Shown here: positions 1-64,000 of the stretch, in pieces
Position numbering within the stretch: the first letter of the stretch is position 1
Layout of the letters: every line of letters begins with the position of its first letter
Assembly (NCBI GenBank): GCA_038087875.1
Contig: CM075993.1
Coordinates: 6,078,001-6,142,000 of the forward strand
Direction: 5' to 3'
Source: Malacoraja senta
Lineage: Eukaryota
Length of the DNA: 64,000 nucleotides
Notes under the pieces: model-generated
What the model saw: only the letters and a program-made list of their open reading frames with translations
Databases searched by the model: none
What the model was told of the DNA's origin: nothing
Position numbers and translations under genes: made by a program

Positions 1-497
1 CTGTCCATTGTCTCCACAGATGCTGCCTCACACCCACTGAGTTCCTCCAACACTTTGTGTTTGCTGTAGAAGGTTAACTCTACCACATGCTCACCTCACT
101 ACAAAACAGGTTTGTAGATCGGAATAATAGAGGATTACTAAAATGAACCTCAACATTGACTAGTGAAGCTGAAAGGCCGGTTGCTATGTGATTAATATAA
201 ATATCAACTTACAATGAGCAACAAATACAAGTTATAAAGGTAGAGATTACTCTTTATTACTCTATAAAGGTAGAGATTACTTACTGTGGCTAATCTTCCT
301 CTTTCCCCTGAGGGTGTTAAATCATGGTAACCCTTTAATATATCTTCCCCTTTGCTCTATCTATTGTACTTGAATTTCACTTGATTTCATTCATGTATAA
401 TATTATCTGATCTGTTTGGGTAAGATGCAAAACAATGTTGTTTTCACTGTTCTTTGGTACACATGACAATAATAAACCTAAACCTGTCATTAAGTAG

Positions 498-686
498 TGT
501 CACAAAAAGCTGGAGTAACTCAGCGGGACAGGCAGCATCTCTGGAGAGAAGGAATGGGTGACGTTTCGGGTCGAGACCCTTCTTCAGACTGGTTACATCA
601 CAGAGATGTTGCCTGTCCTGCTGAGTTACTCCAGCTTTTGGTGTCTATCTTGGGGTTTAAACCAGCATCTGCAGTTCCTTCCTACA
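498..686 (+). mobile_element. Penelope-like inverted pLTR insertion
   Basis: TSD CATTAAGTAG at 488-497 and 687-696. Confidence 0.7.
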
Positions 687-1803
687 CATTAAGTAGCATC
701 CATTCTGCAACCTGCCATCTTAGAATTATAATCTTTCCTATCCAGGTGAGGTACAACCTGACTTTGCCCTCCTTAGTCAAGGGGTATCAAACTGCTATAT
801 ATCTCTGTCACTATCATACAGATTGCAATCAATTCAGACATGAAACACGACTGATAACACCAACATGTCTGTTCAGTGTGTCAAACCTCGCTTATACTCT
901 ACAAGCAAGTTTAACCTCCAAGTTGACTGTGATCAGCATCTCTGTAAGAAATCCATTCCATTTTACACATTTTCACCCACAAATTGTTACAGCAACTCAA
1001 AGTATCCCAACCAAAGTTTGACAGTCTGATGGGCTCTCATCTTTTATTTCCACATTCGTCATCAGTTTAGATCATTCTTGTGCTGAAAATAACAAGCCGG
1101 GAACAAGTCTAGGAAAATTTGGAAGGACACAAAGTCCTGGAGTAACTCAGCAAGTCCAGCAGCATCAATGGAGAAGATAGATAGACAGGCAACGTTTCGG
1201 GTCGGGACCCTTCTTCAGACTGACTGTCGTGAGAGAAGAAAGCTGGCAGAGAGGAGAGCTAGGACTGGAGTCTGAAGAAGGGTCCTGACCCGAAACCTCA
1301 CCTATCCATGTTCTCCAGAGATGCCGCCAGACCCACTGAGTTACTTTGTGTTCCTTTGTGCAAAGAACCAGAATCTGTAATTCCTTGTTTCTACAGAGGA
1401 AAATTTGAAACGAGAGAGATTTCACTCTGAGGAAGATGCTCCTCAGAGATCATAAAATCTCCAGTCACCTCTCCTTTTGCTGAGGTGTATTTCTGCACAT
1501 CATAAATGTCCCAATAACAAATTAGTGGCAAAATGTAAACTCTCTGCATCCTCACTTGTTAAGGTGCAGCATGTGAAATTCTGATCAGTGTCGTACAAAG
1601 CCAGTGTTGGCATCAAAATCAGACCACAGTATGGGCATGGAACATCACTGGCCATGGGATCTGAGGAGAAATGCCGTAGCTTAATACTGTACACCTTCTG
1701 CTGAGACTGACTTCTGACACAAATTGACTGACCTGCTCAGAATTGTTCTGCTTTTAATCCTAATATCCAGGTGTTTTGTACAGGAAACAGAACACAGTAC
1801 CAA

Positions 1804-2015
1804 TGATAGACACAAAAAGCTGGAGTAACTCAGCGGGACAGGCAGCATCTCTGGAGAGAAGGAATGGGTGACGTTTCGGGTCGAGACCCTAAGAAGGGTC
1901 TCGACTCGAAACGTCACCCATTCCTTCTCTCCAGAGATGCTGCCTGTGCCGCTGAGTTATTCCAGTTTTTCGTGTCGATCTTCGGTTTAAACCAGCATCT
2001 GCAGTTCCTTCTTGA
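1804..2015 (+). mobile_element. Penelope-like element end: inverted pLTR plus pLTR with a ~35-nt tail
   Basis: About 85-bp inverted arms; tail AAACCAGCATCTGCAGTTCC on one side only; TSD ACAGTACCAA. Confidence 0.75.
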
Positions 2016-3083
2016 ACAGTACCAACAAAGCTAGTCTCCTAATTATTATCAAATAAAAGTGCTTAAATGACAATTAACTAGGGTAAAAAAAAAAAGGACA
2101 CAAAGTGCTGGAGTAACTCAGCGGGTCAGGCAGCATCTCTGGAGAACTTGGGTAGCTGACATTAAAGGTCGGGACCCTCCTTCAGACCCTTCCTGATCTA
2201 GGGTGTCCTGACTAGGCACCACAATATCAAAGTGTTGCTGATGTTTTGGTCAATGTGATACAAATGACAAGAACTAATAACTCATTGTATTTGTTTGTGA
2301 ACATCTTTATTACGTAGGGCGAGGAGCAGATGCATCTAAATTAATCAGACTTGAGAGAGATCCTGAAAGGTCAGTCGGCAGAGGTGAATGGGATGAGAAC
2401 GTATTGGCAATTGTTCTGAGACCTACAACAAAATTAAAAAGGTGTCATTTAACATCTGTCACTGGAGAAATCGATTTTCCTGATGTTTCTTTCATGGAAG
2501 TTTCTTTTCAGCAGTTATTTTACTCAAAATGAGAGCGATCAATGAACAAGACCTTCCCATTCCAAGCACATTTGGCCGCCACAATGTCAAGAGTACAGTT
2601 AGATACCGAACCAGATTTTATCCTTTATCCCTCTGGCATCAGCAGGTACATTGTCCCAACTCCAGCCATGGAATACAATCCAATTCAGGACCACATCAGA
2701 ACTTGCCTTGACAATGCTCATTCATTTAATGCAAGATCCTTCCTATTTATAGAGAAGATAATCTTGGCCGGTTTTGAAAAGCCTTCAGGAACTGAATATC
2801 TCAAGCACAAGGCACTGCATGTTATTACTAGTGTAATTAAAAGACTACATATTGATCAAGGTCATCAAAATTATCTTTGCTTAATGCTTTGTTCAATCCT
2901 CTGGCTGTTTTTATCCTTATTTGCTTTCAAACGTAATGGTGAAACATTATTAGATCATAAGACTAATTAGATCATAAGACTAGAGCAGAATTAAACCATT
3001 CAACCCATTGAGTCTGTTCCGCCATTCGATCATGGCTGATCTATAATTCTCATGCCTTCTCCCCATAACCTTTGATACCCTTA

Positions 3084-3303
3084 TAGCCCTGTCCCACAGT
3101 ACGAGTTCATTCCAAGAGCTCTCCCGAGTTTAAAAAAAATCAAACTCGTGGTAAGCACGGAGAATGAACGTAGCGGGTACGTCGGAGCTCGGAGACGTCA
3201 CTTAGCGGCTCGTAACGGCAGGTACTCGGGAAGACTCGCTAACAGCAGGTAAGCACGGGAAGACTCGTGAAGATTTTTCAACATGTTGAAAGGGACAGGG
3301 CTA
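3084..3303. mobile_element. Harbinger-type MITE flanked by a duplicated LINE tail
   Basis: TAGCCCTGTCCC...GGGACAGGGCTA termini; about 100 bp at 2982-3083 is repeated at 3308-3407. Confidence 0.6.
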
Positions 3304-3498
3304 ATAGGAGCAGAATTAAACCATTCAACCCATTGAGTCTGTTCCACCATTCGATCATGGCTTATCTATCATCCTCATGCCTTCTCCCCGTAACCTTTGA
3401 TACCTTTACTAATCAAGCCCCTTACTAAACATCGTTGGTAGACCTTCCAATTCCAGGAGCAACAGCTTGTGAGAGGAAAGCAGCTTTCTTTCCATGGC

Positions 3499-3699
3499 AG
3501 ACACAAATGCTGGAGAAACTCAGAGGGTGAGGCAGCATCTATGAAGCGAAGGAAATAGGCAATGTTTTGGGCCGAAACCCTTCTTCAGACCCGAAACGTT
3601 GCCTCTTTCCTTCGCTCCGTAGATGCTGCCTCACCCGCTGAGTTTCTCCAGCATTTTTGTCTACCTTCGATTTTCCAGCATCGGCAGTTCCTTCTAAAA
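3499..3699 (+). mobile_element. Penelope-like inverted pLTR insertion
   Basis: 15-bp TSD CTTTCTTTCCATGGC at 3484-3498 and 3700-3714. Confidence 0.75.
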
Positions 3700-5157
3700 C
3701 TTTCTTTCCATGGCTGTGCTTAGCTTGAGCACTTGCATGCACAGTGTCCTCCCTGCATTGCCTCTGCCGCCGGTACATGCCCCCTGCTTCCTTCTGCTGT
3801 GTCTTGTATCTACAGACTAACCTCTCTGGCTGGTTGTTTAAGCCAGGCAGAGTAACAGGGGCAGAGTTACTGCTAGGAATCACAGAGTGGGTGATGCAGG
3901 TTCGTACAGGATCTGCGTGCCAAGTAGGGTTTCTAGGAACAAGGGCCAAGAGGCTGGCATCAGCAGATGACAATATAGGTTGAAGCTGTAAGCAACATGC
4001 AGAAACTCTGCTGGTCTTCGTTGGCCCTTGTACCTTTCGTGGCCACTAACTTGCAGGACCTTGTCGTCCACTTGGGGATGGTTCCACAAGGGTTACTCCT
4101 GTAATTTTGGGCATTTCCTCAGAGTTTATGTGCTGCTTTCTTCTGCAAATGTTAGAGGATGGCTGTTGAGAAGAGAAGCAGAGATATGAAAGATATGCAT
4201 CGAGTGGATGGGATGAGAAATGGAGCAAGGAGGAAGTATGTTGAGCCGTGTGCAAGTGCGAAAGAAGTCTGAAGCCATAAAATGAAACCAACTCAATAGC
4301 CAGGTGTACAAAAAGACCGACTAATGTGGCTTCTGACTTTTGGAATCCAAAGACAAGGAACTCTTGAGAGACAAAGATGCAGCAGTCGGAAGCATTCAAC
4401 TTTTGTTTTATTAGTAGGGCTGAAATAATTCACAGTATTATTTGAAGTAAAATCTAATAGTCCAGAAAATCTGTTAATTCACATCCACCAAATTCCCAAG
4501 ACTGTTGGATTGTCAGAGTTTTACAATAGCACGGAATGCGTATCCTTTATCACAAGTTTCAGAACAGGAAACATTAAAAATGTCAGGCTAATTAATTAAC
4601 AGCAGAAATATAATACTACCTCTTAACGGTAAATAAAACGAGTTCTGGACATTAATGATCGTCGCATTCTGGGAATACCTTCAACCATTCACACGTTTGT
4701 GGACTTGAGTATTTGCTCTAACCACAGCAAGAATAGATGAAATGTTTGCCAGAAGATCCGGCGTTTGTGTGTTTCATGCATTCAACTAATTCCTTCGAAT
4801 GCATATTGTTTTAACACTATTAACAGTATTGAGTTACTTTCCTAAGTAATATCAGCTTATTTTGTGCATTGTAATCACCAATGAGAATGGCATTTCCCCT
4901 TCCCATGACACAAACGGTTGTCTCCTGATGCTGTCTCCACCGATCTACCTTATTTGTTAGCTCTGTTAATAGATGCTTAATGTCTTATATTCACCGTTTT
5001 ACCCTGTGCTTGCAGGCCCATTACTGAATGAATTAAAAATGGCAGATTAATATGGACCCTACAAGATGGCGGCAGGCAGAGGAAAGGAACGATGGCAGTG
5101 AGCAGGTTGGGGGCTCACCTCCCGCTGCAGGAGGTGCCCCGGGGCATGGAGGCTGAT

Positions 5158-5467
5158 CTAGTTTAGAGGCCTGGTTTAGTTTAGAGAAACAACATGGAAA
5201 CTGGCCCTTTTGCACATTCAGTCCACCCCGACCAGCGATCCCCGCACACTAACACTATCCGACATACCAGGGACAATTTACAATTTTACCAAGCCGTGTA
5301 GCCTACAAATCTGTACATCCATGGAGTGTGGGAGGAAACCGGAGCACCTGGGGAAAACCCACGCAGGTCACGGGGAGAAGGCACAAACTCCATACAGACA
5401 GCACCCGTGGTCAGGATAAAACCCGCGTCTCTGGCCTTGTAAGACAGCAACTCTACCGCTGCGCCAC
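5158..5467 (-). mobile_element. HE1/V-SINE-type SINE
   Basis: Same family. Confidence 0.8.
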
Positions 5468-5806
5468 TGAAGGCGAAGGACAACGCGTTCACGGGCCGAT
5501 GGCGAAGCATCGTAGTGATCGATGTGGCGGAATGGGCCGCTGGCCCTGAAGCAGCTTGGATCGTCCCGTTAGATCGGGCGCTATTCCAAGTGGCAAAGCG
5601 CGCGTAATGAACAGAGCAGCGGCAGAGGACATCAACATACCGTCTGGGCAGGCCGACCGATGCAACTCCAGCCCAGTGCCGCCGACAGGATAAAGGGCCT
5701 ATGTGGCCAAGTCAAGACTCTAACATTCTGTTTTAAATTTCAGATTGAAGGGTAAATAGTGTCTAAATCACGGCGACTCCTGTGTACTGACTCAGTGTGG
5801 TCTCCT

Positions 5807-5946
5807 GGGTGGAAGATTGCAACCTTCACGTGGTCCGCCCTGTTTCGACTAATGCAATCAACTCGACGTGCACAAACGGAAGATCAAATATAACAAGTTG
5901 TCCTACAACTTTAGGCTGTGCACGCCACACGAAAGAAGAAGAAGAA
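5807..5946 (+). mobile_element. Ribozyme-headed short retroposon, copy A
   Basis: Same sequence; ribozyme at 5807-5859 (first G missing); TSD GTGGTCT(C/A)CTG; GAA tail. Confidence 0.8.
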
Positions 5947-6483
5947 GTGGTCTACTGTCTTACACTCTGTACTTAGTATGATTGATTGATTGATTGATTT
6001 TTACTTTATTAAAAATCAATTGTGCCTAATGTATAGCAGGATTGGCACTGAACTGTGTGTAATAAAGAATTTCACTCTACTTTGGTACATGTGACAGTAA
6101 CGTACCCTTGGACCATTGCAAAATTATATATCTCAAAATCTCTGTAGAGCTATTCCATTTGTAACCCTGTATATGCATTGTGGCGCGATCAACAAATATA
6201 TTCCTGCTTGATGCCAAGTTCTGGGAATAAAAATGGCGTTGACCCCTTCACTCATACCCGATGGACCGTGGCCCAGGGTCACGTCTTGTGGAACAACCAA
6301 CACCTTTCTCCCTGCCTCGACTTGATCCAGAGACGCATCAGAAATGCCAGAGGACATATTTTTCAGGTTTTGGTGGGCACCCGCTCAGTTGCTTTATTAT
6401 GGGGACCTGTGAGTTACTGATTTAGGGTCAGAGTCGTACTGCTGAGAAACAGGCCATTTGGCCCACTGTGTCCATGCTGATTA

Positions 6484-6820
6484 GGAACAGCACCTCATAT
6501 TTCGCTTGGGCAGCTCAAAACCCAGCGGTATGAATATTGACATCTCTAATTTCAAGTAATCCTTGCATGCCATTCTCTCTCCGTCCCTCACCCACCCTAG
6601 TCTTCCTGCTGGTTTTACTGTATCCCCTCGTTATCACCTCCTCCACAATGGACCATTGTGGGCACTTTGATCATTGGTGCTGGCTCTGATCTGGTCTGTA
6701 CCTTTTCATATCTCTAGATTCTCCATCCCCTGACTCTCAGTCTGAAGAAAGGTCTTGACCTGAAACATCACCTATTCTCCAGCGATACTGCCTGACCCGC
6801 TGCTCCAGGGTTTTGTGTCT
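6484..6820 (+). mobile_element. Penelope-like element 3' end
   Basis: [24 protein letters not shown] then stop, followed by a pLTR. Confidence 0.75.
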
Positions 6821-7821
6821 TCTCTATTGTACTTATCTATACCAGTCCCTGCACATAGTCCATGCCAAGGTGCCTATATGCATGCTTCACCATTTATCTA
6901 CCTGTGCTGCCAAATTTAAGGATCTATGGACATTCCTTGACAATTCAATTTATTGTCCAGATGCTTCTTAAATGTTGAGTCTCTTTCTCCACCACTTCCT
7001 CCAGCAGCATGCTTCAGATTCCAGCTGCTCTTTGACAAGGTTTCCCCTCAGATTCCCTCTAAACCTCCTATCTATCACTTGATACTTTTTGTTTTATTCA
7101 TCCCCAACAAAGGAAAACGATTCTTATCGAAGAAAGATACAAAGCGCTGGAGTAACTCAGCGGGTTAGGCAGCATCTCTGGAGAAAAAGGATGGGTAATG
7201 TTTCGGGTTGGGACCCTTCTTCAGACGTACGATTCTTATCGTTAGCTCCTTTTTATAATTTTGTACACCTCCCTCAGGTCACCCCTCAGCCTCCATTCCA
7301 GGGAACACAAACTCAGCCTCTCTAATCTTTTCTTGTCACTGAAATGTTCCAATCCAAGCAACATACCACATCCTACCTACAAGGTGACCGCCTAAACAGC
7401 GCGTGATACTCCAAGTGCGGCTAACCAATATTTCAATGTTTTATGAAATTGTAACATAATGTCCCTGCTCTCATATTCTATGCCAAGATAACTCTATGGC
7501 TATCCTACCCACCTATCTACCCTTTCAGGGATCTATGGACTTAAACCCCAGGTCTCTCTGTTCATCAACACTCACTAGGGTACCACCATTTATCATGTAC
7601 AACCTACCCTTATTTGACCTTCCAAAATGCATCATTTCATAATTGTCAGGGTTAAATTCCATCTGCCATTGCTCAACTTTCAAGCTGACCAATATCTTGC
7701 CGGATCTCAAGACAATCCTCGTCCCCATCTCCAACATCACAAACTTTCGTGTCATCCGCAAACTTGCTCATCATACTGTCTCCTACATTCATATCCAAGT
7801 CGTCAATGTATAATCGCATAC

Positions 7822-7946
7822 ATCAAGGGTGTCATCACCGGAGAACATTTCTGAGCATCATCCACAATTTCTGCTTGGTCTCGGTCATTCCCCATGGCAA
7901 CTATGATCAGAAGGTACATTCTTTGATTTCCAGACTCCATTAATTT
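7822..7946 (-). CDS. Candidate further TTLL13 exon (KLMESGNQRMY...)
   Basis: tgtag acceptor and GTATGC donor, open in phase 0, unique sequence; no homology recognised. Confidence 0.25.
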
Positions 7947-8132
7947 CTACATTTCACAGATGGTATATTTAACAAAGCAGTTCATCCAGAAAGAAATATC
8001 CAAGATTAATGCACAGAAATCATCCACATCGAGAGATTAAATCAATACTTAAAATACTATCAGATCAGTTCATCTGTTGGATGCACGGCTATGGGGCAAT
8101 GAAGAATCAGCAGTAATTACTGGGAATAGTAC

Positions 8133-8301
8133 CTCTTTCTTTAGGGCGAAACAGTTGTTGTACTTCCTGTAGACTCGTTCCAGTGCAGAGGGCTCGGACC
8201 CTGACTCGCCATGCAGGTGGGCATCCTTTGGTTCCTTCACTTTTCTCCCCTTTGCCAGCTCTTTCGGTTCGTTCTTCTGTCGAATCTCCTCCAGTTGGTG
8301 C
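8133..8301 (-). CDS. TTLL13: TTLL13 exon (HQLEEIRQK...LHGES...LKKE)
   Basis: 169 nt, phase-compatible, QLEEIR motif; the donor is less certain. Confidence 0.8.
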
Positions 8302-11300
8302 CTGATCATAAAGAACCCGATAACTAGTCAATCAACGTGCACCCAACATACTCTGCTGAAGAAGGGTCTCGACCCGAAACGTCAGAGGGGGAATTCCAGA
8401 ACCAGGGGCACAGTTTAAGAATAAGGGGTAGACCATTTGGAACTGAGTTGGAGGCCAATTCCCTGGATGTTTTCAAGAGAGAGTTAGATTTAGCTCGTAA
8501 GGCTAACGGAATCAGGGGATATAGGAAAAAAGCAGAAACGGGGTACTGATTTAAGATGATCAGCCATGATGATATTGAATGGCAGTGCTGACTCGAAGGG
8601 CCGAATGGTCCACTCCTGCACCTATTATACTGTTTCTATGTCACCCATTCCTACTATCCAGGGATACTGCCTGTTCCGCTGAGTTACTCAAGTATTTTGT
8701 GTCTATCCTCAGTTTAAACCAGAATCTGCAGTTCCTTCCGACACACTCTGCAAAATAAAGTCCAGTAAATAAAGTCTAGTAAAGTCTAATTAAAGATAGC
8801 CCGAAGGTTTCCAATAAGGTAAATAGTAGCTCAGGACCGCTCTCAAGTTGTTGGTAGGATGGTTCAATTAAATGATAACAACTGGGAAGGAACTGTCCAT
8901 TTATCTGGAGGTGTGCGTTTTCATACTTCTATGCCTCTTGCCTGATGGAGAGGGAAGAGGGAGAGACCAGGGAGAGACTGGTCCTTGATTATGCTGGTGG
9001 CCTTGTGGAAACAGCATTTATAAATAGTCAATGGAAGGGACGTTTGTTTGTGTGATGGTCCGGGCTGCATCCACAATTCTGCAATTTCTTATGGTCTTGG
9101 ATGGAGATGTTCCCAATCCATGCCCTGATAAGATACTTTCTACGTAGAGGTTAGTGGGAGTTGTTGGGGGAATGACAAACCTCCGAAGCCTTCTCAGGAA
9201 GTAGAGGTGTTGGTGTGCTTTATTGGCCATTGCTTTGATATGGGCGATCCAGAACAAGTGTATATAACATTCTCCCAGAGCCAATGCCACATAAAATCTC
9301 TGACCCCAGCTAGCCTGGGCAAAGTCTCCAGATCGTGGATTTTAAGGAGGTGGAGTAAATAAAATATGATTAAGACTCCTGTTTCGTGCAGGAATATGGA
9401 CCTCCACAACCACAGTGGGCAACCTAGCAGCCGACTCTTAAAGCCATAGAAATAAGGAACTGTAGATGCACAAAAGGACACAAAGTGCTGAAGTAACTAA
9501 GCGGATCAGGCAGCATCTCTGGGGATAAGTGATGTTTCGGGTCGAGTCGCTACTTCAGAAAGGTCTGAAGAAGGGCCTTAACCTGAAACATCACCTATCC
9601 AGAGATGCTGCCTGACCTGCTGATTTAGACAAGCACTGTGTCCATTCCTGCTCTTTATACTAGTGCTTCAACAGGTGACACCATGGGCAAAATCACAAAG
9701 AGGAACTGATGTGTCGAGGCTTCAAAGAGAGAGGAAAAAAGTAAAAGGAAGCAACAAAACAGGCAGTAAGGTCACAACAATCGATCTGAAATATTTCTGC
9801 TTCTCTCACCACGGATTCCTGCTGACCTGACCTGCTGAATCACTCCATCATTTTCTGTTTTTATTTCAGGTGACAGGTATTTGCTGATTTTTCTGTCATA
9901 TCAAGCATTCTGCCCTATAAAGAGCATCGGTACAAATTCTCACATGCATTTTTACAATTTTGTGGGTGCTGTAATGAGAAAGGACCTATTTCTGGAAGAT
10001 GTTTGTGAAGCTGGATAAATACATTATGTAGTTGAATTGGTAGCAATGCTGAAGTCCTTGGAATCCTGTCAGGCTACTGGCTGGAGAATCATAGAAATAG
10101 TAATAGGGGCAGGAGGACCACTTCAGCTCCTATGAATTATGAACTCATGAAATGGTTTTCCTGTCTAGGGTTCATACCTGGCACATTCTTCTCTCGCTCT
10201 GGAAGCGACCGTCTCCTGAAAAAGCGATCCGCTTTGTTTAAAGAAGTTATCGTATTTCTCGGAGTCAAGCCGTGGGTAAATCAAATGGAAACCTCCCAGG
10301 TGTTCCTTCTCATACTTCTCCACCTGCTGGAGCCAAGCCGACTGGTAGTTCTCGTACTGTTCCCGTCTGTGGGGGTAACGGATGCCAAATCAGGAGATGG
10401 GACAAAACACGTCACTCACTGACTTCGTCAAGAATTAGAGTCATAGAGTGATACAGTGTTGAAACAGGCCCTTCGGCCCAACTTGCCCACACCAGCCAAC
10501 ATGTCCCAGCTGCACTCATCCCACCTGCCTGGGCTTGGTCCATATCCCTCCAAACCTGTCCTATCCATGTACCTGTCTAACTGTTTCTTAAACTGTGAGT
10601 CTGAAGAAGGGTTTCGACCCGAAACGTCACCCATTCCTTCTCTCCAGAGATGCTGCCTGTCCCGCTGAGTTACTCCAGCTTTTTGTGTCTATTAACTGTT
10701 TCTTAAACGTTGGGATAGTCCCAGCCTCAACTACCTCATCTGGCATTTTGCTCCATATATCCACCACCCTTTGAGTGAGATATTCTGAGATATTTCTACA
10801 GTCGTAGAGTGTTACAGTTCAGAAATGGGCTTTTCGGCTCGCCGTATCCATGCCGACCTTCATGGTCATCTATTTGCCCTCATTAAAACCTCCCCCCACG
10901 CCTCACGTTGAAGACCTTCATAAATGCAACAGTTTCAAACAACTTTAGAGATACAACACAAAAACAGGGCCTTTGGCCCACCAAGTCAGTGCCGACCAGC
11001 ACTCACTCCATACACTGGCACGATCTTACACATTAGGGATAATTTCCAGAAGCCAATTACTAGAAGCCTGTACATCTTTGGAGTGTGGGGGAAACCGGAA
11101 CACTCGGAGAAAACCCACGTGGTCACGGGGAGAACGTACAAACTCCGTAAAGACAGCACCCGATGGTCGGGATCGAACCCGGTTCTCTGACATTGAAAGG
11201 CAGCAACTCTACCACTGTGCCACCAACTGATAACATTCGCCACATGGACAGGTCACAGGATAAGCAGTTGCACAATGTAAAGTTAATGAACAGCATAATC

Positions 11301-14300
11301 GATTCCTTCCTCGACCGTGATGACCAGAATTACACACAATACTCCAAGTGTGGCCTAAACACTGCTTTGTGAAGTTTCAACATAGCATCCTGAGGTTTAT
11401 GATCTCCGCCCTGCCCTATTAGGGCAAGCATGCCAACCGCCTTCACCGCCCTATCCATTCCAGTTGCCACTTTCAGCTGGGAATGTGCAAGAGTGCAGAC
11501 GTTTACATAGCGCGCCAACAATATCGGGACTGCAATATCTCTACCTGAATTCACGTGTTGTGTGACGTTGCCACAGACGTTCCTGTACCCTGCGCCTCTC
11601 CTCCTCATTCACCTTTTGTTTGTCACTTGCTCCAAGGTTTATCAGACAAATTGTGTCGTACAGTAGATTGTCCTTCACCTCTCTGTCCAGCCTGGAGTCT
11701 GTAGTAAAACTGGGGGAATGGTTCACCTGGAAAGCAGAATGCAGGCATGGCATTGGTACAAAATTAAAGGTAACTGCAATTGCCCTCAAAACATCCGTGC
11801 TACGATGCAAGTAGTTCACGGCTCCCGATTCTAATCACTATCCTTCGGACAACTCAAAAATTCCATCCACGGCTTTTTTCGGCACTTCTATACTGACCCT
11901 CCACTATTGCTTCTGACCGTTTGGCCGAAAGCATGTAGTGCAGCCAGAGATATCATCTCCCTTTTAAAACCTGTTCTCATATTAACAGGGCTCAATCCCT
12001 CCCATTGGTCCCTAAACTATAGGGGCCTTTAGAGTATGCATAAGGAACTGTGGATGCTGGAATCTTGAGCAATGCTGGAGTACATCTGAAGGTCTCGACC
12101 CCAAACATTGCCTATCCACATTCTCCAGATCAGTCTGAAGAAGGGCTTCGACCCCAAACATTGCCTATCCACATTCTCCAGATCAGTCCGAAGAAGGGCT
12201 TCGACCCAAAATATTGACTATCCACATTCTCCAGGGCAGTCTGAAGAAGGGTCCCAGCCCAAAACATCACCTATCCATGTTCTCCAAAGCAGTCTGAAGA
12301 AGGGGTTCGACCTGAAACGTTGCCTATCCACATTCTCCAGAGCAGTCTGAAGAAGTGCCCCAACCCCAAACATTGTCAATGCATGTTCTCCAGGGATCCT
12401 CAGTATCAGCTAGACTCAATGGGAAGCTGAAGTCTCCCACCTTAGAGGCAGAAGGCTGTGCGGTCAGGTATTCCTTCGGAAACAGAAGCACTTGATCCAG
12501 ACCGTCCCTGCAGTACAGAGGGAGTGCTACACTGTTGACAGTTAGGTGAAAATACAAAAGGCACGTTTCAGCAAGGTGGGTTGTGCGAACATTGGCAGAG
12601 CCCAAATGTTATTTCAAGCCAGTGGAGTCTCACCCAGATTCCTGAGCCAACCGCACAGGCGGTGCGGTGGCGCAGCAGTAGAGTTGCTGCCATACAGCGC
12701 TGAAGACCCGGGTTCGACCCCGACTACGGGTGCTGTTTGTACGGAGTTTGTACATTCTCCCTGTGACCCATGTGGGTTTTCTCTGAGATCTTTGGTTTCC
12801 TCCCACACTCCAAAGACGTACAGGTATGTAGGTAAATTGACTTGGTACAAGTGTAAAATGTCCCTAGTGTGTGTAGGGTAGTGTTAATGTGCGGGGATCG
12901 CTGGTTGGTGCAGACTCGGTGGGCCTGTTTCCGCGCTGTATCCCTAAACTAAACTAAGATAACGTCAAAACAGATACAATGGTCATTCACGTCATTACCA
13001 CTGCCCTCTGTGGACCCTGGTGTCAGACTTTCCTTGTCATTTAACCCACCTCCAAGAGCCATGGTTTCAAATTACGATCCATCAGAATATCGAATCCTAA
13101 TATCTCAAAGCAGGCACAGCCACAGAGATGGGTGGAGAAACAAGTCCTGTAATTGTGCTTCAAGATCGGATAGGCAGATATTAGCGTTTTAACAATGACG
13201 TCCTCGATGTCCGTCCAAACCTTTGGCACGTCGTGGCCGTGATCTGTCAACCATTTGTTTAGTGAAGACAGTTTCCTGCATAATACAGAACACAGCATGG
13301 GTGAACTAATACAAGGATGGATAAAGAGTGCATTCATTTTAACTTGGAGACTAGGCTTGTATTCACTGGAGTTTAGAAGGATGAGGGGGAATCTTATAGA
13401 AACATATAAAATTATAAAAGGACTGGACAAGCTAGATGCAGGAAAGAAATTCCCAATGTTGGGCGAGTCCAGAACCAGGGGCCACAGTCTTAGAATAAAG
13501 GGGAGGCCATTTAAGACTGAGGTGAGAAAAACGTTTTCACCCAGAGATGTGAATTTGTGGAATTCCCTGCCACAGAGGGCAGTGGAGGCCAAATCACTGG
13601 ATGGATTTAAGAGAGAGTTAGATAGAGCTCCAGGGGCTAGTGGAATCAAGGTATGTGGGGAGAAGGCAGGCACGGGTTATTGATTGGGGACGATCAGCCA
13701 TGATCACAATGAATGGCGGTGCTGGCTCGAAGGGCCGAAATGGCCTCCTCCTGCACCTATTTTCTATGTTTCTATGACTCAAGGAATTGCAGATTCTGGT
13801 TTACCCAAAAACAGAGCGGGTCAGGCAGCATCTCTGGAGAAAAGGAATAGGTGACATTTCACGTCGAGATGCTTCTTCAGACTTAGTCAGGGGGAAAGGG
13901 GAACGAGAGATATAGACGGCAAATGAATGAAAGATATGCAAAAAGCAACAATAATCAAGGAAATATAGAGCCCACAATGGTCCATTGTTGGCTGTGGGGT
14001 AGGTGATAATGTTATACTGACAGTGAAACGCAACAGGACGACAATGAAACTAGTACAATGACGGATGGGAAACGGAGATGGGGGTTGATGCGGGAAAGAG
14101 GGGAGATGCAAACATCTTCTATATGATGACAGAGAGGCACAAAAGACTTCAGATGCTGGAATCATTGGCAAAACACAAAGTGCTGGAGGAACTCAGCGGG
14201 TCAGGCTGCATCTGCGGAGTGCATGGACAGACGACGATTCGGGTTGGGGCCTTTCTTCAGACACCTTTATGATGTTGCATATCGATTAGTTTAGTTTAGA

Positions 14301-17300
14301 GATACAGCGCGGAAACAAGCCCTTCGGCCCAACGAGTCCATGCCGATCAGTGATCCCCTCACATTAACACTATCCTACACCCACAAGGGACAATTTACAT
14401 TTACCAAGCCAATTTACCTACATACCTGTACGTCTTTGGAGTGTGGGAGGAAACCAAAGATCTCGGAGAAAACCCAAGCAGGTCATGGGGCGAACGTACA
14501 AACTCCGTACAGACAGCACCTGTAGTCAGGATCGAACCCGGGTGTCTGGCGCTGCAAGGCAGCAACTCTACCGCTGCGCCACCATGCCGTCCCCGATTGT
14601 AAAATGGTTTACAGTAAGATTTCCCTTCCCAGCCCATTTAGGTACCTTTTGCTGCTGCTGTCCCCATCTCTGACGAAGTTCTTGCTATGCTTGTTGATGG
14701 CATAGTTTGTCAAGTGCATGCAGATGTCATCCTGTCATCAACAAATAAAAATGCTTCATTGATTTGGGAGAACGGTGTCACAAGCTCCCTCATTGCATTC
14801 ATCCCTCACTCACTTTGTAACCCCCGCCTGACCATTAACCCTTCATGATCTCTGCAAACCGCAAGTTCCAGTCATCTTCACATCCCACATCTTTGCCATT
14901 GTTGATTTGGTCTTTAGACTTTAGAGATAAGAGTGGAAACAGGCCCTTTGGCCCACTGGGTTCACACCGACCAGCGATCCCCTCGTAAACTAACACTATC
15001 CTACACACCAGTACAATTTACAGAAGCCAATTAACCTACAAACCTGTTGTATGTCTTCAGAGTGTGGGAGGAAACCAGAGCACCTGGAGAAAACCCACGG
15101 GGTCACAGGGATAATGTACAAACCCCATACAGATAGCCCCCGGAGTCAGGATTGAACCCGGATCTCTGGCGTTGTAAGGCAGCAACTCTGTGCCACTGTA
15201 CCGGCCCTGGGTCTCCAATTATATTGGTTCCAAACATGTGAGCAATTTTGAGCACCATATCTGAGAAGCATATGCTGGCACTGGAGATTATCCTGAGGAT
15301 GTTTACAAGAATGATTCAGGAATGGGTAGGTTAACATATGATGAGCCTTTCACGGCACTAGGCCTATATTCGCTGGAGTTTAGAAGAATGAGGGGGGGGC
15401 CTCATTGAAACGTACAGAATATTAAAGGCTTGGATAGAGTGGATGTGGAGAGGATGTTTCTACTGGTGGGAGAGTCAAGGACTAGAGGTCAGAGCCTCAG
15501 AATTAAAGGACGTTCTTTTAGGAAAGATGAGGAGCAATTTCTTTAGTCAGAGGGTGGTGAATCTGTGGAATTTTTGCCACCGAAGGCTGTGGAGGCAAAG
15601 TCAGTGGATATATTTAAGGCAGAGATAGATAGATTCTTGATTAGTTGGAGTGTCAGAGGTTATGGGGAGAAGACAGAATGGGGTTAGGAGGGAGAGATAG
15701 AGAGAGGGAGATCAGCCATGATTGAATGGCGGAGTAGACTTGGCCGAATGGCCTTATTCTACTATCACATGAACATGTGAATTTTTATTTCTTCTCCCCT
15801 CTCTGACATCTCACTTAGAAGCACCTTAAAACCCTCTGCTTGCACAATGCTTCATGTTGCCTGTCCTAACAGCTCTTTCAATACCAAGGTATCAATGGTA
15901 TCTAAAACTGAATAAACTTCAGGTGTTTGCAATCCAAACCCAAAACAGCAAGTGCTGCAATACTCAATAGGTCAGGCACTATCTGTTGAGACAGAAAAAC
16001 AAAGCTAAGGTTTCAGCTCAAAGACCTTTCTGCCCAAATGCACATGTCCATCAGCAAATTACCGGCAGTCCCCCTCTCCTGAGGCACTGGTTCTCTGTGC
16101 CAATGACAGTATGTCTTGGCCGTGATGCCCCCATAGTAGAACTAAGTTATAGAATGTTGAACCTATTAGCTATACATTATTATAAATGTGAATCACATAG
16201 ACCCTGGGGGCAATAGGTAAAGCTTGAATCTATATTATCACTATTTCAAAAGTATGGCATCCACTGATTTTAACAGATTTTGCTGTGCGTATCTGGAATT
16301 CAGTTACCTACGAGGTGATGGTGGTATAAAAAGACCTTTCCAAATCTTCAGACTCCCAAAGTATACACAGCATAAATTAACGAGGGAGAATATTATTTTT
16401 AATTGGCAGGATTCCAGTTATTTCGGATATTTGATCACCCAAACATTATAATAACGAGGGAAATGGTGAAGCCAGTTAGTTGTTGCGCGTGGCTTCATTG
16501 CCCAGTGACATTCACCATCTTCTGGTCGAGAAGAGTAACCAGAGCAACAAGAGCAAAATGCTGGTACAGCTCTCTACCCTGGTGTCAAACTCCTCACTGG
16601 GGCAAGTGCCACACCAGATTGTAGACTCCAGGATGAACCCTCTGGGTGATAATAGTAGGTGCCACACTGATGGAAACATCATCATTGAATAGTACATTAA
16701 ACCACAGGCGCTGTATTGATGCATAAGCATGGAAGAGGCCATGGAAATTCTGGCGCCTTGGCTATTTTTCTTTACCCTTCAGCCAACTATCTCAAGAGAT
16801 GTTGTCCTCATGTTCTCCTGAGATGTTGCCAGACCTACTGAGCTACCGTAGCGCAACGTGTCTTCATTTGTAAGCCAACACCTGTAGTTCCTTGTTTCTA
16901 CATTTCTCTGCTTCCCTGTGAAATCTCCTCAAGGTGTGCCAACTTTGAAGAACTTCTCTTCCTTTCTGGTTTGAAGAAGGGTTCCGACCAGAAATGTCAT
17001 CTATCCATGTTCACCAGGCATGCTGCCTGACCCGCTGAAGTACTCCGGCACTCTGTTGTCTTTAATAAACCAGCATCTGCAGTTCCTTGTTTCTATCCTA
17101 AGAGATTGCCTGATGGTTGTTGTGTGAGAGGCAACAATGTTCTTTGAGGCCACATATTCTACTTTAAAGCAATGATAAGTATTCCATTGGCTATAAAATG
17201 AAAGGCTTAAGGATCTTTTCATTCCCTCTGCAATGACAGTTTACTGTAACAAAAGGCGTAGTCATCATAAAGATGTATTTTAAAGAACTTAAGCTTTGAT

Positions 17301-20300
17301 GTAATACAATATTGTACAAGCAGAAATCAAAAGTTACCAAGTTGCTGTTGGAGGGCTCATTGTACTTGCTTGTTGCAAACCTTGCCAGACCTTCATTATA
17401 AATATAAATCCGAAAGGGATCACAGGATGTCACCAAGACGTAGACACGGAGATCAAATTTGAAACCATCTATGAGGAAAGGCTGTGAAAGGAACAATGAT
17501 TACTTTGTCAAACAGGTTCTAATGGAGTGTATCAAATATCAATCACCTTCACAGCAAATAACTTGCTCAGTTTAGAGATATAGCATGCCCTTCGACCCAC
17601 CGAGTCCATGCTGACCATCGATCTCCCATTCACACTAGTTCTATGTTATCCCACTTTCTCATCCACTCCCTACCTTAATCATATTTCCTGGCTTCCAACT
17701 GTAGAAAGGTTCAGTAGAGGTGGCCTTTCATCGTCGTGTTAATTAGATAACCCAGTGACTAAGCACTGATGGAGGAAACTTGAGAACTCTCAAACTTAAA
17801 TCATAGACCAGGGAGTTAAGGGCCAAATGTCAGACTGTTGCTTCACCAGTGTATGTGACAACTCCCCCAGTTTAGACACCCGATGTTCACGAGGGGAACT
17901 ATACAAAATCAATTGGTCAATGCCATCTTTATTCCCTCTCTAATTGAACATAGCGGTAATGGTGCAACAGAGCTTGCAACAGCGCTTCAAAGAGCATTTA
18001 GCGTCAACACATGGGATGTGCCTGGTCACACACGGGGCGGCCAGGAAAAAGAGGGCAGACTATCTCCTCTGAAGGACATTAATGAACAACATGGGATCTT
18101 AATGGCCATAGCTTTCATGGTCATCTTTATTAAGAGTGATAAATATTCTCCCATTCCAAAGTCCAGGTTATTAGCTGAATTTAAACCGCACATCTGCAAC
18201 GGTGGGATCTGAACTCTGGATTACTACTCTGGTAATTAAACCATAATCGCAAATTGAAGTTACTAAGTATAAAAACAGGAGGGGTCACGACTTGGAATCA
18301 ACCCTGGCAGATGACATATTGCTATGGGTCCATATTGCTTACCTCTAATTTCCCTCTCCCCTGACTCTGTCTGAAGAAAGGTCTCGACCCGAAATGTCAC
18401 CTATTCCTATTCTCCAGAGATGCTGCCTGTCCCACTGAGTTACTCCAGCATTTTGTCTCTATCTTTGCTATGCAGCCACAATGCAGATTTAGCTAAACAC
18501 GGCCATAAAGGCACCACAGTCCGGCTCAGTGCTGATGGAAAGCACGAGTGTGGTCAAAGTTTAGCTTATATTTAGTTTAGTTTAGAGATACAGCGTGGAA
18601 ACAGGCCCTTCGGCCCACCGAGTCTGCGCCGACCAGCGATCCCCGCACATTAACACTATCCTACACACGCTAAGGCCAATTTACACATACACCAAATCAA
18701 TTAACCTACATACTGTACGTCTTTGGACTGTGGGAGGAAACCGAAGATCTCGGAGAAAACCCACGCGGTCACAGAGAGAACGTACAAACTCCGCACAGAC
18801 AGCACCCATAGTCGGGGTCGAACCCGGGTCTCTGGCGCTGCAAGCACTGTAAGGCAGCAACTCCACTACTGCGCCACCGTGGCTGCCCGTGCGGTTGGAC
18901 AGATGACTAGGTTTGGATGTGATGAATATCAGGGAGGAATTGCCTCCTTGGTCCAGGCCCACATTGAATGACTAGTGACCGGTTCAGACACAGAGTGCTG
19001 CCATCACCCTCAAGGGATGGAAAGTGGAAGGAACATGACTGCTCCAATACCTTGGAGATGTACTGTTGGCAGATCAGTCGGTCCCCGTGTTTAATCTCCT
19101 TTAGATTTCTGGTGATGAAGATCCCTCGGCCCTGACACCCACAGTCTGGTTTACAGATGTACGTCTTTGGCTTCTTCATCCTGCTGTAGGCTTGAAAATC
19201 GCCAAAGCTGCGCAGAGTACAATAGAACATTGAGATCACGAGATGAATGTCAAAATATAAATGAGAATTAGGTCACAATTAAATGTAAAGAATCCTCTAA
19301 CCGGAAGATACAAGCACCAATTCAATCAGACCTAGTCTTTCAAACAGCGACCAAATCCCACGAAGCTAATAGTGCACCAATTCCACCCAGTTGCCAGACA
19401 CCCCTAACAATACTGGATACAGAGTGCTGGAGTAACTCAGCAGGTCAGGCAGCACCTCTGGAGGACATGGATGGGCGACATTTCAGGACAGGAACATTTT
19501 TCAGACAGTCTGAAGAAGGGTCCTGATTCGAAAAGTCACTATCCATGTTCTTCAGAGATGCTGCCAGACCTGCTGAGTTACTCCAGCACTTTGCATCCTA
19601 TCATGTAAACCAGCATCTGCAGTTCCTTGTTTCCATACCTTAACAAGATAACATTGTCCCCAAGAATCTCCAGGCGAAGATTGACCACTGATGAGCAGGA
19701 ACTGCTCAAGTAGGAGGTCAATATTCCTCAAATATTAATACCAATGAACTATAGTTTAAGTGCTCACTGCCTGTGGGACCTTCTAGAGCACTCACCTAAA
19801 TAACAAAGGTGAATGTGCCTCCAATGCACTGTTGTCTGTGAGGTGCTGTGTGATCCCAGAGAAATGTGATGAGACTCCAGGTAAAAATACAAGCCCTTTC
19901 TTTAATGAAACAACCACAGAGCATTATCTGTACCTACACTTAATTTTAAGAGCACTCACTCGGCAGGTAAACACCATGTACGGGGGAAGATGTTATATTC
20001 CTTTGGGAAAAGCTTCAACATCCTGTTCAAATTCCGGGCCAATAGGTCCTTCCTGCAAATCTCACTCATTCCTGGAAAGTGATTAATTTTCTGCAGAGAT
20101 TAAAACATTAGAAAGGAAACTATCAAAGACTGCTGCACCCACCACGTAACGAAAACATGAAAGAAATTCAGAGCTGGAAATACTGGGAAGAAATCAGCTA
20201 CGATCTGAGCTGACGTTCGGTGGCGCAGCGGTAGAGTTGCTGCCTTACAGCGCTGGAGACCCGGGTTCGATCCCGACTACGGGTGCTGTCTGTACGGAGT

Positions 20301-23300
20301 TTGTACGTTCTTCCCGTGGCCGCATGTGATTTCTCCGAGATCTTCGGCTTCCTCCCACACTCCAAAGACGTGCAGGTTTGTACATTAATTGGCTTGGGTA
20401 TAAATGTAAAATTGTTCCTAGAGTGTGTAGGATAGTGTTAATGTGCGGGGATCGCTGGTCGGTGCAAACTCGGTGGGCCGAAGGGCCTGTTTCCACGCTC
20501 TATCTCTAAACTAAACTATCTGAGCCCAGACCATCGTCTAGTTTTAATTCTCTGAGCAAAGATCAAGGTGAAGCTGGGGAGACAGACTTAGGGACACGAA
20601 GCTTCAGTTCTGTGGTGTGTTTACACCACTTTAGACTTTAGAGATACAGCGTGGAAACAGGCCCTTCGGCCCACCGAATGCGCACTGACCGACGATCAAC
20701 CTGTACACTAGCACTACCATAGGGACAATTTTGAATTTATAGAAGCCAATTAACAAGCCTGTATATCTCTGGAAAGTGGGAGGAAATCGGAGCACCCAGA
20801 GGAAATCCACGCGGTCACAGGGAGAACGTACAAACCTGTACAGACAGCACCCGTAATAAGGATCGAACCCGGGTCCCTGCCATTATAAAGCAGCAACTCT
20901 ACCGTTGCGACACTAAACCTCCCACTCATCTGAAGATTATTATTTCAGCCCTGACCTGAAAACGCTTCATTTCCATGACCTTTTCATGAGACACGGACGT
21001 GTCCGTCCAGTACAATATCCACTCCTCATCCTCTCCAACCTCCTTCAATCCATATCGGCGAGTTGCACGGCGGACTAGAACACAGGGTAGAGACATAGAC
21101 TATCGTCATAAGGTAGAGACAGGGAGGCAGTGGTAACTGTGAAAAGACGCAAAGTTGGAAAGAGAGGATTAGGAAAAGACAAGGTGCAATTAAAGACAAA
21201 GGATAAATAAAATATTCAGAAGAGTGAAGCATAAAGAAAAGGAGATAAGGAGACAAAATATTCTTGAAACTATCTATAAGTTAGCTTAATAATTTTGCAT
21301 TGTAAGCAATGTAAATGCATGTCATTATTACATTTGCTAAGTAGATTAAATGATCAAAACAGAGCACGGATCAAATCCAGGATAGTAAGAAATTGGACAA
21401 ATCTACATTGAAGATAGACACTAAGGACTGGAGTAACTCAGCAGGTCAGGCAGCATCTCTGGTGAAAAGGAATAGGTGACGTTTCAGGTCAAAACACTTC
21501 TTCAGACACTCCGACCTGAAAAATCACCTAGTCCTTTTCTCTAGAGATGCTGCCTGACCTGCTGAGTTACTCCAGCACTTTGTGCCTTTGTTTGTAAACC
21601 AGAAATCTGCACTTCCTTGTTTCTATTAGGAGAATTCTATTGTATGTTTCTTTATCTGATCATCATCTACGGGTTAATGAGGGAATTGGGAATTAATGAG
21701 AGTTGATAATTTTCTGCCAGGCAGTCTCTGTGTCTGGTCATCAGCAACACACAATGAGCAGGAATCACAAAATGGCCCAAAGTTGAAAAAGCATAAGCAA
21801 CACGCACCATCAAAGCTTACGTACAGTTAATCAAACAAGACACAAGAGAAGGGCTTGATGCCAGAGGAATTCCACCCAAAATACCACCTCGGGAGAGTCA
21901 ATATAACTAGAGGAGAAAAATCATGTCTGAGTGAGTCTTCCCTACCCACTAATCCCTTAATTACATTAGAACCTACCACTTTCATACTTGCAGTTGATTA
22001 GGTTGACTCCAATACACCTGCAAAATGAGAAGGAATAATGATTTCAATAATATTAACCACAGGACCCTGAGATATACTGCAAGTTAGACACATTGGTGTA
22101 ATGTTTAGTTTTAGTTTACATATATACAGCATGGAAACAGGTCCTTTGGCTCACAGAGTCCACACCGACCTTTGCTCACCAGTTCACACTAATTCTATGT
22201 TATCCCACTTTCCCACCCGCAACCCACATGAGGCCAATTAACCTACAAACCCGCGTGTCTTTGGGATGCGGGAGGAAACCGGAGCACCCGGCGAAAACCC
22301 TTGCGGTCACAGGGAGAACGTGCAAACTCCACACAGACAGCACCCGAGGACAGGATCGAACCCGGGTCTCTGGCGCTGTGAGGCAGCGACTCTACCAGCT
22401 GCGCCACTGAATCGTTCTGGGATTCATTATCCCTGGGATACAATGCCTAGTGTGTGTAGTACACCCGAGTTTCAGTGGTTGCTGTGAGGGAGAACCACTG
22501 AGATATAGTGATCCATGTGGCGGTCACAGAGGCGCAAGGGCAGTCACGGTGGCACAGCAGTAGAGTTGCTGCCTTACAGCGAATGCAGCAATGGAGACCC
22601 GGGTTCGATCCTGTAAAATGACTTGGTTCCTACACAGAGTCTTTTACTGATGGTTTATTATAATCACTAACACACACTATGCAATAGCTGTCCGTGGTCA
22701 TCACTGGAGCTAGAGAGCGAGCTGGAGGTGGGGACCTTACAATTATACGAGAGACAATGGGGAGTGGTTAGGTCACTAAGTTAAAGGAACATGCACTGAT
22801 CTACATCCCTCCTCTTGGAAACAAAAACATGGCAATACACAGAGCGACCACGGCTCATACGCTAGGATTACAAACCGCGCTGGGAACAGTTAATCGTGTC
22901 ATAACACAGCTAAGCGAGCTCCCCTTAACGGACAGGCGGCTTGACCAACCGGCCAGAGCGGGTGCCCAACCCGCATTCCCCCTCAACCGCAGGAGCAGAA
23001 GGGACAGAGTCAGGGAAAGAGGTGGGAGAGCCGGGCGGGGAACGAACCGGAGACGGAGGAGAACAGCGAGGCGAAACGGGCACGCTGGCAGGCAAGGCAG
23101 GGGAAAGAGGCTTGTGAGCGCGGGGCATAGAGAGCTGGGAGGGCAGTTTCCGCGACATCCCACTTCTGACACCATGTAAAATGACTTGGTTCCTACACAG
23201 AGTCTTTTACTGATGGTTTATTATAATCACTAACACACACTATGCAATAGCTGTCCGTGGTCATCACTGGAGCTAGAGAGCGAGCTGGAGGTGGGGACCT

Positions 23301-24143
23301 TACAATTATACGAGAGACAATGGGGAGTGGTTAGTAGTGGTGAGGTCACTAAGTTAAAGGAACATGCACTGATCTACAGATCCCGACTACAGGTGCTGAC
23401 TGTACGGAGTTTGTACGTTCTCCGCGTGACCAGCGTGGGTTTTCTCCGAGATCTTCGGTTTCCACCCTCCAAAGACATGCTGGTTTGTAAGTTAATTGGC
23501 TTGGTAAATGGAAAAATTGTCCCTAGTGGGTGCAGGATAGTGTTAATGTGCGGGGATCGCTGGTCGGCGCGGACCCGGTGGGCTGAAGGGCCTGCTTCCG
23601 CGCTGTATCGATAAGAGAGACCCTGTGTTGTGCTGGTCAGTGTGTGTATGAAGGCCCTGTGATGTGCTGGCCAGTGTGTGTGTGAGAGACCCTGTGATGT
23701 ACTGGTCAATGAGGGAACACACACAAATGTAATTATTCATTCAAGGTGGATGATGAATTGTCAATGTGTAGGATCAGGGTGGCAAACAATTTGCAAACCA
23801 CATTGGGAAAAGTACATATACGGTGAATGTATCACACACGCCTCTACCTTCTCCTCCTCCTCTTTTTCTTCTTGGTTGGCTCCTCTTTAATGATGGTCTT
23901 CCCTTTGCTTCTCTGTCTGAGTGTGTAGAGTTGCTGTTTGTAAAGTGCGTCTTGCTCCTCCAGCTCCTTCTGCGGCTTGACGCAGGGCGGCAACTCTCGG
24001 CTTGTCACGTTTCTGGCCTCCACGTTCCCTTTGTTTGGAATTGATTCAGATTCATCCTCCGAGTCCTCACTCTCTTCCTCATTCTCTGCTTCCTCCTCAG
24101 CCGATTCCCCCTCAGAATCATTCCTGCCTTTAGGTGCATTCAT
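8133..24143 (-). CDS. TTLL13: Tubulin polyglutamylase TTLL13-like (TTLL6/13 family), multi-exon; 3' exons beyond 8133 unresolved
   Basis: Exons 24143-23848, 22017-21977, 21074-20956, 20090-19960, 19207-19051, 17481-17338, 14731-14646, 13275-13050, 11726-11545, 10366-10178 and 8301-8133 are all GT-AG and phase-consistent (1740 nt, 580 codons, no stops). TTL motifs: [83 protein letters not shown]. TTLL13 is preferred over TTLL6 because of synteny with GDPGP1 and CIB1. Confidence 0.88.
8790..9260 (-). mobile_element. Rex1/Babar-type LINE 3' fragment
   Basis: NKAHQHLYFLRRLRRF..VESIL motif. Confidence 0.7.
10178..10366 (-). CDS. TTLL13: TTLL13 exon (REQYENY...FKQSGSLFQETVASRAREECA)
   Basis: 189 nt, TTLL6/13 motif SLFQETxASxAREECAR. 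Confidence 0.93.
11545..11726 (-). CDS. TTLL13: TTLL13 exon (VNHSPSFTTDSRLDREVKD...)
   Basis: 182 nt, ttccag acceptor, GTAGAG donor. Confidence 0.95.
12085..12394 (+). repeat. 53-bp tandem array (about 6 units) of the pLTR hammerhead-like core
   Basis: CAGTC(T/C)GAAGAAG recurs at 12131, 12184, 12237, 12290 and 12343, plus a partial first unit. Confidence 0.85.
12665..12957 (+). mobile_element. HE1/V-SINE-type SINE
   Basis: Same family. Confidence 0.85.
13050..13275 (-). CDS. TTLL13: TTLL13 exon (KLSSLNKWL...KPWLLE)
   Basis: 226 nt, catalytic GFDILMD/PWLLE region. Confidence 0.95.
13345..13776 (+). mobile_element. CR1/HER1-type LINE 3' fragment
   Basis: [38 protein letters not shown], then 3' UTR and tail. 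Confidence 0.85.
14287..14590 (-). mobile_element. HE1/V-SINE-type SINE
   Basis: Same family. Confidence 0.85.
14646..14731 (-). CDS. TTLL13: TTLL13 exon ([28 protein letters not shown])
   Basis: 86 nt, HLTNY motif. Confidence 0.93.
15208..15780 (+). mobile_element. CR1/HER1-type LINE 3' fragment
   Basis: Degenerate ORF2 C-terminus and tail. Confidence 0.75.
17338..17481 (-). CDS. TTLL13: TTLL13 exon ([19 protein letters not shown]...SNL)
   Basis: 144 nt, AG/GT flanks. Confidence 0.95.
18571..18882 (-). mobile_element. HE1/V-SINE-type SINE
   Basis: Same family. Confidence 0.85.
19051..19207 (-). CDS. TTLL13: TTLL13 exon (FGDFQAYSR...ICQQYISK)
   Basis: 157 nt, lies within ORF 18907-19239. 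Confidence 0.95.
19960..20090 (-). CDS. TTLL13: TTLL13 exon ([43 protein letters not shown])
   Basis: ctgcag acceptor, GTGAGT donor, 131 nt. Confidence 0.95.
20218..20518 (+). mobile_element. tRNA-derived HE1/V-SINE-type SINE (representative of about 20 copies)
   Basis: A-box TGGCGCAGCGG, B-box GGTTCGATCCC, V-domain, LINE-like tail GGGCCGAAGGGCCTGTT and (CTAAA)n. Confidence 0.85.
20956..21074 (-). CDS. TTLL13: TTLL13 exon (RRATRRYGLKEVGEDEEWILYWTDTSVSHEKVMEMKRFQ)
   Basis: AG/GT flanks, 119 nt, conserved WxLYWTD. Confidence 0.92.
21977..22017 (-). CDS. TTLL13: TTLL13 exon (CIGVNLINCKYES)
   Basis: tttgcag acceptor, G|GTAGGT donor; 41 nt. Confidence 0.9.
22612..23378 (-). mobile_element. Miniature non-autonomous LTR retrotransposon (TRIM-like) nested in a SINE
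   Basis: LTRs at 22612-22805 and 23175-23378 (TG...CA), 5-bp TSD GATCC, tRNA-Leu-type PBS TGGTGTCAGAAGTGGGAT at 23174-23157, PPT at 22816-22806. Confidence 0.92.
23848..24143 (-). CDS. TTLL13: TTLL13 first coding exon (acidic N-terminus, then KKKKRRRR)
   Basis: ttacag|aATG acceptor; AG|GTAGAG donor, phase 2. Confidence 0.8.
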
Positions 24144-25952
24144 TCTGTAAGATGTAGTGACTTTATATAAGAGAAAAAGAATTACAGGAAAAAAAATGGC
24201 AAAAGGCTAAGTGCTGGAGGAACCCAGCAGGTGAGGCAGCATCTGGGGGAAGAACAGACAGACGACGTTTCAGGTCGGGACTTTTCTTCAGACAGGATAA
24301 GAGAGAATACCAGTCAAAATACAGAAAAATATATTTTGCCATAATATTTAGTCAGGCAGCATCTGTGGAGGGAAAGAACAGATTACATTTTGAGTTAGGT
24401 CCCTTCTGGAGACTAGGTACACACTCTACACAACCCCCTACTTCAGCAGACCTCAGGGTCCCAACACAAAACGACATCCTGTTAATCCCTCCACAGATGC
24501 TTCCTGACCTGCTGAGTTCCTCCAGCATTGTGTGTTATGCTCAAGATTCCAGCGTCTAACGTTTCTTGTGTCTCCTCTTTACGCAAGCATTCCCTGACTC
24601 AAGTTACTCAGCATGGACTAACCGGGTAGGGATCACACCGAGTTTGAAGTGTCAGCCCTGTAACTTCAGCTCTCATTCAGTAATCCTATGCCATCATTCA
24701 CCATCAGCCCCACATACAAAGGTTCTTCACTCGGGTAAGCCATCAAATAGTCCAATTAGTCTGATAGTCCAAATAATAACACGGAAATGAAGGGCACCAA
24801 ATGACCACGATCAATGGTGGCCATCTTACATGTTCATTCGTTTACTATAGTGACAGCTTGTAGTACAGTATACTACAGGGCAGTAGAAATACATACTAAC
24901 AGATGTACTCAACCTGTGCTCTTGTAATTGCCATTTCTGTTAAAGCATTTTCTTCTTGCATCTGAAACATTAATCTGTCCCATTCCAGACATTTGATAAA
25001 GATTCAGAACATTGTTTTAAGATTTCTAACATTTATAATTATTTTTTTAAATCTACGTTATGTTGCATTTTGAGCAACAGGCCTCCATCAATCAGCGTAC
25101 AAAAGATCTTCAATTCTCCCCTATATACCTGTGCAACTCTCTGGCCTAAATAATGACAACTTCTGCTTTTCAAACACACTCCTAACACAATGTGTAGGGA
25201 AGAACTGCAGATGCTGGTTTAAATCGAAGATAGACACAAAATGCTGGAGTAACTCAGCGGGACAGGCAGCATCTCTGGAGAGAAGGAATGGATGATGAAT
25301 CGGGTCGAGACCTCTCTTCAGACTGATCACACTCCTAACACACCTCCATTATAAGCTGTAGGCATTTCATAACACTGCTACTTTAGACTTCAGCGATACA
25401 GCAAAATAGAACCTCCGGCCCACCGAGTCCGCGCCGACCAGCAATCAATCCCATACACAAGCATTATCCTACACCCTAGAGACAATTTTACAACTTACAG
25501 AAGCCAAAAACCTGTACGTCTTTGGGATGTGGGAGGAAACCAGGGCACCCGAAAAAAACCCTCGCAGTCACAGGGAGAACGAACAAACTCCGTACAGACA
25601 ACACCCGTAGTCAGGATCGAACCTGGGTCTCTGGTGCTTTAAAGCTACAACTACCACCACGTCACCCCAAGATTACTCTTAGGCTAATCAACCCATTTCC
25701 TATTCAGCCATCTGTACTATGAATGCACTGGTCTCTATGTAGAAAATGTCCCTGCCTTAAAATTGTCATATAAGTTTTCAAAACCCTTCATGTTCCCATC
25801 CCTCTCCTAAATATCTAAAAAAGTTCTCGACTATTCTAGACGCCACCGACTTTGATTGCTTCATCACTGAATCAAAGTAATCCACCACTGACAGTCATGC
25901 CTTCAGCTGCCTGGGTCCCAGACTCTGAAACTGAGTGGAAGCATCAGCTAGC

Positions 25953-26182
25953 TGTAAAGGTTAGATAACGAGGCATCGTTACTTTACTATCTTTATTCAT
26001 ACTGGACATTATACATTGCACTAGCTGTACGTGGTCTGTCACAGGAACTAGAGAGCGATCTGTGGGTGTGGAGGTTGTAGTTATACTTGTGATATGGGGA
26101 GTGGTTAGTGGGTGTGAGGTCACTATGTTAAAGGCACATGCATATCTCATCTACATCCTTCCTCCCCGAAACGACAGGCAAA
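25953..26182 (-). mobile_element. Diverged relative of the miniature LTR element (one LTR plus PPT)
   Basis: TGTAAA...CTACA at 25953-26155 shares CTAGAGAGCGA, ATGGGGAGTGGTTAG and GGTCACTA.GTTAAAGG.ACATGCA; PPT adjacent. Confidence 0.75.
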
Positions 26183-26951
26183 TACAAAGCTTATAGTCTG
26201 AAGATGGGTCCAGACGTGAAACGTTACCTGTCCATGTTCTCCAGAGATGCTGCCTGACCCGCTGAGTTACTCCAACACTTTGTGTCCTTTTGTGTAAACC
26301 AGCATCTACAGTTCCTTGGTATACACAAAATGCTGGACTAACTCAGCGGGTCAGGCAGCATCTCTGGAGAGAAGGAATGGGTGACGTTTCGGGTCGAGAC
26401 CCTACTTCAGTTCCTTGCTACATATATACTTTTGAGCACGTGTATGATTAAAATGTTAAAATTAATTTATTGTCTTATCATTTGCACACTTCGACCCAGT
26501 GTTAAGAAAGCATCGTATGGTCATTACCTTAAATAACTTGATATTTCTGCATACTCCCTCTTTGCTCTTCTACCCAATCTAGACTTATTTTCCAAAAAAG
26601 CAGCGACCTCCCTGTTGAAATACACGGGGATAATGAGTATTAAGCCCAGAGCAACGCCTTTATTGTGCGGGAATGTAGTGCATGCGAGGGTAACAGGGAG
26701 AGTAAAGAGCCGCTGTTGACTTTGCACCCAGAGGCTGCAGGTTGGCCCGGGACAGTGACGCGCCGGTTGCTAGGGCTCCCCGGGCCGCGTTGCTATGGGG
26801 CCGGGGCGCGACGCCCTGAAGGGCCGAAGGGCCTCCTGTCCGCCGCCGAGGAGCGGCCGGCGGCTGCTGAGGGAACTCCCGGCCGCACCCACCCTCCCGT
26901 TACCGGGGTCCAGGGGCCCCGAGCCGCCCCCGCCGCCGCCGCCCCACTCAC

Positions 26952-27000
26952 CTGACGCCCGCCCTCACCCACCGCGCAGCCGCAGCCCCGGCGCCCGGCG
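26952..27000 (-). other. TTLL13: Probable non-coding first exon of TTLL13 in a CpG island (5' end approximate)
   Basis: Strong donor CAG|GTGAGT at 26952/26951; CpG-rich at about 26700-27130. Confidence 0.65.
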
Positions 27001-27004
27001 CCGC

Positions 27005-27206
27005 GTCACCATGGCAACCGGACGCTCGCCCTGATTGGCCCGACCATCCGCCCCGCCATTGGTGCATCTCGACCCGCGGCGCTGATTGGCCGCCCGGTCA
27101 CACAGACCCTGCTGCCATTGGTCGTCACGCTGGAGGCAGCTCCCCATTGGTCAAGGCTTCCTCCTATCACGGCCCTGAGCCATTTTAATTGTGATTGGCT
27201 AATTGG
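27005..27206 (-). promoter_or_regulatory. TTLL13 promoter: RFX X-box, seven CCAAT boxes and a GC box
   Basis: GTCACCATGGCAAC at 27005-27018; ATTGG at 27034, 27058, 27085, 27117, 27146, 27194 and 27202; CCGCCCCGCC at 27048. Confidence 0.75.
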
Positions 27207-27384
27207 TCTGCATGGGTTGGGATTGGAAATATTGTCTGTCCATTCCCTCCATATTTTATCTGTTTGCTTTGTTGTTAACTTCTCCCAGCTAACAATGATC
27301 CATTCTACATTTTTCTTGATCTGCATTCACTTTGTCCTATTTTCACACCTTGCACTTCCTTATCCATGTATCTCCCTCTCCCCT

Positions 27385-27519
27385 TCTTCTTCTTGCGTAT
27401 GGCGTGCACAGCCTAAAGTTGTCGGTCAGCTTGTTCTATTTGATCTTGTTTGTGCACGTCGGGTTGATTGCATTAGTCGAAACAGGGTGGACCACGTGAA
27501 GGTTGCAATCTCCCACCCC
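27385..27519 (-). mobile_element. Ribozyme-headed short retroposon with (GAA)n tail, copy B
   Basis: 11-bp TSD CCCTCTCCCCT at 27374-27384 and 27522-27532; nested in a Penelope-like 3' end. Confidence 0.8.
27466..27519 (-). ncRNA. Minimal HDV/CPEB3-like self-cleaving ribozyme (best copy)
   Basis: P1 GGGGUGG/CCACCCU, P2 GAUUGCA/UGCAAUC, P3 ACC/GGU, L3 UUCACGU, GU, UUCG mini-P4, J4/2 CUAA. Confidence 0.8.
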
Positions 27520-29734
27520 AACCCTCTCCCCTGACATCAGTCCGAAGAAGGGTCCCAAACCGAAACGTCACCCATTCCTTCTCTCCAGAGATGCTGCCTG
27601 ACCCGCTGAGTTACTCCAGCATTTTGTGTCTATCTTCGACTTAAACCTGTATCTGCAGTTCCTTCCTACCCAATGGATGTCCAAATCTGTTTGTGGAAAA
27701 TGAATTATGAAAGAAGAATTCTTCGTACATGAGGTTTCAGGACCTGGTGGTGGATGTTCACTATTGATTAAATCTTGATGTGGAAAGTTGAAAGGATAAG
27801 TTCTGAAGAGGGGAGATATATATTTGCCATTTGAATGGGCCCAGAGTGGAGAGGGATGACTCTTCATCAATGATTGGATCTGGTTTTGAGGACTGGAAGG
27901 GGATCATGGCTTGGAGGGAGGTAAGGATGTTCAATGATCAGGATGCAGTATCGCAGCGGTAGAGTTGTTGTCTTACAGTGCCAGAGTTAAATCATGACTA
28001 TATGTACTGTAAAGGATTTGTACGTTCTCCCTACGACCGTGTGGGTTTTCTCCGAATGCTCCGGGTTCCCCCCACACTCCAAAGACATACAGGTTTGTAG
28101 GTTAATTGGCTTTGGTAAAATTAAAAATTGTCTTGAGTGTGTGGGATAGTGCTAGTATTTGGGGTGATCACTGGTCGGCATGGACTCAGTGGGCTGAAGG
28201 GCCTGTTTCACCCATGCATCTCTAAAGTCTAAAGCAGGGGTTCCCAACCTTTTTCATCCCGTTTACCCCTGGCAACTTTAATCGCACATAACAATGTTAT
28301 TTCACTTATTTATGATCAACTAATGATGAACAGATATACCAGAACCAAACAGTCAGTCAATGAGAAAAAAATAGGTGACAATTTGGGTTTCGACCCGAAA
28401 CATTAGCTATTGCTTCTCTCCAGAGATGCTGCCCGACACCCTGAGTTACTCCAGCATCTGAAGGGTTTCGGCCCGAAACGTTGCCTATTTCCTTCGCTCC
28501 ATAGATGCTGCTGCACCCGCTGAGTTTCTCCAGCATTTTTGTGTACCTTCTGCAATTACTTCTTGCACATAGATGATAGATACATATTAAACAAAAATTC
28601 AACAACAAAAAAACTCCAATACGAGTGCAAAAAAAGTCCTTAGTGCAACCAAAGGCATAACATAGTTCATAGTTGAGGTGAGACATCGAGATTTAAACGG
28701 GATTTGAGGGGAAAGTATATTTTTTGCAGAGAGTGGTTAATATCTGGAATTTGCTGCCAGAGGTGGTGGTGGAGTCAGATGCATGTGTTCAGGGGCGTTT
28801 CCGACAGGTGGGGTTGGGCTAGAAGTCGGCGTGGACGTTTCTGTGCTGTACAATTCCATGTCTTAATAAATTGAAGCAAGGGAATCATGGCCGTCCGAAG
28901 GGGGGGTGCGCGGGGTGCGCGGGGTGCGACCGCACCCCCCTTATTTTCCCCAGAGTAAGAAAAAATCCCCAGAAAATATTTTTTTTAAATCAGAGCGCAA
29001 TCAGCATTTCCACTTTGTAGGAAATCGCCCGAAATTGGCCTATCAGTAAAATATTTTTTGAATACATGTCATGTCTTAAGTCCTGTTAATGATAATATTG
29101 GCCAAATAAAATATGTCACAAAATCGAGAATCTCTTTATTTGCAAAGCCTGTTTGTCCACTTTCTGTGGAAGGTTGCAAGCTGTGAGTCATGCTCCAAGG
29201 AGTCTGAACCCTAGATGGAAGTTGAGGATAAGGCGAGGTCCAAATGTCTCTCCTTTTGTTTATATGTATGAGGGTTTTGTAGAAGAGCTAAGAGGTGTTG
29301 CATATGCATGATTAGGTTTGGTCAGATAGGGGGGTGTTGTAAAGTACTGTTAATTATGTTGCAGAGTGTTTGTGCTGTTATCTTGTGAAGTGTGAAGCCT
29401 TGTTCAAATTGTTTAAACTACCTGGAGAAATGTTTCTATTCTTTTGTAAACTGTCTTCCTGCTAGAACTTTCTGTAGAAACAATGTAATGGTGAATTTTG
29501 TGATTGGGTTCGGGAACTGTCAATAGCTATAATCTAATCAAGATTCAAGAGAGTTTATTGTCATGTGTCCCAGATAGGACAATGAAATTCTTGCTCGAAC
29601 TTCTCTCGAGCATGAAGGAGAGTTACATAGACCGCCTAGGACCATGTGTCGACCTAGCTGCAAGTTTGAGTCGAGTGCAAACGCTTCTAAACTCGCAAAT
29701 TAGGTCCCCGCAGTGAGACAGGCCCTTTAGTTGA

Positions 29735-30578
29735 TCCAGTGCTGGACTCGGTGTTTTACTGACCCACATGCCCACCAATCGAGGCCCACCTGGCTCCTGG
29801 CCCCGCCCCGCTCAAGTACGCTCGCGCCATGCCTCCCGCAGCTGGACTCCCACGACCGCCCGCTCCAACCCCCTCCACCGCCCCCCGCCCCCGTACAAAT
29901 GCGCAGAAAGAACGAGCGTTCTGCAGATCGGGAGGTCACAGCTGGTCACCGGAGGCCACCGGCTTCTGAATCCTTTCCGTATCCCCCGCCCTATGGTAGA
30001 ACATGGCTGCCCCTCCCTCCCGCTGCAAACCCAACGCGCTGCCAGTCGCGCTGCTCGCAAGTCCTTTGATAAAAACCTTGCGACCCCCTCTCTCTCCCCC
30101 CTCCTCTCTCTCTCGCTCCCTCCCCACCTCTCTCCTCCACCTCTCTCTCTCTCCCCCTCTCTTTCTCCCCTTCTCTCTCTCTCCCCCTCTTCTCTCTCTC
30201 TCCCCCTCTCTCTCTCCCCACCTCTCTCTCTCCCCCACCTCTCCCCCTCCTCTCCCCCTCCTGTTCCCCCCCTCCCTGTTCCTCCCGCTCCCTGTTCCCC
30301 CCTCTCCTCCCCTTCTCTCTTTGCCCTCACTCTCTGGCCCCCTCCCTCTAGACGCGCCTGCGAGTTGGGGGCTATGCGTCAGTAGATAGGGCGGTTATGG
30401 GGTAATAGGAGCAAATTAATAATATTATTATATTGACAAGGGGTGTAGTTAGTGCGTTTGCGGGGGGGGGGGGGTTGTTGGTGTGTGGGGTGGTTAATGT
30501 GTGTGATGCCACATGCCTCCCCCCCCCCCCGCAACCGCACGTTGGGGAACAGACCCAACGGATCTGCACTTGGTCTAG
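29735..30578 (+). mobile_element. Non-autonomous Helitron-like element with an internal CT-rich tract (5' end uncertain)
   Basis: 3' hairpin CAGACCC-AAC-GGATCTG at 30550-30566, then CTAG|T at 30575-30579. Confidence 0.45.
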
Positions 30579-30639
30579 TTCTCCTTAATTCTACCACAAC
30601 CAATGAAGAAGCTGCTAAAGCTATTGCAAACCTCTCAGA

Positions 30640-30830
30640 AGCTGTACCTCATACAGAATCACTTTAAACTGGGTCCAACATACAAATATGGTGCCTTGTA
30701 TAAGAATGGATGCTGGCGAATATTTAACCCTGACTGGTTTCGAGCATATCCCTGGCTTGTATATAGCGATCATGTGGATGGCGTCTTTGCCTACCTTGTG
30801 CCTCGTTTGTGAACAACAGGAAATCACTTG
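30640..30830 (+). mobile_element. hAT transposase remnant (ZnF-TTF-like)
   Basis: WRIFNPDWFRAYPWLVYSDHVDGVF resembles the TTF zinc-finger motif; a hAT-like terminus CATGGCCGTCC..GGGGTGCG lies at about 28886. Confidence 0.55.
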
Positions 30831-31092
30831 TCGTCAAGTCAAGGTAAGTCAAGTTTATTTGTCACATATACATACAAGATGTGCAGTAAAATGAAAGTGG
30901 CAATGCTTGCGGATTGTGCAAAACAACGGAACAGGTGCTCCTGAATGTATATTGCCATTTACCACTACTACTAATGCAAGGGCATTCGTTGGCCTTGCCC
31001 TGTAAACCAACCCTGGTTCTGCAAATCGTACGGGCCTGGGAATTGCTGAAGATAAGACACAAAAAGCAGGAGTAACAAAGCAGGCCAGGCAG

Positions 31093-32136
31093 TAGGTATG
31101 TTACAAAACGTACCTTCAGTCGCGCTGTAATTCTGCCACTGGCCGTGTGCGCGCGATTTTGGCGCCTTTAAGGGGGGGGCGGGGTTAAAACGCGGTTTCT
31201 CCTACCTTGTCCTAGGAATATTTTGTTGGAGTACAAACCTTCGCTGACAAAATCGTTCCTAGTGGCGATTTGTGAATTTTTTATTTTATTAAATCGTCAA
31301 TGTCAGCGCTACAGTCATTTTAAAAGCAGCTCCTGAAGCGTCAACGCCGATAACGGGGACGGATTTCACACAAATGGACAGGTAAACGAAAGTGCTTTCT
31401 TTAAATGTATAAAAGTGCTTCTTAAGAAGCCTTTAATTCACAATTTTTCATGCGACACGGTGATTTTATTCCCCGAATTAACGGCAGTATTTTTCATGCC
31501 AATACGGGGTTAAATTCACCACAAATGAACGTTCCAAAAGATCGCGTTCCAGCAAATCCTCACTCGCAAGATGAATTAAATCCCCATTAATTTACAGGTA
31601 TTAAACATTCAATTCCTTCCATTTGGCCTGTAAATTCATGAAAAATTAGATTTAAAAATTATGTTATATTGTGAATTATTGTGTGAATGTTATTTGGACA
31701 CTTAGGCTATTTAAAAATGTTAATCTATTCTTAAGAAATTGATAGATGTTTAGATCTAGTAAATTGAATTGTGTAATTAGCTACAATTAGGTAACTAACT
31801 AATTATATGCTTTACTTTCATGTCTTCGAAGTAAGATTGTTTCATATTTGTTTCAGAATGCTTCAATCTATAATACCTGAAAATTTCTTTGTTACCATAA
31901 TTTTTAAGAAAGTTATGGGCTTTTAACTGTCCTCGATCACAGCTTTTGTGTTAAGTCAATGGAAAAGCAATAGGGAACTAGATGCTAATTTCTGAGTATG
32001 ATAATGGCCATAACTTTTTTAATACTGAATATATGAAAGTGAATTAAGTGTCAAATTAAACTTCTTTTTATGCTTTATCTGATGGGATAAATTGCAGACT
32101 TTATTTTTAAAATCTCAAAATTTTGTAACATTGCTA
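31093..32136. mobile_element. Non-autonomous DNA transposon inserted in a Penelope-like end
   Basis: TIRs TAGGTATGTTACAAAA / TTTTGTAACATTGCTA (14/16 match); 7-bp TSD CAGGCAG at 31086-31092 and 32137-32143; AT-rich, no ORF. Confidence 0.75.
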
Positions 32137-32328
32137 CAGGCAGCATCTCTGCAGAAAAGGAATAGGTGACATTTCTGGAAGGGACCCTTAAGTTTAAACC
32201 TTTGGTGGGTCGAGACGAGAGTTGATTTAAAAAGGCTTTATTATTAAAGCGGGGAAAACAACGGTACAGAAACGGTAGCAAACCACAACGGTGACCAGAA
32301 AGCGCGCCAACCCCAGTCTCCTCCCACA

Positions 32329-32439
32329 GTCACGTGCCCAAAGCAGCTGACCGCAGGGTGCGATTACCCGCGGGCGCCAGCAGGTGCCGCTACAGCCCAG
32401 CGGGGGGGGGGGGGGGCGTGACGTGTCCAAGATGGCGGC
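32329..32439 (+). promoter_or_regulatory. GDPGP1 proximal promoter motifs (E-box, CRE-like site, YY1 site overlapping the ATG)
   Basis: GTCACGTG at 32329, TGACGT at 32419, CAAGATGGCGGC at 32428, within a CpG island. Confidence 0.55.
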
Positions 32440-33858
32440 GCCCATGGAGCGCGGTTGGGGGCCGGCGGACGGCGACGGCGACGGCGACGCTCGGACCGGG
32501 CAGGAGGGGCAGGAAAGCCCGAGGCCGGAGCCGGCTTTCGTGTACACGGAGCGGGACTTCATCCGGAGCGGCGTCGGGTGGTCGGGGTCGGTGTCGGGGC
32601 CCGAGTCCCGCCTGGACCGGGCGCTGCTGTCGGCCTGGGCCCGGCGCTTGGCTGCCGGCTGTTTCCGATACCCGCTGCGGGGGCCGGAGATGCCGAGCCG
32701 GGAGCTGCCGGGTCCCCGCCGCCTGCTGGCTCAGCTCAACACCCGGCGGGCCAGCCAGCGCCGCCCGCCGCAGACCATCGCCGGCCTCAGGCAGCCCTTC
32801 GACCCGCAGCGCTTCAACTTCAGCCGCGTCCCCGCCCGGGAGATCCTCTTCCCGCTGCGCCGGGGCGGGGGGACCGAGGCCCGGGTCGGTGGCCAGCCCG
32901 ATCCCGGGGCCCGACCTGAGGCGCAGGCAGCAGCTCAGCCCGAGGCTCAGGTCCAAGTTGGGGCCCAACCTAATCCCGGGGGTGTGTCCGAACTCAGCCC
33001 CTGTCTGAGGCCCAGGACCAAGCGCATTCCGGGGCCCGAACTGATCCAGGGGCCCGGCCCCAAACCCAGGTCGAGCCTGAGGCCTGGACCCTGGATCCCT
33101 GGACCCTGCCCGAGGGCCGAGCCCAACTTGATCCCGATCCCCTGCCTGAGGCGGAGCAGGACGCCCTGTTGATCATCAATGTCAGCCCGCTGGAGCAGGG
33201 CCACGTCCTGCTGGTGCCGGAGCCGGAGAAGCTGCTACCGCAGACACTGACGCGGGCCTCGGTGCTCCGGGCCCTGGAGCTGGTCTTGCTGAGCTCCGAC
33301 CCGGCCTTCCGGGTGGGATTCAACAGCCTGGGGGCCTTCGCCTCGGTCAACCACCTGCACCTGCATGCTTCTACCTGCGGCACCGGCTGGAGGTAGAGTG
33401 GGCCCCCACCGAGCCGCTGGGTGTAACCGGGGCAGGGGCCCGTGTCCACCGGATGTGCGGCCACTACACCCGGGCCCTGGTGCTGTACTCGGACGGCGGG
33501 ACTGGGAGGAGGTGGCAGACACACTGCTCGCCATCATCCACCTGTTGCTGGATCGCTCGGTGGCTCACAACCTGCTCCTGACCCGGGGCTGTGCGCTGGG
33601 GCCACAACCCCCGGACCCCGACTCTCGGGACGGGGTGAGGCTCATCCTGTGGCCCCGCCGCTCCTGCTTTGGTGCCAAGACGGCTCGGCCCTTTAATGTG
33701 GCGTTTTGCGAGCTGGCCGGCTTCCTGCCCATGAAAACGGCCCCGGACTTCGAGACTCTGACCGAGGAGTCGGCGCTGCGGATAATCGGGAGCAACTGCT
33801 GCCGGCCGAGGAGTTCCAGCAGCTGGGCGCTGAAATAGTGGGGCTCTCGCTGAACTGA
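32432..33858 (+). CDS. GDPGP1: GDP-D-glucose phosphorylase 1 (HIT family), single coding exon, with four apparent 1-nt deletions
   Basis: Motifs [77 protein letters not shown] and [10 protein letters not shown] are spread over shifting frames. Adding one base at each of about 32980, 33368, 33499 and 33789 gives 1431 nt (476 aa) ending at TGA 33856-33858. Confidence 0.93.
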
Positions 33859-35739
33859 AGGCCCAGCTTCATTCAATGAGACACGCAGCATGGAAACAGG
33901 CCCACGGAGTCCAAGCCACCAAATGATCGCGAATTTACACCAGTTCTATGTTATTCCCACATTCACATCAACTAGGGGCAATTTACAGAGGCCAATTATC
34001 TACAAACCAAAGATACAAACAACTGCAGATGCCGATGTACAAAAACATTCCACAAAATACTGGAATGACTGTGCCTTGGTCAGCACGGATGTGATGGGCT
34101 GAAGGACCTGTTTCCGTGATGCATGACGCTCTGATTCTAACTAACTAACTACCACTGTACTGTCTACTTCAAGACACACAAGACCAAACTTTCTTCGCCC
34201 AAATACTTGGGTAGGTGTGGGCCGAAGAGCTGTAAAACCACTCAATGAGATTGCAAGAGTTTCACCTGAACCGATGATGAGGATTGCTACTTTCAACACT
34301 TGACTAGAAACACTTGAACAATATGGAAAAAGGGGAAGGAGAGTTGGAGGGAACTCTCCCATGGCACTTTCACTCTGCATTTGATTGTTTGAAACAAAAA
34401 TAGAAAATACTGGAAACTCAGCTAGATAGGAGGACTTGAGTGGGGGGGGAATTGAAGCAGTCAACATTTCATGTCAGACCCTTCTCTGTTTCTGGGCAGC
34501 ACAGTGGCTGCTGGAGCTGCTGCCTCACACTGCCGGAGACCTGGGTTTTGATTCAAACCTCGGGTGTTTGTGCGGAGTTTGCACGCTCTCCCTGTGACCA
34601 CGTGGGTTTTCTCCCACGTCCCAAAGACGTGCGGGTTTATAGGTTAATTGGTGTGTACGAGAAAGTGGGATAACAGAACTAGTGTAAATGGGTGATTGGT
34701 GATCAGCATGGACTTGATGGGCTTAAAGCACCTGTTTCCATGCTGTATCTCTAAAAATATGTGGCTTGACCAGCTGAATATTTTCAGAATTTTCAATTTT
34801 GTTTTAGACTTTCAGCATCTGCAGTTTTTATTAACATTTCACTCACTCGTTTGAAGTTGGTGTCGACTGAGGAACATGGTATCTTCAAAGGAAAACTGTT
34901 TATAATAAACTGTGCCAAGATTGGATTTGAAACACTGCAGATGCTGGAAATCTGCACAACATTGGAGAATGCTGATGGTATTGAGCGGGTCAGGTAGCAT
35001 CTGTGGAGAAACACACATTTTATATCAATGACCAGACAAAAGATTAATATGGCATTGATTGCTGAGTTTCTAAATTTATGAAGCCTCCTCTGAACCCACC
35101 ATTTTAAACTCTTTCAGCAATCTGTCTGAACCATTGTGCAACTCAATAAATTACTGATTTGGTTTTTAAGATGGTTGTCAACAGCAGAAATTGTGGGAGG
35201 TCATAAGGAATAGGAGTAGAATTAGACCATTCGGCCCATCAAGTCTACTCCGCCATTCAATTATGGTTGATTTATCTCTCCCTCCTAACCCCATTCTCCT
35301 GCCTTCTCCCCATAACCTCCGACACCTTCCTGCACAGTCAGATTCATAGTAGTTTATTGTCATATACTGTCTTGTGCAATGAATTGTTTTGTTCCCATGA
35401 AGCTCACAGGGTAACCAGTACACACACACAGTAATGATAAAAAAAACAAAAAATACATTGATGAGTGCAAAACAGCAGAATGGTGCAGAGATTGCAGTGC
35501 AATCCAAATAGTGCAATAAAAAGGCCTAAAGTGCAATAATGCAATAACCAAATGGTGAAGAATGAGAGGAGAGACACAAAATGTTGGAGTAACTCAGCGG
35601 GATAAGTAGCATCTTCAGAAAGAGTGTTTTATTGTCATATGTCCCAGATAGACCAATGGAATTCTTCCTTGCAGCAGCAACAGAATATGATGAACATAGT
35701 ACCACTGTGAACAATATAATAAATGAAGAAAAAAGTTCA

Positions 35740-35766
35740 GTGTGTGTATGTATATATATATATATA

Positions 35767-35817
<51 letters not shown>

Positions 35818-35917
35818 ATATATATATATGTGTGTGTGTGTGTATATATATATATATGTGTGTGTGTGTGTATATATATATATAATATATATATATATAT
35901 ATCACACACACACACAC
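35740..35917. repeat. Compound (TG)n(TA)n microsatellite
   Basis: Seen directly. Confidence 0.95.
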
Positions 35918-37312
35918 TGAACTTTTCTCGTTATATAGGTGGCATTTCGGATCGATACCCCTCTCCGGAAGAAGGGTCGCGACCTGAAACGTCATCCATT
36001 GATTCTGAAGAAGGGTCTCAACCTGAGACGTCACCTATTCCTTCTCTACAGAGATGCTGCAGCATGATGTGTCTCTCGTCTGTAAACCAGCATCTGCAGT
36101 TCCTTCCTACACATAAGAGTGAGAACTCTTATGGTGTGAACTCTTTTATCTTGCTGCATTAAGGGCTGCCTTGTTGATGTGCTGGCCGTCAGACCCTCTC
36201 TTAAGGTCTGAAGGAGAGTCTTGATCCAAAACGTCGCCAATCCACATTTTTCATAGATGCTGCCTGAGCTGCTGAGTAACTCCAGCACTTTGTGTCCTTT
36301 TGTCTGGAATGATGTTTGCTGGTTGTAATCATGTGATATTTACATCGACTGGCAGTACAGCCTTGGCTGATTATCCGGTTTACCGAGTGTAACTGTGCAT
36401 TTACTGTATATTTGTTTGTTTGTTGCGTTTAATGTGCCTGTTAATCTGCAGCAAGTGAGAATTTCATTGTTCTGGATCTTGTGCATGTGCCAATTAAACA
36501 CCCTTGAATCTTGACTTGAGTCTAATCGAACACCAAAAATGAATACTTACTATTTGAGTATACTCCAGAGAGGAACTTGGGACAAACAAAAAAGAATTGA
36601 TTGGACTAAAGGGCTCCAAGTGTACAATTATATTTGCTAAACAGACTGCTGGATAAAACTTCTGCTGTCTGACGTACAAATGAACCTACATTTTTAAAAC
36701 TGGCTAGGTCTAACTGAGTCCTAATGGAATTTCAGATATATTTGTCGTTACTGGGGGTTGCAGTATTAAGCCAATTGTGCTGTTTCACCCATGGTTGAAG
36801 ATGCTGTTGTCAGTTACTGGGTGCTGTCTAGCCCGCTGTACAGGTTTTCCTCAAGACTTTGTGCATTTCTATAGCGCCTTTTACAACTCATATGGTTCCC
36901 AGCACTTTACAATTTAAATATAAGATCACACTGCTGCAGTTCCACGTCCTGACTGACAGATGGCGCAATGTCTCAGTCATACGAAGACGTAGGGAACTGC
37001 AGATGCTGGAATCTTGAGCAAAACACAAAGTGCTGGAGGAACTCAGTGGGTCAAGCAGCAACTGTTAATAGTCCTTAATTTGTCACATATGCAACTGCAC
37101 ATTTAAATTATTTTTGCATATATTACACATACAGGCACCGCCATTTTTGGTACCATTATTCATAGTCCGGTCGATGTGCAGGAGCAGTTCCCACAAACCG
37201 ATGTCCCTCTCCAATCCTCGCCCAGCCATCTTTGTGTCCCAGGGGCGCCTCCTGTATCCTACCTGAGACATTACCCCCGGTTCACCCTACTACTGGTCCT
37301 TGATCCTGGTAC

Positions 37313-37941
37313 AGGATGAGCAGACAGTGAAGAATGGCATGTTTGCCTTTATAGCAAGAGAATTTGAGTATAGGAGCAAAGAGGTCCTTCTGCAGTTGTA
37401 CTGGCCCTGGTGAGACCACACCTGGAGTATTGTGTGCAGTTTTGGTCTCCTAATTTGAGGAAGGACATTCTTGCTGTTGAGGGAGTGCGGCGTAGGTTCA
37501 CCAGGATGCGGGACTGACATATGATGAAAGAATGGATCGACTGGGCTTCACTGGAATTTAGAGGGAATCTTAGAGAAACATATAAAATTCTTAAGGGATT
37601 GGACAGGCTTGATGCAGGACAAATGTTCCCGATGTTGGGGGAGTCCAGAACCAGGGGTCACAGTTTAAGAATAAGGGGTAGGCCATTTAGGACTGAGATA
37701 AGGAAAAACTTCTTCACCCAGAGAGTTGTGAATCTGTGAATTCTCTGCCACAGAAGGCAATGGAGGCCAATTCACTGAATGTTTTCAAGAGAGATTTAGC
37801 TGTTAGGGCTAACGGAATCAAGGGATATGGGGAGAAAGCAGGAACGGGGTACTTATTTTAGATTTATCAGCCATGATCATGTTGAATGGTGTTTGCTGGC
37901 TCAAAGGGCCGAATGGCCTACTGCACCTATTTTCTATGTTT
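37313..37941 (+). mobile_element. CR1/HER1-type LINE 3' fragment
   Basis: [15 protein letters not shown]...[13 protein letters not shown]. Confidence 0.85.
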
Positions 37942-38942
37942 CCCTTGAGGAGATTTTGCAGTGGAGCAGTCAATATGTAGAAGCAAGGAACTGCAGAAAC
38001 TCGTTTACAAAAGGATTTGGAATAACTCAGTGGGTCAGGCAGCATCTCTGGTGAACATGGAAATGTGACTTTTACTGTCTATTTATTTATTTGTTTATTT
38101 TATGTACTGAACTTGTTCTTGTTTATTATGGGTTTTAATGAGTACTATATGTTTAAATATCTGTCGTGCTGTTGCAAGTAAGAATTTTATTGTTTTGTTT
38201 TGTTTTGGGACATATGACAATAAAACACTTTTGGACTTGAAGTTTCAGGTTGGGACTTTTCTTTAGACTTACATAGAGCCTGTACCTCACTGTACCTTTG
38301 CATAATGACAATAATCTCGACTAAAGATAGACCCAAAATGCTGGAATAACTCAGCGGGTCAGGCAACATATCTGGCGAGAAGGAATTGGTGACGTTTCGG
38401 TCGAGACCCTTCCTCAGTCTCCAGTTCTGCCTCTGCTCTCTCCCAGCTTTCTTCCCCCCCCACTACAATCAGGCCGAAGAAGGGTCCAGACCCGAAACAT
38501 CACCCATTCCTTCTCTCCAGGCCGGTCCCACTGAGTTACTCCAGCATTTTGTGTCTATCTTTGTGTTTATAGAATGCCTGTAGTAAATGCCTACTATGTT
38601 CTGTTGTGCTCAAGCAAAGCAAGAATTTCATTGTCCTACCAGGGACACATGACAATAAACTCAATGACTTGACTTGACTTGACTTGACTATCTTCGGTGT
38701 AAACCAGCGTCTGCAGATCCTTCCTGCACATAAACTGGATTTTAACTTGATTATTACTTGATTCACCATAGAAACGTATCTACAAATGCTCTGCAAGGTT
38801 GAATACAGTTGCGTGTTGGATGGCTGCCATGCGGACGATGGCCGAAGAGCCTGCGTCCGATCCTGGGCAGCTGCAGTTGCGGCGGAGGCCAGCAGAGGGC
38901 ACCGCGGAGCCACTGTCTGCAGCGACGCCGCCGGGCTTCCGG

Positions 38943-39142
38943 NNNNNNNNNNNNNNNNNNNNNNNNNNNNNNNNNNNNNNNNNNNNNNNNNNNNNNNNNN
39001 NNNNNNNNNNNNNNNNNNNNNNNNNNNNNNNNNNNNNNNNNNNNNNNNNNNNNNNNNNNNNNNNNNNNNNNNNNNNNNNNNNNNNNNNNNNNNNNNNNNN
39101 NNNNNNNNNNNNNNNNNNNNNNNNNNNNNNNNNNNNNNNNNN
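38943..39142. other. Assembly gap (200 N)
   Basis: Run of N. Confidence 1.
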
Positions 39143-40109
39143 AATGCTGGAGTAACTCTGGGACAGGCAGCATCTCTGGAGAGAAGGAATGGGTGACGTT
39201 TCGGGTCGAGACCCTTCTTCAGACAGAGTCAGGGGAGGAGCAGTCGAGAGATATGGAGGGGTTAAGTGTGAAAACAACAGATCAAAGCCGACCATGATAA
39301 GGAAATGTAAAACGGTTCATTGTCGAATGGAACTGCAGATGCTGGTTTACAGGAAAAGTCACAGAGTGCTGGAGTAACTCAGACTGAATAATACGAAGAT
39401 ATTCTACAGAAGGTTCAATCCCAAGGTTCCTGCAATAGCTGGGCCATGGTTAGAGAGCTGGGAAATGGGAGAAATCTGCAGATCCATTGTGTGCCAGCAT
39501 GGGACAGATAGGCCGAATGGCCTTACTGTGGCTGTAAATTTCCACTCCTTCCGTCAAAGTCACGAGACGGTTGATCCTGTGGCGTTGCGGGCTGCGATGC
39601 AGGAACTGGGTCACGGGTGAAGCGGATTCTGTCCGGGAATCGTGGCTGATTTCCCCTCTGGACCCTGAGGGACAGAAGCTCGGCTGAGAACGGCCGGTGC
39701 CAGAGTCGGGTTACTGTCTCAGGAGGACCTGGCAGTGGAAACATTCCCATTATGTTGCATTCTATGTAACAAGATGCCAAACTATCATTGATCAGATTAA
39801 TAATACAGGAGGATGTGTGTAGCGGAATCTTACCCCGACTCCAACCCACAGCCTCCAGATTATGTTCTCATATCAACCGTCAGGATTTCAGGTGTGCATT
39901 GCTCTGTCTGTCTAAGGGGGTGTTGTGGGTGTGTCTTTGCCAATCTATCAGTGTTGTATGTGTATCTTTGGAGGGGGAGTGCCTATATGTTCTGGTGTGT
40001 GCATGCGTGTCTGTGTTTGGAAGGGTGTGTGTGCGTGTTGGTCTTTCTGTCTAAGGGGGGGGGGGGTGGGTGTAGGTGTAACTACCTGTGAGTTTTGGGT
40101 GTATTTGGA

Positions 40110-40830
40110 GGGGGGTGTCTGTGCAGAGGTGTGTGTGCGGAGGTGTTTGTGTATGTGTTTGGAGGGAAATGTGTGTGTGTTTTTCGACAGAAGTGTGTGT
40201 GGAGGTATGTGTGTGTCTGGAGGTGTGTGTCTGTATCTACCTGTGTGTATGTGGAGGTGTGTGTGTGTGTGTGAATGTGTATGTAGGTGTGTGTCTATCT
40301 GTGTATGTGTGCATGTGCGTGTGTGTGTGTGGAGGTGTGTGTCTATCTATCTGTGTGCGTGCGTGTGTGGGTGGATGTGTGTGTCTGTGTCTATCTGTGT
40401 GCGTGTGTGGAGGTGTGTGTCTATCTGTATGTGTGTGTGTGGAGGTGTGTGTCTATCTGTGTGTGTGCATGTGCGTGTGTGTGTGGAGGTGTGTGTCTAT
40501 CTGTGTGTGTGCATGTGCGTGTGTGTGTGGAGGTGTGTGTCTATCTGTATGTGTGTGTGGAGGTGTGTGTCTATCTATGTGTGTGTGTGGAGGTGTGTGT
40601 CTATCTATCTGTGTGTGTGTGTGTGTGGAGGTGTGTGTCTATCTGTGTGTGTGTGCGTGTGTGGAGGTGTGTGTCTATCTGTGTGTGTGTGCGTGTGTGG
40701 AGGTGTGTGTCTATCTATCTGTGTGTGTGTGCGTGTGTGGAGGTGTGTGTCTGTATCTATCTGTGTGTGCGTGTGTGGAGGTGTGTGTCTGTATCTATCT
40801 GTGTGTGTGCGTGTGTGTGTGGAGGTGTCT
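40110..40830. repeat. GT-rich minisatellite (GGAGGTGTGTGTCTATCTGTGTGT.. units)
   Basis: Seen directly. Confidence 0.95.
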
Positions 40831-41769
40831 CCGTCTATGGCACATGTTGGAGATGAGCAAACCATGACCTTTTTATCCAAGACTTCTTAATGTTAAATAT
40901 GCCCATACAGAGGACGTGTGCACCGTGTGTGTGGCCTCATCCGTGTGAACCATGTGTGTGCAACCTCACCCGTGTGCATGCAGCCTTGTGCGTGTGCACC
41001 GCGTGAACTGGGGGGGGGGGATCAGGTACAGGGACTACGTACTGGACCAGCCGTGACTCCGAGTGAGGAGACAACTGGTGTATGTGTCCTCCCTGCTGTC
41101 CCTGCATCGTGGGATTCACTGAGTGTCTTTGCCTTGTCTCAGGTGTAACTGGGACCTCCTCTCTCAGCTCTTCACCCGAGTTCTCAGTTCTAGACGCACC
41201 CTGTGTGCGCTCTTACATGGGTTTCCCAGTCCCCAGAGGCGTCCCGCTAATTCCTTGTAGCGCAGGAGGCTGAGGGGTGATCTTGTAGAGGTGTATAAAA
41301 CCATGAGGCGAATAGAAAGAGCAAATACACAGGGTCTTTGTCCCAGGGGAGGGGCATCAAGAATAGAGGACACGGATTTAATGTGAAAGGGGAAAGACTT
41401 AATAGTAAACATGAGGGGCAACTTTTTCACTCAGAGGGTGGTGGGTGTGTGGAACGAGCTGCCAGAGGAGGTAGGTCAGGCAGGTACAGTAACATCATTG
41501 GACAGGTGCATGGATAGGACAGGTTTAGGCCAAAGACGGGCAGGTGGGAGCAGCGTAGATGGGGTATCTTGGTTAGCATGGGCAAGTTGGGCCGAAGGGA
41601 CTGTTTGCGTGCTGTACGACCCTCTGACTCTAAGGATCTTGTTTGTTCATTCACACCGAGCTGTTTGTTTTCCGTCCAGCTCCTGGATCCAGTTGGCGAG
41701 GTGTGAGTACCCGGTCGGTCCCCGCTCCCTGGAGGTCCGGTTGTTGCTGGACGGGTTGGTCGGGGGGAG

Positions 41770-41820
41770 ATGGGGGCTTCAGCAAGTCACCTCTCCAAGG
41801 AGCAGCTCTCTGAGTATCAG
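41770..41820 (+). CDS. CIB1: CIB1 coding exon 1 ([17 protein letters not shown])
   Basis: CAG|GTAAGG donor; an upstream acceptor at 41678-41679 implies a further 5' UTR exon. Confidence 0.93.
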
Positions 41821-44800
41821 GTAAGGACGTGGCATTCAGCTCCCGAGAACCTACTGACTCAGGCGGAACTTTTGTTTAGTTAAGAGATGCAGCGTGGAAA
41901 CAGGCCCTTCGGCCCACTCATTCCATGCTGACCGACAGTTCTGCTGCACCGTCTCTCGCTGCTTCCCCTCTGTGATTCGTCTGCTTTGATCAGTCCTTTT
42001 CACACCTTACATTCTCTTTGTACCCTTCCATATCTCCCTCTCCCCTGACTGGGGGATCAATGAATTAAGGTCCAACCTTACTGTTCTAGTGCTCTGAGCT
42101 CTGAGCTCTGAGCTCTCCTGAGCTTTTACTAACCCGAATAAAAGTTACTCCAGCCTTTTGTGTCTGTTTAAACCCTACACACGCAGCATCCATCTTTTGG
42201 TCAATGGTTGGGTGACTTGCCAGAGTGCACTGTGAAACCTGCCTTTGTTTCAGTCACAATGCTGCAACAGTCTAATGTTTGTTCTTTTGTTTCAGGAGCT
42301 GACATTTCTAACAAAGCAAGATATTCTGCAGTAAGTTGGGATTTTTGTTTTTGAAGCAGGGTGGGGTTTGACACTGCAGCAGTTGCTAAGGGACTGTGCT
42401 GCGGTGTATATGGTACAGGACGGTGACCACTCCACCCACAGCATCAGTGATCTAACCTCTCAGCCATGAGGACAAAGGTAGACACAAAATGCTGGAGTAA
42501 CTCAGCGGGACGGGCAGCATCTCTGGAGAGAAGGAATGGGTGACGTTTCGGGTCGAGACCCTTCTCCAGACTGAGTGAGGGTGTCAACAATGCACTGCGC
42601 TACTCTCATGGCATGCAGGCTAAAAATCACCCTGTTTAGATTAAGGTGAGGGGGAAAAGATTTAATAGGAATCTGAGGGGTAACGGAGATTCGGAGGCTT
42701 CAGCCGCAGGTCTGGTGGACGGTAACATCGGGAGCCCGCGGGGTCCATGGTGGGAGACCGCTTTTCGGGGCTCCCGCAACGGCAACTACTCCCGCCCGAG
42801 TTGCAGGGTTGAAGATGACCTGGAGCGGGGTCTGGCATCGCCCGGTGCGGCATTGGTGGCCGTGAGACTTGCTGGCGCTACTGGGGGCTACAACATCAAG
42901 CCCAGGAGCGTGGCCTTGCATCGCCCGGCGCGGCTTTGGTGGCCGCGGGATATGTTTACAGTCGCCCGCCGGGGGCTTTGACTCTGACATCGGGAGGAGA
43001 ATGGAGTGCAGGGGAGAGATAAGACTTTGCCTTCCATCACAGTGAGGAGGAGACTCACTGTGATGGATGTTTGTGTAAATTGTGTTGTGTCTTTTTTAAT
43101 TGTGTGTATGACTGCAGAAACAGAATTTCGTTTGAACTTAGGTTCAAACGACAACAAATAAATATCTAAATCTAAATCTAAATCTTCACACAAAGGTTGG
43201 TGGATGTATGGAACAAGCTGCCAGTGGAGGTAGTTGAGGCAGGGACTATCTCAACATTTAAGAAACAGTTGGACAGGTGCATGGATAGGACAGGTTTGGA
43301 GGGATATGGGCCAAACGCAGGCAGGTGGGACTCGTGTAGCTGGGACATGTTGGCCGGTGTGGGCACGTTGGGCCTGTTTCCACACTGTATTACTCTGACT
43401 CTAGTTTATTGTCACGTGTACCGAGATACAGTGAAAAGCCTTTTTGTTGCATGCTAACCAGTCGGTGGAGAAACTATACAAGATTACATTGGACACATCC
43501 AGTGTACAGGATGAAGGGAATAATATTTAGTGCAAGATTAGGTCTGATCAAAGTTAGGTAGATAGATCGAGGTAGATAGTAATTCAGGACCACTCTCTAG
43601 TTGGTTATAAGATGGTACAGTTGCCTGATAACTGCTGCTTATTGACCAACGCAGAGACACTATGCCTTCACAGTGAGAGACATGTCCTATGTCAAGTTTA
43701 TTGTCATAAGCACAAGTGATGTGGTCGTGCAGTGAAGATCCTGCCTGCATTTTGCCTGCGGCAACAGCATCGCAAGTACATCGACTCAACACCCACAAAA
43801 GATAAATCATATGTAAATTAGGCATAAATCGTATGTAGATTGGGCATAAATTACCCGCAAAATGTTGCTAGACAGCAAAAGGGGAAAAAAGATTGTTATT
43901 GTGCAAAACGACACAATTATTTTTTATGTTTGTGGATGATCAGCCATGATCACATTGAATGGCTCGAGGGGCTAAATGGCCTACTCCTGCCCCTATTGTC
44001 GGTTTTGAAGGACACGACAGTGAATATGGGAGGTGTGGAGCTGCAGCATTAATGTGTTGAGAGGGGAGGGAGGGGGAATTCTGTTCAAGTCAATGACAGG
44101 ATATTTAAGCTGTTCATTGGATGTGGAGGAACTACATGTCCTGTGTAAAAATGTACCTCATTAATTAGTGAATTTGAAATCAACAACTAAAAATATGCCT
44201 TGCTTTGTACGACGTTCCGAACAGATTTAAAATATTAATATCCATCAATTCCTTTTATCCAAAGTGCTTATCGACTCTTCAAACAGCTGCTGTCCGACGA
44301 TCTGACCGACTTCCAACACACGAGAGTTCCAAAGAGTACTATCTGTGAGCTGCCGGAGTTAAAGGTATGGGATTGCTTGGGTGGAGGTGGCGGGTTGCAG
44401 CCACGGTTCAAGGTCAGGCTGAGAGTTGTTCTTGTTCAGTTACTTTGTGAACGTTGTGGTGCGGCAAGGTGGCGCAGCGGTAGAGTTGCTGCTTTACAGC
44501 GCCAGAGACCCGAGTTCGATCCTGACTAAGGGCGCTTGCCTGCATGGAGTTTGTACGCTCTCCCTGTTACCCCATGGATTTTCTCCAAAGCCTTACGGGT
44601 TTGTAGGTTAATCGTTGTAAAATTGTCCCGTGTGTGTGTGGGGGATACTGCTAGTGTATGGGAGTGATTGAGTGACTCGGTGGGCCGAAGGGCCTGTTTC
44701 CGCGCTGTTTCTCTAAAGTAGCAGTGTTATGAAAGGCTTGTAGGTTAATAGGCTTGGTATAAATGTAAATTGTCCCTAATGTGGGTAGGATAGTGTTAGT

Positions 44801-47800
44801 GTGTGGGGATCACCAGTCGCGCGGACTCGTTTAGATTGACATCCGTGCTGCCCAGTGGGCACCCGCCATATTCATCCCATCTTGGTCCATAGACTTCTAT
44901 GTCTAGACAGTTCAAACGCTCGACCTGACATTCTAATTATGGTCTGTACGGTAAGGAGGAACAAAAAAAGGTTTTAAGTCGTAGATACAGGGAACTGTAG
45001 ATGCTGGTTTATAAAAGAAAGACACTGAGTGCTGGAGTAACTCAGTGGGTCAGGCAACATCTCTGAAGAACATAGATAGGTGACGTTTCGTGTCGGAGGC
45101 CCTTCTTCAGACCTGATTTGTTTCTAAATAATGTTCTCTGATTCTAGGCCAACCCTTTCCGAGAGAGAATCTGCCTTGTGTTTTCGACAGCGTTTGACAG
45201 GGATGGCAGCTTGTGCTTTGAGGACTTCTTGGACATGCTCAGTGCGTTTAGTGAATCGGCAACCCCCGAGATCAAGTCGCACTACGCGTTTCGGATCTTT
45301 GGTGAGTTTGATCTCCTCCTGGCTCCCCGTGCAATCGATACCAGTATTCAATGAAACGGTTCTTGCAGCTTAGGCAGATGTGTGTTATTGTGTGTCTCTG
45401 GGGCACTGCGAACAGACCTTGCTGCCCCACCAGCCTGTGGTTCAGCCTTGCTCCTACCCCAAAAAAGAACATGTGAAACTCCTTAAGGGCCTGTCCCACT
45501 TTCACGACCTAATTCACGACCTCTGCCGAGTTTGCCCTTGACTCATACTCGCAGCAAGGTCGTCACGGGGTCGTAGCAGGCCGTGATGCTAGTCGTAGGT
45601 ACTCGTGGCATCAAGTAGGTCGGAGCGTTTTTCTAGCCTGATGAAAAATGTCCACGAGTAAAAAAGGTCGCGAATTAGGTCGTGAAAGTGGGACAGGCCC
45701 TTTACTCTTGTACTTAGAGACCAGTGGGATGCCTGAAGTAGTTGACCTCAACTGGAAAAGCAATGAGGAGGTGATCATTGAGTGTAACACTGTGTTACTA
45801 ACATGTAGCAGTAGTATATATTTTATTTCAAACATGTAAAACAAAAAAAGTTAAAAAGAAAGCAAAATACAATAAAATGAAGTGAACAATAAACCTAGAC
45901 ACCTCATTGAATCACTTCTCATAAACATCACAAATTAAATCTTACATGTTCGAAAAGTAGGAGGAAGTATAGACTTATTTATTCCTATCCCCTTTTCTGC
46001 TATTCATTAATTAATTCACAAACTTTATCTCATCCACACATTATATATATATATATAGATATACGCAAACATATACACACGCACGCAAATATACATATAT
46101 ACAGTTTATAAACAATTATCCAAATTCTATGTACAACATGAATATCACACTGTGTCAATAAACTAAAACTTCACCATCATCACAGCCCTTCCTCTTTCTT
46201 ATACCTCTGGACAGATAAGGGTACTTTGGCAGCATTCCTGTTTTCACCTGCTTGCTGGTGTTCGTTGTAAGATATGATCTCCAAGGGCCTGTTTCCACGC
46301 TGTATGACCCAATGACTAAGTCCTGGCAGCATCCTGAGTAACTCATAGAAAATCGGTGCAGGAGTAGGCTATTCGGCCCTTCATTCAATACGATCATGGC
46401 TGATCATCCAGAATCAGTACCCAGTTCCTGCTTTCTCCTCATATCCCTGGATTCCGTTAGCCCTAACAGCTATACCTAAACGGGTTTAGATGTATCCAAC
46501 TCTCTCTTGAAACCATCCAGTGAATTGGCCTCCACTGCGTTCTGTGGCAGAGAATTCCACAGATTCACAACTCTCTGGGTGAAAAAAAGCTTTTCCTCAT
46601 CTCAGTCCTAAATGGCCTACCCCTTATTCTTATTTAAGTTTCAAGATAAAAGTGTACAGGGTTGGAGGTAATATCGTAAGATGGATAGGGGAGAAGATAA
46701 GCGATAGAAAATGACACATGCAAATGTGTAATTTAGACTGGCATTAATGAATGAGTCCCAGGGATGGGAACGATTTATTATAATAGTGGCTTAGATCAAG
46801 GTGTCTGCACTGTGATGGTGGCTGATGAATGATACAAGGGTAAGTGGGTTAGCAGGTGGTGCTGCTGACACAGAGAGACTGCAATGGGATGTGGAGAGGT
46901 GGCAGATGGAGTCAAATGTCAGATTTTCACTTTGGAAGGAAGAACAATAAAGCAACTGATTTAAATGGGATGAGTGTGTCGGGGTGGGAGATTGCAGCCT
47001 TCACGTGGTCCGCCCTATTTCGACGAATGCAATCAACCTGGCGTACACAATCAAATAAGATCAAATAGAACAAGTTGTCCTACAACTTTAGGCTGTGCAC
47101 GCCATACGCAAGAAGAAGAAGTGAGGCGATCTTTGTGCATGGAACTCGGGGAGTTTTGTATACAATCACAGCACACTGCAGGAAGGAGAAGCAATACTGC
47201 TAACTTTTATTTATTGTAAGGGATATGTGGTATAAAAGCAGGGATGCTTTGATGGAATCTTCTCGGAGACAGACGGACTAATGTGCACTGTTGTGGTCAT
47301 ATTTCAGGACGGATATTGGGAAATTCACTGAGGTGATGAGGTTGTTGTATGAAGATATATTGAGCAGGTTGAGCCGGACTAGGTGTGTAGGAGAGTGAGG
47401 AGACCTTACTGTAACACCAGGGGCATGTCACAGTAGATGGTGATTCACTGATGATTCGAGTGATGTTTGTTTAGTTTCAGGGCTGGCCCATTTATGATGG
47501 AGATGTGGAGAAATGTCTTCTCCTTTCCCCTCCCACCCCCCCCCCCCCAGGGAACTGTGGAGGCAGAGTCACCAGGGTGGAGAAAACACGGTGAACTATG
47601 AGGGAGGGGGTGGGGAGGCTGTGATCTCTTTGGGCGCGTGGCTTCATGTTCCTAGTGTGCAGTAATTATCTGCACTGTTCTAAAGCGTTTCTGCTTCACG
47701 GTGACAGATTTTGATGACGACGGGACGTTGGACAGAGAGGATCTGAAGAAGCTGGTGAACTGCCTGACAGGAGAGATGGCCGACACCCAGCTGACCGAGG

Positions 47801-48882
47801 CGGAGATGAACCAGCTGATTAACAACGTACGGCCCACTGGGGAGTTCAGCCTCGCCATCGCGCTGCCCACAACTTATCTGTCACTAGTCTTGTTGCAATG
47901 CCCCTATCACATGCACGCCTTCATTTCCCATTGTGGGTGTAGGGCTGAAGATGTCCTGGTCGGGTTGCTCCTGGGCCTGGCCAAGCTGGCCATCAGCGAG
48001 CGAGTCATGGCGCCAGGCGGAAGAGGGCTCTGCCCGAGCCGGCTGCCTGCCCCGTTTCCAGGGTTACATCCGCGCCCGGGTGGTACTAGAGAGGGACTAC
48101 GCGCTGTCCATGGGCGCTCTGGGGGATTTCCGGGACCGCTGGGCACGGAATGCATCCTCAATAAGGATGGTGATACTGTTGTTTAAGAGCGTATTTGATG
48201 TAAGAATATTTCTTTAGATAATTGGGTGATTTTGCATTGTATATATTAGAATTATAAAAAAAAGACTCGACCATTGTAAGCTGAGGCCTGTGCCTGAACG
48301 TAGCCTGCACGCGTGGTGTTCAGCCCCATCCCTGTGCTCCCACACTTTCAGTATCTCTTCAGGCGCGTGGCATTTCTAGATCTCTGAGCTTTGGTTGAGG
48401 CCTGGGGTACAGGTTGTGTCCAGGGAATTGAAGGTGTTGTGAAGGTGTGTGTGTGTGTACTTGACTTTTGTGTTACATTTTTCCCCAAGATACTGGAAGA
48501 ATCTGACATTGACAAAGATGGGACGGTCAACCTCTCTGAATTCCAGCACGTCATCTCCAGATCCGCAGACTTTGTGAGGTGAGAAACGAGCCCCCTTCAC
48601 TCACCAGGAGGGGGAAGAGGGGATTGTCCTTCCCCTTCTCTCATTCTTCCCTTCCTCCCCCCCTCTCCCCTTCCAACTCTCCCCTTCCTCCCCTTCCACC
48701 CCCCCTCTCCCCTTCCACCCCCCCTCTCCCACTCTCCCCTTCCACCCTCTCCCCTTCCACCCCCCCCTCTCCCCTTCCACCCCCCCCCCCGCCCGCTCTC
48801 CCCTTTCTTCACCCCCCTCTTTCTCCCCCTCCCCTAACCGGCTGTTTGTTTACCTTGCAGCTCATTCAAGATGGTCCTCTGA
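41770..48882 (+). CDS. CIB1: Calcium and integrin-binding protein 1, 7 coding exons, 189 aa
   Basis: join(41770-41820,42296-42330,44265-44364,45148-45301,47708-47826,48490-48578,48861-48882) = 570 nt. MGASAS myristoylation motif, [24 protein letters not shown]-hands [13 protein letters not shown] and [14 protein letters not shown]-terminus SSFKMVL. AATAAA at 48998. Confidence 0.96.
42296..42330 (+). CDS. CIB1: CIB1 exon 2
   Basis: 35 nt, [17 protein letters not shown] donor. Confidence 0.93.
44265..44364 (+). CDS. CIB1: CIB1 exon 3
   Basis: 100 nt, ends ICELPELK. Confidence 0.9.
45148..45301 (+). CDS. CIB1: CIB1 exon 4
   Basis: 154 nt, ANPFRERIC...HYAFRIF. Confidence 0.95.
45486..45701. 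mobile_element. PIF/Harbinger-type MITE
   Basis: 37-bp TIR AGGGCCTGTCCCACTTTCACGACCTAATTC.. with 1 mismatch; TTA TSD. Confidence 0.85.
46981..47121 (+). mobile_element. Ribozyme-headed short retroposon, copy C (CIB1 intron 4, sense strand)
   Basis: Ribozyme at 46981-47034 with J4/2 CGAA and P1.1 G>A; GAA tail; TSD not clear. Confidence 0.78.
47708..47826 (+). CDS. CIB1: CIB1 exon 5 (EF-hand)
   Basis: 119 nt, [13 protein letters not shown]. Confidence 0.95.
47930..48263 (+). mobile_element. Tx1-clade LINE 3' fragment in CIB1 intron 5
   Basis: [15 protein letters not shown] / [19 protein letters not shown]-rich tail. Confidence 0.7.
48490..48578 (+). CDS. CIB1: CIB1 exon 6 (EF-hand)
   Basis: 89 nt, [18 protein letters not shown]. 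Confidence 0.95.
48625..48836. repeat. C-rich tandem tract (CCCTCTCCCCTTCCA) in CIB1 intron 6
   Basis: Seen directly; G-quadruplex-prone on the - strand. Confidence 0.85.
48861..48882 (+). CDS. CIB1: CIB1 last coding exon
   Basis: ttgcag acceptor, SFKMVL then stop. Confidence 0.92.
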
Positions 48883-49174
48883 TGTGTCCACAGGCACCCG
48901 GTAACACAAGATCCCCTCAGCGTTCTCCTGCGAGCATTTCATGGCTTTTCTGCATTTTTTTTACCCCCACTTGCAATCCTTGATGTTTTCACAGTGCAAT
49001 AAAGGTCTTCGCATTCTCACCACCCACACTTTGCTGGCAAGAACAGTACTTTCAGCGCGCTGTTTTGGCGGGAGCCTCATTTTAAAAGGTTTTGAACCCG
49101 GAAGCAAACCTTCAGTCACTAGAATCCGTGGGGCTGATTTTCCACTTGATTTTAAACACACAGGTCACAATATT

Positions 49175-49320
49175 TCATATTCCTCCCTGTGCAAAGACAA
49201 AAGTGTTCCAGGGCCCACAAACAACATCCATCACACTGAGATGGTTTTCCGTGAAGTACTCCACAAGCCTTGGAACGTCGGAGCTATCGGTCTGGCCGTG
49301 GCCAAGCTGGCCATAGTTCC
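49175..49320 (-). CDS. RCCD1: RCCD1 last exon
   Basis: NYGQLGHG...[14 protein letters not shown] then stop. Confidence 0.93.
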
Positions 49321-52300
49321 CTGGAAAATACAAACAATTCACTGCATGCATTTGACAGCAAACGGCAGTGGGAGATCATGGTGTGTAAAACGTAGGGGGA
49401 AAAACGCCACAAAGTGCTGGAGTAACTCAGCGGGTCAGGCAGCATTTCTGGAGAACATGGATAGGTGACGTTTTACGTCAGAACTCATCTTTAGACTAAT
49501 AGTGATGGGGGCAGGACAAAGTCTAGCGGGGGTGACAGGCAGATGGTTGGACAAAGACTAGAGATTAAAGGACAAAATGTGTGAGAGAAGGATGGAGGTG
49601 GAAGGGAGAAAATGGCTGTCGGTTAGTTATCTAACGTTGACATGGCAACTTACAGCCATTAACACAGACGAAAATGAAGGCAACACAAGGTTGGTTTATG
49701 AACAGGAAGTGCACATTCTACACAAAATTTAACAACATCACTGTGAGCACCGGTTTTAGGAAAGAACCCAGTGTCCGATTATCAGGAGAATTCTCAGACA
49801 TCGTTAAACATTCTCTATTCCACTCTGACGTTTTCCCCTGCTTTTAGAAGACCACAATGCCAAAGGAAAAGAAGTAAAAGCCACAAAGTGCTGGAATAAC
49901 TCAGAAGGTCATCTTTGGGGAACATGGATCGGTGACGTTTCAGGTCCGACCCTTCAGACTGATTGTGGGGTGGGGTGGGGGACAGAACAAAAACCAGCAT
50001 CTGCAGTTCCTTGTGTCTGCTTGTGTTACACAGGGGCTGGAATGACAGAAAGCAAGGCTGCCATTCCACAAGTACATCCCTCAAGCTTACACCCACATGA
50101 CACCAGTCTACTTGACTTGGCCATGGTGTAATATCACCCTTGGCTTCAACTCACAAACTGCCCACACCTTACACTGACTGCACACAGCATCTTTAAACTG
50201 GCAGACTGAAACTTAGCTGGAAATGCCACCTGCATGCAAAATTCATCAGCACACAAGTGGCTGGGCAAGACCTCACATCTTTCAACTCCACAGGAGACCA
50301 CAAACTCAACTCAAATCACTCATGCAACAGAATAATGCCTGGTACTTACCCCATCCCCATGTGTACAGTTTACCACATCCTAGAAATCAAAAAGAAATGA
50401 TGTCCTTTAATGGCTAATTACTGAAACAATGTCAAGAACGTGCATTGAGAAGTTCTATGATCATAAACCAACAGAGACATGCTCTTACAAATCTATCAAT
50501 TAATAACCAATTGATGAAAAGACATCAATGTCCTTAATCTCAACATTATTGTCACACACATTTACTTCATCAACCTCAATTCGATTTTTTTAACACATTG
50601 TATTCAGCATCACGGAAATCACTGCCGCAGTTCACAATTAAAAATAGGAATATGTGCCAAAATACACAAGGTGAAAGGTTAATATTTCAGAGATTTAGTA
50701 AATGTGGATTTACACCACAGACAGACACAAAATGCCAGAGTAGCTCAGCGGGACAGGTAGCATCCTTAGAGAGAAGGAATGGGTGACGTTTTGGAGACTG
50801 AAGAAGGGTCTCGACCTGAAACGTCACCCATTCCTTCTCTCCAGAGATGCTGCCTGTCCCGCTGAGTTACTCCAGCATTTTGTGTCTATCTTAGGTGCAG
50901 TTCCTTCTGACACTTGTATTTACACCACCTTGTATTTCAACTGTTATCTCTTGGTGTTTTGTCGAAAGGGATTTAGTATTCTGTCCCCACATTAACGTGG
51001 TGGATTATTACCAATAGGGCGGCAGTAATAATCTATCGTGGGGCGAATCAAATTAAGCCTGTAGTTCTGGTGTCAGGGATCGCTTGTTTAACCTGAGTGA
51101 CATCCACCTCTCAACAGCTTGAGAGTGAATGCTTTCATTCTCGTGTTAAAACACTGAACATCCGAAACATCAGCTCCAGTATTGGTGACTATCTCCACCT
51201 GTCTCCACCGCCCGACTCATTTGCCATCCACCCCCTGCATCCATCTACCACTTGTTCAAGAAGGAACTGCAGATGCTGGAAAATCGAAGGTGGACAAAAG
51301 TGCTGGAGAAACTCAGCGGGTGCGGCAGCATCTATGGAGCGAAGGAAATAGGCAATGTTTCGGGCCGAAACGTTGCCTATTTCCTTCGCTCCATAGATGC
51401 TTTATCCAGCACTTTTGTCTACCTTCCATCTACCACTTGCCAGTTCTTGCTCCACCCCTTCCCCTCGCCTCAGCTAACTCCCCTTCACTCAGACTGAAGG
51501 AGGGACCCGACCTGACCAGTCATCTGTCCGTTCCCTCCACAGTTCCTTCAGCAGTTTGTGTTTTTTCCTCAAGATTTCAGCTGTAGTTTAGAGATACAGC
51601 GTGGAATCAGGCCCATCATCCCACCGAGTCCGCGCCGACCAGTGATCCCCGCACATTAACACTATCCTACACACACTGGTGACAATTTTTACCAAGCCAA
51701 TTAACCTGAAAAAGTTCACTTAAAAGTTAGACAAAGTACAAATTCTTAAGACCATACAAAGCTTTAATTTAACATCTGACGGGTGTGAACTGAGAGACTC
51801 AGAGGCAACAGGTTCTCACGTCTGAATCTCCAGCAGCACACACAAAGAAATACCAGAACACCGAAGCTTATATACGTACCGATATAAAACCAATTGCATG
51901 ATGTACTGACACAAAACCCATCATCCATCTCCAAATATGGAGTTGTTTTTCACTCTTTGCCAAAAGCCAGTTACCCCAATGGAATCCTCTGGGCCCTTCT
52001 TATCTGATTAACCTCTTCAACTTATCTAAAAAACTTGTAAAAGAGCGGCGAACTATTCAACTTACATAAAAAAGCTTGCAAGAGAGCTGTGAACTTTTCA
52101 ACTTAAAGGGAAAAAAACCTGGCATGATAGGAGTTGTCCAAATCCCATCATGCATTACAATTCGCTCTTTACAACAGGAAAGTTTAAATATGACAACAAT
52201 CAATTAATAACTAACTCTTTTAAACCTACAGACCTGTACGTCTTTGGAGTGTGGGAGAAAGCTGGAGCTCCCGGGGAAAACCTATGCAGGTCACGAGGAG

Positions 52301-55300
52301 AACATACAAACTCCGTACAGACAGCACCCGTAGTCAGGATGGAACCCGGGGCTCTGGTGCGGTAGGGCGGCAACTACCGCTGCGCGACCGTGCTGCCCGT
52401 CTTGTGTCTCCATTAAGATTGTTAAGGGTTTCGACACGCTAGAGGCAGGAAACATTTTCCCGATGTTGGGGGAGTCCAGAACCAGGGGCCACAATTTAAG
52501 AATAAGGAGTAGGCCATTTAGGACAGAGACGAGGAAACACTTTTTCTCACTGAGAGTGGTGAGTCTGTGGAATTCTCTGCCAAAGGGGGCGGTTGAGGCA
52601 GATTCTCTGGATGCTTTCAAGAGAGAGCTAGATAGGGCTCTTAAAAATAGCGGAGTCAGGGGATATGGGGAGAAGGCAGGAACGGGGTACTGATAGGGGA
52701 TGATCAGCCATGATCACATTGAATGGCGGTGCTGGCTCGAAGGGCCAAATGGCCTACTCCTGCACCTATTGTCTATTGTCTATTAAATGATTAATTTCCC
52801 AACTGAAGCCAATATTGATACCACAGATGTGGCTTCCATTGCGTGCAGAGAAACATTTCCCAGTGCCGGTCGGTACGTACTGGTGACAGCCGCCGTATGT
52901 CGTGACCCACAGCTGACTTTCCACATCTCCAACTCGCCTGGGAAGTCCAACAGGGCGGGAAACACTTGAATTGAGATGAACACATTAACGTTTCCGATAA
53001 TTCCGTCACCTGCATCCTTCAGGGCCGGAGTGCCTGCAAGTCAATATTTAATTGTTTAAGCCAAAGGCATTTATGCAAACACTAATCAACACCTACAAAA
53101 TCTGAATGCAAGACATTCTGTGCATGTGATGTTATTGAATGCATCAAACTTAAGCAGGCAACTTTGATGACTCGGGAACAACCACACAGCAAAGACCATG
53201 ACTCTGCATTTTTCCCAAAATGCTCCACAATAACCACTTGTTGAATTACAGGCAGCAGTCCAAGAGCAGCAAAAGACATAACTATCCGTGACTCCACAAC
53301 TGGTTACAAACTCAGGGGCAGCACGGTGGCGCAGCGGTAGACTTGCTGCCTTACAGCGCCAGAGACCCGGATTTGATCCTGACCACGGGTGCTGTCTGTA
53401 CGGAGTTTGCACGTTCTCCATTTGACCGCGTGGGTTTTTCTCCCGGTGCTCCGGTTTCCTCCATGTTCCAAAGCCGTACAGGTTTGTAGGTTAATTGGTT
53501 TCGGTAAAATTGCAAATGGCCCCTGGTATGTGTAGGACAGCGTTAGTGTACGGGGTGATCGCTGGTTGGCGGGGACTCCGTGGGCCGAAGGGCCCGTTTC
53601 CGCGCCATTTCTCTAAAATCAATTAAAAGGTGGCATTTGGAGTGTTGCAAGACCAAATGCAGACTTGGAAAACTTTAGATATTAACGCAGTTTGTAAATA
53701 CAGATCTCCGCACCTTCTCCAGACGGTCCTGTCTGTAGGGAGAGCTGTTGACGTTCCTCCCCTGATTGCAGTTTTGTTGGCAGACCCAACTGTCCGGACT
53801 CATTCCAGCCCCACACGTACACGTCGCCTGAAGCTGATAAGTTTTAAAATTAAAAAATGCAATTTCTAATTAAACAAGAGAAACATCCCATCTCTTACGG
53901 CAGAGTAGTGCTGTATATTTCTCAGTAAGAAAGCCCCAAGTAAATCTCTCAGATAGCGCCAATATCTTCCGTTTTAGATTTGGGAAAATTACTTTTAAAA
54001 CTGTTGGATAAATGTGTGATTTGATTGCAGGATAGCAGAGGAGGAAGTCTGATCACTGATTCTGGCCTACCTTGGCTGAGAAGTTCAGGAGATGGGCTAC
54101 CACGGAAAAACCTGGATGGAAACCTGTGACTCATGCCCGAAAATATTCACACAAAGTCTGATGCAACTTCGTAATGACATTTATACCCAGATTAGGGACA
54201 GTTTCTTCCCAGTTTTTATCAGGAAACTGAACCAACCCACCAACAACTAGAGAGTGGTCCTAAGCTACTATCCACCTCATTGGAGTCCCTCGTACTCTCA
54301 TTAATTGGATTTTACCTTGCACTAAGTGTATTCCCTAGATCACATATCTACACTGTGGACAGCCCAATTGTAATCATCTATAGTCTTTCCGCTGAATGCT
54401 TAGCACGCAACAAACGCCTTCCACTGTATCTCGGTACATGTGACAGGAAACTAAACTAAACTGAGAATGGTACACTAATGATTGGCAAAGGAAAAAACGA
54501 TTTTGTCACAGCCCATTAGAACATCGAACGTGGAGTTTGCACGTGCTCCCAGTGACCACGTGGGTTTCCTCCATGTTCTCAGGCTTCCTCCTACATCTCA
54601 GATGTTTCGGTTGGTGGGTTCAATGGTCGCAGTAACTTGCCCCTAGTGTTTAGATTAGTGATGGAATCTGGGAACTGTTGATAAGAACATAGGGAGAATA
54701 AAATGTGATTACTGTCGGATTAATATAAAAATAGGTGCTTGTCGGTCAGCATGGACTCTATGGACTGGATTGCCTGCTTCTGTAGTGCAAGATATATTAC
54801 TCTCTAGCTCCTTTGCTATCAGAGCCCAAAGATGTCCTTCAATGGTCATTTATAGAGGCTCTGAAACTAGTTTTCAATGGTGGAGATAAACTCAATAGCC
54901 TTTGCCTTTTGAACCTCTGGAGACACCAACATTGCACAGGGTGACACGGTGGCGCAGCGGTAGAGTTGCTGCCTTATTGAGCTTACAGTGCCAGAGACCC
55001 GGGTTCAATCCTGACTACGGGTGCTGTCTGTACGGAGTTTGCATGTTCTCTCCGTGACCGCATGGGATTTCTCCGAGATCGTCGGTTTCCTCCCCACACT
55101 CCAAAGACGTACAGGTTTGCAGACTAATTGGCTTGGTGTAAATGTAAATTGTCCCGAGTGTGTGTAGGATAGTGTTAGTGTGCAGGGATCACTGGTCGGT
55201 GCAGACTCAGTGGGCCGAAGGGCCTGTTTCCACGATTTATCTCTAAACTAAACTAAACTACATATGTGTCAGGGATTTGCAAATAGTAAGCAGACACAAC

Positions 55301-58300
55301 CCAGGCACAATGTCAAAGCTTACCATTGGTACATATGGAGTGCCAGGACCCAGCAGCTATCTCAGCCATCGCCAGTCCATGCAACGCCTCCACAACCCGC
55401 GGCTCTGCTTCATCCTCAACACTGCCATGTCCCAACTGACCATGTCTGCAACCAGGAATAGCATGCTGCTAAAACAGAACCAGGGAACCGGACCTGTATA
55501 TCCACACACATGCAAATACAGATGCTGGAAATGTGGCGAGCTGGAGGAACTCAGCAGGTTAGGCAGCATCTGTACTGAGAACGGACGGACATACCACCTT
55601 CCGGATCTGATCCGCCTGAAGTGGAACGTCAGTCAACCAGCAGTGTGAAGAAAGTTTAGAGGGACGAGAATGCTTTTAAAAATGAAAGCATACTTCATTC
55701 TCCGTTTATGTAGAAATATTCTCAATACAGGGAAGATCTGGGGGAAAGCCTGGATGAAATGGATTAATAGTTTGAAAGTTAAAGTAGATTGGAATAAAGA
55801 TTTAATGATTCAGTCAGAGTTAATCACGTGGGATTTAGTCAGAGATCCCGGGTTCCCCATTACACCCACGAACTACATGATATCCTGTCACCCACACAAT
55901 GCACACACTAACATCAAAGTGTGAATATGATCAGAAGTTGTCATAGTGCACAATATTACCCTTGCATTTATAAAGCACCTTTAATATGGTAAAATGTTGG
56001 AAAATATTTCATCTGAATTCCATCAGACAAACCATGTTACATCAGATGTTAGCACCGGTGGCTAAATAGAAGGGTCCCAACCCAAAACCCCCCATCCTTT
56101 TCCCCCCAGAGATGCTGCCTGAACAGGGTTCAGCTACAAAGGAAGATATCCCGTAATTAAATTTAAAACGTAGGCTTTACCGTCCGGAGCCCCAGGAGTA
56201 CAGCGTCCAGTCAAAGGTCAGCAAGAGAGCATGTTCACCACCCAGGGCCAGCCTCCTCGCCTGAAGCCGCGGTGACAGAGGTTTGTAAAATGGAGGAGTT
56301 GTGGTAATGTAGCCGCCGGGGATTAATGGAAATGCTGCGGAGGGAAAGGGAGAGAGAGAGAGAGAGGGAGGGAATGTAATAAAGACAAGAAATCCTGAAG
56401 ATACTCATCAGACAAGGAAGGACGTGTGAGCAGAGAAACAGTCTGCACATTTTAGGGTCAATGCTCAGTCCGCCTCGGCCTACCTGATCTCCCGGTTGCC
56501 AAACTAATTAATTCCCACAAAGATATTTCTGTCCTGGGCCTCCCTCTTTGTCAGAGTGAGGCCAGATGCAATTTGGAGGAACAGCAACTCATATTCCACT
56601 TGGGCAGCTTATAACCCAACAGTATGAATATTGATTTCTCCATCTTCAAGTAATCCTTCCATCCCCTCTCTCTCCGTCCCTCTCCCGCCCTAAGTTTCAC
56701 TGTTTGCATAACTGGTTATCATCTACCCCAAGCCAACAGTGGACCATTGTGGGCTCCACCTCTCCTTGGTCATCGTTGCTATTTGCATATCTTTCATTCG
56801 TTCGTTCTATGTCGTCTATATCTCTCGTTCCCCTTTCCCCCCCCGACTGTCTGAAGAAGGGTCTCCACCCGAAACGTCACCCATTCCTTTTCTCTCGAGA
56901 TGCTGCCTGCCCCGCTGAGTTACTCCAGCTTAATTCCTGTGTCCAGGGGCCGTGATGTGCCTGTTCTAGAGCTAATCTGGAGCTGCAGAGAACTATGTGG
57001 GAGGCCCATGAGTTATAGGGCAACTCTGCCCACCCTGAACAGGTATCTGCAAAGATTATGCCGTGGATGCCAGTGGAGAAGGAAGGGTGTATCAGTGGGG
57101 AAAATGCTGGAAGGGAAGGGAAGGGAAGCCGTGTGGAATGGTGGCTTTCAGCTGGAACCATCAGTTAACAGAGGATAATGCATCGAACACGAAGGCTGCT
57201 GGATGGAAGGTGAGGACAAGTTGAACCCTGTTTTCTCTGGCTGGGAAAAGAATGGGCAAGTGGAGGATTACAGGAGATAGAATGAAAGCAGATGATAGTT
57301 CTTTAGACTTTAGCAATACAGCACGGGAACAGGCCCCAGCCCACCGAGTTGGCGCCATTCGAGTTGTAAGGCAGCAACTCTACCGCTGTGCCACCCCAAA
57401 CTGTAATCCAACCATAAGCTCTGTCAACCATAATGGGAGGGAGGCCACAGGTATCTCACAGGAAAGGAGTCCTGACAAGAGCGAAGACTGGTTTCAACCG
57501 CTGTACCTGTGTTTGGATTCTCCTCCTCCTGTAGATGTTTAGTCCAAATCACAGAACCCATGGTGTCTCCAGTCGGGCAGAGGCTTGAGACATCCCAGCA
57601 CTCCACTCTATCTTGCCACAAAGTTAGCAGGTATTTCTCCGAGGTCAGGATGTCTCTGCATCTTTGTTGATCCCGGTTGTTAATGTTAATCTGGTGCCAA
57701 GGACCATCGCCAACAAAGCCCCAGAAATGAATAGATCCATCACCTGGGACCAAACAGAAACAACATTAGTGGGATGGAACTAACTCTGTGGGCTTACAAT
57801 GACCTGTAAGAAGACGGAATGGGCCATAAAATGGCCTGTAAACACATATTTCTTCTCCTTTCCTGAAAATCACATTCGCAGGATTACAATGCTGCAGAGT
57901 GACAGGAGAAACACTGATGCAAATACTCAGCAGCTCTGGCAGCACTGCTAGAGAGAAGAGAAGAGTTTACTTATAATGAGTAAAACATTATCTTTGATTT
58001 GCTCTCCACAGATACTGTCTAATCTGCTGAATATTTCCAGCACTATAGTTTTGTTTTTACTTTTCAATGGAAACATTGCTCTGTTCGACATAACTGCATT
58101 GTTAAATTTAGAGATACAGCCTTCATCACTCGTTCTTCATACACTCTCCTCACCATTCCCTGATTCCACAAGGCGTTGCGGCCTTCAGGGGAAATCAGCA
58201 AGCCAGCAAGAGCTGCCGTGGTCTTCTGACCAAAAGCAAAACCCGGCGTAACGTGGCCTGTAGGGGGTAGCCGCCGAGCCAGCCCGTGCGCGGAGGACCC

Positions 58301-60712
58301 GGCGGACCGTGGCCTGCACATCTTTGGGATGAGGGAGGAAACCGGAGCACCCAGAGGAAACAGGAAGAATGTACAAACTCCGCACAGATAGCACCCGTAG
58401 TCAGGATGGAACCCGGGTCTCTGGCGCTGTAAGGCGGCAACTCTCCCGCTGCGCCACCGTGCCGCCCTTGTTTGTAACTGGAGAACAAAGGCAGACCTGG
58501 CACGGATACTGTGCATACTTTGTAAGCGCCCTTACGTGGCGACTATTTGCATACCTTGAGTATGCAAGCAAAGAATTTCACTGTGACTTGTCACGTGACA
58601 AAGTATTCATTCATTCGTAAAGTACTCATTCATTCATTCATGTTTGTAAGTGGACTGTCGACAGCCCATGGACTGTAGGAACAAAACTGCTCTTTGAGCA
58701 CAGGTACACAAAAATGCTGGAGAAACTCAGCAGGTGCAGCAGCATCTATGGAGCGAAGGAAATAGGCAACGTTTAGGGCCGAAACCCTTCTTCAGACTGA
58801 TAGGGGGTGAGGAGAAGAAAGGAAAAAAGGAAAAAGGCGGAGGAGTCTGAGGGCTGGGGGAGGGGAGGAGACAACCAGAGGGCTGATGAAGGGGAGGGGA
58901 CAGCAAGGGCTAGCAGAATTGGGAGAATTCAATGTTCAAGCCCCCAGGATGTAGACTGCCCAAGCGGAATATGAGGTGCATTTCCTCCAATTTGCAGTGT
59001 TGCTCGCTGTGGCCATGGAGGAGACCCAGGACAGAGAGGTCAGATACGGAATGGGAGGGGGAGCATTTGCACTTCGAACGTGACAATGAAGCATCTTTGA
59101 CCCATCCTGGCCACGCCCCCTCATTCGACCCCGCCCATTGCCAGTGGCCACGCCCATCCATTTGCCTTCTTCTGACCCGCCCCTCATCCATAACCACGCC
59201 CACTACCCACGTGCCATTCCCCGGCCCCGCCCCTCACATAGCCCCGCCCACCCCACACAGGCACGTGACAAAAGGGACTGCAGGTGCCAGTTTACACCAA
59301 AGGTAGACACAAAAAGTGCTGGAGTAACTCAGCGGGCAGGCAGCATCTCTGGATAGAAGGAACGGGTGACATCTCGGGTCGAGACCCTTCTTCACACTGG
59401 TTAGGGAGAAGGGAAACGAGAGATACAGATGGTGATGGGGAGAGATAAAGAACAATGAATGAAAGATATGCAAAGAAGTAACGATGATAAAGGAATCAGG
59501 CCATTGTTAGCTGTTTGTTGGATGAGAAATGAGAAGCTGGTGCGACTTGGTGGGGAAGGGATAAACAATAGACAATAGGTGCAGGAGTCAGCCATTCGGC
59601 CCTGCGAGCCAGCACCGCCATTCAATGTGATCATGGCTGATCAACACCAATCAGTACCCCCTTCCTGCCTTCTCCCCATATCCCCCGACTCCACTATCTT
59701 TAAGAGCCCTATCTGGCTCTCTCCTGAAAGCATCCAGAGAACCCGCCTCCACCGCCCTCTGAGGCAGAGAATTCCACAGATTCACAACTCTCTGTGTGAA
59801 AAAGTTTTTCCTCATCTCCGTTCTAAATGGCTTACCCCTTATTCTTAAACTGTGGCCCCTGGTTCTGGACTCCCCCAACATCGGGAACATGTTTCCTGCC
59901 TCTAGCGTGTCCAAACCCTTAATAATCTTGTTTACGAAGGAACTGCAGATGCTGGAAAATCGAAGGTAGACAAAGGTGCTGGAGAAACTCAGCGGGTGCA
60001 GCAGCATCATCTAAGGAGCGAAGGAAATAGGCAACGTTTCGGCCCGAAACGTTGCCTATTTCCTTCGCTCCTTAGATGCTGCTGCACCTGCTGAGTTTCT
60101 CCAGCACCTTTGTCTACCCTTAATAATCTTATATGTTTCAACGAGATCACCTCTCATCCTTCTAAACTCCAGAGTGTACAAGCCCAGCCGCTCCATTCTC
60201 TCAGCATACGACAATCCCGCCAATCAACCTGGTGAACCTACGCTGCGCTCCCTCAATAGCAAGAATGTCCTTCCTCAAATTAGGGGACCAAAACTGCACA
60301 CAATACAGACTCCAGGTGTGGTCTCACTCCTAGAGATGGAGAGAGAGGGAATGCCGGTGCTACCTGAAGTTAGAGAAACCAATGTTCATACCACTGGGCT
60401 GTAAGCTGCCCAAGCGAAATATGAGATGCTGTTCCAGGCTTTACCCCCTCCCCTCCCCATTCCCCATCCCCCCTGCACGGACTCGCCTGTCCAGCCGGCC
60501 GAGTGACTCCAGGCGGGGCAGACCTTGCAGGCCGGGACCGGCTGGCCGTCGGGGCTGTGCCCCAGTCGTGGCCCCGAACCGCAGGCCGCCAGCTGGCGGG
60601 GATCCAGCACCCTGTCAGCCGCCACGCCGGGAACTGTCTGCCCGAAGCGGTTGAAGCCGAAGGCAAACCAGCGGCCGGAGGTGGACGGAGCGGCTGCTAC
60701 TGTTGCCGCCAT
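49175..60712 (-). CDS. RCCD1: RCC1 domain-containing protein 1, 8 exons, 395 aa
   Basis: complement(join(60712-60487,57743-57507,56334-56181,55445-55324,53833-53714,53033-52881,50379-50350,49320-49175)) = 1188 nt. Motifs [92 protein letters not shown]. Confidence 0.94.
50350..50379 (-). CDS. RCCD1: RCCD1 exon 7 (30-nt micro-exon)
   Basis: CGKLYTWGW, tttctag acceptor, GTAAGT donor. Confidence 0.92.
51707..52222 (-). mobile_element. Probable solo LTR (ERV/Gypsy-type) splitting a SINE in RCCD1 intron 6
   Basis: 4-bp TSD AACC; short terminal inverted repeats TGAAAAAGTT/AACTCTTTTA; on the - strand, tandem U3-like repeats, CAAT, TATATAA and ATTAAA occur in LTR order. Confidence 0.6.
52413..52784 (+). 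mobile_element. CR1/HER1-type LINE 3' fragment
   Basis: [18 protein letters not shown]; (TATTGTC)n tail. Confidence 0.85.
52881..53033 (-). CDS. RCCD1: RCCD1 exon 6
   Basis: 153 nt, [12 protein letters not shown]...SRHTAAVT. Confidence 0.92.
53316..53617 (+). mobile_element. HE1/V-SINE-type SINE
   Basis: Same family. Confidence 0.85.
53714..53833 (-). CDS. RCCD1: RCCD1 exon 5
   Basis: 120 nt, [18 protein letters not shown]; an alternative in-frame acceptor lies 6 nt downstream. Confidence 0.9.
54940..55260 (+). mobile_element. HE1/V-SINE-type SINE
   Basis: Same family. Confidence 0.85.
55324..55445 (-). CDS. RCCD1: RCCD1 exon 4
   Basis: 122 nt, HGQLGHG...AAGSWHS. Confidence 0.93.
56181..56334 (-). 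CDS. RCCD1: RCCD1 exon 3
   Basis: 154 nt, FPLIPGGY...YSWGSGR. Confidence 0.93.
56465..56930 (+). mobile_element. Penelope-like element 3' end (GIY-YIG C-terminus, UTR, pLTR)
   Basis: Degenerate ..[39 protein letters not shown] followed by the CTGAAGAAGGG pLTR. Confidence 0.75.
57507..57743 (-). CDS. RCCD1: RCCD1 exon 2
   Basis: 237 nt, phase 1/1, DGSIHFWGF...SEKYLL. Confidence 0.85.
58704..59080 (-). mobile_element. Penelope-like element 3' end
   Basis: [47 protein letters not shown] then a pLTR. Confidence 0.8.
59564..60330 (-). mobile_element. CR1/HER1-type LINE fragment interrupted by a Penelope-like inverted pLTR
   Basis: Insert at 59930-60116 with 14-bp TSD CCCTTAATAATCTT. Confidence 0.8.
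60487..60712 (-). CDS. RCCD1: RCCD1 exon 1 (GC donor)
   Basis: [21 protein letters not shown]...; donor CAG|GCGAGT, phase 1. Confidence 0.85.
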
Positions 60713-60761
60713 CCCCAGAGCTACGGACAACCGACGGCCGTTACTTTCAAACCGCCGGCCA

Positions 60762-61045
60762 CGCCGCCATGTTGAGAAGGAACGCCCTCACCCCCAGTAG
60801 CCACCGCGCACAGGGCGGGTGAGACCGCCGCCATGTTGAGAAGGAACGCCCTCACCCCCAGTAGCCACCGCGCATAGGGCGAGGATGCCGCCATGTTGAG
60901 AAGGAACGCCCTCACTCCCTCGCATCAACCACGCACAGGGCGGGTGAGGCCGCCGCCATGTTGAGAAGGACCGCCCTCACTCCCAGCGAACGCCGCGCGC
61001 AGGGCGGGCGAGACCGCCGCCATGTTGAGAAGGGACGCCCTCCTG
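60762..61045 (-). repeat. Five 60-65 bp tandem units in the RCCD1 promoter/5' UTR, each with a YY1-type motif
   Basis: GCCGCCATGTTGAGAAGG recurs at about 60762, 60826, 60886, 60951 and 61015. Confidence 0.85.
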
Positions 61046-61135
61046 CCCAGCCGCACCATGACTTCTCTCTGTCAACTATTCCATTGCACTTATATTCTCT
61101 TAATTCATCCAAACATAATAACAAATACAAGTGGC

Positions 61136-61141
61136 TTTATT
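61136..61141 (-). terminator. Probable UNC45A poly(A) signal AATAAA
   Basis: TTTATT on the + strand, followed on the - strand by a GU/U-rich tract, just upstream of the RCCD1 promoter. Confidence 0.5.
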
Positions 61142-62298
61142 GGTGGGTATTCACTTAAGTGGGGCAGCTCGTTGGCAAGTGGAATGATTACATAACAAAA
61201 TAACAGTTTTACAACTGAAAAAGAACACAAAGTAAGAAAAGGCAATGTGAAACATACACAAGGAACAGCAGATGCTAGAATGTGGAGTAAAACACAAAGT
61301 GCTGGAGGAACTCAGCAGGTTGGGCAGCATCTAGAGACAAATGGACTACTGACATTTCAGGTCCACGTACTGATTTAGGACGGGCAAGGCTAGATTTATG
61401 AACCAAGATGTAAGACTCCATATGACCCTATATGTGTTTTAAAATGAATTCCTGTACTTCCATGTTTACCATCACCTGAATTTCAATTCCACAACTAATC
61501 CTAAGAGACCAGAACTCGCATCTCTTACTGTCCACAAACCTGGCTGCTCATCCATTCAGTTATACATTTTTATCATGTCAGCTATTTGGACCAGGTTCAA
61601 GAACACATACAAAAGAACAGCTCATACACTGATTAAATAGTCCTTATGTCCTAAAAGCACTCTGCCTCTGGAGAATATGTGCTTAGCCTTGAAGGGCAAT
61701 GAGTTATAGAGGCAATGTATCAAGAAAAAATATTGATCATGTCAAATTATTTCATTTCACATCATCTGCTTGAAGTGGCCATTACATCGTTGGGTTGTTC
61801 TGCAAATGCTCGTCGCAATCATTTCACATCTCTTTGTGTTTCTATCTCCTGCAGGTTGACCATCCTAACCCGAAAACTCTGCCCACTCTCTTTCACTGAC
61901 CACAAGCTGAAGCAGATCGTTCAAAGCCGAACATCCAAATTTACTTCACGCTAAATTTTCCGACACAAATGTCTCCACATCCAATTATCATTACACGTAC
62001 AATTTTAAGATTCAATTAACATTAATGCATGGAAACGTCTATATCTGGAAATTAAATTCATAATTACAACATTTTGAGGCCAATGGAGAATTCCTAAGTT
62101 ATCAGCAACATGGTCCTTTCATTAAACACTACCATTTTTTGGGTGGTTTTCTCAAAGCCATTGGGTTACTGGTCCCATAGGAATGGTAAGCTTTCAAGCA
62201 TCTTTGACCATTATGCATGGTTGCCTAATCCAGGTTCTGTCATCAGATGCAGACACAAAGTACTGGACTAACTCAGTGGGTCAGGCAGCATCTCTGAA

Positions 62299-62436
62299 GG
62301 GGTGGAAGATTGCAACCTTCACGTGGTCCGCCCTGTTTCGACTAATGCAAACAACTCGACGTGCACAAACGGAAGATCAAATAGAACAAGTTGTCCAACA
62401 ACTTTAGGCTGTGCACGCCACACGAAAGAAGAAGAA
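62299..62436 (+). mobile_element. Ribozyme-headed short retroposon, copy D (antisense in the UNC45A 3' region)
   Basis: 13-bp TSD AGCATCTCTGAAG at 62287-62299 and 62436-62448; ribozyme at 62299-62352. Confidence 0.8.
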
Positions 62437-63218
62437 GCATCTCTGAAGAAAAAGGATGTTTCGAGTCAGCATCCTTCTTCAGTAATCAGATATTTGTGTG
62501 TTTCTCCCCCAGTTTCTAATGTGATTTAAGATCCCCTGATTATTGTTTCTTTAGAATATGCAAAATTACATTAATGCAGATTTAAACAAGTTCACATTCG
62601 GTATTAAACTAACATGGTTTAAACTATGCTAGACTAGATTAGATTAGATGATTCTTTTCCCAGAGAGAATCTCTGAACCACATTGCCCGCTGGTGTGCTG
62701 ACAACGTATCCTTGAAAGGAAGGATGGGATATCTCCTAGACTGGTTTTAATTGCCTTAGATGACTTTTTCCTCATTTGCCCGATGGAGCAAGTGTCCATC
62801 ACCCTCTCTGCCATACCAGACATCTCCGAATCACTATCAGCTGCGGTGACTGGCTGAATGTGCAGATGTTGTGATCATCTGGGTGCCGATCGGGGCACAG
62901 CAGGATGCCAAGAAACTGGTGTAGAAAGACTCAACTGTTGTGTTGTACCACTGGAGAGATCAGACTTTGGTAAAGTGACAGCACAGAAAAATCCTGCAAC
63001 ACTTCGTGTGAATCAATGATACCATGTCATAAGACTGAGCAACCTTGCAGGGTTCAACGCTGCCATTGCAATATTCAGTAGTAGTATGTTACCAATAGGC
63101 ATAATGTGGGGCAGATTATTCATCCAGAGGTCACAGGTTTGCAGTGAAGAGCATAGTGCAAGTGTTTCTGAGCTGCAAGATGGCCACAAGTCCCCGCTAT
63201 GTCCTGCCCTTGCTCCCA

Positions 63219-63491
63219 CTAAGGGCTGCTCCCCTCCTCGCTGGGTTTAATGAGCCCGTACTCCACCGCCCGCCCCAGGCAGTCCTTGGCAGTAGCCGAC
63301 ACTTTGGATTTCTTCTCGTCGCCGTCCTTTGCCAGCGTGGACATGATCTCCATCATCTCCGAGTCCATGAGCAGGGCAGCGAGCTCCCGGTCGGCGTTCA
63401 TTAGGTTGAGGGTGATGGCGGTGCCGCGATGCTGCAGGTCCACGTTGGGGCTCAGCACCAGCGCCTGCAGGATCTCCAGCCAGTGGCTGGT
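63219..63491 (-). CDS. UNC45A: UNC-45 myosin chaperone A, last coding exon (gene continues beyond the window)
   Basis: [23 protein letters not shown]...[10 protein letters not shown]...[13 protein letters not shown] is the UCS-domain C-terminus; acceptor at 63493-63492; RCCD1 lies downstream in tandem, as in mammals. Confidence 0.93.
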
Positions 63492-63605
63492 CTGCCGGGG
63501 GGGGGGGGGGGGGGGAAGGAGAGACAAAGCGTAATGACAAAACAGAACGTTGCAACAACAAGCAGAACGCTGCAAGGTACATCTCGCAAAGTCCAGGCGG
63601 ACATC

Positions 63606-63873
63606 TTTAGACTTTAGACATACAGCGTGGAAACAGGCCCTTCGGCCCACCGAGTCCGTGCCGGCTAGTGACCACCCCCGTACACTGGCACTATCCTACA
63701 CGATACGGGCAATTTACAGAAGCCAATTAACCTACATCTTTGGAGTGTGGGAGGAAACCGGAGCACCTGGACCCACACAGTCACAGGGGGAACGTTCCAC
63801 GTTCCAACATCACCGGCAGTCACGATCGAACCAGGGTCTCTGGCGCTGTAGGGCAGCAACTCTACCGCTGTGC
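63606..63873 (-). mobile_element. HE1/V-SINE-type SINE
   Basis: Same family. Confidence 0.8.
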
Positions 63874-64000
63874 CGATTGTCTGATCGCCGGGGGGGAGGG
63901 GGGGGGAAGGGTATGCTGAGATCTAGTGAGCTGGTGTGCAGCAGTGAGCAGGGACGGTATGCAGAGTTTGAGTGAGCAGGGGAGGATGCCGGAGGTACTC

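What the first reader, a model, noticed from the sequence alone, without database searches (positions are those of the whole stretch)
27385..27519. A ~135-nt retroposon that is essentially an HDV/CPEB3-like ribozyme plus a 3' stem-loop and (GAA)n tail
Seen: four dispersed copies (5807-5946 +, 27385-27519 -, 46981-47121 +, 62299-62436 +) start at almost the same nucleotide and end in (GAA)n; three have 11-13 bp TSDs. The first 54 nt of this copy read GGGGUGG-GA-GAUUGCA-ACC-UUCACGU-GGU-CCACCCU-GU-UUCG-A-CUAA-UGCAAUC. This gives a 7-bp P1 opening with a G.U wobble, a 7-bp P2, a 3-bp P3, a one-pair P1.1, a UUCG mini-P4 and a J4/2 with the catalytic C. Established: this is the nested double-pseudoknot of HDV-family ribozymes, which process the 5' ends of R2, RTE and L1Tc retrotransposons. 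From memory, L3 UUCACGU followed by P1'-GU matches the mammalian CPEB3 ribozyme, and CUAA/CGAA are the antigenomic/genomic HDV J4/2 forms. Inference: a SINE-like element with no visible tRNA head or pol III boxes that excises itself from host read-through transcripts and is mobilised by a GAA-tailed (RTE-like) LINE. It may be relevant to the origin of CPEB3-type ribozymes. I cannot tell whether this family has already been described.
Basis: partly seen in the sequence, partly recalled or inferred. Interest (0 to 1): 0.92.

Follow-up and report, generated by a model that had tools for sequence, protein, structure and literature searches.

The report
Ribozyme-headed SINE with RTE-like partner
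A short, very abundant mobile DNA element in this animal genome starts with a miniature hepatitis-delta-type self-cutting RNA, and the same genome holds a gene-carrying relative that probably copies it; the design is known from other animals, so this is a new example, not a new principle.

Summary
All four window copies are real. They belong to a young retroposon family, here called S, of about 122-140 nt with thousands of copies. Exact-word counts give 4602 ribozyme cores and 6047 3' ends in the 1.94-Gb genome.

Target-site duplications (TSDs, mode 11 bp) bracket the element from G1 to the (GAA)n tail. The first 54 nt fit the HDV-like double pseudoknot without a P4 helix. The only ribozyme families among the Rfam matches are HDV-family models, all below threshold at 12.6-20 bits.

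Copies within S show no covariation because they are too similar. The genome holds two more ribozyme-headed families:
- X is an RTE-like LINE with an open frame of about 1000 aa. Its P4-bearing ribozyme scores up to 64 bits on the CPEB3 model. It ends in (GAA)n.
- Y is a second P4-less, SINE-like family of about 175 nt with a (GAA)n tail.

Across S, X and Y, 10 of 18 helix pairs change on both sides and stay paired.

Best reading: S is carried in host transcripts, cuts its own 5' end at G1, and is copied by LINE X. Self-cleavage is not shown and no RNA data were available. The design matches R2 SIDEs, NARTc and RTE ribozymes, so this is a new member of a known kind. The link to CPEB3-type ribozymes remains an open lead.

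The parts
27385..27519 (-). Whole S-family retroposon copy (subfamily A), G1 at 27519, tail end at 27385
   Evidence: 100% query of the genome search
27466..27519 (-). 54-nt P4-less HDV-like ribozyme module. P1 27513-27519 with 27484-27490. P2 27504-27510 with 27466-27472. P3 27501-27503 with 27491-27493. L3 27494-27500. G37/U38 27482-27483. Linker 27477-27481. J4/2 with presumed catalytic C at 27473-27476.
   Evidence: sequence; Rfam sub-threshold alignments; descriptor scan; covariation across families
27397..27465 (-). Variable middle and 3' stem-loop domain. The outer 8-bp stem is 27451-27458 with 27403-27410, and its predicted form is kept in all four subfamily copies folded.
27385..27396 (-). 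Pre-tail motif and (GAA)n tail
   Evidence: LINE X ends in the same kind of tail
27522..27532 (-). Upstream copy of the 11-bp TSD. 27520-27521 are 2 extra T between the TSD and G1.
27374..27384 (-). Downstream copy of the 11-bp TSD
   Evidence: A contig of run X5 joins 27373 to 27522, which is the empty-site form of the host repeat (table 8, record 18).
5806..5946 (+). S copy, subfamily B1; the first base reads T
46981..47121 (+). S copy, subfamily B2 (J4/2 CGAA; G37 mutated to A in this copy); no TSD found
62299..62436 (+). S copy, subfamily B1. Its pre-tail motif ACACGAAA matches the 3' end of LINE X.

Best explanation
S is a non-autonomous non-LTR retroposon built from three modules: a 54-nt minimal, P4-less HDV-like self-cleaving ribozyme at the 5' end, a variable middle, and a 3' stem-loop followed by a (GAA)n tail. 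It has no promoter of its own that I could detect. Copies lying in transcribed DNA are carried in host or read-through transcripts. The ribozyme cuts just 5' of G1, which sets the RNA's 5' end (inferred). The RNA is then copied into new sites by target-primed reverse transcription. This leaves the (GAA)n tail, TSDs of about 11 bp and some 5'-truncated copies (shown by anatomy). The likely source of the enzyme is LINE X of the same genome (inferred). X is an RTE-like element of about 3.2 kb with young copies. It starts with a CPEB3-type HDV-like ribozyme that has a P4 helix, encodes an endonuclease at the N-terminus of an open frame of about 1000 aa, and ends in a very short 3' UTR plus (GAA)n. 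A second P4-less family, Y (about 175 nt), has the same design.
For: Anatomy: TSDs in 36 of 47 non-redundant copies, 7-15 bp with mode 11. The junction is at G1 +/-2 nt in 33 of the 36, and none runs on 5' as a longer element. 5'-truncated copies are seen.

Fold: a relaxed HDV descriptor run over 722,938 nt (both strands of all DNA held) hit only S copies plus 2 low-complexity loci. Among the Rfam matches to three copies the only ribozyme families are HDV-family models RF00622, RF02682 and RF00094, at 12.6-20 bits, aligned over the full model with P4 deleted and P1 starting at G1.

Covariation across S, X and Y (8 sequences): 93.6% of cells paired against 36-45% when slid; 10 of 18 pairs changed on both sides; score 0.601 against 0.02-0.13 slid; 0 of 500 shuffles reach it.

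Constraint between subfamily consensuses: ribozyme 0-5 differences in 54, middle 6-30 in 54-56, 3' end 0-2 in 29.

Against pol III: no tRNA, 7SL or 5S match at the copies, and subfamily C has a T4 run inside the element.

Partner: RF00622 run on the genome gives 39 of 60 listed matches over the 35-bit cut-off, best 64.2. Nine of the 14 endonuclease-coding places that match X's N-terminus at 93% identity or more lie next to one of these ribozyme matches. X has Exo_endo_phos at its N-terminus and open frames of 940, 1008 and 1014 aa. Its stop codon lies where predicted, followed by about 20 nt and (GAA)n, with ACACGAAA shared with S subfamily B1. Relatives are about 1000-aa EN+RT proteins on contigs of about 3.2 kb.

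Precedent: P4-less 'minimal' HDV-like ribozymes cleave in vitro (PMC10879173, abstract and introduction passages). Ribozyme-plus-3'-end non-autonomous elements exist (PMC3414825, abstract).
Against: No cleavage assay and no RNA data, so neither the cut at G1 nor expression is shown. S itself scores well below every Rfam HDV-family threshold (20 bits at best against 35-50). It lacks P4 and has a single-pair P1.1, so it could be slow or inactive. Within S there is no covariation: 0 of 18 pairs change on both sides. This says nothing either way, because the family is young. The cross-family covariation rests on only three lineages with 2-4 sequences each. The partner link is weak at the 3' end: X and S share only the (GAA)n tail and an 8-nt motif, and X lacks S's stem-loop. 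S's helices differ from X's at 10 of 18 pairs, so S is not a recent internal deletion of X. X's RT domain was not read and its clade was not tested by phylogeny. Two X copies resemble each other for about 20 nt upstream of G1, which a clean cut at G1 does not explain.
Confidence: 0.78

Rival explanations
1. S is an ordinary pol III-type SINE. G1 is a transcription start, and the HDV-like fold is either coincidental or serves another role such as RT binding.
For: Sharp 5' ends at one base are also what an internal pol III promoter gives. S scores below all Rfam HDV thresholds. GTTTCGAC at positions 37-44 loosely resembles a B box (my reading, recalled consensus).
Against: No tRNA, 7SL or 5S match. 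A T4 run lies inside subfamily C, which still amplified with TSDs. The descriptor match is rare by chance, with 2 non-S loci in 723 kb, and it begins at the element's first base. The same fold, with compensatory changes, heads a protein-coding LINE and a second SINE in this genome.
Confidence: 0.08
2. The ribozyme reading is right, but the enzyme comes from a LINE other than X. This could be an extinct or unsampled (GAA)n-tailed element that shares S's 3' stem-loop.
For: X's 3' UTR (about 20 nt) lacks S's conserved 8-bp stem and shares only 8 nt plus the tail. S, at 4602-6047 or more copies, far outnumbers X, with 14 places at 93% identity or more.
Against: Pattern scans found no other family carrying S's terminal about 22 nt (4 hits) or its 14-nt 3' word in a non-S context beyond S variants (39 hits). 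These scans would have missed a LINE that shares the whole S 3' region or differs by a few bases. No other (GAA)n-tailed family, apart from family Y, appeared in the 361 kb held. X is young, has long open frames, the same tail and the same type of ribozyme.
Confidence: 0.12
3. S's ribozyme is a dead relic. The family spread when an ancestor still had P4, and today's P4-less head is inactive.
For: P4 is absent, P1.1 is a single pair, and the Rfam score is low.
Against: All five subfamilies, including the youngest (2.7% from its consensus), have the same P4-less head and still begin at G1. The independent family Y is also P4-less. P4-less minimal ribozymes are active elsewhere (PMC10879173).
Confidence: 0.05

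Closest known systems
R2 SIDEs and R2/R1 hybrid SIDEs of Drosophila (Eickbush & Eickbush 2012, PMC3414825; abstract and outline read)
   Same: A non-autonomous element made of a 5' HDV-like ribozyme joined to sequence that a LINE's machinery uses at the 3' end. It is released from a co-transcript by self-cleavage and spreads by TPRT.
   Different: SIDEs insert site-specifically in rDNA, are rare, and carry the R2 ribozyme itself. S is dispersed genome-wide in thousands of copies. Its ribozyme differs from LINE X's at 10 of 18 pairs and lacks P4. Its 3' end shares only the tail and 8 nt with X.
NARTc / L1Tc with the L1TcRz ribozyme of Trypanosoma cruzi (PMC3185411, PMC3383444; abstracts in search listings)
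   Same: An autonomous LINE and its short non-autonomous partner both start with an HDV-like ribozyme that frees the RNA from co-transcripts.
   Different: In L1Tc/NARTc the same 77 nt also act as an internal promoter, the partner is a truncated LINE, and the host is a protist with polycistronic transcription.
RTE-clade LINEs with 5' HDV-like ribozymes (Ruminski et al. 2011; not held here, cited through passages of PMC3774820 and PMC6765202)
   Same: LINE X has the reported layout: a ribozyme at the 5' end just upstream of a single EN+RT open frame, and no promoter of its own.
   Different: X's ribozyme passes the Rfam model of the mammalian CPEB3 ribozyme at up to 64 bits. X's clade is judged from layout only; its RT was not read.
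Mammalian CPEB3 ribozyme, Rfam RF00622
   Same: Identical L3 (UUCACGU) and CCCUGU after P1 in S, X and Y. X and Y also share P3 GCG/CGC, and X shares J4/2 CGAA. X and Y pass the family's gathering score.
   Different: CPEB3 is a single-copy intronic element of mammals. These are dispersed repeats at retroelement 5' ends. S scores only 13-20 bits and lacks P4.
Minimal (P4-less) HDV-like ribozymes and theta ribozymes of gut phages (Kienbeck et al. 2024, PMC10879173; abstract and passages read)
   Same: A double pseudoknot core without the P4 domain, about 50-60 nt.
   Different: That paper reports nearly 99% of its theta and minimal ribozyme hits in Caudoviricetes phages. S and Y are in an animal genome, at retroposon 5' ends.
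Hammerhead-bearing SINE-like elements of schistosomes (described in PMC6765202, passages read)
   Same: A short non-autonomous retroposon that carries a small self-cleaving ribozyme.
   Different: A different ribozyme class, described there as pol III-transcribed and working from tandem copies.

Membership tests
HDV-like (delta-like) self-cleaving ribozymes | Nested double pseudoknot: P1, P2 and P3 in the order P1-P2-P3-L3-P3'-P1'-(P4)-J4/2-P2' | tested here: met
   Descriptor scan. 95% of cells paired within S. 10 of 18 pairs compensatory across S, X and Y.
HDV-like (delta-like) self-cleaving ribozymes | Cleavage-site G1 closing P1 with a G.U wobble | tested here: met
   G1.U36 in 27 of 34 distinct S rows. 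G1 is the element's first base.
HDV-like (delta-like) self-cleaving ribozymes | Cytosine in J4/2 at the catalytic position | tested here: met
   C44 is kept in at least 90% of 47 S copies and is invariant across S, X and Y. Its catalytic role is inferred.
HDV-like (delta-like) self-cleaving ribozymes | P4 helix | tested here: not met
   Positions 39-43 are a 5-nt linker with no pairing. P4 is dispensable in published minimal variants (PMC10879173). X has an 8-bp P4.
HDV-like (delta-like) self-cleaving ribozymes | Score at or above an Rfam HDV-family gathering threshold | tested here: not met
   S: 12.6-20 bits against 35-50. X and Y: 39 of 60 listed places at or above 35 bits on RF00622.
HDV-like (delta-like) self-cleaving ribozymes | Divalent-ion-dependent self-scission 5' of G1 | not testable with these tools
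   Needs an in vitro assay. No RNA run was available.
Mammalian CPEB3 ribozyme (RF00622) | Single conserved copy in a CPEB3 intron of mammals | tested here: not met
   The matches are dispersed repeats on many contigs, at retroelement 5' ends.
Classical SINE (pol III, tRNA/7SL/5S head) | Head derived from tRNA, 7SL or 5S with A and B boxes | tested here: not met
   ARAGORN finds no tRNA at any copy. Rfam at gathering level finds nothing in the window. Subfamily C has a T4 run inside the element.
Classical SINE (pol III, tRNA/7SL/5S head) | Short, non-coding, LINE-dependent retroposition with TSDs and a LINE-like tail | tested here: met
SIDE-type elements (ribozyme + LINE 3' end by internal deletion) | 5' ribozyme identical to that of the autonomous LINE | tested here: not met
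   S and X differ on both sides at 10 of 18 pairs and in P4.
SIDE-type elements (ribozyme + LINE 3' end by internal deletion) | 3' end identical to the LINE's 3' UTR | tested here: inconclusive
   Only ACACGAAA plus (GAA)n is shared with one X copy.
RTE-clade LINE (for family X) | About 3.2 kb, a single ORF of about 1000 aa with N-terminal AP endonuclease then RT, very short UTRs, simple-repeat tail | tested here: met
   EN at the N-terminus. Open frames of 940-1014 aa. Stop, then about 20 nt, then (GAA)n. Relatives with PF03372+PF14529+PF00078 on contigs of about 3.2 kb. The RT of X itself was not read.
RTE-clade LINE (for family X) | RT phylogeny places it in the RTE clade | not tested

The most novel reading that the evidence does not exclude
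CPEB3-type ribozymes are the 5' processing ribozymes of a living lineage of RTE-like retrotransposons. This genome keeps the whole set: an autonomous LINE whose ribozyme passes the 'mammalian CPEB3' model at 64 bits, and two SINE-like offshoots that have pared the ribozyme down to a 54-nt P4-less core. On this reading the single intronic CPEB3 ribozyme of mammals would be an exapted relic of such an element. S and Y would also be the first abundant eukaryotic examples of the 'minimal' HDV-like ribozyme class, which the one paper read here (PMC10879173) found almost only in phages.
Probability: 0.3. Interest if true: 0.75.

Novelty: new member of a known kind. Interest (0 to 1): 0.55.

Why it matters
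This genome offers a natural series of one ribozyme type: with P4 in a coding LINE, and without P4 in two short parasites of it. The element ends mark the cut site thousands of times over. That makes three questions testable:
- How small can a working HDV-like ribozyme be in a eukaryote?
- Is a ribozyme plus a simple-repeat tail enough for an RTE-type enzyme to mobilise an RNA?
- Did the mammalian CPEB3 ribozyme come from this kind of retrotransposon?

It also matters for annotation. Rfam's thresholds miss all of the 4600 or more S ribozymes, while the 'mammalian' CPEB3 model fires on repeats in this genome.

Tried and rejected
1. RNA evidence. The look-up of sequencing runs listed no holder on record as RNA. 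The four runs laid are contigs that were only guessed to be RNA, one of them 'probably DNA', and no starts or ends could be read. This says nothing on expression or on cleavage.

2. Covariation within S. There is none: 0 of 18 pairs change on both sides. This is uninformative because the copies are 89-100% alike.

3. Top RVT_1 places. The 30 best of 159,856 candidates have no similarity to S and no (GAA)n tail. They are another kind of LINE.

4. Pattern scans for a LINE sharing S's 3' words outside an S context or S's ribozyme followed by non-S sequence. These found only S variants, truncated copies and nested insertions. By design they would miss a LINE that shares the whole S 3' region.

5. 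Lead at C1:20849563, a ribozyme with an S 3' end 3.3 kb downstream. It is an S copy with its own TSD, split by a nested 5'-truncated L2/CR1-like LINE. Rejected as partner.

6. Lead L079. It is an S copy holding a nested MITE of about 290 bp with terminal inverted repeats.

7. Other (GAA)n sites in the 361 kb held. None is a LINE X 3' end.

8. Sequence words of S in the paper library. One chance primer match only.

9. Rfam 'evalue' search on two whole 3-kb loci. It was too dilute to list the ribozyme.

10. Host taxon. The Atlas look-up of a TTL exon gave only 'Eukaryota/Chordata' hints. The taxon was left open.

11. Earlier findings of this scan. Nothing on this genome or sequence. The HDV notes found are about phages and one DNA transposon.

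12. Papers not held. Ruminski 2011 and Webb 2009 could not be read, so whether they list this family or a SINE like it is unknown. Dfam and Repbase could not be consulted.

Full report
**1. Observation**

They align over their full length at 89-92% identity to the 27385-27519 copy. A 17-nt core motif occurs four times in the window against 0.27 expected by chance, and 0 of 100 shuffles reach four.

The window belongs to a 1.94-Gb assembly. A DNA search with the 135-nt copy gave 1774 first-look candidates, and all 40 that were scored were 96-100% identical. Exact-word scans of the whole genome count 4602 copies of an 18-nt ribozyme word and 6047 of a 16-nt 3' word. The reversed-pattern controls gave 0. 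These counts are lower bounds. The similar size of the two counts suggests that most copies are full length.

**2. It is a retroposon whose 5' end is G1**

From 57 near-full-length copies in the window and fetched loci, I dropped 10 as segmental duplicates because they share the same upstream flank. That left 47.
- 36 of the 47 have a TSD by my criteria, 7-15 bp with mode 11. In 11 I found none.
- The TSD ends at G1 in 12 copies, at +1 in 11, at -1 in 5, at +2 in 3 and at -2 in 2. The other three are at -4, -3 and +3.
- Plus offsets are cases where the target happens to continue with G. Minus offsets are 1-4 extra bases. No copy runs on 5' of G1 as part of a longer element.
- 5'-truncated copies exist (L061, L064, L066, L087).

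The 27385 copy has an 11-bp TSD at 27522-27532 and 27374-27384. It sits inside another high-copy repeat. A contig of coded run X5 joins 27373 directly to 27522, which is the empty-site form of that repeat (table 8).

Contigs from runs of four coded organisms carry the element at 88% likeness or more.

**3. Subfamilies and modules**

The copies fall into at least five subfamilies, A, B1, B2, C and D.

| Region | Differences between subfamily consensuses |
|---|---|
| 54-nt head | 0-5 of 54 |
| Middle | 6-30 of 54-56, including replacement of the inner hairpin in C |
| Last 29 nt | 0-2 of 29 |

Two caveats apply. The loci were fetched by similarity to subfamily A or by an exact 3' word, which inflates the 3' conservation. 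B1 and D rest on two copies each.

The three head positions that differ at subfamily level are position 8 (J1/2), position 32 (U5-A to U5.G) and position 45 (CUAA to CGAA). All three are neutral for the fold.

The 3' part is predicted to fold, in all four subfamily copies tested, into the same outer 8-bp stem around a variable inner hairpin (z from -1.3 to -2.3).

**4. The head as an HDV-like ribozyme**

The helices read off the sequence are:
- P1: positions 1-7 with 30-36, opening with G1.U36.
- P2: positions 10-16 with 48-54.
- P3: positions 17-19 with 27-29.
- L3: UUCACGU.
- C22-G37 as a one-pair P1.1.
- C44 in J4/2.

Positions 39-43 are a linker, not a helix, so there is no P4.

Nested folding gives P1+P3 in the minimum-energy structure and P2 in the centroid. 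This is what a pseudoknot looks like to such a program.

Rfam at gathering level finds nothing in the window. In permissive mode on 161-nt stretches around three copies, five distinct families were listed. Three of them are the HDV-family models, and they are the only ribozyme families:
- CPEB3_ribozyme: 20 and 13 bits.
- HDV-F-prausnitzii: 17.5, 12.6 and 16.9 bits.
- HDV_ribozyme: 15.6 and 19.6 bits.

All are aligned over the whole model with P4 deleted and with P1 starting at the element's G1. The other two matches, at the third copy, were weak hits to a miRNA and a viral pseudoknot. All HDV-family scores are well below threshold (35-50 bits).

My own relaxed descriptor required a 7-bp P1 opening with G.U, a 5-8-bp P2, a 3-bp P3, a 6-8-nt L3, and a C four bases before P2'. 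Run over 722,938 nt (both strands of everything held), it hit S copies and only two other loci, both low-complexity.

Within S the helices are 95% paired, but no pair changes on both sides. The family is too young for that test.

**5. The decisive lead: other ribozyme-headed families in the same genome**

Searching the genome with the Rfam CPEB3 model gave 60 listed matches. 39 are at or above the 35-bit cut-off, and the best is 64.2 bits. None of the 14 control genomes passed the cut-off. The matches come in two lengths.

*Family X (about 84 nt).* Loci L093 and L094 show:
- a full HDV-like ribozyme with an 8-bp P4;
- L3 UUCACGU, P3 GCG/CGC and J4/2 CGAA;
- conserved sequence downstream, with an ATG 30 nt after the ribozyme.

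The next 400 nt encode the N-terminus of an AP endonuclease (Exo_endo_phos, 24.6 bits, E 2.4e-5).

That 132-aa piece finds 14 places in the genome at 93% identity or more, with open frames of up to 940, 1008 and 1014 aa. Nine of the 14 lie next to a match.

I predicted the stop codon of the 1008-aa copy from the frame length and spent my last 196 genome letters there. The stop is at the predicted place. About 20 nt and a (GAA)n tail follow, and then unrelated flank. The 8 nt before the tail (ACACGAAA) are the same as in S subfamily B1.

Relatives in the protein collection are about 965-1027-aa proteins with Exo_endo_phos, Exo_endo_phos_2 and RVT_1 domains on contigs of about 3.2-3.6 kb, from sea urchins, a starfish, a lizard, insects and a deep-sea fish.

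X is therefore a young LINE of about 3.2 kb, autonomous by its layout (its RT was not read), that looks like the RTE clade. Its RT was not read, so the clade is not tested by phylogeny.

*Family Y (about 64 nt).* L095 and a full copy found in L089 show a second SINE-like element of about 175 nt. It has a 54-nt P4-less ribozyme, a body with hairpins, a CAA(GAA)n tail and an 8-10-bp TSD.

**6. Covariation across S, X and Y**

Eight sequences were aligned in register: four S, two X and two Y. Results:

| Measure | Value |
|---|---|
| Cells forming a standard pair | 93.6% of 125 |
| Same, with 3' partners slid by 1-3 columns | 36-45% |
| Pairs changed on both sides | 10 of 18 (P1 3, P2 5, P3 2) |
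| Cells with such a change | 28 |
| Covariation score | 0.601 |
| Score in slid controls | 0.02-0.13 |
| Shuffled mean | 0.204; 0 of 500 shuffles reach the observed score |

P2, the pseudoknotted helix, is different in sequence in each family and complementary in each. Only three lineages are sampled, so the number of independent events is small. It comes from between families, not from between copies.

**7. Mechanism**

Shown by anatomy: TPRT-type insertion, with tail, TSDs and 5' truncation.

Inferred:
- S has no promoter of its own. I found no tRNA, 7SL or 5S head, and subfamily C has a T4 run inside the element, which argues against pol III.
- S is transcribed as part of longer RNAs.
- The ribozyme cuts 5' of G1.
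- X's protein copies the RNA starting from the (GAA)n tail.

The published cases with this logic are R2 and its SIDEs (PMC3414825, abstract), L1Tc/NARTc (PMC3185411 and PMC3383444, abstracts) and RTE elements (passages in PMC3774820 and PMC6765202). A review states that some non-autonomous SINEs use HDV-like ribozymes in diverse metazoans (PMC6765202, section 11). P4-less 'minimal' HDV-like ribozymes cleave in vitro. In the one study I could read, nearly 99% of the theta and minimal ribozyme hits were in phages (PMC10879173, passages).

**8. Weak points**

- There is no cleavage or RNA evidence.
- S is below all Rfam thresholds.
- The S-X link at the 3' end is only the tail plus 8 nt, and X lacks S's stem-loop.
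- S's helices differ from X's, so S is not a fresh internal deletion of X.
- Two X copies resemble each other for about 20 nt upstream of G1. I could not follow this up.
- The host taxon is unknown, and Dfam, Repbase and the two key papers of 2009 and 2011 were out of reach.

**9. Verdict**

In kind this is known: a ribozyme-headed non-autonomous retroposon. The points of interest are:
- the minimal P4-less core in an abundant eukaryotic element;
- the co-occurrence of a LINE and two SINE-like families with one ribozyme type;
- the fact that the 'mammalian CPEB3' model fires at up to 64 bits on retrotransposon 5' ends here.

The last point makes a retrotransposon origin of the CPEB3 ribozyme testable, but it does not show it.

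Noticed in passing
L089:599-775 (minus strand); L095: Family Y, a second SINE-like retroposon of about 175 nt. It has a 54-nt P4-less HDV-like head, a CAA(GAA)n tail and an 8-10-bp TSD. It passes the Rfam CPEB3 cut-off at about 35-40 bits.
   Followed up: partly
L093 (minus strand), L094, L096, L097: Family X, an RTE-like LINE of about 3.2 kb. It has an 84-nt CPEB3-type ribozyme (up to 64 bits), an N-terminal endonuclease, open frames of 940-1014 aa, a 3' UTR of about 20 nt and a (GAA)n tail.
   Followed up: partly
L093:134-164 (minus strand) and L094:1-31: The two X copies look alike for about 20 nt upstream of the ribozyme's G1. Either X's 5' boundary lies upstream of the cut site or X prefers such targets. 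Unexplained.
   Followed up: no
window 27259-27631: The S copy at 27385-27519 is nested in another high-copy interspersed repeat. A contig of run X5 shows that repeat without the insertion.
   Followed up: partly
L079:1105-1538 (as oriented): An S copy interrupted by an element of about 290 bp with terminal inverted repeats (a MITE), inserted at a TA/TTA site.
   Followed up: partly
L091, L092 (C1:20849520-20852960): An S copy with its own 11-bp TSD, split right after the ribozyme by a 5'-truncated L2/CR1-like LINE of about 3.2 kb, with AATC duplicated at the junctions.
   Followed up: yes
G000 contig C364 (table): At least 10 S copies are spaced about 12.5 kb apart on one contig with near-identical flanks. 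This looks like a tandemly duplicated unit that carries one copy.
   Followed up: no
window 11158-11230 (-): ARAGORN calls a 'tRNA-SeC' here. In this repeat-rich genome it is more likely a tRNA-derived repeat. Flanks of several loci also carry a tRNA-like SINE.
   Followed up: no
window 13041-13673 (-): This open frame contains a tubulin-tyrosine-ligase family exon (Pfam TTL, E 1.2e-12), so the window overlaps a TTLL-type gene on the minus strand.
   Followed up: no
window 48606-48708 (+): A purine/pyrimidine low-complexity tract is the only place in the window outside S copies that satisfies my relaxed HDV descriptor. It is a false positive.
   Followed up: yes
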